NCBI RefSeq assembly: GCF_018977255.1
Contig: NW_024704742.1
Coordinates: 122,018,001-122,082,000 of the forward strand
Direction: 5' to 3'
Origin: Callorhinchus milii
Taxonomy: Eukaryota
Length of the DNA stretch: 64,000 nt
The first letter of the stretch is position 1, and each line of letters starts with the position of its first letter. The notes beneath the pieces are model-generated. The model made no database searches and had not been told where the DNA came from. It saw nothing but the letters and a program-made list of their open reading frames with translations. Position numbers and translations under genes: made by a program. This document shows, in pieces, positions 1 through 64,000 of the stretch.

Positions 1-1592
1 TCAAAGTCCCAAAATGTGACTTCAAACCACAACTTTCTAACTCAGAGGCAAGAATGTTGAGCAAGCTAACAACTGAGCTGTGCTAACACCTCTGGTTTAG
101 GTTTGACTCCACTGTTCCTATTTGCAGAAAAACTCGGAAATGTATGCATGCAAGGTCACAGTGCCTTGTCCATTTCACTGCCAATATATGCACCAGCCAC
201 TTGGACTTTGAATGTTTCCTTCCTAAAACACTAGATACATTAGTTCATACATCAGACCTCAAAAGTGTTTTTCATTGTATAGCATTAATATATATTGCTT
301 TGTTTCAAGGTCAGTTTTCTGCTGTGACAATCAAGCATGTAATTAGAAGCCTTAGTAAGTGTGTTGTTTTACATTAATCGATTTCATACATTATCTGGAC
401 AGAGCTTTCTCTGATGGTTTATTGCATAGTCAAATCCACTGAGTATCTTGTAAAGTACCGTCTGCATCGTACGCTGGATATTTCGTTCAAACATGACTTT
501 CAGGTGCATTATCTAGTTTATTAATGGAATGAGTGTTGAAGCAAAATATAGCACTGTATCTTGTTCTCTTTCAGTCAGAGATAGGAGACAACATCACAAG
601 TAACTAATCAGTGTGTTAGTGAAGATAGTGCATTCGTTGAAACCATCTCCTGGAACCTGTTTACTGAGGCAGGTCATCCCTCTGTTGCTCTGAGGTGATA
701 CATAAAGACAGAACCATCCCTTCTGAGATTGTTGGTGTGGTGAAATTATTGCCAGACAAAATGCTCTATCATTTCGAATCAAATCTTTATTAGTGCAAAA
801 TAATATGTCTATTATAATTTTTGCTCCAAAATTTAGGGTGTCCATTCTACTGTTAGAGGATATGGATAATTTGTTTGGTTGAGTCCTTGGTATGAAAGCG
901 GTGGAGGGAGGAGATGACCAATAGCACGGTTAAAGAGGAAGGTCTTCAGTCTCGATCTAAAAGTTGGAAAAGAGGGGACAAAATGGAGGGATTGAGGGAG
1001 AGAGTTTCAAAGCTTCGAGAAGTAGTGGCTGAAAGTGCAGCTGCCTATGTTGGAGTGGAGGGGCGAGGGACAAGCAGGAGGCCAGAGACAGCTAAGCAGA
1101 GGAGTGGGATGAAAGGAGGTCAGAAAGGTAGGGAGGTACCAGGGCGTAAAGGGATTTGTGGACGAGTGAGAGATCCATTAATCCCATTATTTCCTCTCCT
1201 GCTGCTGGTAGTGACAATGGACAAAACTGCATGGATTGTCCATTTGAAACCACACAGATTGAGAAACCTTCATCTCATTGAAAGAGACATCCAAAGTCAT
1301 TTATTGCTGTTTGATTAACATCATTGAAGCAATATGAAATGACTCAAAATCCTGAACTGGTTTGAGTTGACCACAAACTATTAGCTTTTCGCAATTATAT
1401 GTGAGCATGGCATTCCCTGCTGCGCTCTCAGCTGCATTATTTGTAGTTCAGGTTCAGAAGTGCCCACATTTCAGAGCCTTCAAAGCCAAAAAGTGCCTTT
1501 TGATAGGAATGGATTTGATTCCTGGGTAACTGGATTTTATTCAAATTTAAAGTGTAAAATTATAAACTTTTGTATTTTCCGTTTGCAAGATT

Positions 1593-1960
1593 ATAATAAT
1601 AATTCTTGCATTTGATATAGTGCCTTATCGTGTTTTCTAGACATCTTAAAGTGCTTCACAGAATATACTGTAAAGTGAATTGATTGTATATTTTGTGGGC
1701 GAAATGCGGCAGCCAATTGTGCACAGCAGTGTCCCACAAACAGTCATGGATTGAATGAGCTATTTAGTATTTTTTTTAATGAATCATTATCTCCAGACAA
1801 GCGATCCGCCAATCGACTAACAACTGGGTTCCGACTTACTGCTAGGTAAACAGAGGCGTGTGGAGTAAGGCAACTTGCCCAACATTTCGTCCTACTGGGA
1901 ATCGAACCCAGGTCTCTTGCTTACGAGCCGAGTGCTCTAACCACCGAGCTACAGGACTCC
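1593..1960 (-). mobile_element. tRNA-headed Deu-domain SINE, long subtype
   Basis: The reverse strand reads GGAGTCCTGTAGCTCGGTGGTTAGAGCAC (A box) and GGTTCGATTCC (B box), then the TGTTTGTGGGACACTGCTGTGCACAATTGGCTGCCG core, an L2-like 3' end and a (TTA)n tail. Confidence 0.9.
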
Positions 1961-2014
1961 GATTTACTTTTAGGAAAGTAGTTTTTGTAAGGAGAATACT
2001 TTCTGATACTCCCC

Positions 2015-2335
2015 TTTCTTTCCTTCTGCCTCTTCAGAACGTGCTGTCTTATGCTGGGATTTGGTTCCATGGGTGATGGCAGGCCACAGACATCTCACTC
2101 AAGGGGCCTCCGTGAGCCCAGACTGTGAGTGCTGGCAGGCCATTCAACCGAGAACTTCGTCACAGTTGAGATTAATCTTGACCTCCCCCTAAACCCACAC
2201 ACCCGTGCACATGCACATTTTCCAGCAAAGATCAGTGGATAGCGATCAGGAGCAGAAACCTTCAGTAATTTTTTTTACCCCTCCCTTACCCAAGGGCAGC
2301 GAGGCCAATTAAAATGCCCCAACTGAGATCATAAG
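2015..2335 (-). mobile_element. Ancient SINE-like repeat (AmnSINE2-like from memory)
   Basis: Contains CACATTTTCCAGCAAAGATCAGTGGATAGCGATCAGGAGCAG and GAGGCCAATT. A diverged second copy lies at ~27325-27430. Confidence 0.55.
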
Positions 2336-3414
2336 GCGGTAGAAACTAGTTTTAGTACTCCACCGATTGTTTTCTTGAAAAACAAAATCTCCTCAAGTTG
2401 AAGAAATATTGTTTGTAACTCCTCCCCCATACCTTTGAGGTGACGCATTTGAAGCCTGAAAGTTGGCAAGAAGAACTGCTGAACTGACATCAGCCATGGG
2501 CTTTATCAGGTAGCAGCTTTGTTGAATCAGTAAGGTCTGCATCCTTCTCATTCCTAAACAGTAATCTGGAGCCATCAGGAATTTTGGAATTCCACACTGG
2601 CTGTTGCTAAGTCTCAAAGTCACTGTGGTACTGAGGAATTGAACTTTCATTTTTACTGCTACGCACATTAACACTTTCGTGCTGAATTGATTTGTGTTCA
2701 AATGAACGCAACTAGGTCTGCTTGTTGCACACTTTATTCATGGAATCTCAACCCTTTCCCTTCAGGAAATGAAAATGTTAAATGCTGCAGAGTAGAATGC
2801 TGACCAATATAACAATTTGCATTTATATCGCGTCCTTCAAATGGGGCAGCATCTCGTAGAGCTCAACAGTGGCGAGCCTGAGCTGCGATTGAAGGTAAAT
2901 TCAAAGCAAATCTGCGGGAACATTACTATAGTGAGCAAGTAGTAAACGTATGCGATAGGCTCCCTAGGGAGATGGTGGAAGCACTCTCCCTCAATCCCTC
3001 CTCCTTGCCCTCTCTCCCCTCTTTCAAGTCCCACCTGAAAACGTTCCTGTTCGACCGTGCTTACGACCAACTCCCCCCTCCCCCCTTGGCTCGGAGTCAG
3101 GCTCCGCCATTGTTAAGCGCTCTGAGCTACTACCCTGGGTAGAGGGAGTAATATAAGTGCAAGTTGTTGTTGTTTCAAGAACAAATTAAATAGATTTCTG
3201 TTAGGATATAATATCTCATGATACAATGTATGATATGTGCTTGTGACTGCCAGGATGGTGGTAAGCAAATTGGATGGACATGAGTCTTCTTTCATCTAGC
3301 AATTATTATGCTCTTATGTATGTTCTTATGGATGAGAGGTATGGTCAGAGGTGGGCAATATGATGGAGTACAGTGCAACCCCATTATAATGTGGTAGTAT
3401 GGGGTCCAAAAAAG

Positions 3415-3790
3415 GGTTGTGGGTTCATACCCCATTGTCAGGACTTTGACCTCACCTAGTCTAGGCTGACACTCATCTTCAATGCTGGTGGTGTGCTACA
3501 TTGTTGGAAGTTACTGTCCTTCAGGTGAAATGTTAAGCTAAGGTCCGTCTGTCTGTTCATGCAGGATGTGAAAGATCTCATGGCATTATTGAATAAGAAA
3601 AGAGAGTTTCTGCCAGCATCCTGAGCAACAACCCCCGGGTATAATTAGTTGTTTACTTCATGACTGTGCACAAATTGGCTGCTGGGTTCTCCTACAAAAT
3701 ATATAGTCACAACATTGTACAGCATTTCCTATGAAGCGCTTCGAGGCATCCTTCTGGTGTCAAAGACACTATATCAAATGCAAGGTTTTT
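3415..3790 (+). mobile_element. Older Deu-domain SINE (SacSINE1/AmnSINE1-like)
   Basis: GCTACATTGTTGGAAG...CAGGATGTGAAAGATCTCATGGCATTATT...GTGCACAAATTGGCTGCTG core with an L2-like tail. Confidence 0.75.
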
Positions 3791-4072
3791 TTTATTAAAA
3801 CATGCCTATTGTTACTTTCTTGCAAGTCAGTAAAGTTGTCTCGCTCTATCCATTATTATTTTGGAAACCTATTGTATCTTGCCCCCTTTAACCTCCTCAA
3901 CTTCAGTGAAAGTATAAATTTCTCAAGTATCAGTGACTTTCTGACCTACTCTACCCTTTCTGTAATGAAGGAAGATGAGCCTATAGCTTGCTTTTGTTTT
4001 GCATTATACTTATTTATGGGGCAATTGAGAGAAATTTGCTTGCTATCACCTCCACACTTGCAAGTACCTTGC

Positions 4073-4409
4073 ATGGCGGATGTGCTGTAGAAAGTCGAAA
4101 GAGTTCTCCAAATGTCTACCCAGTCATTAATTGGTGAGTGTATTCTGAGCATCAACAGAAGTCTATGAGGACATTGAAACAACATACCCCGGTTTCCGGG
4201 AGAAGCAGGGGAATTCAGAAGACTATATCCGCCAACAGTTAAATAGAAGCTAATGTTTCCATAGAATCCCATTGAGAAGTGCCATCGAATTGTATCATTT
4301 TTGGATGGCCGATGTGACCTTTAACTCCATGTGCTGGGATTCTATTATGAAAGGTTCCATTGCGAAAGATTGGCTCATTACTGCGGAAATGGTTGCTGAA
4401 GATGCTTAA
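4073..4409 (+). pseudogene. Disrupted, divergent forkhead (Fox)-domain-like coding relic
   Basis: Manual translation gives MADVL*KVERVLQMSTQSLIGECILS (4073-4150), a frameshift, then STEVYEDIETTYPGFREKQGNSEDYIRQQLNRS*CFHRIPLRSAIELYHFWMADVTFNSMCWDSIMKGSI. The second block aligns without gaps to the Fox consensus [38 protein letters not shown]. Stops at 4088, 4251 and 4407. Confidence 0.6.
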
Positions 4410-4618
4410 CTGATCTGCGAGCATGTTTACAGCACCACAGCTACCGGGAAAGGGAGATGTAACAATACTTCATTCATTTGCCTCCAAATACACAATCACT
4501 ATACTTTACAGGAAATCCTGCAAAGCACTTTGAGACAATGCGCTTTTCTACAACGTGTTAAGGTGCTATGGCAAAAGTAAGCATTATTATCCTTATTTAT
4601 TTTAATCCTTATCATGTC

Positions 4619-4927
4619 GGAGTTCTGTAGCTCAGTGGTTAGAGCACTCGCTTTGCAAGTGAGAGACCTGAGTTCAATTCCAGGCAGGTCAGGGTGAAAC
4701 CTTGGGCAAGTTTCCTTACTCCACACGCCTAATAATAATCCCTCCAAAACCAAAAACAATAATAAATTGGTCATTTTCAATCTACGACTGTTTGCGGGAC
4801 ATTGCTGTGCGCAATTGGCTGCCGCGTTCGCCCACAAATATAGTCAATTCACTTTACAGTGTGTTCTGTGAAGCGCTTTGGGACGTCCTCCCGACGTGAA
4901 AAGCGCTATATCAAATGCAAGGATTAA
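4619..4927 (+). mobile_element. Young full-length tRNA(Ala-like)-Deu-L2 SINE, short subtype
   Basis: The head GGAGTTCTGTAGCTCAGTGGTTAGAGCACTCGCTTTGCAAGTGAGAGACCTGAGTTCAATTCC has a TGC anticodon-like loop. Near-identical to the copies at 46335-46667 and 56777-57103. Confidence 0.93.
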
Positions 4928-6215
4928 TGCTTCAGTTTTTGTTTGGTAAAGTGTAGTGACTGTATTTTGGAGGTGAACGCAGCAGCCAATGTTTCCACAC
5001 AATGATGTCCCACAAACAACCATAGGGTAAATGACAGTAAGACAGGACCTTGGTTTAACGTCTCATCTGCCATTTAACTTTACCCCCTGCAAGTGTGAGG
5101 TATTTGGATACATCCATGCTATGAAGTGAAGACTGTACAGACTAATAGTAGAAAATATGCAAATAACAATAATATGTTTATTTAAATAACTTCTTCAGCA
5201 AAGTTTAATTAAGCATATTGTTGATTCCAAATAATGTTAAGGTGTACATCAGAAAGCTAATCATATATAACTCTCCTACTTGTCCTTTGTATTTGAACTG
5301 TGGTGTTTGCTGAATGGTTGAAGCACAGCAGGATATACTTTGTATTCCCTGAGCCTAAAGATGACTATGTATATGTGATGTTTCAATATATTTTTTGGAA
5401 ACTCACACTAAATTCTACTTTTTAATGTATAATATTAATACTATCATGGTGGTTACAGAACTGTAATAAACATTTAATTCACAAATAAATGAGCTAAATT
5501 CTTTCATGACCATAAATATTGGATAAAATATGGCCCTGTCCACATAAAAGATAAAAAGACAAAAGGCCATTTACCATTCATTCCTCTCAAACCAATAGGA
5601 GCAATATTGGATCCAGTACACTTCTACTATCTGGTTTTCTACTGGTGTCTCGGTGTGTGTTTTCTTAGTATCTATGACCTAGTAATATGGCCCTTTCTGA
5701 AACAAAATACAGGTACTACACTTTTCATGTTACAGCAATTCCTAAACAATTCCTAATGTGTCATCCATGTCAGCTCCCTCTTATATAATGGAAGTCAACA
5801 ATCTTCTTGTTTTTGCTTCTGAGCATTGATCAAGACTACATTCCTAGTGCATGAAACAATTTTGTTACATTGAATATTTTTTCATACATCAGCAGTTCAT
5901 GTCCAATCAGGTTTTAACATTAAATTCTCCAATCAATCATTTCCTCTGTTAATTCCAATTTCTATTAATAGTGCAACATTGTAACAAGAGCACTAAACCT
6001 GCCTGCAGTATTATCCAATTGCAGTAGACTATATCATCATGCAAAATGAGCATTTACATTAATGGAAAGACATTTATTTGAACCAACCAAATGTAAAACA
6101 AAAACCTGCATTTGCATAGCGCCTTATATCTCTGAGCGTTGTACAAAGATGAGTGCTGAACAAAGAAAGGGGGAAGGGACAGGTGACCATAGTCACAGTT
6201 GAAGAGATAGGCTTA

Positions 6216-6557
6216 GAGTCCTGTAGCTCAGTGGTTAGAGCACTCGGCTCGCAAGCTAGAGGACCTGGGTTCGATTCTCAGGCATAGTTCTGTTTACCTA
6301 GCAGTAAGTAGGATCTCAGTTGTTAGTCAATTGGCAGACCACTTTTCCCGGGGTAATAATCCCTTCAAAAACATTGTTTTTTAAATAATAATTTGGTCAC
6401 TCAATCCACAACTATTTGTGGGACACTGCTGTGTACAATTGGCTGCTGTGTTTCGCCCCCAAAATATACAGTTAATTCACTTTAAAGTATGTGAAGAGCT
6501 TTGAGACGTCTAGAAGACGTGATAAGCTGCTATATCAGATGCAAAGATTATTATTAT
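6216..6557 (+). mobile_element. tRNA-Deu SINE, long subtype, inserted in an old L2 fragment
   Basis: tRNA A/B boxes, the internal TCTGTTTACCTAGCAGTAAGTAGG segment and a (TTA)n tail. L2-like sequence continues on both sides. Confidence 0.85.
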
Positions 6558-6637
6558 AGGTTTTAAAGACAAATCAAGAAGCGCGAGATGAAGAGAGGGA
6601 GTTCCAGAGTTCAGAGTCATAGAATTTGAAGGCTCAA

Positions 6638-7245
6638 GAACAACAAAAATGTCATTGCCTTTCACATTGGGATGACGTCCCAAGGTGCTGGACAGTCAAG
6701 GGCTTGCAGCTGAGCTGGCAGGTTGAATGAAGAGGGGTGGAGAGCAAGGGGGTGGGAAGATGACCCAAGGTACGGTCTTAAGAAGGAGGCAAAGGGAGGA
6801 GGCAAGGGAGGGGATAAGGCGGAGGGGCTCTGCGATGGTGGGGCGGGCAGAATGGGGGACATGGAACAGGTCAGTGCCCACCAAGCGGAGGAAGAGGGTG
6901 AGTAGGTAAGGCTTTAACAGGTTGCAGAGGTAGGGGCAAGACCGTAAAATGAGGACAAGGATTTTAAACACAATCCTCTGGGGGATGGGGAGCCAGTGCA
7001 AGGATGGGGGTGATCAGTTAACGGAGCCTGGTGCAGGAGAGGACACAAGCTGCAGAGTTCTGAAAATTCTGCAGCTTGTGGAGGGAAGAGTTGAGAAGAC
7101 TGGCGAACAGGGAGTTAGCGTAGTCTGGACGTGATGAAAACATGAATGAGGATTTCTGCAGCCTGAGGGGAGAGGCAGTGGTGGAGGATCTCTGTGGGGA
7201 CTGGAAGTTGGTGGAACATGCCAACTTTTAATTGGATGTGCAGAG
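6638..7245 (-). mobile_element. L2 LINE 3' fragment (degenerate ORF2 C-terminus)
   Basis: Fragments LHKLQNFQNSAACVLSCTR and HWLPIPQRIVFKILVL match the L2 at 26447-27220. Confidence 0.88.
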
Positions 7246-8096
7246 CAAGGAGTGGAAAATAGTACAATTTCCACATAAAACGAGGAAAACACAAGAAAGT
7301 GGTCATTCATTTAAGTTGCATGAATTGTCCTGCACCTGGAAGCAGAATCTAACGGGACAGAACCAAAGGGGAAGTAACTGGGCGGGATCAACTTATGAAA
7401 GTCCCTCTGATCTTTCGAAACTTACCCGCAGAATACAAATTCAACTGTAGAAGTGTACAGTTAACCACAGGACTACAAATTATCTTACCACACTTTGCTT
7501 TGATTGAATAAACCTTTTGGTGATTGTTCTATTGTATGCCAAGAATTTGTACCACAGAATTGTATTATTTGTTCCATATATAATTTCAGTGTTATTTCAC
7601 CATACGTATTGTGAAATGCAGCTGCTGTCCAGTTGACGTTGGGATGCCAGAGGCTGTGTAGGCTCACATGTGCAGCTGCGATCTGAATCATCAGTCATTA
7701 GTCATTGCCTTCACAGGAAGTATTATTTCTATTTGTGCAAACTATCAGCATATGCAATTACCACTGTTTCACAGTGCTGTCATCGCTTCTCTGCTGTAAA
7801 TCAATAAGCTGCTGTCCTTTGCTTTTAATTTACACATGGAACCGACATTTTTTACACCAGTTTTCCCTTCAGGGCAACAAAACATTTGCAGCTTTATTAA
7901 ACCCAGATGTTGGCTCAGCATAAATTTGTCCATTTACTGCACGGCTGTTTGTGGGACATTGTTGTGCACAAATTAGTTGTCATATTTGCCTACAAAATTT
8001 AGTCGGCTGCACTTTACAGTGAATCCTTGGAAGATGTCCTCCTCACGCGAAAGGTGCTATATCAAATGTAAGAAATATTATTATTAATTATATTAA

Positions 8097-8785
8097 TCGT
8101 AGAATCATAGAATGATATAGCACAGAAGGAGGCCATTTGGTCCATCAGGACTGTGCTAGTTCTTTGAAAAGAGCTATCCAAATCAATCCCACTCCCCTGC
8201 TCTCTTCCCATAGCCCTGCAAACTTATACTCCCCAAATAATTATCTAGTTATCTCTTAAAAGTTGTTATCGAATCGGCTTCCACCACCCTTTCAGGCAAT
8301 GCATTCCAGATCCGAACAACTCACTGTGTGAAAAAATTTCTCCTCTCTTCCCCCTGTTTCTTTTAACAACTATTTTAAATGGGTGTCCTCGGATTACCGA
8401 TCCACCTGCCAGTGGAAATAGTTTCTCTTTGTTCACCCTATCGAATCCCCTCATAATTTTGAAAACTTCTATTAAGTCTCCTCTTGATCTTCTCTGCTTC
8501 AAAGAGAATAATCCTAGCTCCTCTAGACTCTTCTGATAACTGAAGTCCCTCATTCCTGGTACCACTCTGGTAAATCTCCTTTGCACCCTCTCCAAAGCCT
8601 TGACATCCTTCCTAAAGTGTGGTGCCCAGAACTGAACACAGTACTCTCATTGAGGCCTAACCAGTGTTTTATAAAGGTTCATCATAACTTCCTAACTTTT
8701 GTATTCTGTACCCCTATTTATAAAACCTAGTATCCCGTATGCTTTTTTAGCAGCTTTATCTATCTGTCCTGCCACCTTCAAAGAC
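8097..8785 (-). mobile_element. CR1 LINE 3' fragment
   Basis: EYCVQFWAPHFRKDVKALERVQRRFTR...LGLFSLKQRRSRGDLIEVFKIMRG is a typical CR1 ORF2 C-terminus. The 3' end is an ATTCTATG-type repeat. Confidence 0.92.
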
Positions 8786-8849
8786 TTACTTATATCATGG
8801 CTAAGTGTGATTTAGGAATCTGTAAAACAAACAAATAATTGTTGATTAA

Positions 8850-9130
8850 AATAATAATCCTTGCATTTGATATAGCACCTTATCACCTCTTTGAGACGTC
8901 TCAAAGCGCTTCAGAGAATATACAGTAAAATGAATTGACTGTATATTTTGTGGACGAAATGCGGCAGCCAATTGCGCACAGCAGTGTCCCACAAACAGTC
9001 GTGGATTGAGTGATCAAATCATTCATTTTTTTGAGAGATTATTACCCTCGGAAAGTGATCTACCAATCCACTAACCACTGATTTCCTACTTACTGCGAGG
9101 TAAACGGAGGTATGTAGAGTGAGGAAACTT
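8850..9130 (-). mobile_element. 5'-truncated tRNA-Deu SINE, long subtype
   Basis: Deu core and L2-like tail present; tRNA head missing. Confidence 0.85.
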
Positions 9131-9179
9131 CCATTCTATCAATAAGTTTCTTATGATTCTAGGAATCTGTATCACATTA

Positions 9180-9765
9180 TACAAAATTACATTTGTGATA
9201 CAAAATTGCACATCAGGATGATGTCCCAAAGCGCTGGAAAGTCAGTAATTGGAACCCGAGCAGTGGGGGGTTGGGATCAGTGTGGGTGGAGATCAGGGTG
9301 GGTAGGAGGGTGGCCGAAGGCGCGGTCAAAGAGGAGAGTCTTGAGACGCACCTTGAAGTAGGCAAAGGAGGGAGCGAAGTGAAGAGAATTTGGAGTGGAG
9401 TTCAAAAGGGTGGGTGCAGAGAGGCTGAAGGCCCGACCGCCAATGGTGGAGTGGGTCGGATGGGGGATGTGGAGCCTGCTGAACAGAGAGAATGGACAGG
9501 TTGATGTAAGGTTAGCAGGTCGCAGGAAGAGGCAAAGCCATGGAGGGCCTTGAAAGTGAGGCAGAGGATTTTGAACTGTATCCTCTGAGGGATGGGGAGC
9601 CAGTGAAACCGGGCGAGAGTGGGGGTGATGGGGTCGTGGTGTCTGGTGCAGGAGAGGACACTATCTGCAGAGTTCTGGATGATCTGCAGCTTGTGGAAGG
9701 GAAGAGTTGGGAAGGCCGACAAGCAGGGAGTTGGCGTAGTTGAGCCTAGATGTGATGAATGTGAT
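9180..9765 (-). mobile_element. L2 LINE 3' fragment
   Basis: ORF 9402-9722 reads HKLQIIQNSA...HWLPIPQRIQFKIL. Confidence 0.9.
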
Positions 9766-10124
9766 GAATGTGTACATTATGTACACAACAACAGCATGAT
9801 TTACAGAAATAGATTTGGGTGTTATATTGTAACCTCACAGCATGAAACCTGTCCAGTTGGAATCTACCACAAGAGCTTTGGCTGACAGTTTGAAGACATA
9901 TCCACACCTCAAGTGTACCTTGGATTACTGTGGACATTGAGGATCTCCTCAAGGTCAGTTCAGCACCAGAGAACACCTGCTTGCCTCTAGCACATCCAGA
10001 CATTGGGTAATTATTGAATTCAGTTTAACTTTGATGCTGTTTTCCTGTGGTTCTTAAAATAACTCACAGAAAAACAGTTTCAAAATTAAAGCTGTACTCT
10101 TGCCAACCTCTGGACACTCTAAAC

Positions 10125-10322
10125 AACAACAAACAACAACAAACAACCACAACAACAACAAGATTCCATTTATAGAGCGCCTTTCACGTCAGGAGGACAT
10201 CCCAAGGCGCTGTACAGTTGGGTCAGGACCCGAGCAGGGGGGAAATGGTCAGGGTGAGGGGAGGGAAGGGAGCGAGCGAGGAGGGGATAGAGAATCGAGA
10301 GGGGAGCTGAAGGCATGGTTCA
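10125..10322 (-). mobile_element. Young L2 3' end
   Basis: Nearly the reverse complement of ~27150-27322, with a (CAA)n tail. Confidence 0.88.
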
Positions 10323-13300
10323 AAGAGTTAAATTTGGACAGTGCAAAAATGCTGCTTAAAAGGAATAAATCTAGACAGAAAGAGAATTTCTTTGCAAATA
10401 TGTGTTTATATGTGCATAGTATTTGTAGTTTTTTTAAAGCAAAATTTGATGGACACCTTGCATTTGGAAGTTTCCACATGTATCAGTTTCACAAATCAAT
10501 TTGCACCATTTCATAGTTATCGCAGGAACAGGTGATGACAAATCCTTGCTTCACAAGGAAACTGTTATGGATTACAAATTTCTACTTGTTTTCCTAGCCT
10601 AAAGCTAAATGAAAGTACATTTAGCTTATGTGTTTTTTTTATTCAGCCGGATTGGATTTATTAGTTAATTTGTAAGTGCGAGGTTTAAATAAATGCTGAT
10701 TGGAATGAGCTGGGAGATATCGATAATAGCTGGGCAGCTTCTCGTGCTTTTACCAGCTGTTTTCTATTGTAAACTTTGGTGTTTGATGAAATCTTCACTG
10801 TCATCTGATTTTGATGGACTTGTTTATCAAGTGAAATTATTTAATTACAGAAGTGTGAGTCAAAAATAAGTGAATCGGGATAAGTGAAAAATGATCTGTA
10901 GATATGATTGACAATCCAGACAGAGTTGGAACCTCAACAGGATGACAGAATAGAATGGCATTCGGTTTTGCTCAATTTCCCTGAAATAGTGGGTTTGCAA
11001 TGTTGTGTTGTGTCATAAGCTGTGTTGTGTCATAAGGGGTGAAGCAACAAGCAAAGGGAAAATACTTCTCATAGGAGAGGCAAGATTGAAGATTTTCAAT
11101 CTTGTGGACTTCCTTCAGATAAGATGCTAAACCACGGTCCTGTCTGTCTGTTTTAAGTGGACGTTAAAGAATCCATGACACTATTCGTAGAGAGAAGAGA
11201 GGTTCTTACAGTGTCCTGGCCAACAATTTCCCAGATAAAATTGGTCATTCACTCCATAGCATTGTGCACAGCAATGTTCTTTTAAATAAAACATTGATGT
11301 GCATAAATGCTATTGCCTTTGCCCACAAAACACACAGTTACTACATGCTACAGTATATCCTGTGGAACGCTTTGAGTTATCCTCCCAATGTGAAAGGCAC
11401 TGTACCAAATGTAAGGATTAGTAGGAGTAGTAGCAGCCTGCTCAAGAGTAGGACTGAGAGGGAGTTCAGAACATGATGGCAAGGAAACAGAAACAAAAGA
11501 CATTTTTTGCCCATGTTGGCCCATCGTGTCTGTGCCATTGCTAGCTATTTTTCTATTTGCCTGAAATACAAAGGCACTGGACTTTACAGTAAATCTTTCA
11601 TCCACAAAATATGCAATCAATTCATTTCATGGTATATTCTGTGAAATGCCTTGAAACATCTCAATGACGTGATAAGGTGCTATGTCAAATGCAAGGATTA
11701 TTATTATTAGTAGTAGTTTTGAGGTGTTTCAATGGTGTGCATCAAGTGCAAGGATTTTAAAAAGTTAATCCTATTTCCCAATTCTTTTCCAATATCAATT
11801 TTATTTGGGGATTGTTGGCCACGAAACTCCCTTCTCTTTTAGAATAGTGTCACGGGATATTTAACATCCACCTGAACAGGCAGATTGGACCTCAGTTTAA
11901 CATCTCATCCGAAAAATGTCATCTCCCACAATGCAGCACATCCTCAGCACTGCACTGGTATCTCAGCCTAAACTATATGAATTCAAAGTCCTGAATGTCT
12001 GGGGCTTGAACCACACAACAACAACTTGCATTTGTATAGCACCCTTCATGCTGGGTAGTGTCTCGGAGGTCTTTCACTATTTCAGACCTGAGAGTGGTAC
12101 CAACTGAGCCAGGCTGATGCACTGAATAAGTTGAAACCCAAGTTAATATCTCAGAAATCAGAATAAAACCCAACAGGGCCAATGATCTTTTAAAATCATT
12201 TTTAACATCAGTATTCTTTATATGTTTTTGAGAGCCAAGGATCCCTGCATCTTTGATTGAGTTCTCGGTAAATTACATTACATGCTCCTCAGAACTCTTT
12301 AGATGTCTGGTTATTCCTGCTAACCAACCCTAAAATGAAGCTAATCCACTTAAAATCATCTTTTCTCTACATTACCTTTTCCTTCTTTGATTCATGAATC
12401 AACCAGTACCTTCTTGCATAGTACTACCTGTTTTGCTTGTGCACTAGAATTAATGTTCACCTTTTGTTCTGCAACCTGCGCTATTAGTCATCATTAATGA
12501 TGCATAGTATTATAACCAATAGTTCAGAATGTATTACCATATTATTATTGAAGGGGCACAGCTGCTCCTACAAGGGGTTTTCTGATCAGCTCACATGCTG
12601 AAACAGCCAAGATATATCCTGCTCTAAATACCCTTGGCCGAAAATTGCACTTATGATGCATTGGTTAATATTTTGTGGATAAGAACACCAGCCAATAAAA
12701 CCGATACTCCATAATTAAAGTCTGTTACATCTCCCCAACTCCTTTCCTTTTCCTGTAAAGTGTAGTGATTGTGTTATCTTCTAGGTGAAATAACTGAGGA
12801 AGTGTGTGTGTGGGGTGTTGGGGGGAGGTTAGGGGCAAAGCAAGATAAAGATTTTGGAGATATAAGACATTGGCCAGTTGGGAAAATAGAAGCATAAAAG
12901 GCAACTTGCTCTGGAAAAAATTACCTTGAAAAGTAAAAGGAAATCTCAAGCTGATATCACCTTGGGGCTAAATGCTTGTAGGTTGATGTGATATGGGTTT
13001 CCCTGCAGGAGACACAGTTTATATCCCAAGGTACCACTTGCCTGGCAACTGCTTTTTCAACAAGATGTTAAAAGTGATTGCCTACAAATACACAGTCACT
13101 ACACTTTACAGTATGGCAGCTGGTAGGTAGTTTATGCTGTTCACAGGTGGTGTAGCGAAAAGAAAAGCGGAAGAGACAAAAGCAAGAAGGCATGAAATTG
13201 TAGAATAATTCAAGGAAAAAAGAAGGCAGAATCCAAACTGGGTGGATGGGGGGTTGAGGTTAGAGGGTGAAAAACAAAAGTTGTAAGGTTTTTAATTCAC

Positions 13301-13659
13301 TGTGGGTTGAAGGGTTCACAAGCAAAAGATATGGTCCCTGAAAGTCACATTGAACTTGATTGGTTTAGTGCAGGAGGGCCAAGGATAATGCTCCCAGCTG
13401 AAATAATGCCTGTAATATTGAAACATCTAAAAGCACTTCACAGGAAATTGATGTAAAGTGAAGTGCATATTTGTAGCCAATCTTGGCAGCCAATTTTCAC
13501 ACACCATGCAAACAGCCATAAAGTGAATGATTAATTCATCTGGGAGATTGTTGGCCAGGACATCAGGAGAAACTCCCTCTTCTTTTCAAATAGTGCCATG
13601 GGAATTAGATGTCCTTCTGAGTAGGCACGCGAGACCACAGTTTAATGGATCATCCAAAG

Positions 13660-14080
13660 GCTGGCACTAGGCCACCAAGCAAAGCAGATGATTCTCAGTT
13701 TAGAGGAATACACTATGAGAAATGATTAGACAAGCTCAGTCTTGAAGTGATGATTTAAAAAATACCTCTCAGAGAGGATCCTACAGAGTGTATAATATTT
13801 AAATGGGATTGAAAAAGTAAATCTACAACAATCCTTTAGGATGCACTGAAACAGAAGAACAAGAGGATGTAGGTTTAGAGTTGCAAATGGCAATTTTAAA
13901 CAGATACCAGGAAGATTATTTTTTAACCCAGAGATTGGAACAGTTTGCCAGGAAGAATGATTAAGGTTTGAAGACTGGAATCGTTTAAGAAACAGCTTGA
14001 TATTGTGATGGGAAAATGGTAGGGTGCATATTCTGGAAGGATGGGCTGACCGAAGGGACTTTCAGCCGAAGGGACTTGTG
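13660..14080 (+). mobile_element. Degenerate CR1 3' fragment
   Basis: CTATGAGAAATGATTAGA, GAACAAGAGGATGTAGGTTTAGA and TTTTTTAACCCAGAGA follow the CR1 ORF2 end pattern. Confidence 0.6.
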
Positions 14081-14084
14081 TTTT

Positions 14085-14490
14085 TACATAGAAACAGGAG
14101 TAGAGCTTGTTCCACTATTCAAAAGTTCATGGCTGATCTGTACCTCAAGTCCAATTACCCACCCTTGCCTTGTATCCCTTAATATCCTGACCTAACACAT
14201 ATCTATCTACCTCAGTCTTGAAGTGGTGATTGGATCCAGCATCCACAGCCTTTTGGGGGAGAGAGTTCAAGATTTCCACTACCCTTTGGATGAAAAATGG
14301 CTTCCTTATTTCACTCCGAAATGGCCTAGCTCTAATTTTAAGACTATGCCCCCTTATTCTGCATCCCCCCACCATGGGTAATAGTTTCTCCATATCTACA
14401 CTACCTTTATTATTATAAAAACCTCAATCAGATACTCCTCAACCTTCTAAACTCAAGGGAATACAGATCAAGTTTTTGTGATCTCCAATA
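14085..14490 (-). mobile_element. CR1 LINE 3' fragment
   Basis: ORF 14145-14393 reads RIRGHSLKIRARPFRSEIRKPFFIQRVVEILNSLPQKAVDA. Confidence 0.88.
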
Positions 14491-15476
14491 AGGCAGCATC
14501 CCTGAGTACCTCAATGGGGAGGTCAGAATGGGGAGAGATAGAATAGATGTGACAAGTTACAAGACAAAACTGTTGGATTCTGCTTTCCTCTCAAGTTTAT
14601 AAAATAGTGAACACATTTAAGAATTGTTTACTATCACGTGTTTCACTAATTACTTATATAATTACAGTTTGTTCATCAAGGCAAATTGCAGAAAAAAATC
14701 ATGTGATTTTTCACCCATTTGCCAGATTGTAATTATTGTCAACTTTAAAGTACTTGTTATAAACAAAGCATGTTTTGACTTGCTTTATTTATTATAAATG
14801 TTATTATAGATGTAGATTTTTCGCAAATGTTGAGGTTTGTCAGCTCTGACCTGAATCTGCACTGATCCTGCTTTCTGTCAAACACATTACTGAACTGCCT
14901 TGAAGGCTAACCTTAAAATGTCACTTCTCTTCACATGGTTCACAAAAGCAACTGTAAATAGCGTAAGATTATGATACTGCTCCAGAATCCAGCAGCACAC
15001 ACCAGCAGAGAGAGCTTGTGTGTAACGAGCTGGTGAATGCACCATTTTAAAAATTGTTTTCAGTGGCTTTTAGCTGCTTTTTCGAACTAATAATCTAACA
15101 AAATAGTAAACACTGTTTACTGCCTTCACTTCCAAATGCCTCCATGGCCTTGCCCCACTCTACCTCTGTGGCCTCCTGCGACCATAAGGCTTATGGTCTT
15201 GCCTTCAAACCCACCTTAAGTCCTCTCTTTTTGCCTGCATTTTTGTCCATCATCCCTCCCTCTCCTTAGCTCCCCTTAACTCGGGCTCCAGGGCAGCTGT
15301 GTGAAGCACTTTGATATTCTCCCAACCTAAGAGGTTGTATAAATGTAAATTGTTGTTATTGTTTTAAACACACTGTGGGTATCACTCAGTAACTCTGAGT
15401 GTCTGTGCATGTGTTTATGTAACAGCTAAAGACTCCTGGCAAAAGACCTTTTAATTATGTTCTTATCTTAAAACAC

Positions 15477-15745
15477 ATGGGGGTTGTGAATGTTCTCGTT
15501 GGGAAAACAGCATTAATGGTGCCCCAGGATGGAAAGTGGGTCTCCTGGAGGGAACCCATTGTGCGTCATTCTGACTCACAAACTTCCAGCTCTCAGGCTA
15601 TTTCGGGATTGAGCCGTGGTCTGGTTGGATGACATGACGTACGTGAGTTCTCTGGAGGAGACTCACTTTACATCTGAGGTGTTTCATCCAAAGACAGTGC
15701 CATTAACACTGCCATTTCCCAAGAGCACTTCCTCAACCTCATTGT
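15477..15745. mobile_element. Old MITE-like long inverted repeat
   Basis: The left arm (GGTTGTGAATGTTCTCGTTGGGAAAACAGCATTAATGG...AAAGTGGGTCTCCTGGAGGGAACCCA...GCGTCAT) aligns to the reverse complement of the right arm over ~90 bp. Confidence 0.65.
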
Positions 15746-16264
15746 CATTGTGAAACAAGTAAATGGAAAATTATGTGAATGAAATGGACAAATTATTTTT
15801 ATTGACTGAAACATATTTAAATTTTATTTTACAATTTGCCCAGTTACCCCACTCCTTTCCAAATATACTGCAATTAAAAAAAAATCTTTTATGACCTCCA
15901 CTGCCTCCAGTTATTACAATTTCTTCAAGGGCAGAAGGATAGTCTGGGTTAAACCGTTGTCTGTGGCCAACATTACTACTGCTATTTTCTTGGCAGACCT
16001 GGGCAGGAAAAATCCTAATACACTTTTTTACTGTCTACCTATAAACATATTAGTGTCCCCTCTGGATGTCAAAATGAACACCCAATGCTCATCTGGTGTA
16101 CAAGTGTTTTAAGACTCCCCCTCACATGAAAGGTGTTATATAAATTAAATTTATTGTATTTGGCAGTAGCACTGGATTATCTAAATCATGATGCACATTG
16201 ATAAGTCTGTGTGTTCAGATTAATGGCACAGTATTGAATTTGGCATCTACAGTGGCCAATATGA

Positions 16265-16655
16265 TGATAATAATAATCCATGTATTTAATATAGCACCTT
16301 ATCGATTCAAAACGTCTCAAAGTTCTTCACAGAGTTCTCTGAAATGTCGATTGACTCTGTATTTGCAGCCAATTTGTGCATAGCAATGTCCCAAAAAATA
16401 ACCATGAAATGACTGCCCAATTTTTTTAATCTGGGGTATTTATTGTTGGCCAGGATACTGGGAGAAACTCCCTTTTCTTTCAAATAGTGCCATGGGATTT
16501 TTAATGTCTGCTTGAACATCCTGGCATGTCATCCGAATGACGGCACTTTCCCCAATCATTTCCGGCAATGTCACGCTATGAGCTCAAAGTCCTGTTGTGG
16601 GACTTTAAATTCTGACTCTGAGGCAAGAGTGCAACCAACTGAGTCAGACTGACCC
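16265..16655 (-). mobile_element. Older Deu-domain SINE
   Basis: Has an L2-like tail, the Deu core and a head ending CTGACTCTGAGGCAAGAGTGCAACCAACTGAG. Confidence 0.75.
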
Positions 16656-18029
16656 CTTTCATTGAATCATAGAAAGTTTACAGCACAGAGGAACTCATTC
16701 AGCCTACCATGCTTATACTAGTGCTTGCTTCCCCTTTTAATATTTTTCCATGGGTACTTACTCATTTCTCATTAAATGTTGTTATGGATTCAGTTTCAAC
16801 AATCATTTGAGCTAAAGATTCTGAAAAAAAACTGTTTTTAGATGAAAAAACATCTAATCTCCTTTGTTTTCTTTGAGGATAATTTATAACCTGTTACTAT
16901 TGATTTGCCAATTGGTGGAACTACGTACAAATATAAGAGATTGTTGTTGTTGTTGTATTAAGACCATTCAGAAATTGGGAAATCTCCATTGTATCCCCTA
17001 CCTTTCTCTCCAGTGAACCACAGCCCAACTATTAAAGTCTCTCTAACTCTGGTACCCTGGTGAATAGTGAATGGTCTGGATGAATATAAACATCATGGAG
17101 TATGGTGTGATAACTTCACAGTTGTAGTCGCAGATGTAGTACAACTAGTGTGACACACAAGCACATTATCCAAGCAAAGGACCAAATGAAATAACTAACA
17201 GCTACGCTGACAGGCAATTAATATGTATTAAGCCAGCAATGCGAAATCGACAAATGATATTCAGAGACAAGAGGTTAAGATTGAGTTGTGGAGGGTTAAA
17301 GCTATTTATCAAAGAGACGAGGCCGGTGGGATAATAGATCAGGAGTAAATGAGAGCTGAATGTCACAGGGGAACAGAGATGTGGTGGGATTCCAAGCTCT
17401 GGTGATCAAAAACTAATGGGAGTAAAATCTGGCAGTGATTCCAAATAACTCAGTAAATGTTAGAGTTTGATTTGGACAGACTTGACTACCATCTGAAAAA
17501 ACGACCTTCCGTTACAGATGAGTTGCATTAGGCTTTGCTTTTTAAAAAGGCTGTTATTAACGAGGGAGCCAGATTTCGTTTATTCTGCCAGGCAGATGTG
17601 AAATTCACAAACAAAGACTATGAATGTTATTTTTTTAAACCACTTTTCAATAATAAATACTTTTTTTTCCGGGGACAATGATAATGCAGATAATGGACAT
17701 TCTTTATCAGTAATTGTGTTCAACAATAAAACAACAATTTTGTGAGTATCCGGCCTGTTTTCTTGAGTTTTTGATGTTACAAATTAATCCTTGATCATCC
17801 CTGAATCTGCTTGTTTACTTTGCGTTGATTCCCCTAATAAATAGACCCTGAAAAATACCCAGATGTTTATTTTGTGGGAAAAAATGACTTTAATGGTCCT
17901 TAGTCATGATGTGGGGAATTGCAAACCAAAATACATTGCTACCTAAAGCATGTCTCAGCAAGAAATTAATTACTAAATGGCTAGAAGGGTGGGTTCCTTA
18001 GGTGAAACAACAGCTTCATGGAGTGTAAA

Positions 18030-18500
18030 GGCTTGGGGCATAATACAGAGATGGGGTCAAATACCAAGCAAGGGAGAGAGGAGGGGGAGGTGACTATAGG
18101 TGTGGTCAAAGAGGTAGGTTTTAAGGAGGGACTGGACTCAGTTTCAACAATCGTATAGAGAGAGGCTCAGATGGAGGGTAGAAGAAGAGAGTTCCAGAGG
18201 TTAGGGGTGTAGAATCTGAAAGCTTGGTCACCAAGGGGGCACGGGTAGAAGGGAGGACTCACAACAAGCCCGAGTTAGCCAACCAAAGAGAGCAAGCAGA
18301 GCAGCAGAGGTAGGAGAAGATCAGAGAGATAAGGAACAGCTGGGGCATTAAGGAATAGATCACTGAGGGCGATGATCTTGAAATTGATCTGCAGAGAGAC
18401 AGATGGCCAGTGAGAGCTTGGTGAGGACTGGGGTGGTAGGCATGCTGAGCTTGGTGCAGATGAAAAAGTGGGCGGTGGAGTTTTGAATAAGTGGAGAATC
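18030..18500 (-). mobile_element. Degenerate L2 3' fragment
   Basis: Fragments LIQNSTAHFFICTK and HWPSVSLQINFKII. Confidence 0.75.
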
Positions 18501-21500
18501 CCTCCAAAAACCCAAAACAATAATAAATTGGTTATTGGGCATTGTTATTGCGTATCTTTTGTCACTTGATCATGAATTTGAATAGAATTGAGCTGTTCAT
18601 TGGGTTACTTGTAGACAACATGCTTGTGACAAAATAATATCCTGCTTCCTCCATTCCTAGGCTGCTATGGTAACATCATTGACCAGAAAGGGGTCCTGTG
18701 CATTCTGCAGTGATTTAATGGATGAGGATGCATTTGATCAGCATGATAGCTGATCCAGAGCCACCTTATTCCAGGGAAGCACAGCATTACTGCCTGTCAC
18801 ATACTCTCCAATACTGCGCTTTCCTGGGGTCAGACAGCTCTGCATCAACTCCCAGGTCAGGCAGAAGCCGTGGCCTACATTACATTAAATAGAAGTGCTC
18901 CTCCTGGTCAGTGCCATTACCTGAAGAGCTCAGGAGTAGAGTTGGTGAGTCCTAGAAAACAAAGAAAAGCAAGCATCCCTAGCAAGCACAAAGATACAAT
19001 TTCAAAACTATCTCTTTTTGGTTAAAGCTGGGAGAGCGCTGAGAAAGTAATCCTCCTAGACTTTCCTTTCACTGTAAGGCTTATACCATTTCTGAAAGTC
19101 GTAAGATACTTATGGAGGACTTTTTCATGAAACTATGTTTTTTAAGGATGTATCATGGAAGTCTTATTTCATTGTGGATTTCAAGAGAAAGTAGACAGGT
19201 ATATGAAAGATAGAAGCTTGTAGGGGCATCTAGTGGGACAGGGCAATGGGATTCAAAGTGCAGCTTTCTCTGAGAACAAGTGCAGACTCGATGGGCCAAA
19301 TGGCCTCCTTCTGCGTTGTAAATTTCTATGATTCTTATTTGAAGCTTATGGACTGTTTGGACTGTTCAGTATGATTTTGATTTTCTGATAATAATCCTGT
19401 AAGGTAGCAGCTTTATTATTACTCTTTGGGGTTGACCCAATTCTGCTGGTTGGACAGATGAGATGGGATTAGTCTTGTTTTCCGTCATCAAATTGTAAAT
19501 GTAACATTTTACCAGTTTTAATAGAACCTCAGATTGGTTTTGCTGTAGTTTTTTTTAAGAACTAGAGAAAAATGACTTCAAAATTAAGACTCAATTCAAC
19601 AATTTGCCAAATTCTGGATGTTCTAAAATGATACATAAATAGAGCAAAACTAGATCCAGGGGGGATTCACTTCATAGCTGTTTATGGTACATTGTTAATA
19701 TAATAATAATTCTTGCATTTGATATTACGCTTTATCACGTCATTGAGATGTTTCAAAGTGCTTCATAAAATATACTGTAAAGTGAATTGACTGTACATTT
19801 TGTGGGCGAAACGCAATTGGCTGTCACGTTCCCCACAACACATTGTCACTGCACTTTCTATGAAGCACTTTGTGTTCCTGGTGTGAAAGGCGCTATAGCA
19901 AATGTAAGGAATATTATTATTCTAATTTTCCCCAAGATTCAGACTGAATTAATGAATTTTCTAAAATTCTGCATAATCTTACATTTTAAAACACTGATTT
20001 TCAATCTAAGACTTTGAGAGTTCTTTTCTTTTCCCAAATGGTGACTTTCCTAACTCAGTTCACACAGGTTTGCTTCTTGACCACTTGAGCCCTCACTGTG
20101 GCTATCACAGATTTATGTGTTTTTTTTAAACAAAAAGTGACATTTCTGCAATACATCAAAAGAAGTTTAGATTGTAGGTAGGACAAATTAACAATCTCTC
20201 CACAGATTCTTTATTTTCTTCTCTGGTATATACAGTTAGGTTTCACATCATCAACCACAGCATTACGCAAAGGTAATCATAGCCACAAAGAGAGCCACAG
20301 GCTAGAAATAAATATCTCAAAATGAAACCTTGCAAAGCCAGGTATTGAAACAGATCCCCTCACAATCCTGAATTATCTGGATCCAAACAATGAAGTAACT
20401 GTGCCTACGGTCACCTCCCCCACTCTCCGGCTCAGAGTCGTGCTCCACCACTGTCAAGCGTATGGGACGCTCATTGCATGAGGGGCGCTATAGAAATGCA
20501 AATTGTTGTTGCATCAATAACTCAAACCCTCAGCAAGAACTCATATCCTGGGCTTGCTGGAAACCCCGCCCCTCCAAAAACTGCCATTTGTCCATGTGGT
20601 TGTTCCATAAAATTAAAGAATATCATCCTTGTGTCAACTGTAGTCCTCTCAGATGATAAAGTTCTACAGATTCTGTCCTACTTCTCGGCTACTGTGTGCA
20701 CATCCATTATGGAACTCCTTTACAGGTGACTTATAGTATACTAGTACACTAATTGTTGATGTATTGCGAATTCTTTCATTTTGACACACATTCCACCAAT
20801 ATGGCTCGGAGAGACACAAAAAATAGCACAAAGCAACTATACAACAGTGTTGTGCATCTTATCATAAAATGCCCAACTACATTTGAGCTCCAGCAGTTAA
20901 GCGAGAAAACCTGGGTCCCTTATATGGATTACACTCAAGCGTAAAACACTTTATGACATGCAGCAATCAGCTCATTGCTCTAAGGCCATTCTAAGCTTGG
21001 GATTCCACAATCATACAATTATAATAATTCACTTTAGTAATTTGTTTGGCAATAAAGGCTTAATTCTGAATAAAAAGACATTCCACTTGTTAATGAAAGA
21101 ACGAGGCAGTGTCCAATGAATTTAAAGTGTAATCCTTAAAGGTAATTACAATACAACAACAAAAAACAATTCACATTTATAAAACGCTTTTCATATCTGG
21201 AAAATGTCTGAAAGTGCATCACGCAAGTGCCTGGAAGCCCAAACTGATAGAGTGGGGTTGAGGGAATGGCCAAAAGCGAGATTGAAGAGATAGGTCTTAA
21301 GGCAGGTTTTGAAGACTGGGTGGGAGGGGATAAGGAGAAGGAGGGAGCGGGCAAGGTGGAGGAACTCCAGCATGGAGTTCCAAAATTAATGCACTTGTGT
21401 ATTATTCGTCACCTGAGCAAGTTTCAGATGGGAATGAAGTGTTAGTCATAGAGTGGGGACAGAATGGCTGAAGATTTTCCCCCTTCTCGATGGGGTGGAG

Positions 21501-22249
21501 CAAGTCGGGGATGTGAAGCGAGTCTGTGTTTGCTGAGCAGAGGGAATATCTGGGGCAGTAGGGTCACAGGAGGACGTAGAAGCAGGGTGGGGCGAGGCAA
21601 TAGAGACCATTAAAATGTTTATTATATTCAAAAATTATTGAAGTATGAAATGATGCAATGTCTGGAGTGATATTCAATATAAAGTGTTGCCAACCTCTAC
21701 TAGGAGAACATTTATTTGTACAGTATCTCCTTTGCTTTTATTTATGAGCATTTCAACCATTATTGACATGATTTTGCCAGCCGGATTTTGATACCCACCT
21801 TGTGAATTCACTTAACAACCTTCTGACTTCTTAGGCATTTTTATAGCTCTCTGAACAGCTATTGTTTCAGAAAAGAAATAGCCATGTTCATTATGAATAT
21901 AGCATGTACTGTACTGCAAAACAAGTATCCAGTTTGTTCCAGCTTGGTGAAAATACTGACTAGGTTAGGTTTATTTTTTATTAGTCTTCTTGTTCCTTCT
22001 GTTCTTTTCATTTCTTTTGGCCCCTTTTTTATGTTCACATAAGTGCTCCAGAGAGTGACTACTGTTTCAAATTAAACAGTGAAGAAACTTTTCAAAGACT
22101 GCAAAGCAGGATTTATACCGCACAGTTGGCAGTGAATCGTCACCATTTCGGCAGCGATTCTCTGCCAAGTGTGTAGTGTAAACCGGGTATACAGATAGCA
22201 TGGATTTGTGATTTGTGATTTGCACCCAAGCAATATCATATCACTGATT

Positions 22250-24410
22250 ATGAACCTGAGCTCACTCTCCTGTTCTCTATTCAAAGCTCTGTTTAGGGAC
22301 TGGATGAGTGCAAACTTCCTGCAACTGAATGTGGACAAGACAGAAGCCATACTCTTTGGCTCCTGTCAATGTCTTTCCTCCTGAGAACCTAAAATCCTCA
22401 ACCTCCCTGGGCTCTCCCTCAAACTCACCGAACCAGTGTGCAGTCTAGGTGTCCAGCTGGATCCCCAGCTGTCCTTCCTCCACCACATCCAAACCCTGAC
22501 CAGGACCGCCTTCCTCCACCTCTGCCACATTGCCCGCCTCCGACTGTACTTCACCCCAAATGCAGCCGAAACCCTCGTGCATGCGTTTATCACCTCCCAC
22601 CTAGAAAATAATAATAATTTGGTCACCCATCCATGACTGTTTGTGGGAAACTGCTGAACATAATTGGCTGCCGGTTTCGCCCACAAAATATACAGTCATT
22701 TCACTTCACAGTATATTCTGTGAAGCATTTTGAGATGTCATAAGGAGCTATATCAAATGAAAGGATTATTCATTTGCAGAAACTCTGCAGCTCATGTACT
22801 CTTGTGCACCAGGCTCCACGACCCCATCACTCCCACCCTCACCCGACTCCACTGGCTCCCCATCCCTCAGAGGATCGAATTCAGGATCTTCGTCCTCACT
22901 TTCAAGGCCATCCATGGCCTTGCCCCCTCCTACCTCTCTGACCTGCTGACTTCCTACCAACCTGCCGGCTCCCTCCGTTCATCGGGCTCCGATCTACTCC
23001 ATGTCCCTGCCCAACCCGCCCTACCATCGGTGGCCGGGCTTTCAGCCTCTCTGCCCCCACACTCTGGAACTCCATCCCATGGTCCCTTCGCCTCGCTTCT
23101 CCCTTGCCTCCTTCAAGGCCGGTCTCAAGACCCTTCTCTTTGATCGTGCCGTTGGTCGCCCTACAACCTCTCTGCCTTCCCTCACCCCTCCCCCATGCTC
23201 GGGCCCCGACATCTGACTGCTCAACGCCTTGGGACGTCCTACCGACGTGAAAAGCACTCTATAAATGTGATTTTGCTATTGTTATTAATTTAGGATTACT
23301 CAAACGCCCTCCTCGCCAATCTCCCCAGCTCCACTATTCAACAGATCCAGCTCATTCAAAATTCTGCTGCCCACATACTTACCTGGACCAAACTCTGTAG
23401 CCCCATCTCACCAGTTATATAATAAAAATAATCCTTGCATTTGATATAGCGCTTTTCATGTCTTCTAGACGTCTCAAAGCGCTTCACAGAATATGCTGTA
23501 AAGTGAATTGACCGCATATTTGTGGGCGAAATGCGGCAGCCAATTGCACACAGAAGTGTCCCATAAACAGTCGTGGAATTGAAAATGACCGATTTATTAT
23601 TGTTCTTTTTGTTTTGGAGGGATTATTATTAGGTATGTGGAGTAAGGAAACTTGCCCAAGATTTCGCCCTCTGCCTGGAATTGAACCCAGGTGTCTCGCT
23701 TGCAAGGCGAGTGCTCTAACCACTGAGCTATAGGCCTCCAGTTCTGGCCAGGCTTCACTCCCTGTCACCGAACAGATCGACTTCAAGATCCTCACACTCG
23801 TGTTTAAATCTCTTCACTCTCTGGCACCTCCCTACCTCTCTCCGGACTCCTCACTCCCCCATCGCTCGACTGGCACTGGCCTCCTGCTTGTCCCTAGCAC
23901 CCTCCTCTCCACCAATGGAGGTTGGGCTTTCATCTACTATACCCTGAAACTGTGGAACACTCTCCCTCAATTCCTCCACCTTGCCCCCTATCTCCCCTTT
24001 TTCAAGACCCACCTTAATACCTTCCTTTTCGACTGAGCTTACGGTCACCTCACCCACCCAAGCTCCGCCACTGTTAAGTGCTCTGAGACGATACCCTGCG
24101 TGGTACGTGTAAGTGCAAGTTGTTGTTGTCAAACCGACGTCCTGTCTCCCTGAGCAGGTGAACGTTAAAGATCTTGTGACGTCATTTGAAAAGAGAAGGG
24201 AGTTTGCCATGATGCATTGGCCAATAATCCCCCACATAAAATTGTACACTTTACTCCATGGCTGTTTGTGGGACTTTGTTTCCAGGTTGCTACATTTGCC
24301 TACAAAATACAGTCACTCCACTTTACAGTAAATCCTGTGAAACGCTTTAAATCATCCTCCTGATGTGAAAAGCCCTGTACCTAATGTAAGGATTGTAAGG
24401 ATTATTATTT
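22250..24410. mobile_element. Nested retroposon cluster: L2 (+, ~22250-22603), SINE 3' half (+, ~22605-22772), L2 (+, ~22773-23285), second L2 subfamily (+, ~23290-24130) interrupted by a SINE (-, 23417-23739), Deu SINE (+, ~24130-24410)
   Basis: L2 peptides in ORFs 22436, 22730 and 23800. The SINE at 23417-23739 is bracketed by the direct repeat CCAGTT (23411-23416 and 23738-23743). Confidence 0.88.
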
Positions 24411-25701
24411 GGCTCTCAGGTGGTCTTGTTGCTGCCATGGGAGCATTGAATAGACTATTACTGAATATGACGTAAAAGTTTAAAAGGCAAACACTCAAGT
24501 TTAGGGCCTTATCTGCAACATGTGAATAGAACGCTGGAATAAGAGCCTTGGAATTTTTCTGTCATGTTTAAACACAATACAGGCAGTTTTATATTGAGTT
24601 TTTTGCTCCACATTGCTGTATTGCCAGCCGCAACACTGTAACCACAGCATAACTGCTTCCTTTGCTTTCGTAGAGGACAAAATATCTGAGAGTGTGGAGT
24701 GAGGAAGGGGAGGTGAGACTTGCTTTCGCTAAATGCATGTTTGAATGCAAAGTCACCAGTGAACATCATAGCACAAAATGGCCTTCTTTAGTGTTGTGAG
24801 CAAGGAACAGAAAATGAACAGTAAAGCATTATTGTGATGATTTGGCTGCACAATGGACAGATACACCGGTAATTTGGCATCTCTCAAAAATGTATGTTTT
24901 TTAAAAAAAAACAGACCTGCTCTCTCGCTGCTGACTTGTTTGAGAAGAAAGTCTCATGTCACCGAATTGACAACTTAAATGTTGTTTGAGTAGCTGCAAG
25001 CATTTTTGATTCAATGACTGAAAATATTTTGAATGGTGAAATAAGCAGCTCTCTGTATACTCTACCGCTCCTCTGGTGAACGGCTTGGCAGATTGTTAGT
25101 TGGTCACCGTTGGTGATCCTATTTTTCTGTGGGGAATCGACCATCATTTATATTTTACTTAAGAAAGTATTTTCTTGTTCATAAAACAAGTCATAGGTAT
25201 TTCCCTGAAGGGAAATTTGCTTACGTAGAGCATGGGCACAGAATTTGTTTTTGGCAGTCCCTCACCCAGATCTGCATCAGCTCTAACTTTATGCACTGAC
25301 ACCTCCCTATCTCTTTGACCTGCTTACCCCAATTGATTCATTACTTGCTACCTCCGCTCAACTGGCTTTGGCCTCCTGCTTGACCTCTGTGCCCTCTGTT
25401 CCACCCTCGGCGGCCACACTTTCAGTCACTATGCCTCTGAAGTCTTTCCTTTTCAACTGTGCTTACAGTTGGTCCCTCACCCCTCCCCCCAGCCTGACAC
25501 CTGAGATGTTGGACCAAACAATCATGTGTCTGATAGAAGAACATTGTTTTAATTTGTTCTTTGATCCTAAATCCCTGACTGTCGGGGGCCTTGGGACATC
25601 CTTCCGATGTGAAAGGCACTATACAAATGTAATTTGTTGTTGTTGTTGTTGATTTTCCTCTTTCAGTTTTCGCTCCTCCTGAGGGAAGCTCAGGATTTAT
25701 T

Positions 25702-25813
25702 CAGGGTGACCAAAAAGTCTTATTTTTCAGCTACCCTATTATCTAAAAAAAATCATAATTTCTTTAAGACTTATTAGACATTGTAATGGTATCACAACCC
25801 TCTGGTCACCCTG
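25702..25813. mobile_element. 112-bp MITE-like element
   Basis: Perfect 11-bp terminal inverted repeats, CAGGGTGACCA (25702-25712) and TGGTCACCCTG (25803-25813), around an AT-rich interior. Confidence 0.55.
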
Positions 25814-26016
25814 TATATGTGGATCCATAGACACCATCCATCTTACAATTTGTTCCAATGCCATTTTTCATGTATGAGATTTGATGTAAAATATCAACAA
25901 CAACAACTTGCATTTATACAGTGTCCTTCACCATGGTAGCATCCTGGAGATACCCAACACACTGCACAGTGCAGGTCCAGCACTACCAAGGCCTCACCTC
26001 ACATAGCATCTGACCA

Positions 26017-27322
26017 TCTGTGACCAGGGCTCCCTCTGCCTCCTCGTCCTCCTCGACCTATCGGCAGCATTTGATACGGTCGACCACGCTATCCTACTCC
26101 ACCGCTTGTCCTCCCACCTCAACCTTCAAGGCACTGTCCTTGAGTGGTTTAGGTCGTACCTTTCTCACCGTCTTCACTTTGTCTCGACGAATGGCTTCTC
26201 CTCCACCCCCCGTACTGTCTCATGTGGTGTCCCTCAGGGCTCTGTCCTCGGTCCCCTCCTCTTCACCCTCTATATGCTCCCCCTCGGTGACATCATCCGC
26301 AGACATGGAGTTAACTTCCACATGTATGCGGATGACACCCAACTCTACCTTTCCTCCTCTACTCTCAACTCCACGACCACCGATGTCCTGACAGCTGCCT
26401 GTCCGACATCGAGTCCTGGACGAGAGACAACTTTCTTCAGCTCAACGTGCGAAAAACCGAGGCCCTCCTGATTGGCTCACGTCAGCGCCTCCGCACCTCA
26501 GGCGCCGACACCATCAGCATCCAAGGCTGCACTCTCCACCTCTCAAAGCCAGTCAGGAACCTCGGCGTTTTGTTCGACCCTGAGCTGTCCTTTCTCCCTC
26601 ACATCCGCACCACAACTGGCACCGCCTTCCATCACCTCCGGAACATCGCCAGACTACGGCATTACCTCACCCCTCACGCTGCTGAAACCCTGGTTCACGC
26701 CTTTGTCACCTCAAGGCTGGACTATGGGAACTCTCTCCTCGCCGGCCTTCCCGCCACCTCCCTCCACAAGCTGCAGGTCATTCAGAACTCTGCAGCTCGT
26801 GTACTGTCCCGCACCAGGCTTCGGGACCACATCACTCCCACCCTCGCTCGCCTCCACTGGCTCCCCATCCCCCAGAGGATTGATTTCAAGATCCTCATCC
26901 TCACCTACAAGGCCATTCACGGCCTTGCTCCCTCCTACCTCTCCAACCTACTATCCCCCTACCTACCTGCCCGTACCCTCCGTTCCTCTGGCTCCGGTCT
27001 GCTCCACGTCCCCCGCCCCAATCGCCCTACCATCGGTGGTCGGGCCTTCAGCCTCTCAGCCCCGAGGCTCTGGAACTCTATCCCCCAGTGCCTTCGCCTT
27101 GCTTCCTCCCTTTCCTCCTTCAAGGCCGGTCTCAAAACCTTTCTCTTTGACCGAGCCTTCAGCTCCCCTCTCGACTCTCTTCCCCCTTCTCGCTCCCTCC
27201 CATCCCTCCCCTCACCCTGACCATTTCCCCCCTGCTCGGGTCATGACCCAACTGTGCAGCGCCTTGGGACGTCCTCCTGACGTGAAAGGCGCTTTATAAA
27301 TGGAATTTTGTTGTTGTTGTTG
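26017..27322 (+). mobile_element. Young 5'-truncated L2 LINE: reverse transcriptase C-terminal half plus 3' UTR
   Basis: Motifs [61 protein letters not shown] and HWLPIPQRIDFKIL. One frameshift near 26392. Ends in a stem-loop and (TTG)n. Confidence 0.96.
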
Positions 27323-27484
27323 TATTCTCCAATTGGGGTCACTGGGCAGCAATCATGAGCAGGAGCCTGAGCTGATGTTCTTCCTTCCCTAGTCCAGGAT
27401 TGCTGAAGTCATTTGTAGTGTCTCTAACTTAAGACACAGAAAGGACCTGAAGCCTTTATATCCATCTCGCTAAAGCTTGGCTAA

Positions 27485-27537
27485 AATCTTATGGAGTGAT
27501 TATACGGGTGTTACCCATATAATCACTCCATAAGATT
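27485..27537. repeat. Near-perfect 53-nt palindrome/hairpin
   Basis: AATCTTATGGAGTGATTATAcGGGT-gtt-ACCCaTATAATCACTCCATAAGATT: 25-bp stem with one mismatch and a 3-nt loop. Confidence 0.95.
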
Positions 27538-28659
27538 GGAGGTTAAGGAGGTTAAGGATAAGGTTACCCGGTCCTTAATACACTTGGAAACTTATCACCA
27601 TGCTTAAGAGTATCCAAACCAGACTGAGAATTCTGCATATGAATGCCATCCACACATGGAAATTTCCCTGTGTCTGGAATGGAATGTGCACGCTCTTCCT
27701 GGGGGTAAGCACCCTGCTTACCTAATTCCAAAGAGTAGGTTGGCAAGAATCTTTACCTTTTACATTATGAAGGGTATTGTTGCTTTCCGAGGGTTAGAAG
27801 AATGAACACTCACTCCACTTCCTTTACTTCAATTTTACCATAGCAGAAGGATTAGGATATTCTAAAAAGAAATGCGTGAGGACAAACTGTGTGGATATGA
27901 AACGGGTCTTTATTTGCAGTAAAAGAACAAAAAGAACATTGTAATCGTGTGTAAATAGGGATTAACATAGTTCTAGAAATAATTACCTTTCTTCAGTTTG
28001 TTTATAGAAAAAATTCCTTGATGGATAAAATTTGGTGAAGAATTTCCAAAACTTTTCCAAAATGATGCACCATAAATTTCCTTAAGATTTAAAATTTAAC
28101 TTAATTTTGGAGAATTCTTCAAATCATTCTCAATTTGGCAACCAATTGTTCCATAGTGTTTTATTAACTATGTAAAAGGGGGCTCGAAATTAAGAGTAAA
28201 TTTACGAGTTTTCTGAGCTTTACTCTCTATGTACAATCTCAAATGTTCAGAAAATGATGTAAAGGCCATGAACATGAAGGATTTGGGGTCCATGATGTTT
28301 ATAAAGGCAAGGTCAATTTTCTGAGTAATGGTATCTTACACTACAATACACCACGATAATGCATCAGTTTTACTTCACTGGGTAATGCCACAGTGAATAA
28401 AAAGTAAATAGAACTTGCTTCCAACATGAGGCCTCTGAGCAAAGCTTTCGTATTCACTGGCCCAGGACTCATTTGTTTTACTTCACTTGTTCTGTTTATT
28501 TAATGTCAATCAGGTTAAAATATAAGCTGTGCCTTGTGTCATAGATTCAAGATAATCTTATAGAATTGCTGACTTTTAAAAGCTTTCTGACATTCCAGAA
28601 TATATTGATAGACGTGGCAAATTGCTAAAATAGAGCATTGTTCATTTTGAGAGTTGTTG

Positions 28660-29057
28660 ATCAGCTTGGCTCAGTTGATAGCACTCTTGCCTCTGGGTCA
28701 AAAGATTGTGGGTTTGCTTTGGGCTCACTATTTATGTTGAGTAATATTGGAAGGGCACTGCATTAATGGAAGTGCCATCGTTCAAATGAAAGGTTGAATC
28801 GAGGTCTTATCTGCCTATTCAGGTGGACGTTAAAGAACCCATGACACTATTCGGATACAGAAGGCAGTTTCCCCCAGTGTCCCAGTATTAAACAAATCCT
28901 CCAGATGAATTGATCATTTATCGCTCAGTTGTTTGTGGGACATTGTGCACAAATTGGTTGCCGTGTTCTCTTACAAAGAGTCACTACACTTACAGTAATT
29001 AATATGATGCGCTTTGATGTGATAAGGCACTATATCAAATGGAAACATTATTATTAT
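28660..29057 (+). mobile_element. Full-length older Deu-domain SINE (SacSINE1-like)
   Basis: Head TCAGCTTGGCTCAGTTGATAGCACTCTTGCCTCTG, Deu core CAGGTGGACGTTAAAGAACCCATGACACTATT and an L2-like tail. Confidence 0.8.
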
Positions 29058-30714
29058 ATCTGACAGCATGTTGTCCTAGACACTTGCTTTCATGTGAAAC
29101 TTCTAAACGTGAGGTGGTAAACAATACAATTCTAATATTTTGGAACAGTAGAGCGATTCTGAATAACATTATTGTTGTTTGAACTCATTTCAAAAGATTA
29201 AAGGTGGAAGCTGCTGGGAAAAGTTTCAACAAAATCTTTCAAAAAATGTTGTCGTCCTATTAAATCTAGTCTGTTACAAGCCTTTGATTGCTCAGACTTG
29301 TGTCTGTGCCTGCACTTGTTTGGGCTGGAGGAACTGATTTTTTATGAGAGAGTATTCTCTGGATGTAGGAATTGCCTCTTTCTGTCTCACACACCCGTAG
29401 CTCTGCCACAGACGTGCTGTCTTAACGAAATGCTGCCCTGCACCTCCCAGGAGACTGGATGAGTTCAGCTAACGTCTATCCTCAGTGAATGCAGTCTGCC
29501 TCAGAGAATGCAGATCACAATAGTTTTCGCTCTTGATCATTAGGTTAAGAATTACATTCATTTCCTAAAGAACGTTTCCTTTGATTTTCCCAGTGGCTAT
29601 TCATTTGCATTCAATTACAGCTTTCTGGTTAAGGTTAAGAGATCAAGTCCCTCTTCTACTTTTTTTTAGAACAAAAAAATGTAAAGTAGTACTGGCACAT
29701 TTTAATTCATGTGGAAGCCAAACCTATACTTACATTACTTTGCTTGATATGGTATTAAATCTCAGATGCGCAACACTGCAACTGTTTTGGATCGAAGCAG
29801 ATCTCTGCATTTTCCTTTTTAATTGAAGGGATTTTCAGGCTGAAGATTTCTCGTTGATTGTTTGTAATTGAGGCAACTTGTCAGTCACGTATTGTGTAAA
29901 TTGAATTGTTAATTCTCTGTTTAAACATCTTAATAATAATGGAAACAATGGAAATTGGTGGTGCATATTCTAGGAAGCACTTTCAGACATCTCAACATGT
30001 GATAAGGCACCATATCAAACACAAGGATTATTATTGGATGCTGTCTTCCTGGGAGTGCTGAATGCCGGACCTGGAAGATTACAGGGGGGAGAGGGAAGGG
30101 GGTACTTGAGGGAAAACGGTAGCCCATATACTCATCCTGCTGGAGATGTGATGTGGGTGAGCTGGATGAGAGTATAAATGAAAACAAGCAGGTCTTGCCA
30201 GGACAGAAACACATGAGCAACGTTGCAGCACTGACTGCAGTGCTGAGACTGGAGTGCTCCTGGACAGCCCACCTCCACAGATGGCGTTATAAGTCATTGT
30301 TTTATAACCACTGCTTCATTTTTAAATCGGACTACTGTGTTCAAATTCAAATCACTCTGCTGTCACAATAGCTATTCAACAAACGTCCAAGTATCGCTTG
30401 AGAGCTGCTGCAGTAAAGTCTGGTGAAGTGTCAATCCGTGTTTTTTTTAAAAAGAAAACAGGGTTATATTTTTAAAGGAAAATCCCTATTTTTCAGTCGT
30501 TGGATTTAATGATCCATTTACCCTCGACGCTTATATCCCATAACTGTTTAGTTCATTGTTTACTACTTCCCACTTGTCCTAAAATGGCATTAACGATGCT
30601 GTCAAGGGGCCTTTCGGGGGTATTTGGGGGGAGATTCAGGAATGGATCATATTGGTTAGAGTCAGATGGACAGTAAGGGATTTATTTATTTATTGTGTGG
30701 TCTGCTGTGTGCTG

Positions 30715-31090
30715 TGCTGTCATGTGCAAAGCTCCCTTGCGATGCGTCAGCCGAAAACAAGCCTTGGATCAAATCTGCTGGAGAAGGAACCTACCTCGAG
30801 GGGCCCCTTGACGCCAGTACATCCTCTGTGCAGTAGCATTCTCACAAGACTGAAGCCGGTTCTGCAGCACCACCGAAGTAACCGACCGAGTCACTGAGAA
30901 TGCACTGCACAGATCAGACCCTCTGAAGAAGCCTGAACTCGTCCGCTGCACAGGCGCTGTCAGAACACTTTGCCACTGAACTGCCAGCCTTTCTACTCCC
31001 CCCACTTCCTCTCCCCCCCCCATCCCCATCCCCCCCCCCCCCCCCCACCCCCTAACTGACATGCTTTAATGACGGGAGAACCCAATGCCG
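30715..31090 (+). promoter_or_regulatory. Candidate PDE4D3 upstream regulatory cluster (M-box, CRE half-sites, CCAAT)
   Basis: GTCATGTGC at 30719-30727, TGCGTCA at 30743-30749, TGACG at 30809 and 31070, CCAAT at 31082. All lie in repeat-free sequence at the island edge. Confidence 0.4.
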
Positions 31091-31392
31091 CGTTGGGAGA
31101 ACGCAGGCTTCCAGGAGATGATCCCACTCCCAGTGACAGAGCAGTGATGACAAGTGTTGTTGAGGTGGATTGGAAAGAAAGGAACGGGGACGGTCGGGAA
31201 GAGGTTCTCAGATGACATCCAGTTCCTGCTCAACCCCCTTTTGCTTCGCATCGACCCAGTGCTGCGTGTGGCATCCTTTTTTTTTTGCGCGCGTGTGTGT
31301 GTGTGTGTGTCCTCTGCTCACTTACCACCTCCCTCCCCCCCTCCAGTCAAACTGCGTCGTCGGACTAAGAGGATCAACAGCTTAGTCGTTTC

Positions 31393-31420
31393 GTGTGTGT
31401 GTGTGTGTGTGTGTGTGTGT
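31393..31420. repeat. (GT)n microsatellite (a second one at ~31292-31310)
   Basis: Visible GT dinucleotide runs. Confidence 0.95.
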
Positions 31421-32473
31421 TGGTGGTGGTGGAGAGGGTTTTTTTGTGGGGGGGGTTTGTGCTGCGAAAGGGGTTGGGAATTTTTTTTTTACCCCCCCCC
31501 CCCTTTGGAAATGTTGCCCAGAGAGGGCGAGGAGGTGTCGGGGTGACTGGCCATGGGCGCTGAGGGTCGGGTTGGGGGTCTCCGGGGGCTCTCGGTGTCG
31601 GGGCTGCGGTGAGAGGCCACACAGCTGTCGGGGTGGGAGTGGGGGTGGGGGTGGGGGTGGGGGGTGGGAATCGCCGATGGAAAGTTTCCTCGGGCTGCGG
31701 CGCGCCATAGCATGAGCCCCGCGCCGTCCTGGCCGACACTCTCCTCTCTCCTCTCCTCTCCCGCCGGGAAGGAGCCACGGGAACCGAGCCGCCCGCCCGC
31801 CCGGGGGAGGGGGGGGGGGGAGCCGAAGGGTTTGCGGGGAGGGGGACCGGGAGGAAGGACGAGCCAGAAGCGCGCGGTTGGAGAGGCGCCGGGAAGAGAG
31901 TCAGAGGCGCGGCTGCGTTCGCGTCGTGAATGGTTCCTGCGACATCGAGTACATTTGCTGTTAGTTCGGGGGGAGAGGGGCAGTGAGGGGGTAGTAGTAG
32001 GGTTTTTTTTATTATTATTTGTATCCGGACCTGGTGGTTGCGATGCTCTGACTCCCGTCCTCCCAGACTTCTGTGTCATCCGTCCCATGTGCGTCCGGAC
32101 CTCAGCGTTCGTCCGGGGAGTTGGCGGCGATGAGCGGTGGTCCGGGGCTGCGGGGGGTCTCTGATGTGGTTCACCGCCACTCGCGGTCGAACTGAGAGCC
32201 TCTCCTCTCTCCGGTCACACGTCGGCGATGCACCCGACGGCCCCGCGCACACCCCGGGCGGCGGCGGCAGCGGCGGCGCGGGGATCGTGACCGGGAGTTG
32301 GGGTTTTTTTTTTTTTTTTTTTCGTTTTTTTTTCCCCCCTTTTGCGTTTTGGTGCGTCTGCGAGAACCACATCGGCGATTTGAGGATTGAGAGGGGGGAA
32401 AAAAGCCACACACCCCCCACACCCACCCCCCACCCCCCCACACACCCACACGCGTGAAGGACGACTCCCGAAA

Positions 32474-32520
32474 ATGATGCACGTGAATAATTTCCCCTTC
32501 AGGAGGCATTCGTGGATCTG
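32474..32520 (+). CDS. PDE4D: cAMP-specific phosphodiesterase 4D, isoform PDE4D3-specific first coding exon (partial CDS)
   Basis: ATG ATG CAC GTG AAT AAT TTC CCC TTC AGG AGG CAT TCG TGG ATC TG|GTAAGT encodes MMHVNNFPFRRHSWI plus a split Cys codon. This matches the PDE4D3 N-terminus MMHVNNFPFRRHSWICFDVDNG. Consensus donor at 32521. I did not find the common downstream exon in the window. Confidence 0.96.
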
Positions 32521-32577
32521 GTAAGTCCGCTCCCGCACACGGCGCGCGGTGCTGAGAGCCGTCGTCGCGTGTTATCC

Positions 32578-33352
32578 CGGACTCCCTGGTGCCCGGTGAC
32601 TCTCTGGTGCCCGGTGACTCTCTGGTGCCCGGTGACTCTCTGGTGCCCGGTGACTGTCTGGTGCCCGGTGACTCTCTGGTGCCCGGTGACTCTCTGGTGC
32701 CCGGTGACCCTCTGGTGCCCGGTGACTCCCTGGTGCCCGGTGACTCCCTGGTGCCCGGTGACTCTCTGGTGCCCGGTGACCCTCTGGTGCCCGGTGACTC
32801 TCTGGTGTCCGGTGCCTCTGGTGCCCGGTGCCTCTGGTGCCCGGTGACTCTCTGGTGCCCGGTGACTCTCTGGTGCCCGGTGACCCTCTGGTGCCCGGTG
32901 ACTCTCTGGTGCCCGGTGACTCTCTGGTGCCCGGTGACTCTCTGGTGCCCGGTGACCCTCTGGTGTCCGGTGACTCTCTGGTGCCCGGTGACTCTCTGGT
33001 GCCCGGTGACTCTCTGGTGCCCGGTGACTGTCTGGTGCCCGGTGACTCTCTGGTGCCCGGTGACTCTCTGGTGCCCGGTGACTCTCTGGTGCCCGGTGAC
33101 TCTCTGGTGCCCGGTGACTCTGGTGTCCGGTGCCTCTGGTGCCCGGTGCCTCTGGTGCCCGGTGACTCCCTGGTGCCCGGTGACTCTCTGGTGCCCGGTG
33201 ACTCCCTGGTGCCCGGTGACTCCCTGGTGCCCGGTGACTCTCTGGTGCCCGGTGACTCTCTGGTGTCCGGTGCCTCTGGTGCCCGGTGACTCTCTGGTGC
33301 CCGGTGCCTCTCTGGTGTCCGGTGACTCTCTGGTGTCCGGTGACTCTCTGGT
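32578..33352 (+). repeat. 18-bp GC-rich minisatellite (CTCTCTGGTGCCCGGTGA)n, roughly 40-45 units
   Basis: Directly visible tandem array with interspersed shorter variant units. It explains the repetitive ORFs at 32171-33484. Confidence 0.98.
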
Positions 33353-36300
33353 GGTGGCGTTTCCCCACTTGGAAATCCCGTGTGAAACTGTTGAGGAGTT
33401 CAATCGCTGACCAGTCGCTGTGTGGCGGACCGTGTGGTTCGCAGCAGATGCGGTGAGGTATCTATTTTCTCGCTGTGCGTTCACTCCCTCTCACGCCGCA
33501 CAGACGTTTTATTGCAAGTTTTAAACCCGAGCGTTTTCTGCACAAAACTGCAGCTGAGACTGGAGAACTTTTGGGGGACACAGACACAACTGCTCGGAAG
33601 TGAAGCAGTCGTCAGGGAGTGTGATGACCGCTCTCTGTGAAAAAAAACATTTGTGTAAAAACAGCTGTAGGGAAATGTAACACTGCACAGCAGTGCCGAA
33701 CACTGCCCTCAGAAAATGGATCGTCTGTTCCATGCGATTGAACTTCGTGTTATCAGGAATGCAGGTGTTTTTTTTTAAAAAAAGCAAAGATTAGGTTCTT
33801 GTGGAAAGTTGTGAAGCTGAGAGGTGGGTTCTGCACATGGACACAGGGCAGTAGGGAGTGAGGAGTTGTGTGTTCCTTACAGTTTGCACAATGTGATGAA
33901 CACTGCCACCGAATTTTGAAATAACTTGGGCCAACAAACTTTCAGAAATTTTGCAAGTTCAACCTCAAAGACAAGCAACCGAATTGCACAAAAGCCTTTG
34001 GATTTTTTTTTCTGTCGAACGTGTACATCTATTACATTTCCGTACTTTGTCATTGTTTGTATTTCTTTGCATATAGTCTGCGCCAGGTATGTTTGATTTA
34101 GCATCTTATTTGAAGTAGGGAATAACGAAGGCCGTGACATTAGTGAGGATATAAAGGCCGTGCTCCCTGCTGGTTTGAGGAGACAAAACAGCCAGTCAAG
34201 TCTTAACTTGATCGGTTTTGCAAACTGGTTTGTAAAACCTTGGATTATCAACAATGATCTCTTTGTTGATTTTCACTCTCTCCAGTTGAAAGTGACCCGT
34301 AGCCCTTGGCCTGGGAACCGTATTTCGTGAATTAAGCAGCACAACAAATCACCCCACCTCGTGAGTCGCAAATATACGTTTGATCCTGGTACAAAATCAA
34401 CGAAATAAGAATCGCCTTAGCAAGACCCCTTTTTTTTGAAAAAAAGTCGAACTCTTAAGCCACAATGGCCAACTTTACGGTGCTTCGACCCTGTGAATTT
34501 CTGCTGATTTAAAAAAATGTTTTTGTCGAAACAATGGTGCTGGTGATATCATCAGGGAGGGAGCTGAATTAATACCAGTGGTTGGAGTCATTACAGTCAT
34601 GTTTCACTGAGCTCGTCATTTCAACTCCGCACTTGTATTCGATTCAGACTGTTGAGTTCACTAACCTCCCCACCCAGTATTTTTTTCCAATCCTGACACC
34701 AGCTCTCATACTTTAAACATCATCAGTACAGTATGGAAACAAAAAAAGTAATTGCATCTGAATTATTTGAGACTGATTTCACAGACAAATTATTGGACAT
34801 CAGGGGGATGTTTCCAAGCCTTGGTTAATAATGGGTGGTACTTTGTTTAGAACTGCAGTAGCGATGCTTTGTTGGAGGTAAATGTAACTCAATTAGACAA
34901 AGAAATCTTCTGAAATACATTAATGGGTACTTGCAGGCATTGAATTCTGTCCTAATATTTTTGTAGGACTGCCAACAGTCGAACCCTTGACTGCATTTTC
35001 TTTCATAAAATGTTTAGATTAGTTAGGTCTTGGAGGTTAGTAACCATGATTCTGCCCTCTATCCACTTGAATAAAGCAGGTTAGCATAAACATATTTCCC
35101 ATTCCTGGTATACATTCGCACCATATGCTCTGTTGTTATTTTTCATTCAAGTAGGGTATATGAGGGAGGAAAAAATACTAAAATATACTAAATGTGATAT
35201 TATCATCTGTGAGGATTATCCCATTGCTCAAAACAGGACACCATTAGTTATCACTGACCTCAAAATCAAGAAACTGCCACCGATAGGAGGTCAGTTATAA
35301 ATAATGATCCCTTCATTTGATATTGTGCCTTATCACATCGTCGAAACGACTCAAAGGCTTCACAGGAATGTGTTGTCGAGTGTGGTAACTGTGTTTGAAG
35401 GCAAACCCGGTATCTAATTTCCATATAACAATGTTCCAAAACATCCATGAAGTGAATAATCAATTTGATCAGGGGGACAGTTGGCCGGGACACCTGGAGA
35501 AACTCGGTTCTTTTTAATGCAATGGGGTCTTTCACGTCCACTTGAACATACAAATGGGTTAACTATTGATTATTTCTGATCATACATATCTTTGGTGGTT
35601 GTGAAAATGTCTTCAGTGATAATATCACCCCTGGAGTTTCCCCCTCTAGATGTTTTCCCCTGCAGTGTTTCTGTGATCAGTAAACATTTTGAAGCAGATG
35701 GTTTTTAAATTTGGAGGGAATGATGACTTTGTCCATCTGCTGCCCATTTGATTCGCTGCGTGTGCTTGATCCAGGAGCAGGAAAGTGCTCAAAGACATTA
35801 TTATTTCTCTGTGCTTTGGAGGAGGGAGAACGAATGGAAAGATTTTTGCTCTAAAGAATATAACATGTTGGAACTCGTATCTTTGCAGGTGCAGCAGTCT
35901 GATTACAGATTGTTTACATTTTTCCCAAAATGTAGCATGGCGTTTGGGTGGGGATAGAAGATGCTTTCCCTGCTTTTGTCTTTCCACCAACACAAGGGGA
36001 AGATCAGATGATGTGCTGCTTGGAGTGCAGAACCACCTGATGTGAAGCAGCTTATCGGCTCCTCCAAACAGCAGCACTGGAATCAGGGAGGAGGAGCCCT
36101 GACGTCCAAAGCTAGGTTTTGTATTCGTGCCAGGTGCAACTCCTTTTTTGCATCAGTTCAAGAGGCATTTATGCCACTGCGGCAAAGTCTCGGCTTGAAA
36201 CAAGCTCAGGTCCCAGAGATGAAAGGGCAGTGTGCCAACCCACTGCACCACCCAGCCCCCAAATACACCATCATGTTTTTATCAGAGTTTATGAAACAGT

Positions 36301-37399
36301 AGAGACTTGTTAAAGATTTGCATCTCTGAAAGTCTAAGAAAATTATTTATCTTTTATAAACTATGATTTCTTTTTTCTCTTGATGCATTTTCACATTGAT
36401 GTTGCAATGCGATGATATGTTAGCAAACTAACTGGCAATAGAGAGGGCGGCAAGCGAACAGCTCTATTGTGGTGTTACATTTCTGTTGCATTATTTATGG
36501 GCTGGTTGGTAGCAGGCAACTGTACTGAACACTGTTCAGTGCTGAAAAGTACAGTTTTAATTGTGTTACAGCACAGAGTTTAGTATTAGGGAGGGTTCGG
36601 AAGCCAGTTTTCCCTGCGTACGACACTGTTTGGTCAGCGTTTAAGATAATATTCTAACAGGCAATCCTAATGGACAAGCATCTAAAGTCCACACCCTACC
36701 CTACCTCTGCAGCCCTACTGTTCCGGCCATACCCTCCACTCCTGTCACACCGGCTTGCTTTATGTCCCTGAAGTGGGGCGAGCTTTCAGCCATTCTGCCT
36801 CCGCTCTCTGGAACTTCATCGCATAATCCCTCTTCGCATAATCCAAGCACACTCCCTCCCCAACTTCAAAACTCACCTTTCTTATTGACTTCACTTTTTG
36901 CCACCCCCATAAGTTTCCCCCATCTCCTATCCCCCCAGTTTGAGCTTTCTGTCAGTTGTATCAAGAGCTTTGAGACGTTCTCCTTACGCAAAAGGTCCTG
37001 TATAAATCTAAACTGTAAATTGTAAAACAGGACTTTTCACTGGAAAATTAATTTATAAAATGAGGAAAACTGGGGCAATGGTGCTGGACTTGCCTGCATT
37101 GCAAGCTGCTATTTCTCCCAGATCCAACAGACAAACAAGGTGCTGTCGGAGCAGAAGTAGTGTGTAAGATGAGTTATTAATCTATGTTAATATGGTGGTG
37201 CCAACAGGCAATTGTCTTGTGGCCATTGCTTGAGTTCTAGCATGGATAGGGTTAAAGTTATCGTCTGAACATTTAGCATTGCCGCCAACCATAGTTCATT
37301 ATGCAAAATATCTCAAATCAGTGGTTCATACAGTTTGCATTTTAACCCGTTGAGTGCTGAATTTACTGTGTCCTGCTCAGTATGTTTTTGACTTTTCCA

Positions 37400-38040
37400 C
37401 ATTTGCCAGGAATAAGGAAATAAGAGTAAGGAAGCTGGAAAGGAACCAAACAGGGAAGTTTCCACCTGTAGGTGATACAGATATATGAAACTCTCATTCT
37501 GGTTTGCATAGTCTTAAGTATGGTGATGGGTTTCTGTTTGTGCCGGACACCAGGCTGACCAAAAATAAGAAAGTGGAATTAATAAAAAAAAGTAACCTGA
37601 AACACAGGCACAGGTGTGATAAATAACAAAAGCAACTTGCATTTATATTGCGCTCCTCATCCAGGACTATGTTGCAGATCGCTTGTTAGGCTAAATGACC
37701 TTCCGGTGTGCTAAACATTGTAGGATTCTGTGCTTGCATTGTAAAATTAAATGTTAAGGAGAGCGTAATGTGAAGAAAACTCAGTCTTTATTATGAGATT
37801 TCTGCAGATGCAATCTCTCATGACTTTTTTTTGGGAGGGTGGTTGGGGGGGGGGGAGTCACCTGGGTGTTTAACACATGTCGATACCCATCACCATGCTT
37901 AAGAGTGTCCAAACCAGACTGAGGGATCCATGCACACTACTAACACATGGAAATTCCCATTTCTGGAATGGAATATCCGCGCTCTCCCTGAAGGGCTGGC
38001 CATTGCTTATCTAATTCCAGAGAGTATTAGACACAGAGGA
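37400..38040. repeat. Inverted pair of an unclassified dispersed repeat
   Basis: ~37497-37532 (TCTGGTTTGCATAGTCTTAAGTATGGTGATGGG) is a diverged reverse complement of ~37886-37920 (CCCATCACCATGCTTAAGAGTGTCCAAACCAGA). Other copies lie at ~27594, ~55580 and ~61583. Confidence 0.7.
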
Positions 38041-39524
38041 CTGACAGAGTATGCATTCGGGTTTAACCAGCCAAAACCACACTGCTTACCATTGAAAGCA
38101 ACTCTCTGTCAAACTAATGAGTTTTAAACCTCAGAAATTACGTAATATGGATGCTTTATCACATATCAGAATCTTTTCTTTCCAAATGTATGTGCTTATC
38201 AATTTTTAAATTAAAATTCTGCCTTATATGTGAGACAATAAACCTTTATTTTATTTCGTCAACAAGACTACTGCAGTAATCTGATTCAGAAATTTAGACA
38301 GCTGGACAAAAAACAGAGGCTCATGCAGGCATATGCAACCCAGCCACCTACGCACACACATCTGCAACTCACAACTCTGCTTGTAAATCAGAGTTGACTA
38401 GCATCAAGCTCTCAGTTTTATGTATTCCCACCTCAGCTCCATTTAATGCCTCTATTTAAGAGACGAATAGGGAGCCAGAAATGCAAATTCTTTCAGGCTG
38501 CCCATAAGATGCAACCTGGGATGGCAGATCCTGTACAGCACACGAGTCTTTATTTGGTCATCTGACAAATGCACTTGCTCACTATTCCTGGCACATTTAA
38601 AGGTGTTTTTAGTCAAACAGCGCATGTAAACATAAGTGCCAGTGTCTGCTTTAGTGATTTTAGAACGTGGAACCTGTACTTCATACAGCCCAAAACCTAA
38701 AGTTAGACAAATTGTGGTTCCAAACCCCTTTCCCCCTCCATAGTATTTTTCCAAAGTGTAACATCGAGGAATGTTTTAGGCTTGCTTCTGTTTGCTGCTA
38801 ATAATAATAATAATATTCCTTACACTTGATACATTGATGCCTTTCACGTTTGGGAAGACACCTCAAAGCAATTCACTGGTTCTCCCATGAAGTGTAGTGA
38901 CTTTGAATTTGAGGGCAAGTGATGCAGCCAATTTGTGAGCAGCAATGTCCCACAAACAGCCACAAAGTGAATGCTGTTTGTTTAAAATGAACAAACGAAT
39001 GGAGGCAAAAAAAATGGAGTAACAAATGGAGACAATATATTGGTAACAAACAAATGGCCAATTTTTTCCCCTGATTCTTGTTGAGTATTTGAATAAGCAG
39101 AATCAATAGTTTTATTCTTTATCTCTAATAGGGGGAAATTAAAATAGTTACAATTTTCAGCATGCATTAACCATATAATTTCTCATTAAACTTCTTGAAA
39201 GATTGTGCACATGATCTGCCGGGTGCTTTACAGAGGGAAGAAAAATCTGTTTTAACACATTGTTGTTAGGACACAGCTCTCCGCAGGGATGGTAGGGTGG
39301 CAATGCAATTGAGGGAACAGGTTAAAACAGCCTAGGCTGTTGCCATAGGGATAAGAGTCAGATCAGTGCTATTGCTGAGATGTCCCATGGATTACAATTC
39401 GTTACAAATAAGAATTTTTTTGTTTGGCAGACTGTTTAAAACAGTCTGCTAGCCCTGGTTATAACTCTGATAAACTCCCAATCTACCATGTACACAACTT
39501 ATTATTATCATTATTCCTTGAGAA

Positions 39525-39998
39525 AACAACAACAAAATTACATTTGTAGAGCGCCTTTCACGTCTGGAGGACGTCCCAAAGCGCTGAACTGTCAGGTGTC
39601 GGGGCCCGAGCATGGGGGAGGGGAGGTGTAGGGGTGAGGGAAAGCAGAGAGGTGGGAGGGCAACCAAAGGCACGGTCGAAGAGAAGGGTCTTGAGATCGG
39701 CCTTGAAGGAGGCAAGGGAGGAAGCCGAGGCGAAGGGACTGTGGGAAGGAGTTCCTGAGCGTGGGGGCAGAGAGGCTGAAAGCCCGGCCACCGATGGTAG
39801 GGCAGGTAATAGGGAGACATGGAGCAGGCCAGAGCCTGATGAACGGAGGGAGCGGACAGGTTGGTAGGGAGTCAGCAGGTCAGAGAGGTAGGAAGGGGCA
39901 AGGCCGTGGATGGCCTTAAAAATGAGGACGAGGATCTTGAACTCGATCCTCTGGGGCATGGGGAGCCAGTGGAGTCGGGCGAGGGTGTGAGCGATGAG
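39525..39998 (-). mobile_element. L2 LINE 3' fragment
   Basis: ORF 39558-39959 reads PQRIEFKILVLIFKAIHGLAPSYLSDLL; (CAA)n tail. Confidence 0.92.
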
Positions 39999-40954
39999 GT
40001 CAAGAAATCAATAGAAAGTAACTTTGATTTCAAAGCTATTCTGTGTTTTGTTATGTGACTCTCAAAGGTGAAATTAGATAGAAGATCTGGAATATTTATT
40101 TTCTTTTGAGGGGATATTTATTTTTACTTCTCCCCCTCCCACCCCTACAATATTTTTCTCTTCTGTAATCTTTGAGAACAATGCACGACTGAGAAGTCAA
40201 ATGAATAATTTTCTCCCAGGCTTCCTCCATTGCCACTACTCGCTGCTTGCTAGGAGGTGTCCAGGGCAGCCCAGCAGTAACTCTCTGATTTCTCTCACCC
40301 TGTGCTGATGAGGTACTTGGTCTCCTGTTGTCATCTGCCCACTCTGATCTGGCTGAAATGGTAAACTCAACAGAGTAGAGAATGAAGCAGCACTGTGCTG
40401 CTGTGACGTACCACACTGCTGCAATTGGTCTGTTTTTCTTATCTAATACGCTCTGGGCTCTCCTGTCAATTTCACTCCATATAGAGCTAACCAACCAGTG
40501 ATGCTGCAATAGACTTGCAGCCACAGCAGATCTATCCGTGCACGGCAATCTTTGATTTGTTGGGTTTCAGAACTGAATATTCAACAAGACCAGAGCAAAT
40601 GAGGAATATTTATTTCACGAGATCCCAATATTGGAGTGGACAAAGAAGGCCATCCAATCTCACCCCTCCAGAATATCCACTCTACCATTCCCTCGTCGCT
40701 ACATCAAGTGGCTTTTTAACTGTCTCCCCCCACACACACACCTCCCTGAAATTACAATACCCTTTCATGAGGACCATGTATCTATTTTACTTAGTCGAGC
40801 TTCATTAACTCAAAAAATCAACATTGACTCAAAGGAGGTCCATTCATATTGTAACAAAGTACAACTAACTATAGTAATAGCAAAATAAGATTGATTGCAT
40901 ACCAAGTGTCGTTGATCTCATCTAATAGATATCTAGTTATTAGGAATATACACT

Positions 40955-41254
40955 ATAATAATATAATCCTTGCATTTGATATAGCATCTTATCTTTTGGA
41001 TGTCGCAAAGCGCTTCACAGAATATACAGTAAAGTGAATTGTTTGTATATTTTGTGGGCAAAACAGCAATACCCCACAAACAGTCATGGATTGAGTTACC
41101 AAATGTTTTTTTTGGAAGGGATTATTAACCCTGAAAAACCAATTCCCCAATCGACTAACAACCGAGTTCCTACTGACTACTAGGTAAACAGAGACGTGTG
41201 GAGTAAGGAAATTTGCCCAACGTTTTGTCCTGCCCAGGAATCAAACCCAGGTCT
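40955..41254 (-). mobile_element. tRNA-Deu SINE, long subtype, head truncated
   Basis: B box, internal segment and tail are present. Confidence 0.85.
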
Positions 41255-41326
41255 ATTTATAGAAGACATTTCGCTAACATCAATTGATTGTCGTTGTATT
41301 TAATAATAAGAATAATTCTTATTATT

Positions 41327-41550
41327 AAATAATTGTTAATAATAATTCCTCCAAAACCAAAAATAATAATAAATTGGTCATTTTCAATCTACGACTGTTT
41401 GTGGGACATTGCTGTGCGCAATTGGCTGCCGCGTTCGCCCACAAATATAGTCAATTCACTTTACAGTGTGTTCTGTGAAGCGCTTTGGGATGTCCTCCCG
41501 ACGTGAAAAGCGCTATATCAAATGCAAGGATTATTATTATTATTATTATT
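41327..41550 (+). mobile_element. Young SINE, 3' two-thirds (short subtype)
   Basis: Near-identical to ~4730-4927, with a (TTA)n tail. Confidence 0.92.
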
Positions 41551-41621
41551 TAAAGAATAGCTGGACTTTGATTAAAATGGATGATCTGATAAATGGACCA
41601 ATTACATATCCTCATACAATT

Positions 41622-41785
41622 TAAACAAAACACAAAATACTGCAGGTGCTGGAAATCTGAAACAAAAACAGGAGTCGCTGGGAACACTCTGCAGGTCAGG
41701 CAACATCTATGGAGAAAGGAAAGTGAGTCAACGTTACGGGTCTATGACACTGCTGAGAGTTCCCAGCGACTTCTACTTTTGGTCC
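41622..41785 (+). mobile_element. Chondrichthyan Penelope-like terminal repeat fragment
   Basis: AAATACTGCAGGTGCTGGAAATCTGAAACAAAAACAGGAGTCGCTGGGAACACTC with an internal inverted match GAGTTCCCAGCGACTTCT. Related pieces at ~43865-43935 (-) and ~50100-50200 (+). The family assignment is from memory. Confidence 0.55.
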
Positions 41786-42317
41786 CCATACAATTTAACA
41801 GGCTTCAACAATAATGCTCTCTCAATGCACAATAATCTACTGTACACAGTTGCCAGGATCCCAGGCAGTTATTTGCAGTGATCTGTTGATAAAATATAAA
41901 GGTAACGTATACCTATTTACCTTTTGCCCTTTGATTTTGCCAATCCTTTTGAAAGTGTGGTAGGTGAAGGGAGCCTCTTCTATAGTTTTTTCTGATGGTT
42001 CCTGGGAGAGATTGATCTTTTATCCCAACCACAGAGGGGAAATATTCTCTCAAAGCTTACTGAGCTGTGATATTGAATTCCTAAGTCAAGTACAAGAGTA
42101 TTTTACCTACTAAGGGTACAGTAAATCTGCGGCTTTATCCCGTGTAGAAATGTAAAGCAATCAGAAACCAAGGCCAATTCTGTGCAGAGATTGAACTGGG
42201 AGTGTTAGATGTAGAAATACAAGCAGAAACAGTTGTGTTTTGTTTTCTGTCTGCAGCAAAGTAATTCATAATGTGAAGCACAAAGCAAATACTTCCGAGA
42301 TTTGCTCATTGTAAAGG

Positions 42318-42790
42318 TGTCAGCTTGATTTAGTTGGTAGCTCGCGCTCTCACCTCGTAGATCAGAAGGTTTCGTGTTCAAGCCACATGTTGGGATTGAG
42401 CTCATAGTCTAGACTGCATCACAGTGTAGTAATTGAGGGAGTGCTGCACTGTTGGAGATACGATCCTTCAGATGAGGTGTTAAACATCTGGCCATTTGTG
42501 GGACATTAGTGTGCCAAATTGACTGCTATGTTTACCTACAAAATGCATAGCCACAATTTCAGTAAATTCTATGAAGCGCTTTGAGACATCCTCCTGATGT
42601 CAAAGGCTCTATGTAAAAAGCCAGGATTATTATGATAAACCATATATTTGTTCAGGATGGCCATTATATATCCTATGATACCAGTTCAAAAGATAAAGGG
42701 AGTTTCTCGTAGTGTCCTGGCCAATGATTCTCCAGAGAAAATTAAAATTTGCTTCATGGTTGTTTGTTTTGTCTAAATGTAAGTTGTTAT
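42318..42790 (+). mobile_element. Older Deu-domain SINE(s), rearranged
   Basis: Head GTGTCAGCTTGATTTAGTTGGTAGC, Deu core and tail, followed by a second partial core. Confidence 0.65.
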
Positions 42791-45700
42791 TGTTGTTGAG
42801 TTTGCCTAAGAATACGCAGTAGAATTTCCCTGAGAAATGCTTTGAGACCGTGTGGCATTATAAATGCTTCATTAAATGCAAGGATTATTATAATTATGTT
42901 GTCATTCTCTTGTAACCCACCTCTGCCCACCCCATCATCCCCACCAATCCTGGTTGCTTAATCTAATTGAACACATTATAATGCGTTTTTTGGGTTCAAA
43001 CCTCATGTTGGCACTTGAACTCTAAACTGACACCACTCCAGTGAGGTGCTGGGGGAGCCCTGCATTGTTCGGTGTTGTGTTCTTTGGATAAGATATTCAA
43101 TTGAGGTCTTATCCTCAGGCTTTACGATCTCATGACAGAACACAACTTTTCACTCCCTCCTTTGACCATGCTTTCAGTCATCTTTCCCCACCCCACTCTC
43201 CTCGGCTCCTACCCCCAGCTTGTGTGCGAAGCCAGTTAAGCGCTTTGAGGCGCTCCCCTATCCTGAAAGCCTCTATATAAATGTAAATTTGTATTGTGTT
43301 GTTAAATGGAAATGGAGGTTGTTCTGGCTCATAATTCACCAGATTAAGTGGTCATTCACCTCATCTTTTTGTGGGTCTGTGTTGTGTACAAAACGCTGCC
43401 GCTTTTACCTATCTACAAAATATTCTACATTTGACAATGAATACTGCAAAGCATTGTGAGCTATTCTGCTTTGGTTGCTCGTCTGCTTATTCAGTTAGAT
43501 GTTAAAGATCCTATGACACTATTTGAAAAGAGAAGGGAGTTTCTCACAGTGACCTGGCCACAATCCCCCAAATAAAAACAATCATTCACTTCAAGGATGT
43601 TTATGGGACATTACTGTACATAGATTAGCTGCTGGGATTGCCTGCAAAAAGACAGTCATTACACTTTACAGTAAATCCTGTGTAAATCCTTGAGATGCTT
43701 TGAAAGTACTTTATCAAATGTAAGGATTATTATTAATAAACTCCCTTTAATGGTATTTTGTATTCTGTTAATGGCCCATTGGTGTAAACATTAATCAACT
43801 TTCTGCGAATGCATTTTTACCCTTGTTATTTCTATACCTGGCTTTACCCAGCCCACAGTTTCCGATTGACTTGCAGTGGATTTCCAGCATTACTGTTATT
43901 TTTTCACATTTCCAGCATTCAGATTTGCAGTTTTTCTACCAATACTGTTAAACAATTTACAGCAATATGCTCAACATAAAGCAGTTTAATTCATAATATA
44001 TCTGGATAGAAAAAAAATCGTTGCAAAATTAATCTGTCTAATGTTGACATTCATAGGAACACAAAAAATATTATACCGAGATTTTGTTGTGAGAAAGCAG
44101 TATAATTTTCCAATGACATCTCATTTGATGTGGCTTAGCAAATAACCATAGAATTAAAAAAAATGTACAATAGGCTTTGCATTTTGGATTATTATCGTCT
44201 CCAGCTGCTAGTTGTTAAAGGTCACAGTAGTTTGGAAATCTCAGCTTTTTTGATGAACGTGTGGAGAATGGAAATGTTGTATGATGCAGGAAAGGATAAC
44301 GTACTGAGGTTTCAGTTGAGGCTGTATTGACGTAATATTGATCGAGGAGTGCTTTATACTGGCAGCAGTAGCAGACAGACATAATGTAGAAAAATACCAC
44401 TTAATGAATGCAAAATTATTGGGTATTGTGCACAATATATTAGCACGAGAACCTTTAACAGGAAATCCAGTCATGAGGTACAACGTCATTGCTTCGGTTG
44501 TCTTAAGGTAATTTTAATGTTTGTAAAGAAAGGAGCACATTGTCTTTCTTTAAAATCTTATCGACTCAATTTATTCTGCTGGACGTGATTAGATATCCAG
44601 CAATAAACCAATATGAAACCTGATTCATATATTTCCTAATTCTATTCCTAAGTCTGGCCAGGGCTTTCTGCTTTTGTGCAATTGAGTGTATGCCCTCCCA
44701 CAAACCAATGCTGAACCTGTGATTTTCTCAGGGAAAGATATGAAAATAAAAGGTATTTCTACATTTTATATTGCTGTCTTCAAACGTGGATTGAAGAAAA
44801 AATATACAGTCAGCTGAAGTGAGTGGTTACAATATTTTGACAATGAGCTCATGTTTTGATAGCACTGAATGATCTACCGATCAATCAGATGGTGGAATTG
44901 TTCAAAACATTTCTTGCAGGTATTCTTGAATTTAACAAAGTAAGAGGGATATATTCACTGTAATCATTATTCATTTGTTTAGGGACTGCCACAATAGAGA
45001 AACGGCAGCACAATTCTCAGCACTTTAGCTGAAAAGGGATAAATAATATACAGGAACTACTAGTGCTGGAACCATGGGTTATTTCATGCAGAGGTTTTTG
45101 AGAACTTGAAATGCTTTGTCACAAATCTCCTGCTGAGGCTGAGACCAGAACACTTAAAAGGTTATTCGATAAATATTGGAAGACCAACAGTATGAAAAGA
45201 GTATGGGAAAGGGAAACGAATTGGTCTTAGACTGCAATAAAGGAGGTGGCATAAGCAAAGACATAACAACAGCAACAACAAAAACAGCAATATGAATTTA
45301 TATGGGGTAGCGCCTCAGTGCCCAATGGGATTTTATTTACCCTCATGTAAAATAAATCCTTCTCGTGTTGATGGTAATCTCAGATTTTTCAAACAAAATC
45401 GACTGGAAACAATTTTATTGAGGTGTGTCTCCATAACCGATTACATTTTGTTCTCATTTGAAAAGCGCTGTGCCATTAATATTGTTCCTTTGGGGTATAT
45501 TCACGGATCAGCCCAAACTCTTTACACTGGTGGTAAAGTCAGTCTGACATCAGCCACATTAAACAAAGGCATTATCCTTCTCAAAGTTGAACTTTTGGCC
45601 AAGATCATGAGCTGGCATGATGAGAAACAACGTCTAGCCATGATATGAATGTGTTTTTTGCATAATAAAAACCGTTGATCATAGATCTTCGATTGAAAAG

Positions 45701-46334
45701 AGCAATTCTAAGTCAGCCAAAGTATTGTGCGCTTTTTGTGTTGTAATGCGTACAGTCCCCTTACATTAATAAAGTGGCAGATTCTTAACAATGGCTCCAT
45801 CTATAGCGGGTGAAAAATGGAAAAGAAAAGTATGATCGCTATGTTTACAGTTGATGTTTAGTTATTTGTTGCGTCATTTACAATTGAGAGCATTAGGGAC
45901 ACAGAAAGAGTCAATAAAAATTGCTGGAGTTGTCCAGTTTTAAAATTCCAGTCCCGGAAAGCATTTGAGGGACACATCTCATAAAACCATAGATATTTGT
46001 GGCAGAGAAGCAGGCCATTTGGCCCATTGTGTTTGTGCTGTCTCAAACAATATTATTATAATTATACCTACATTTGATATAGCATCTTATCACATTGTTG
46101 AGGCATCACAAAGCGATTTTGCTCTATGTGACAGGATTTTACTGTAAAGTGTAATGATTTGTTTTTTGTATGTGAGCCGGCAATTTGCATACAGCAATGT
46201 CGCACAAACAGCCATGAAGTGAATGACCAAATTATAACTTGTCAAATTATAACAATTATAATATAGGCCAGGACACCAGGCCACTGAGACCAAGTTTGGC
46301 AGTCTATCTGCAATCCCCATGTGAGATCAACACC

Positions 46335-46667
46335 AATAATAATAATAATAATAATAATAATCCTTGCATTTGATATAGCGCTTTTCACGTCGGGAGGACG
46401 TCCCAAAGCGCTTCACAGAACACACTGTAAAGTGAATTGACTGTATATTTGTGGGCGAACGCGGCAGCCAATTGCGCACAGCAATGTCCCACAAACAGTC
46501 GTAGATTGAAAATGACCAATTTATTATTGTTTTTGGTTTTGGAGGGATTATTATTAGGCTCTGTGTGGAGTAAGGAAACTTGCCCAAGGTTTCGCCCTCT
46601 GCCTGGAATTGAACTCAGGTCTCTCACTTGCAAAGCGAGTGCTCTAACCACTGAGCTACAGGACTCC
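46335..46667 (-). mobile_element. Young full-length tRNA-Deu-L2 SINE (short subtype)
   Basis: Intact A/B boxes, long pure (TTA)n tail, near identity to 4619-4927. Confidence 0.95.
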
Positions 46668-47994
46668 ACAATAACTTCATAACTGCAATTTACGTAGCGC
46701 CTTTCACGTTGGATAGTGTCTTGAAGTGCTTCTGTGTTGGGAGGCTGAGCAAGAGCAAGGAAGATGATTGTAGGTGTAATTGAAGACTAGAGAATTTTAC
46801 GCAGGATTTAAAGACAGAGAGAGGGGGTGAGATGGAAGGTTCGAGGGAGGTAGTTGCAAACAGTGAGATTATAGTTTCTGAAGGCTTAGCCATCTAAATC
46901 AAAGAATCGAATCGCAAAGTCATCAGATCAATGTTGCTCGCAGATCAATATGAATGGTATGGCCTTATATCAACCAGGACCCTTTAGGAGTTGAGATCAA
47001 AACTGCAAGGCAATTGAGTTAATAGCTGTAAAGGAATCTACTGCATGGAAATAAGAAAGGACATTTGATGCACTTTATGGCTTTTTATAGGACATTGCCT
47101 TGAGTGAATTAACTGCCACATTTGCCTACAAAACGCACAGTCACTACACTTCACAGAAAAACTCTTTGAAATACCTTGAGATATTTTGACGTGAAAAAGT
47201 GCTGTATCAGATACAAAGATTTTTTTATTTTTACCAGTGAAACAGTAGAACACGACTGTCAGCAATCCCACTTTCTAACTTATTGCTGTCAGCCACTTAA
47301 GGGTCTGAAATGCTGTACTCTGTCCAGCGCCTTGGGACGTTTTCTCCTGAGTTGAAAGGCACTATACAAATCTAATCTTGTTGTTGTTGTTGTTGTAAGA
47401 TATCCAATGGCAAATTAGAAGAAATTATCTATTAGCACGTGAACATCTAGAAATGGACCACTTGACCTCCTTTTACAAGTTCCGCCTTTCATTTCAGGAA
47501 GCCCTCCAAAAATTCATCTTACAAGAGTGTGTTTTTCAAGGGTTTACATAAGGAATGGAGGACATTAATGGAATCTGTCACAATAAGTTCCAATGTCATC
47601 AGGGCATCAAATCCCAAAGCAGAAGTAGTCAGGGTGGTCAGGTATCCAATGTTGCCAATGGAAGAAAAACGTTTCAACAACCTGAAATCAACAGCTAGTG
47701 TCGAGATGGTATAAAAACTGAGGATAGGCTTTAACCTAGAAAACCCTGTTACCTTGTGGCAATATGGGATTCACCCCCCCCACCCCACACACACATTGGC
47801 TTTGGCACACTGCATATCACTTGATGGAATCTCCAGGCCAAAAAACTGCCCAGAATGTGAACACTGGCATTAGTGTGCAGCAAACGACGATACCGAGTGA
47901 AGTAAATCTGTGTTCCTTTCTCCTGCTCTGAAATTGCTGCCTTTAGATTCCATGAGACCAGCACTGTAAATATCAACAACAGCAAAATTACATT

Positions 47995-48612
47995 TATGTG
48001 TAACCACCCGCCTGGATTACTTGAACGGACACCTCGCCGGTCTCCCCAGCTCCATTATTTAAAAAATCTCAGCTCATTCAGAACTCTGCTGCCCGCATAC
48101 TTACCTGGACCTCAGCGCCTTGGGACGTCCTCCCGACGTGAAAGGCGCTATATAAATGTAATCTTGTTGTTGTTGGACCAAACTCTGTACCCACCTCACC
48201 AGTTCTGGCCAGGCTCCACTGACTCCCATCACCGAATGGATCGACTTCAAGAGCCTCACACTCGTGTTCAAATCCCTTCACTCTCTGGCACCTCCCTATC
48301 TCTCCAACCTCCTCATTCCTCAATCCTCCACCCGGCGCCTCTGCTCGACTGGTACTGGCTTCCTGCTTGTCCCTTGCACCCTCTGCTCCACCATTGGAGG
48401 TCTCGCATTCAAGCACTATGCCCTGAAGCTCTGGAATACTCAATCCCTCCGCCTTGCCCCCTCTCTCCCCTTTTTCAAGTCCCGCCTTAAAACCTTCATT
48501 TTCGACCGTGCTTACGGTCACCACCCCCCCAGCTTGGAGTCAGACTCCGCCACTGTTAAGTGCTCTGAGACGCTACTCTGAGTGGAGGGTGCTACATAAG
48601 TGAAAGTTGTTG
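47995..48612 (+). mobile_element. L2 3' fragment (second subfamily) with a 62-bp young L2 tail inserted at 48112-48173
   Basis: Homologous to 23290-24130. The insertion is flanked by TGGACC direct repeats (48106-48111 and 48174-48179). Confidence 0.88.
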
Positions 48613-49306
48613 TATATGGCGCCTTTCACCTCAGAAGGACGTCTCAAGGCGCTGAGTGGAAACAGACAGTCGCAATGCAGATAAAAGAAGGAGCAGGAGG
48701 GTTATTGAGCCTAAAAATGATTATCTAATTGTTAAAATATTTATGGTATTTCTTCATGAAATCAATGTGCTAATTGCCACACTGAATCTATAATGAAATA
48801 CCACTAATTCAACCCCATTGTCTTAACTCTGCCTCAATCAGGCTAGGTTATTCTAGTAAAACTCTTTACTATCACATTGTCATAAGTTCTTATAAGTGTT
48901 GGTCACCACTAGGACCCATATACCACAGTCTCCTGTGAATGTGCAATAATGTTAACTCACACAGAATGATCCAGGCATAATACTCATTTCTGTAAAGCAG
49001 GACCAGGGGATAAATATCATGCTTCGAAAGCAATAATCTTAGAACCATAGAAATTTATAGCACAGAAGGGGCTATTCAACTCATCGTGTCTATACTGTCT
49101 CTTTTAAAGAGCAATTCTTTCAGTCTCTTTCACCTGCTATTTCGCTATACCCCTGAAGTTTACTCCTTATTAGATATCTATCTATTTCCCATCTGAAAAC
49201 TAACATGGAATAGGGCACTCTGATGGTGTAAGAATAATCCTTGCATTTGATATAGGGCTCACATAAGGAGGGTGTCTCAAAGTGCTTCACAAGATTTACT
49301 ATAAAG

Positions 49307-49340
49307 CAGGGGTTCTCAAACTGTGGAGTGTGCCTCCCTG
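49307..49340 (+). mobile_element. hAT/Charlie-like terminus (single end)
   Basis: CAGGGGTTCTCAAACTG abruptly follows a SINE tail fragment. I found no matching right end. Confidence 0.45.
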
Positions 49341-51042
49341 GACTGGACGGGACAGGACGGGACTGGGGGCGGAGTGGGGTGTCTTGCACCAGTGGAGGCT
49401 CCTGTTGCGTGCCAGGTTTCTCAGGGCTAACCCCTCACCCCAGTGGGACTACTACCCTGATAACCAGGCCCTCCAAAGGCACTTCCTACCATAAGCAGGT
49501 CCCGTGACAGCGTTTTTCCCGACGGACAAATCCACCTCTACCTTTCTCCACTGCAACCCCAAATTCCATTACTTTGTAAAGCAAGAAGGCACGCTCATCC
49601 TCCCACTGATGGGGTGGGACTGATGGATATTGTACCGACATGGTCTGTAGTTGTTTGGTGGTGTGATTTCCCTGCATGTTTGTGCAGTTTCCTGGAGTGT
49701 TTGGGCAGGGCGAAACATTAGGCAAGTTTCCTTACTCTACACACCACCACCAACAACAACAACTTGGATTTATATAGTGCCCTCCACGCCGGATGGCGTC
49801 TCAGGGCAATTTACAGTTTAGGATCCCGGGATCCACTGTTCACCTAACAGTAAGTAGGAACCCAGTTGTTGGCCGATCAGTGGATCGCTTGTCCGGTGGT
49901 AATAATCCCTTCAAATTTTTGTTTAAAAAAATAATAATTTGGGCATTTAATCCAAGAATCTTTGTGGGACACTGCTGTATGCAATTAGCTACCGCATTTC
50001 GTCCACAAAATATACATTCATTTCAATTTACAGTATATTCTGTGAAGCGTTTTGAGATGTCATAAGGCGCTTTCTCAAATGAAAGGATTATTATTATAAG
50101 GAACAAAAACAGAAGTCAGTGGGAACACTCAGCTGGTCAGGCAGCATCTATGGAGAAAGGAAAGTGAATCAACCTTTTGGCTCCACGACCCTTCGTCAAT
50201 AATAATTTGGTCACTCAATCCACGACACGGCTGTACGCAATTGGCTGCCGCGTTTCTCTCACAAAATATACATTCACTTCAAAGTATATTCTGTGAAGTG
50301 CTTTGAGACATCTTGAAGACGTGATAAGTCACTATATCAAACTTTACAACAGCATGTATCAAATGCAAGGATTATTATTATTTGTCACTGAAACAAAAAG
50401 GGAACTCATTAAGAATATACCAGTTGTATCTTCCAATTAATTAGACCTTGTAACTGAAAAAAAACTGTTTTCACCGCTCTGTGAAACAGTCAGTCTGTCG
50501 TAATGTTCTTGGAGTGAGTCCTCATGTCCAAATCAATGAAGTTGGGCTCCTTCTTGAAAGTGAGGAGTAATAGGAAGCTATAGGTCAGGTGCTTCATCTC
50601 GAATTCTCTACAGGATATTAATTTGGTAACAGTGCATCACTTTCCCTTGTTTATAAATGAATCTGGCTGTTTCTCAGGAGTAGGTTTATTCTGTAGTTTA
50701 TTCTTAGGAATAAAGCTCAATCCAATTTTATTCAGTAAAACTGATAGCATATTTTCATAGGAGTGATTATTCAATGGACTGTGAGCCAAAGGTATTGTGC
50801 CTGAGACAATAGAACAATGATTGTTTTCCTGTGTTCCTGTTTTCACATCATTCATTGTGGATTGAAAACCTATTTGCATATCTCTTAACCATGAGTATTT
50901 TGAACAAAATCTCATCCAGACATTAGAGATAGAGATCTTATCCTGGCTCTTCGGGAGATTGAAATGTTTCTTGCAGAGTAAATGTATCTGCATCTGTGGG
51001 AAGATCTATGATTTGGAACGTTGGGAGAAAACAGAGAACACA

Positions 51043-51485
51043 ATAATAATAATAATAATAATAATCCTTGCATTTGATATAGCGCTTTTCACATCGGGAG
51101 GACGTCCCAAAGCGCTTCACAGAATATACTGTAAAGTGAATTGACTGTATATTTGTGGGCGAAATACAATACAATACAAAGTTACATTTGTAAAGCGCCT
51201 TTCACACCAGGAAGATGTCCCAAGGTGCTGAACAGTTGGGTATTAGGACCCGAGCAGGGGTGGAGTGGGCCGAGGGGTTGGGATCAGGGAGGGAGGAGGG
51301 CAGAGAGGATGGCTGAAGGCACAGTCAAAGAGGTGGATCTTGAGGTGTGCCTTGAAGGAGGCAAGGGAGGGAGCAAGGCGAAGGAAATGTGGGATGGAGT
51401 TCCAGAGGGTGGGGGCATAGAGGCTGAAGGCCCAACCTCCGATGGTGGGGCGGGCCGGGCGGGGGACATGGAGCCTGCTGAGGTA
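51043..51485 (-). mobile_element. Young SINE 3' end (51043-51162) abutting an L2 3' fragment (~51165-51485)
   Basis: (TAA)n plus the SINE tail, then L2 3' UTR and ORF2-end homology. Confidence 0.85.
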
Positions 51486-51774
51486 AAGAATGTGGTAATT
51501 CTAACATCAGCAGATCAGAGAAGCATGTGCCCTATTCATCCTGTTGATGCTATTATTATTAATAACATTAACCCTAACCCTAATAAATTAATAAACATTA
51601 ATTAATTAATTAATTATTGATGCTATTCCTGTTTCGTGCTATTAATCTGTCTGCCCTTTGATGTGGACTTCTATTCCTCCCTTTCACTAAATTCATTGTT
51701 AGACTGCTTTCTTGGAAGCAGCTGCTGTTCACCTAGTCAGCTTGTTGCGCATCAGCATAAGTTATAATAAATAA

Positions 51775-52400
51775 TACTTTAAAATAGTGCCTTATCATCT
51801 CATCAAAACGTCTGAAAGCACTTCACCGGATTTTATGGTAAATTGCAGTGACAGTATATTTTGTAGGCATAGGTCAGCCTATTTACGCACAGACATAATA
51901 ATCCTTGCATTTGATATAGCGCTTTTCACGTCGGGAGGATGTCCCAAAGCGCTTCACAGAACACACTGTAAAGTGAATTGACTGTATATTTGTGGGCGAA
52001 CGCGGCAGCCAATTGCGCACAGCAATGTCCCACAAACAGTCGTAGATTGAAAATGACCAATTTATTATTGTTTTGGGTTTTGGAGGGATTATTATTAGGC
52101 GTGTGGAGTAAGCACGTCTCATGAAGTGAGAGGTCAATTTTATCTGTGGATTGTTGGCCAGGACCCTGGGAGAAATTCCCTTTTCTTTTAAATTATGCCA
52201 TGGGATATTTAACATCCACCAGAACAGACAGACATAATTTGAATTGATATCTTAATTAAAGGATGGTACCTCCCACAATGCAGCAAACCGCAAGCACTCC
52301 ATTAGAATGTCATCTTAAACTATGAAGCCCTGAAGTGGGGCTTGAACCCATAAACCTCCAGACTCAGAGACAAGAAAGCTATCAACTGAGCCAACATGAC
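51775..52400 (-). mobile_element. Older Deu SINE interrupted by a young 5'-truncated SINE (51896-52111)
   Basis: The inner copy is near-identical to 46335-46570. Outer Deu SINE segments resume on both sides. Confidence 0.85.
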
Positions 52401-52974
52401 ACAAATTGAGCAAAGCCTGACTAGACCTTGTTTAATACCCATGTGTTTTATAGGCTAGTGTACTTAAAAAAAAGTATTATTCCACTGTTTGCAATGATCC
52501 AATGTGATTTTCTCACTATAGATTAATCAAGCTCAAGTCTTTTTTCAGAGAAGCGATCTGATGCTACTCCAGTGCTTCATGTTCCTTTGGTTCCCAATTG
52601 GTGCAAAGACGTCATTGGAAACTCGTATTTTAAGTTTAAACTGTTCCCAGGTGTTCCATTGAACTGCTCCTCAGGTTTACAGCATTATTAAAAAGTTAGC
52701 AGGACAGCCAGTTCTTTATTGAAATTTGGGTGCCAGTTTAGTGGAGCTCTGCATAATGTGCCATGCGCACATTGGTCTGCAAGCACAGAGCTCTGCTTAA
52801 TTTTCACTCAGCCAAGGTAACAACCATGGGAGTTGGCAATCTAATGTTGTGCTTCTGGCTCTACTACAACAACTGTGTCCATTTGGTGCCTACAGTAGGG
52901 CTGCCTGTGTCTTTACTACCAGCAACTGACCTTATTATCCCAAGTCACACATAGTGAGTCACAGTCAGATAAGT

Positions 52975-53395
52975 ATTGGCCTGGCTCAGTTGGTAATATT
53001 CTCACCTTTACGTCTGCAGCTTGTGGGTCCAAGCGCCACGTTGGGAGTTTGAGCTCATAGTCTAAGTTGACACTCCGTTGCAGTCCTGTGGAATTGTTGT
53101 GCAGTCGGAGGTGCTGGCCTTTGGAAGAGATATTAAACCAAAGTCCTCCCTGTCTTTTCAGACGAACATTAAAGATCACTTTTCAAAAAGGAAAGGGAGC
53201 TTCCTTCTGGTGTCCTGGTCAACGATCCTCTAGATAAAAGAATGGCCATTCACTTCATAGTTGTTGTGCGATATTGCTATGTACAAATTGGCCGCCGAGT
53301 TTGTCCACAAATACACAGACACTACACTTTACAGAAAGCTCTGTGAAACACTTAGACATTTCAACATAGTAAGGTAAATGCAAGGCTTATTATCA
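52975..53395 (+). mobile_element. Older Deu-domain SINE
   Basis: Head GGCCTGGCTCAGTTGGTAATATTCTCACC, Deu core and tail. Confidence 0.75.
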
Positions 53396-53949
53396 TTGTG
53401 CAATTATTTAGCTTCTTTCTTTGGCCTAAAAATGCATTTCCTTATATAAAACAATCATTATCCTTACAGTAATTATTTGCGAATTGCCTTGAAAGTATGG
53501 ATGTTGTAAGCGACTATACAAAGAAAAGTTAGTTTGTTCAAATTAAGTATCCTTAAATATAGCAATGTTTTAGTGGCATGTGTTGTGGGCATTCGTATGG
53601 TGTTAAATTGAACTCCTATTGTAAGCTTTGGTGAGAATTCTCCATTTGGTGAAGATTTATTACGACCACTGAGGGTGTTCTCAGCGTGTCTCTGTATGGA
53701 ATGTGACTTCCGATATTCACCACCCAATGCAGTCTAGTTCAGAAGTTCCATTTAAGGTCGCTCTTCAGATAATACTCTTTTCGTTCACTCAGTCCACGAC
53801 TGTTTGTGGGACACTGCTGTGCGCAATTGGCTGCCGTGTTTCGCCCACAAAATACACAGTCACTACACTTGATAGTATTTGACGACGTGTTAAGGCGCTA
53901 TATCAAATGCAAGGATTATTATTAACTATTAAGTCAAAGATTTTAACCA

Positions 53950-54290
53950 TGCTTTTTACGCTTTTTGGTGCCCTCTCTCCCACGAATCGCCAACCCATTT
54001 TATTGACAGTCCCGAGCCAATTACCACTGGTTTAGCTAGCCACTGATGTATAATCGTGTTACTTTTGACACTCCTCAACATCAGTTTATAAAGTAGTCTC
54101 TCATGGGCTATTTTCTCCAAGGCCTTTTGGAAGTCTACATTCACTAGTCTGAGTCATACGACTTCCCTTTGTCAAATCAGGATGTTGCCTCTTCAAAAAA
54201 GCCTGTGAGATTAGTTAGACCTGATATATCTTTTCTGAAGCCGTGTTATCTGTCAATTGTTAGATTGGGTGCAGCTGTGTTATGCTGTAA
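53950..54290 (-). mobile_element. Degenerate CR1 reverse transcriptase fragment
   Basis: LTNLTGFFEEATS...VDFQKALEKIAHERLLYKL resembles the CR1 RT motif LTNL..FFEE...YLDFQKAFDKVPH.RLL.KL. Confidence 0.75.
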
Positions 54291-56776
54291 ATTCCTTAAG
54301 TGGAAGTAGACTAAATCTTTAATTGATATGTGGCAACGTAACATGTTATTAAAGGATAGTGGATCCTAAAAGCTGCCAGTCAGAGAGAGAATAAAATAAC
54401 TTTTGAGGTGTCTTATCACTTTGAAACATCACAAAGCACTTCACTGGTAACTAGTGTAATCTTCATGACCTTTTATGTAGGCAAACCCAACGTCCATTTT
54501 GTTCAAAGACAGCAGTGATCAGTTTGATGATTGTCGACCAGATCACAGAGAATGACTCCCTTCTTTTTTGAATAGTGATATTGGATCTTAAATTTTAAAC
54601 CTGAAAAACGGGCAATCAAAGTTTCCATTTTGACTTTGATGGTACCTCTGTCTCAACAGTACACTGGGGTGTCAGCCTAGGCCCTAAACTATGAGCTCAA
54701 GTCTTGATCTTCTGACCAAGAGGCGAGAATGCTATCAGCTGAGTAAAGCTGATACCCACAATAGATAATACATTTGGTGTAGTGCCCTTCATGTTGGGAA
54801 AATATCTAAAAACGCTTCACAGGATATACTGTAAAGTGCAGTGACTATATTTTGGAGAGGAACACAGCATCCAATTTCCAACCATGAAGTGAATGACAAA
54901 TTTTATCTGGGGATTTGGCATCATGAAACTCCCTTCACTTTTGGATAACGCCATGGGATCTTTAACGTCCACCTGAACAGACCTCGGTTTAATGTGTCAT
55001 CTGGAGTTTGGCATGTCCAACTGTGCAGACTCCCCCAGCACTGTATTGGAATCAGTTGAGACTATGGGCTGTACTACATGTGGTGTTTTGGTCAATGCTG
55101 TTCGTATCTGCGCACTGATCTTTCTCTAACATTTTTCAGAAGATGTTATCCTTCCTTTTCAACAGTAGAACACTGTTGTGCATTGTTCATAATTGTGGCC
55201 ATTTGAGACGGAATAAATCTCTGGGCTCGCCTTCAATGTTGGTTGTATATTGCTCCCATCGTGTGGGAGGAGAATATATAAAAAGGCTAGCCAGTAGGAC
55301 ATCATGCCAGATAAAACTCATGGTGGATAAATAGCATGCCAACTACACTTGGTTAAAGACAATATTAATAAAGAAAGTTCCTTCGTGCTTTTGTTCTTGT
55401 GTTTATTTTGGCAACAGATATGATTCAAATAAGGGAATAGGTCACCACAGAACAAAACATATAAAACTGCCTGGAATCTGCCCCAAAAAGCTGTAACGTG
55501 CACAATATTATGTAGGCCTGAGGCTCTAGCAGTACTCCAACATACACTCTGGGGTCCCCAAACCTTGGTACTCACCAACCTGTGTCTGATATACTCCAGA
55601 ATTAGCTAAGCAGGGAGAGAGTGTTTCAATATGTGCCAGGCACCCAGCGGACAGACCAAAATCAATTAAAGGAATTAATTTAACGTATGTACAGTAGTTT
55701 GTTTGTTAAATCTACCCATTTTTATTAGACGTACAGCAAGCTAAGCTGTGGGTTTTTCTGCTTATGTTAGCAACTTGCCTCAGTTTGTTTTTTACTTAAT
55801 TGAAAGGGTAATCACATTGCCAGTGTATATATTAGTTTGTGCCGTGCTGCCACTGCCTCACTGCAGAGTAATTTATTTCAGTGTCATTTAATGAAGCCAA
55901 TCCTGCTGGAATGGATTCAGAATAGATTGTTAGCTATTAATTACTAGAAATCCTTTTATCATTTAACATGAATCAGTATGAACGATCTGAGTCAGTGGTT
56001 CCTTTTGCTGTTGTACATAACCTAGGTTTATAAAGCATTCAATATTTGCTATTCTGCAAAGGTGGCTTACACAAAAAAAATTGCAGGGTTCAAATACGTA
56101 CTTGTGTATTGCAAATCTGTCGTTAAAATGCTTTCAGTAACTATTAGCAATTCTGGTCTCTCTTGCTGCTGTTTATCTCACAAGAGGAGTTGCATTTTCT
56201 CTCTTCTCCAGCAGATGTTCAGGCCATAAATAAAGAAGTACACAGCAGGACACTGGCCCATTCACTGTAATATTTGTTGTCTGTGACCTGCAGGTGTCTG
56301 CTTTTTATGTGCCAGCATGCGGCTAGATTTGTGTACAACTGAAGGACTTTGCCGTATTATGAACGATCCATTCTGTGAGCTGTTATTTCCTTTACCTCAC
56401 AACAATGTAACCATTCAAGAAAGGTTTCTGCTGAGTAAAACTTAAAGAGCACGAAACAAAAGGGGATTTTTGTACCCGAAACCTGTGGATTTAGAAATGA
56501 ATATGCAGACAGTTGTTTTCCAAAGTACTATTCAATCTGATCATTGTTTTTACAGAAATGTTTTTCTTGTTCGAGCTACACCTTCAGTCAGTAACACTAG
56601 CGGTGACTTATGTTTGATGTATTGTTCAAAAGTGCTGAATAAAAGGGGTGCACATCAAGACATGAGGTCAGGCTAGGCTGACACTCCAGTTGGGTGCATT
56701 GAATGAAGTGCCATCCCTCAGAAATGTTGAACCGAGGACCCATCTGTCCATATCAGGTGTTAAGATTAAAGATTGT

Positions 56777-57103
56777 GGAGTCCTGTAGCTCAGTGGTTAG
56801 AGCACTCGCTTTGTAAGTGAGAGACCTGAGTTCAATTCCAGCAGGGCGAAACCTTGGGCAACTTTCCTTACTCCGCACGCCTAATAATAATCCCTCCAAA
56901 AAACCAAAAACAATAATTTTAAAAATTGGTCATTTTCAATCTACGACTGTTTGTGGGACATTGCTGTGTGCAATTGGCTGTCGCGTTCGCCCACAAATGT
57001 ACAGTCAATTCACTTTACAGTGTGTTCTGTGAAGCGCTTTGGGACGTCCTCCCAACGTGAAAAGCGCTATATCAAATGCAAGGATTATTATTATTATTAT
57101 TAT
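56777..57103 (+). mobile_element. Young full-length SINE (short subtype) nested with an L2 tail inside an older Deu SINE (~56665-57390)
   Basis: Intact head and (TTA)n tail, followed by an L2 tail at 57104-57162. The TAAAGATT direct repeat flanks both pieces. Confidence 0.93.
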
Positions 57104-59006
57104 AAGCGCGCTGAGACATGACCCTGCGTGGAGGGTGCTATATAAGTGCAAGTCGTTGTTGCTAAAGATTCCCTGGTACTACTCAAAAAGATGTTTCCAG
57201 CCAACTATCACCCAGATAAAATTGGTCATTCACTTCATTTACTGTTTGTGGAACATTGCAAATGTGTAAAATGTCTGTTATGTTTGCCACCAAATACATA
57301 GTCACCACATTTACAGTAAAAATCCCATGAAGTGCTTGAGACATTTCAACAATATGATAAGGTGCCACATCACATGGAAGGATTATTTTTTCATTATATA
57401 TTTTCCGTTGGGTGCATTCTGGGCCATTTAGTACTGGAATAAAAGCAATGTTGTTTTCTCAATTCCATCAATAAAAGCAATGTTATTTTTATTTCTTCGT
57501 AGCACTGTCTCAGCCCATTATGCACTGGGCATCTAACCTCTCCCCCGCATGAAGGGACAGAGAGCTACAGTTTGAGCCTGTAACCTAGTATCAATACAAA
57601 GGAAACTAAAATGCTACAGCACAACAAATCTAGCTTTATTCGATGCCTTTAGATTACATATGAAACAAAACTCAGAAGTGCATTTCTAAGGCAGCAAGAT
57701 AAGAGTTGAAGTGCCAAGATGCAGTACTTAAAGTGGGTGGAAAGGAGGTTCATGGTAGGTGAGAGCTTTCTCCAACTGACTTTTATGAATTTTTAGAAGT
57801 TTATCTTACTGATGCTTGTTTCCATCTTCCACACAAAGGCTTTGCTTCTGCAGTCTCAGTAGTACAATAAATTATGATTCCTGGCATGCCTTGGGGAACA
57901 GAGGAAATTGTGTTTAGTGCAAACATAAAGTCTTGCAGAGTGGTTATCAATATAAACGGCAAAATGAAGCCCCAAATCTGCTTGTATCCCTTTCTGTCCT
58001 TACTGTGGATAAACAGCACGGTTTGTGGTGATGTGTTCGTCAAGGAGTCACAGCAGTCGAAACAGGATTCCCATAAATCCTACTCTTTAAAGGCAAACTT
58101 GCCATTCTGTGTTATACAAAATATTGTGTATACACAGAAATGTGTAGTAAATACACAAATCCATCCAGTTTACACTGGTTTAAATGCTACCATTAGGAAC
58201 GTTATGGCATTCCTTTAACTCTTTCCTTATGTAAATTAAGGAGCACTACATTTTACATACATTTTACTCCTTTATTTCTAACTTATAATTCTATTGGTCC
58301 ATATAATAATTAAGATAAATATGGACCTCCAAAAACTATTAAGTAGCACCCAATTTAATAATCCAGAAAGGAAAAATAAAATAATTGGCAGAAACAGTTG
58401 ATTTCCACTGTCTTTCACTTAATGTCCTGCTCCTGTGATCCTAGAATTCATCATTTTAGTTACAATTGCTAGACAAAACTGTGTTTAAAGGCCAATGTGG
58501 ATTATTTTCCTACCAGTTGTAATTATCTGAGGATGGTGTTACTGCCAATGGTAATTCTATCACCTACAAGGGATCTAAAAGGGAAAGTGACAAAGTGGTC
58601 AAATCAGCAACCAGGTTTACCCTATTAGTTTAGCTATTCCTCCCATTAGTGGAGTCAAGCTGTTAAAAGCTGACCTTGCAGAGCTAAACCCATTAGGAAA
58701 AAAAGGATTGACGCAGGATATGAATATGATCCAGGTCTTTATTTGATTTAGAATGAGAGGCACAGATGATAGAGGTGGAAGCAGGCTATTTGGAATTAAT
58801 AAGAACGAAAGAAGACCATTTTGTTCACCTTCCACCATCCTGGCAGTCGCTTGACATGTTGTTAATGTTAGTGACATGCCATTAGCGTATAAACCTTTGA
58901 ATAACCTTCTTAAGTCACCGATTCTGTACGTTCTCACACAATGAGGAAAAATTATCTTCATAGTGAAAGCTGTTCAGAATCATTTTAACTGTTACTGTTT
59001 ACTATT

Positions 59007-59318
59007 GGAGCCCTGTAGCTCAGTGGTTAGAACACTCGCCTTGCAAGTGAGAGATCTGGGTTCGATTTCCAGCAGGCCAAAATCTTGGGCAAGCTTCCTT
59101 ACTCCACCCTCCTAATAATAATCCCTCAAGAAAAAAAATAATAAATTGGTCACTTCAATCCATGACTGTTTGTGGGACACTGCTGTGTCAATTGGCTTCT
59201 GCGTTTCGCCTACAAATATACAGTCAATTTACTTCACAGTATATTCTATGAAGCGCTTTGAGATGTCTAGAAGACATGAAAAGCACTGTAAAAAATGCAA
59301 GGATTTTTTAAATTATTA
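59007..59318 (+). mobile_element. tRNA-Deu SINE, intermediate age
   Basis: GGAGCCCTGTAGCTCAGTGGTTAGAACACTCGCCTTGCAAG head and the GAGATGTCTAGAAGAC tail variant. Confidence 0.9.
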
Positions 59319-61639
59319 TTTGAATTAGATTGTGAGTTTCCTGAAAGCCTCAGATGGAAGCAGATTATTTGAGTTAGACTGAGAGGCTCATTTGATGTGT
59401 TAGACTGTGAATTAGACTGAGAGTTAGATTGAGAGGCACAGATAAATGGATGATGGGGACAGAAGCGGGCTATCGTGAGTTGGACTGTGAGATCAGAACT
59501 GGAGGATGTGACTGTGAAAATGAAAAGGCTCAGACAGGATTAGAGATAAGATTTTTTCCCCCAAAGGAGTAGAAATGTAGAATAGACTCTTAGTGAAAGC
59601 AGTTGATGTCAAGATGATTATCTCTTGAAAAAATACGTCAAGATATGGGTTTGAGAATAGAAATGGAGAATTTGGGAATGGGTGATGAATGAGGTGAACA
59701 AAGGTTCCATGAGAAGCAATGAGTTCTGTGCTACTGGGCTGTATTTTGGAAACATCATGTTTGATTTGGAAGCATTTTTTGCAATTTTAAAATATTACTG
59801 CCAAATTAAGTTTGAATTGAATTTTTCTAAATGCTGCAGAATCTAAGACGATAGCCCAAAGTTAAGGCTGTGAGAAATGTTGAATCACAGTTGTTAATAC
59901 TGGTTTTATGCAGATGGAAGAATGTTACAGAGCTTTTACTCGATTGACTTTGGGGTTCAGGGAGTTTCCAATAAACTGTGTTTCAGCCTGACTCACTGGC
60001 GGCACCACATAGTGGCTGAGGTGAAGACCATAATGGGATAGGTTTTTGCATATCTTGTGGAGGGAATTGGCCTGACAGTAAAGCAGGATTAGTTTCAAGT
60101 GAACTTTATAGTCATGTTATGTCAGCTGAAACAGCTTGTCAGTTAGAATCTGCCAACAGAAACCATCAAATGCAAGTTCCACACAGAAAGATGAATGTAA
60201 CAAAGGTTCATATTTCACTCTGTTATATTTAAATTCACTTGTTCAACCATGACCACATCCTGTTCTCCTTACATTTCAAAGAAAATGGTTGAACACCACA
60301 CAAGGTGCAATGTCAGCAATCTGAATTTACGTTGCGAGACAAAGTGGAGTTTGGTTAAAAAGTAGGACTGAACAAAGCAACTCAGGTTTATGTTTCTGGT
60401 TTGGTTTAGAACTGAACAGAACTTATAAACCCAGAAAGAGCCTCAAAGTGAGTTTTAAGCTTCCTCACCACAAACTGAAGTGTTTAAAGGATTGATTGAT
60501 ACTTAAAACTAAGGGTATGAATGCAAATGGAGAAGAGTGAAATGGGATAACAAATATATATGTTTTGGGATATGTACTTGAAAAAGAAACATTTGCAAGA
60601 CTATTCGGGGACATGGGACTAATTGGAAAGCTCTTTCAAAAAGTGGGAACAGTCACAATGGACTGAATTGTCTCCTTCTATGCTGTAAGATTCTATGATT
60701 CTATAAGTGATAAAATAGTGAAGAAAGTGAGGCTGACCAACTGCTCCATCGCTATAATCCTAAATTCCGATTCCTGCTTGAATTTTCCAAGATAGGAAAT
60801 ATTCTCCACAGGAATTCTGAAGATCGACACCTGAGTCCATGAATCAGGCTCCGGGATACTATCCTGTGTGAAGGGTTCTATACACATAAAAGTTGTTGTT
60901 GAATCAGTAGCAGGAAGGAACAAAGTAAGAAGGAAAAGGAAAGGATAGCAGAGATGATGTTACACAGAGCGTTGTTGCAGTGTGGAATCTCTTAACACAG
61001 ATTGTCTGTTGAAGCTGAGATAATTACAGCAATTAAAAGGGAATTAGATAATTTCCTCCCCCCAGCTTGGGTGCCCAGTCAGCTGTGAGATGTTCCCCCA
61101 ATGTGTGAGGTGCAATATAAATGTAAATTATACTGTTAATGAGGATAAATAATAAAGAATACAGGGTACAGGATTGGAGCAGAAGATAACTCCTGTGAAG
61201 TTGCCCAGATAAGATGAGGTAATATGGTCTGGATGGCCTCATTCTGTGTTGTACACATTTGGTGATTTACTTCAGTGATTATTTGAGTTAGTCAAATACC
61301 ACCTTCAATGTCTGAGACCAAACAAGATGTGGATTTGTGGTAAAAAGGGGAAGTGACTGCAGGGAGAGGGCTCTAGACAACACGGAGCTTTCTCTCAGCA
61401 TCCTGGAAACAAACTCTGCTTCATGGTGGGGATGTATATTTGCCAAAGACCCTCACATTAGGGCATGGATTAAGGTGTTGGTGTTGAGTAAACCTAGTAC
61501 CTGGCAAAGACTTAGATCTCTAGAACATGAAGGTGGCTGGCATGTTCATAGGGTGGCTGGGGGGTATCTTTCATTTACAAATACCCATTGTCATGCTAAA
61601 GAGTCTCCAAAACCAGACTGAGTATTCCACATATGTATA

Positions 61640-61798
61640 CTCTGTCTCACACCGCAGGCTGCCAAGACCCTCATACACACATTCGTAACATCCAGGCTTG
61701 ACTACACAAACTCCCTGCTTGTCGGCCTCCCCAACTCTTCCCTCCATAGGTTGCAGATCATCAGAACTCTGCAGCCTGTGTCCTCTCCTGCACCAGGG
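61640..61798 (+). mobile_element. L2 internal fragment
   Basis: Encodes AKTLIHTFVTSRLDYTNSLLVGLP. Confidence 0.85.
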
Positions 61799-64000
61799 AA
61801 AGCAATACACCCAACATAGGGTGGTGTGTACTCCACCCAGCAGCTCTCAACTCAGATAAAAGAACGGATAAGAAGCATGCTTACAGTGCCACTTTGTAAC
61901 TGACGAACACTGAAATGAAGTGTAGGTCATTTCACCCTCTGATACCCATACCTGTGGTGAAGTGTCTCTCATCCACTCAGCACCTCCCCTGACTTCACGA
62001 TGCATTACTACACCAGCACATTGCATCAACAGGCCACTGCTGAAAATGGCCTTTCTATTTCAAAAAAAATCCAAAGCTTTCAGGAACTTTCATCTCTGGC
62101 ATGAAGCCATGTGTTAAAATGTGACTCCTGCAATTTTGAATGAGATCGGAGAAATCTGGCTGGATGTTAAAACAACATTAGTTTAATTCTCCAACTAACA
62201 TTTGCTTTGCAACTGGCTATCTGAGTCCTTGATGGCAAACATTCGAAAATGACATTGTTGACCCAATATTAACCTTCCCGAAAAAAATACTGGTGAGAAT
62301 TTCCACCTTGGTCTGACTTCCTTGGCAAATTCCGAAAACAATAATTTTGAAGCTGGTTTTCTCTATATTTCTTTTTAAAACTACAAGAAACCGACTCGAA
62401 GGTTAAGACTGAATTCCAACAATTTGCCAAGTCTAGACCAGAGTGGAATTTCTCCCCATACATTTCTGAAGAAGCTGCTTCTAGTTCACTTGGGTTAAAT
62501 GGGTTTGGCGTACCTGTTCATATCTTACAATTGGGACATGTTCAGAATTCTTTGGATGCTTTGGGCCATGTTGGTATTTTCAGTACTTTGTCTCAGAATG
62601 GAATAGGTCTAAAGTCAGCCAACAGTAGATATTTAATGCTGAAGAATCCATCATTGTAAACTGAAATAAAAACTCTCGGAATGTTTTTTACAAAGATAAT
62701 GGGAGAATTTCCTGCAGCATTAAACCAGATTTCCTACATGATGCAGGCAACTTAAAATCTGAATCCACGTTCACAATATCAGGAAGTGAAATGATACTGA
62801 ATTTAAACATGTCATCTTTTAGATTCAAATTCAAGGTATTTCATGAAAGCTTTTCAATGTATGGGTGTTAACAAAGAAACCAAATTAAACCTTTGATACT
62901 TATGATCATTACTCAAACTCCAGAATGTATGTTAATCAATTACATTTTCAGCACCTTAATGTGTAGTTATAGGTAACCAATTTTACAGCTTTTCATTCAT
63001 TGGGATTGCTTAAGGTTTGAGTATTGAAGTTGGTAAGGGGATATAGAAATACATATTTGTGTTGTGTTTACATTGGATGCTTGGCCTATATCGCTGCCAT
63101 TTTGACAATGATTTATCACCAGATGTGTGTTACTGTATAAATAGGGTCTCAGCACAAATTGTGCTAGGGCTGTATGTCAAAAGGTGGCTATAGATTTCTT
63201 CAGGAATGAAAGTTCCTGAAACCTGTGCAATATAAATGTGACAGGTGTGAATTACGATTGGTTCACTTTCCAGAGGTCCACCTGAAATTCCTGGAAATTG
63301 TGAATGGATTTAAAAAAAATTTAAATGTTGTTAAGAATTAGTTGTTTGACTTTTCTGTCTGTGATTGAAGGATATAGAGCAGTCAGATTAAACCTGAGTT
63401 TAAACTTAAGCACCCTGAGATGCTACCCTGTGCGGAGGACGGTATATAAGTGCAAGTTGTTGTTGTTGCAAGTTGTTTTAACTTGCCTGAAACAATTATG
63501 TCTGTTCGTTTAACGTGTTTGAATTTCATACTAACAGTCAGAAATTTCTGCTGTACCGTTAACTTGTCCTTAGATCTTAATTCTCTGCCTCAAATCGGAG
63601 TGCCAACTACCTGAATATTGAACGATAATTAAAATGTGCTGTTCCTGACGAAAGAAAAGATGGTAGAGAGCAGAGGTTTGACAGATCTACTTATTTCAAG
63701 TTCAGTTGACCGGAGTCTATATCTTTGCATCCTGATACTGATATCCTGTCTTTGAGCTTTTCTGAATACACTGAAAACATTTCTCACAGACTCTAATGAA
63801 AAGAGCCACAAAGCAGAATAAACATACACCCATCTCTCAAAGCTCCTAAGTCAAAACAGCTCACTTCATTAGTAAATCATTTTAATTCATTACCACACAA
63901 GTACTAATTCATAAATCTGCTAGACTGCCACCTCAGCGGCTCCAATCACTGAGGTGGAGCTTGTAATGTGACCCTCGATGCTGCACTATTGGCAGACATG

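Follow-up and report, generated by a model that had tools for sequence, protein, structure and literature searches.

Introduction

The recognition helix (helix 3) of the forkhead domain carries a canonical motif, N-x-x-R-H-x-x-S, that makes base contacts in DNA. Families of processed pseudogenes and retrogenes derived from transcription factors exist, among them the human FOXO and FOXD4-like copies. In bony vertebrates, FOXQ2 is placed between PIAS4 and ZBTB7A (PMC8494292). Three FoxQ2 paralogues are distinguished in a further account, where cartilaginous fishes are reported to have lost FoxQ2I and kept FoxQ2III (PMC12828049).

Here, we describe a decayed forkhead gene in a 64,000-nucleotide stretch of the Callorhinchus milii genome (the window). 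An earlier note, made from the letters of the window alone, had proposed an intronless Fox-like gene there that was disabled after a period of divergence. We lean, with modest confidence, toward reading the relic as a dead forkhead copy from a FoxQ2-like intronless retrogene that multiplied, was selected for a time, and then died out. The relic itself is a real but ordinary pseudogene of an extinct Fox lineage. Taken alone, this dead pseudogene has no likely role, and its interest lies in the small piece of Fox-gene history behind it: it belongs to a multi-copy Fox lineage that is extinct, has an unusual recognition helix, and is so far undescribed. Full-text literature searching found no account of this extinct multi-copy lineage among the matches listed.

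Results

A disrupted forkhead box in two reading frames

The relic lies on the plus strand of the window. Its homology, initially given as 4073–4409, extends to 4049–4456 when the window is compared by nhmmer with the best-preserved copy of the family (E ~1e-15) and with a DNA profile of the family, of which it covers positions 466–900. The profile places the window copy at positions 4772–5179 of its 10-kb locus, L059, in which window coordinates equal the locus position minus 723. In the DNA alignment of the copies, the relic has neither the ~430-bp leader present in some other copies nor a preserved start-codon site; it begins with a remnant of the N-terminal stretch that separates the presumed family ATG from the forkhead box (4049–4111).

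Two plus-strand frames joined by a frameshift and followed by a stop codon had been claimed for this locus, and this arrangement was confirmed. Frame A (4091–4168) translates as KVERVLQMSTQSLIGECILSINRSL and holds the remnant of helix 1 at 4091–4150 (..QMSTQSLIGECILS; the counterpart in the best copy, by the alignment of the copies, is EKPEKTYVALIGEAIKKS). Alignment to the 17 other copies revealed a two-deletion site at 4144–4155, with 9 nt missing after 4144 and 11 nt after 4154; the loop between helices 1 and 2 is thereby taken out, and the frame moves from A to B. The ~20-nt deletion that had been suggested to account for the missing loop is, therefore, real. Frame B (4149–4250) translates as ASTEVYEDIETTYPGFREKQGNSEDYIRQQLNRS and holds the remnant of helix 2, the turn, and helix 3 (STEVYEDIETTYPGFREKQGNSEDYIRQQLNRS), as placed by the Pfam Forkhead alignment and by column counts over the copies. 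It ends at an in-frame TAA stop (4251–4253, plus strand), where 8 of the 18 copies have serine (TCA or TCC; codon 60). Past this stop, frame B continues as CFHRIPLRSAIELYHFWMADVTFNSMCWDSIMKGSI.. up to a second TAA at 4407–4409, and the stretch 4254–4406 translates as CFHRIPLRSAIELYHFWMADVTFNSMCWDSIMKGSIAKDWLITAEMVAEDA. This part includes a plus-strand remnant of the beta strand and wing (4254–4340; CFHRIPLRSAIELYHFWMADVTFNSMCWD) and leads into a remnant of the C-terminal tail (4341–4456), which contains the second TAA and an acidic block, ITAEMVAEDA (4377–4406), that is the counterpart of the SEEIAxSAAED block of the family. The first TAA and the 20-nt deletion leave the window copy without an open reading frame.

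All of the DNA-recognition residues had been said to be replaced, which is true of the window copy (W>S, N>D, S>Y, H>Q, and N>Q). Across the 18 copies, S>C, H>Q, and N>Q are each the majority state of the family, and W>S and N>D occur in the window copy only. Helix 3 of the window copy reads D-Y-I-R-Q-Q-L-N and does not fit the canonical motif. The majority residues of the 18 copies at the same eight positions are N (7 copies), C (9), I (11), C (7), Q (10), Q (9), L (13), and S (12); at the fourth position, where C occurs in seven copies, R is found in the window copy only.

Forkhead origin of the window relic

When the frame B peptide was compared with Pfam with the TAA read as X, Forkhead was the sole family matched (E 0.0032, 18 bits; residues 4–56 on profile positions 27–81 of 88). 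This score lies under the curated cut-off of 27 bits for the Forkhead family (PF00250), and four other peptide pieces from the window gave no Pfam match. The Pfam comparison proposed for the relic thus gave a weak hit under the cut-off for the window peptide itself and a hit above it for its best paralogue, L005, which scored 51.9 bits (E 8.2e-14) over profile positions 2–81 of 88. In six other copies, Forkhead was the best family in four and nothing was matched in two.

Taken alone, an 18-bit match under the Pfam cut-off might be a chance resemblance to a forkhead domain, and a per-protein E value of 0.003 is weak given all frames of a 64-kb window. However, when a profile was built from the paralogues without the window row, the window peptide scored 76.3 bits on it, and the highest score reached by 2000 shuffles was 9.6 bits; on a profile of Fox genes from the same genome, the corresponding scores were 19.6 and 7.1 bits. 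None of the 2000 shuffled controls, therefore, reached the score of the real peptide on either profile. A profile of 16 Fox genes, comprising intact genes of the same genome only, was scanned against all six read-through frames of the 64-kb window and gave a single positive site, at 4155–4334 (8.4 bits; the next best site scored −0.1). The window copy is also homologous at the DNA level to copies that pass Pfam. Chance resemblance is refuted by the Pfam score of the paralogue, the shuffle test, and the match to the family DNA profile, and we consider its probability to be negligible.

The relic is, therefore, of forkhead origin by transitive homology, from the window copy to its paralogues and from the best paralogue to Pfam Forkhead, and the claim that a Fox-like gene lies here is upheld. 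When the family profile was compared with solved structures, 43 distinct chain sequences were matched, nearly all of which are named Fox domains. An AlphaFold2 model of the best copy, made with a 15-row alignment, was all-helical and too poor for comparison (pLDDT 69.7, pTM 0.38). A decayed domain that falls under the threshold of Pfam can be recovered by a reader of raw sequence.

A family of dispersed, broken copies

At the level of BLAST, the window DNA is single copy. When the window peptide was searched against the genome at the protein level, stop-bearing relatives were found on four contigs (the best was L003, E 5e-9); the best-preserved copy, L005, is located on the same contig as the window (C1:82.06 Mb), ~40 Mb from the window copy. 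Searching the genome with L005 gave 43 matches among 53 candidates, true Fox genes included, and a third protein query of the genome found no further family member. Eighteen loci of 10 kb each were fetched. With L044, the locus that holds the best-preserved copy, nhmmer found 15 of the 17 other loci (E 3e-39 to 1e-3), and the family DNA profile recovered all 18, including two outside the set from which it was built (L045, 1.6e-20; L055, 4e-15). The same profile matched 0 of 10 true Fox gene loci and detected two weak extra members among 20 further candidates.

The search for paralogues thus yielded at least 18 copies across the genome, perhaps 20, where the genome counts are lower bounds, though none of the copies is intact. 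They are dispersed singletons on six contigs and are never in tandem; 19 of the 20 are found on contigs C1–C5, which hold 52% of the assembly. With 18 or more dead copies dispersed over the genome, the window relic is a member of a family and not a lone gene. No intact family member was found in the searches of the genome itself, and a profile search of 1.84 billion representative proteins produced neither an intact member nor a close living relative. That search gave 2521 hits at E ≤ 0.001; the top ranks were taken by proteins with two to eight forkhead repeats, whose scores are summed, and the single-domain proteins reached a plateau at 55–60 bits, like generic Fox proteins. Nothing scored in a word-indexed protein search with the 15-row family alignment at two length settings, a method of low sensitivity that needs shared exact words of five residues.

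The copies represent a unit of ~1.08 kb, which spans positions 4315–5400 of L044 according to nhmmer and the family DNA profile. The gene had been described as intronless, and the unit indeed contains an ORF of ~180 codons without an intron. The ORF is preceded by a leader without a reading frame, which occupies ~430 bp upstream of the presumed ATG and is seen in five copies. At the presumed start site, four of the eight copies aligned there read ATG and have A at −3; ~27 codons separate this site from the forkhead box, and the box is followed by a tail of ~55 codons that contains the acidic block SEEIAxSAAED. The possibility that the leader is a high-copy repeat was ruled out, as it is single copy by BLAST. 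Blocks that seemed to be shared upstream of the copies proved to be younger interspersed repeats, and no collinear homology was found outside the unit within ±5 kb (430 of 6998 tblastn hits lay within ±400 nt of register, approximately the number expected by chance). Most copies could be aligned to the family DNA profile only around the forkhead box, and their detectable 3′ ends vary as much as their 5′ ends, which is not the pattern of simple 5′-truncated copies made by LINEs.

Every copy is broken. One or more in-frame stops are located inside the box in all 18, and frameshifting indels relative to the alignment frame are present in 15, although some small indels among the copies may be alignment noise. 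The codon for the conserved tryptophan is TAG or TGA in five copies and TTG in four, all one step from the TGG that is found in three. Pairwise difference between copies is ~45%, or ~0.7 substitutions per site between two copies after Jukes-Cantor correction, which suggests an age of the order of 10^8 years; this estimate would hold at any plausible vertebrate rate, though the rate in this species may differ.

Signs of purifying selection before decay

The gene had been claimed to have diverged under constraint before it was disabled, and the comparison between copies supports this at the level of the family. Identity between copies within the box was 0.597, 0.585, and 0.504 at codon positions 1, 2, and 3, respectively (91 columns each), and position 3 differed from positions 1 and 2 combined with p = 2.7e-4 in a Mann-Whitney test, in which the copy pairs are not independent. 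The excess at position 3 persists at sites with an A or T majority, persists weakly at C, and is absent at G. By the Nei-Gojobori method, with codons that contain stops skipped, pS was 0.61 and pN was 0.38, and pN was lower than pS in 115 of 117 pairs. Jukes-Cantor correction of these proportions gives a dN/dS of ~0.4, a value to be read with the caution that transition bias alone pushes neutral pN/pS below 1. No codon periodicity was seen outside the box.

The greater divergence of third positions than of first and second positions indicates that part of the divergence took place under purifying selection, and the confinement of alignability to the box fits a box under selection with drifting flanks. 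These family-level data support the view that part of the divergence arose in working genes, which may have been the copies themselves or an evolving source. The tree of the copies (see below) is star-like; together with the selection signal, this means either that selection acted on the copies themselves or that the tree is poorly resolved. A more far-reaching version, which is possible but in our judgment doubtful, is that the copies represent a FoxQ2-derived retrogene subfamily, characterized by a change of His/Asn to Gln in helix 3, with at least 18 working genes under selection that have all been lost and are still readable because of slow genome change. If true, a whole transcription factor subfamily was born, spread, died, and was left as fossils.

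One clade on a long stem, with FoxQ2I as its possible closest class

A tree was built from 74 forkhead domains, among them the 15 family copies with at least 55 filled codons; the other three of the 18 fell short of this number. The 15 rows formed one clade with an SH-aLRT of 100 on a stem of 2.49 changes per column. The copies are, therefore, one clade on a long stem, i.e., they have one origin. Branching inside the clade is not resolved, and its end branches are 0.5–1.5 long. The clade sits in an open polytomy that also contains FoxQ2-like rows. In approximately unbiased (AU) tests, neither a grouping of the family with FoxQ2-like sequences (lnL +38.5 over the quick free tree) nor one with FoxG1-like sequences (+34.0) was rejected. 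Both constrained trees beat the quick free tree, which indicates that the free tree was poorly optimized and that no weight can be given to where it puts the family.

Comparison of the family profile with the Fox genes of the same genome was informative for the first half of the box, where an exon of a FoxQ2I-type gene on contig 21 gave the best score (36.4 bits), ahead of FoxG1 (28.9 bits), FoxL2 (26.2 bits), and others (24 bits or less). The second half did not discriminate between Fox classes. In the library of 1.84 billion proteins, a teleost protein named 'forkhead box Q2' (XP_034035079.1) was within the top 40 of the 2521 hits, and FoxG1-like proteins tied with FoxQ2-like proteins.

Like FoxQ2, the family encodes a small Fox protein, and the likeness in the first half of the box includes ..LIG.AI.. 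and ..KLLV(C/S)(D/E)IY.(W/Y)I..(N/T)YP(Y/H)F.., then K..NW(R/K)N; the family majority N-W-R/K-N, in which the W is inferred, is common to the DKNWRN of FoxQ2. The two differ in the wing, where the family has ..FHRIP.. and FoxQ2 has KAGRS.NGKGHFWAIHP; the KAGRS.NGKG motif is absent from the family. They also differ in helix 3, for which the family majority is N-C-I-(C/R)-Q-Q-L-S instead of N-S-V-R-H-N-L-S. The family boxes have no intron, whereas the FoxQ2I-type gene on contig 21 has one; the window copy is located on C1, upstream of a PDE4D-like gene, and not at the PIAS-linked locus on C21; and the family consists of at least 18 copies, all of them dead. FoxG1 and FoxL2 share with the family the absence of introns and give the top whole-domain scores among solved structures (FOXG1, 54.9 bits, 1.3e-13; FOXL2, 47.8 bits, 2e-11; followed by FOXD3/Genesis, 45.2 bits). 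In contrast to the family, however, their loci in this genome are intact single genes, neither of which is matched by the family DNA profile, and both score lower than the FoxQ2I-type exon over the first half of the box. As judged from these sequence comparisons, FoxQ2I would be the closest nameable class to the family, with the class itself ambiguous since FoxG1-like also fits.

The contig-21 gene lies next to a PIAS-type gene: a zf-MIZ exon of PIAS type is found at C21:4,005,124, and the forkhead exon is 17.5 kb away, at C21:4,022,790. The Fox locus (L077) reads ..KPAQSYIALISMSIVSSKEKKLLVCDIYQWIRNTYPYFKNK, followed by an intron, DKNGRNRIRHNFSLNKCF.., and then GRSDNGKGHFWAIHPANYEDF.. in another frame. 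The intron is located inside the box, is 719 nt long with GT..AG ends, and is in phase 0 (FKNK|DKN). Only 4 nt are present where teleost FOXQ2 carries three residues; together with the frame change, this suggests that the locus is a FoxQ2I-type gene that looks to be disabled in this assembly. A codon changed from Trp to Gly is also seen in this gene. The family and the broken contig-21 gene bear on the loss of FoxQ2I that is reported for cartilaginous fishes (PMC12828049), and both could be used to study the timing and manner of this loss in related genomes.

Origin of the copies

All family copies are contiguous across the site of the 719-nt intron of the contig-21 gene. If the parent was of FoxQ2I type, then the absence of this intron suggests that the copies are processed, i.e., that they were made through RNA; this argument does not hold for a Fox parent that was itself natively intronless. 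Neither a poly(A) tail nor a target-site duplication was found at the 3′ ends of five copies or around two copies, but such marks would not be expected to survive a pairwise difference of ~45%. The family resembles known families of processed pseudogenes in that dispersed, intronless single copies of a transcript-sized unit are all disabled. It differs from them in that its own lineage has left no parent gene intact, in the signal of purifying selection among the copies, in the lack of detectable poly(A) tails or target-site duplications, and in the great age of the copies, as reflected in their difference from each other.

The strong joint difference of the copies from FoxQ2I, seen as the long stem, makes one retrogene that diverged fast and was then recopied the likeliest history. 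A small FoxQ2I-type gene would be the likely source, from which one retrogene may have arisen through RNA. The retrogene would have diverged fast along the long joint stem before it was copied again to many places. Purifying selection may then have kept the gene or genes working for a time until extinction, after which all copies decayed. FoxQ2I-type parentage, retroposition, and a period of function are thus each features that we infer. A lineage-specific Fox family and a retrocopy had been offered as separate possible origins of the relic; both are viable, and probably both are true.

Duplication at the DNA level is a rather unlikely alternative, in which the copies are duplicates of a natively intronless, lineage-specific Fox gene (FoxG1/FoxL2-like or of an extinct class) that decayed later, with no RNA step. 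The first rank of FOXG1 among solved structures with the whole-domain profile, the tie of FoxG1-like with FoxQ2-like proteins in the large library, and the absence of rejection, by the AU test, of a clade that joins the family with FoxG1 are all consistent with such a parent. In addition, poly(A) tails were not seen, and the ~430 bp before the presumed ATG in five copies could be a promoter rather than a 5′ UTR. However, DNA duplication usually brings flanks of varying length, and no pair of loci shares flanks beyond the ~1.1-kb unit. Singletons on six contigs with no tandem pairs also argue against it, as does the first half of the box, which is nearest to the intron-bearing FoxQ2I-type gene.

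Cargo of a mobile or viral element was a further origin raised in the earlier note. Under this explanation, a transposon or virus would have carried the forkhead ORF as its DNA-binding gene and left the copies as insertions. In its favor, single dispersed copies that are all dead, with a selection signal between them, are what a transposon family leaves when it dies out; the long stem also suggests that the source evolved fast, and 19 of 20 copies are placed on the five contigs that hold 52% of the assembly. The unit, however, is just ~1.1 kb with one ~180-codon ORF, and nothing further is common to the loci within ±5 kb. The 18 ten-kb loci contain 124 ORFs that are 100 aa or longer, and a Pfam search of these found pieces of reverse transcriptase in five loci and one C2-domain exon, but no transposase, integrase, or capsid; the reverse-transcriptase pieces are at inconsistent distances and on inconsistent strands, as background LINEs would be. 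No terminal inverted or direct repeats were found at the unit ends in either of the two copies examined. A single-protein scan of viral contigs gave no relative, which is weak evidence because the scan relies on exact words of eight residues and has low sensitivity. With no linked transposable element or viral gene in the flanks, the cargo claim is unsupported, and we regard it as improbable.

Genomic setting of the window copy

PDE4 UCR exons are located at C1:122,360,200 and C1:122,387,149, and PDE4 catalytic exons at ~122.40 Mb of C1, all on the same strand as the relic. The catalytic exon matched human PDE4D best (128 bits, compared with 118 for 4A and 116 for 4B). At least 278 kb separate the end of the window, at C1:122,082,000, from the first detected conserved PDE4D-like exon downstream of it, and no PDE4D-like exon was found upstream of the window. 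PDE4D is known to have long 5′ introns in mammals, and by analogy it is plausible that the window lies within a PDE4D intron.

Apart from this location, upstream of a same-strand PDE4D-like gene, nothing found here speaks for a relic that still functions, be it as an enhancer or within a non-coding RNA of the PDE4D-like locus. Such a function is, in our view, very improbable: the window copy is as decayed as the rest of the family, with a mean pS of 0.68 and pN of 0.38 against the 17 other copies, and it has private deletions. The window copy is thus predicted, and likely, to be without present function.

The relic had been described as lying between SINEs, which was borne out by the surrounding sequence. 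A tRNA-Ala-like SINE head is found at 4621–4692, and repeats common to other loci flank the relic at ~3659–3797, 4475–4597, and 4619–4926. The last of these encloses the SINE head and is 95% identical to a repeat located beside another copy of the family.

Genomic distribution and surroundings of the dead forkhead copies

Contigs C1–C5 make up 514 of the 992 Mb of the C. milii assembly (52%) and carry 19 of the family's 20 copies genome-wide (p ~4e-5 by binomial arithmetic). Intact Fox genes are found on many small contigs too. The excess on C1–C5 suggests either that insertion was biased or that old neutral DNA survives better on the large chromosomes.

Downstream of the window, at a distance of 278–325 kb, the same strand carries a PDE4D-like gene (C1: 122360200–122407186, forward strand) with both UCR and catalytic exons; human PDE4D is the best match of its catalytic exon. 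At locus L049, another family copy sits within ~400 nt of a host-gene exon that encodes a C2 domain (L049: 5414–5731, forward strand; Pfam C2, 3.6e-14) and is therefore beside or inside that gene. The window copy is accompanied by older SINE copies at ~3659–3797 and ~4475–4597 and by a tRNA-Ala-derived SINE at 4619–4926 (tRNA-like head, 4621–4692), which is 94.8% identical over 310 nt to the SINE adjoining the family member at L007.

Library proteins with multiple forkhead domains

Nine proteins matched by the family profile in the protein library (P0002–P0007, P0009, P0010, and P0017), all from eukaryotic assemblies, contain two to eight tandem forkhead domains; P0002 carries eight near-identical repeats of ~110 residues. 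Several (P0003, P0006, P0007, and P0010) have C2H2 zinc fingers at the C-terminal end, and the C-terminal part of P0009 looks transposase-like. These proteins could be genuine or could be gene models that fuse tandem genes.

A FoxQ2I-type gene on contig 21

The forkhead box of the FoxQ2I-type gene on contig 21 (C21: 4021800–4023900; forkhead parts at positions 985–1113 and 1833–2004 of the locus) is interrupted by a 719-nt phase-0 intron. A conserved Trp is replaced by Gly, and only 4 nt occupy the site where teleost FOXQ2 has three residues, producing a frameshift. The gene looks like the disabled relic of FoxQ2I, which, according to PMC12828049, cartilaginous fishes have lost, although the apparent disablement may be an assembly error. 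A PIAS-type zf-MIZ exon (C21: 4005124) is located 17.5 kb from the gene.
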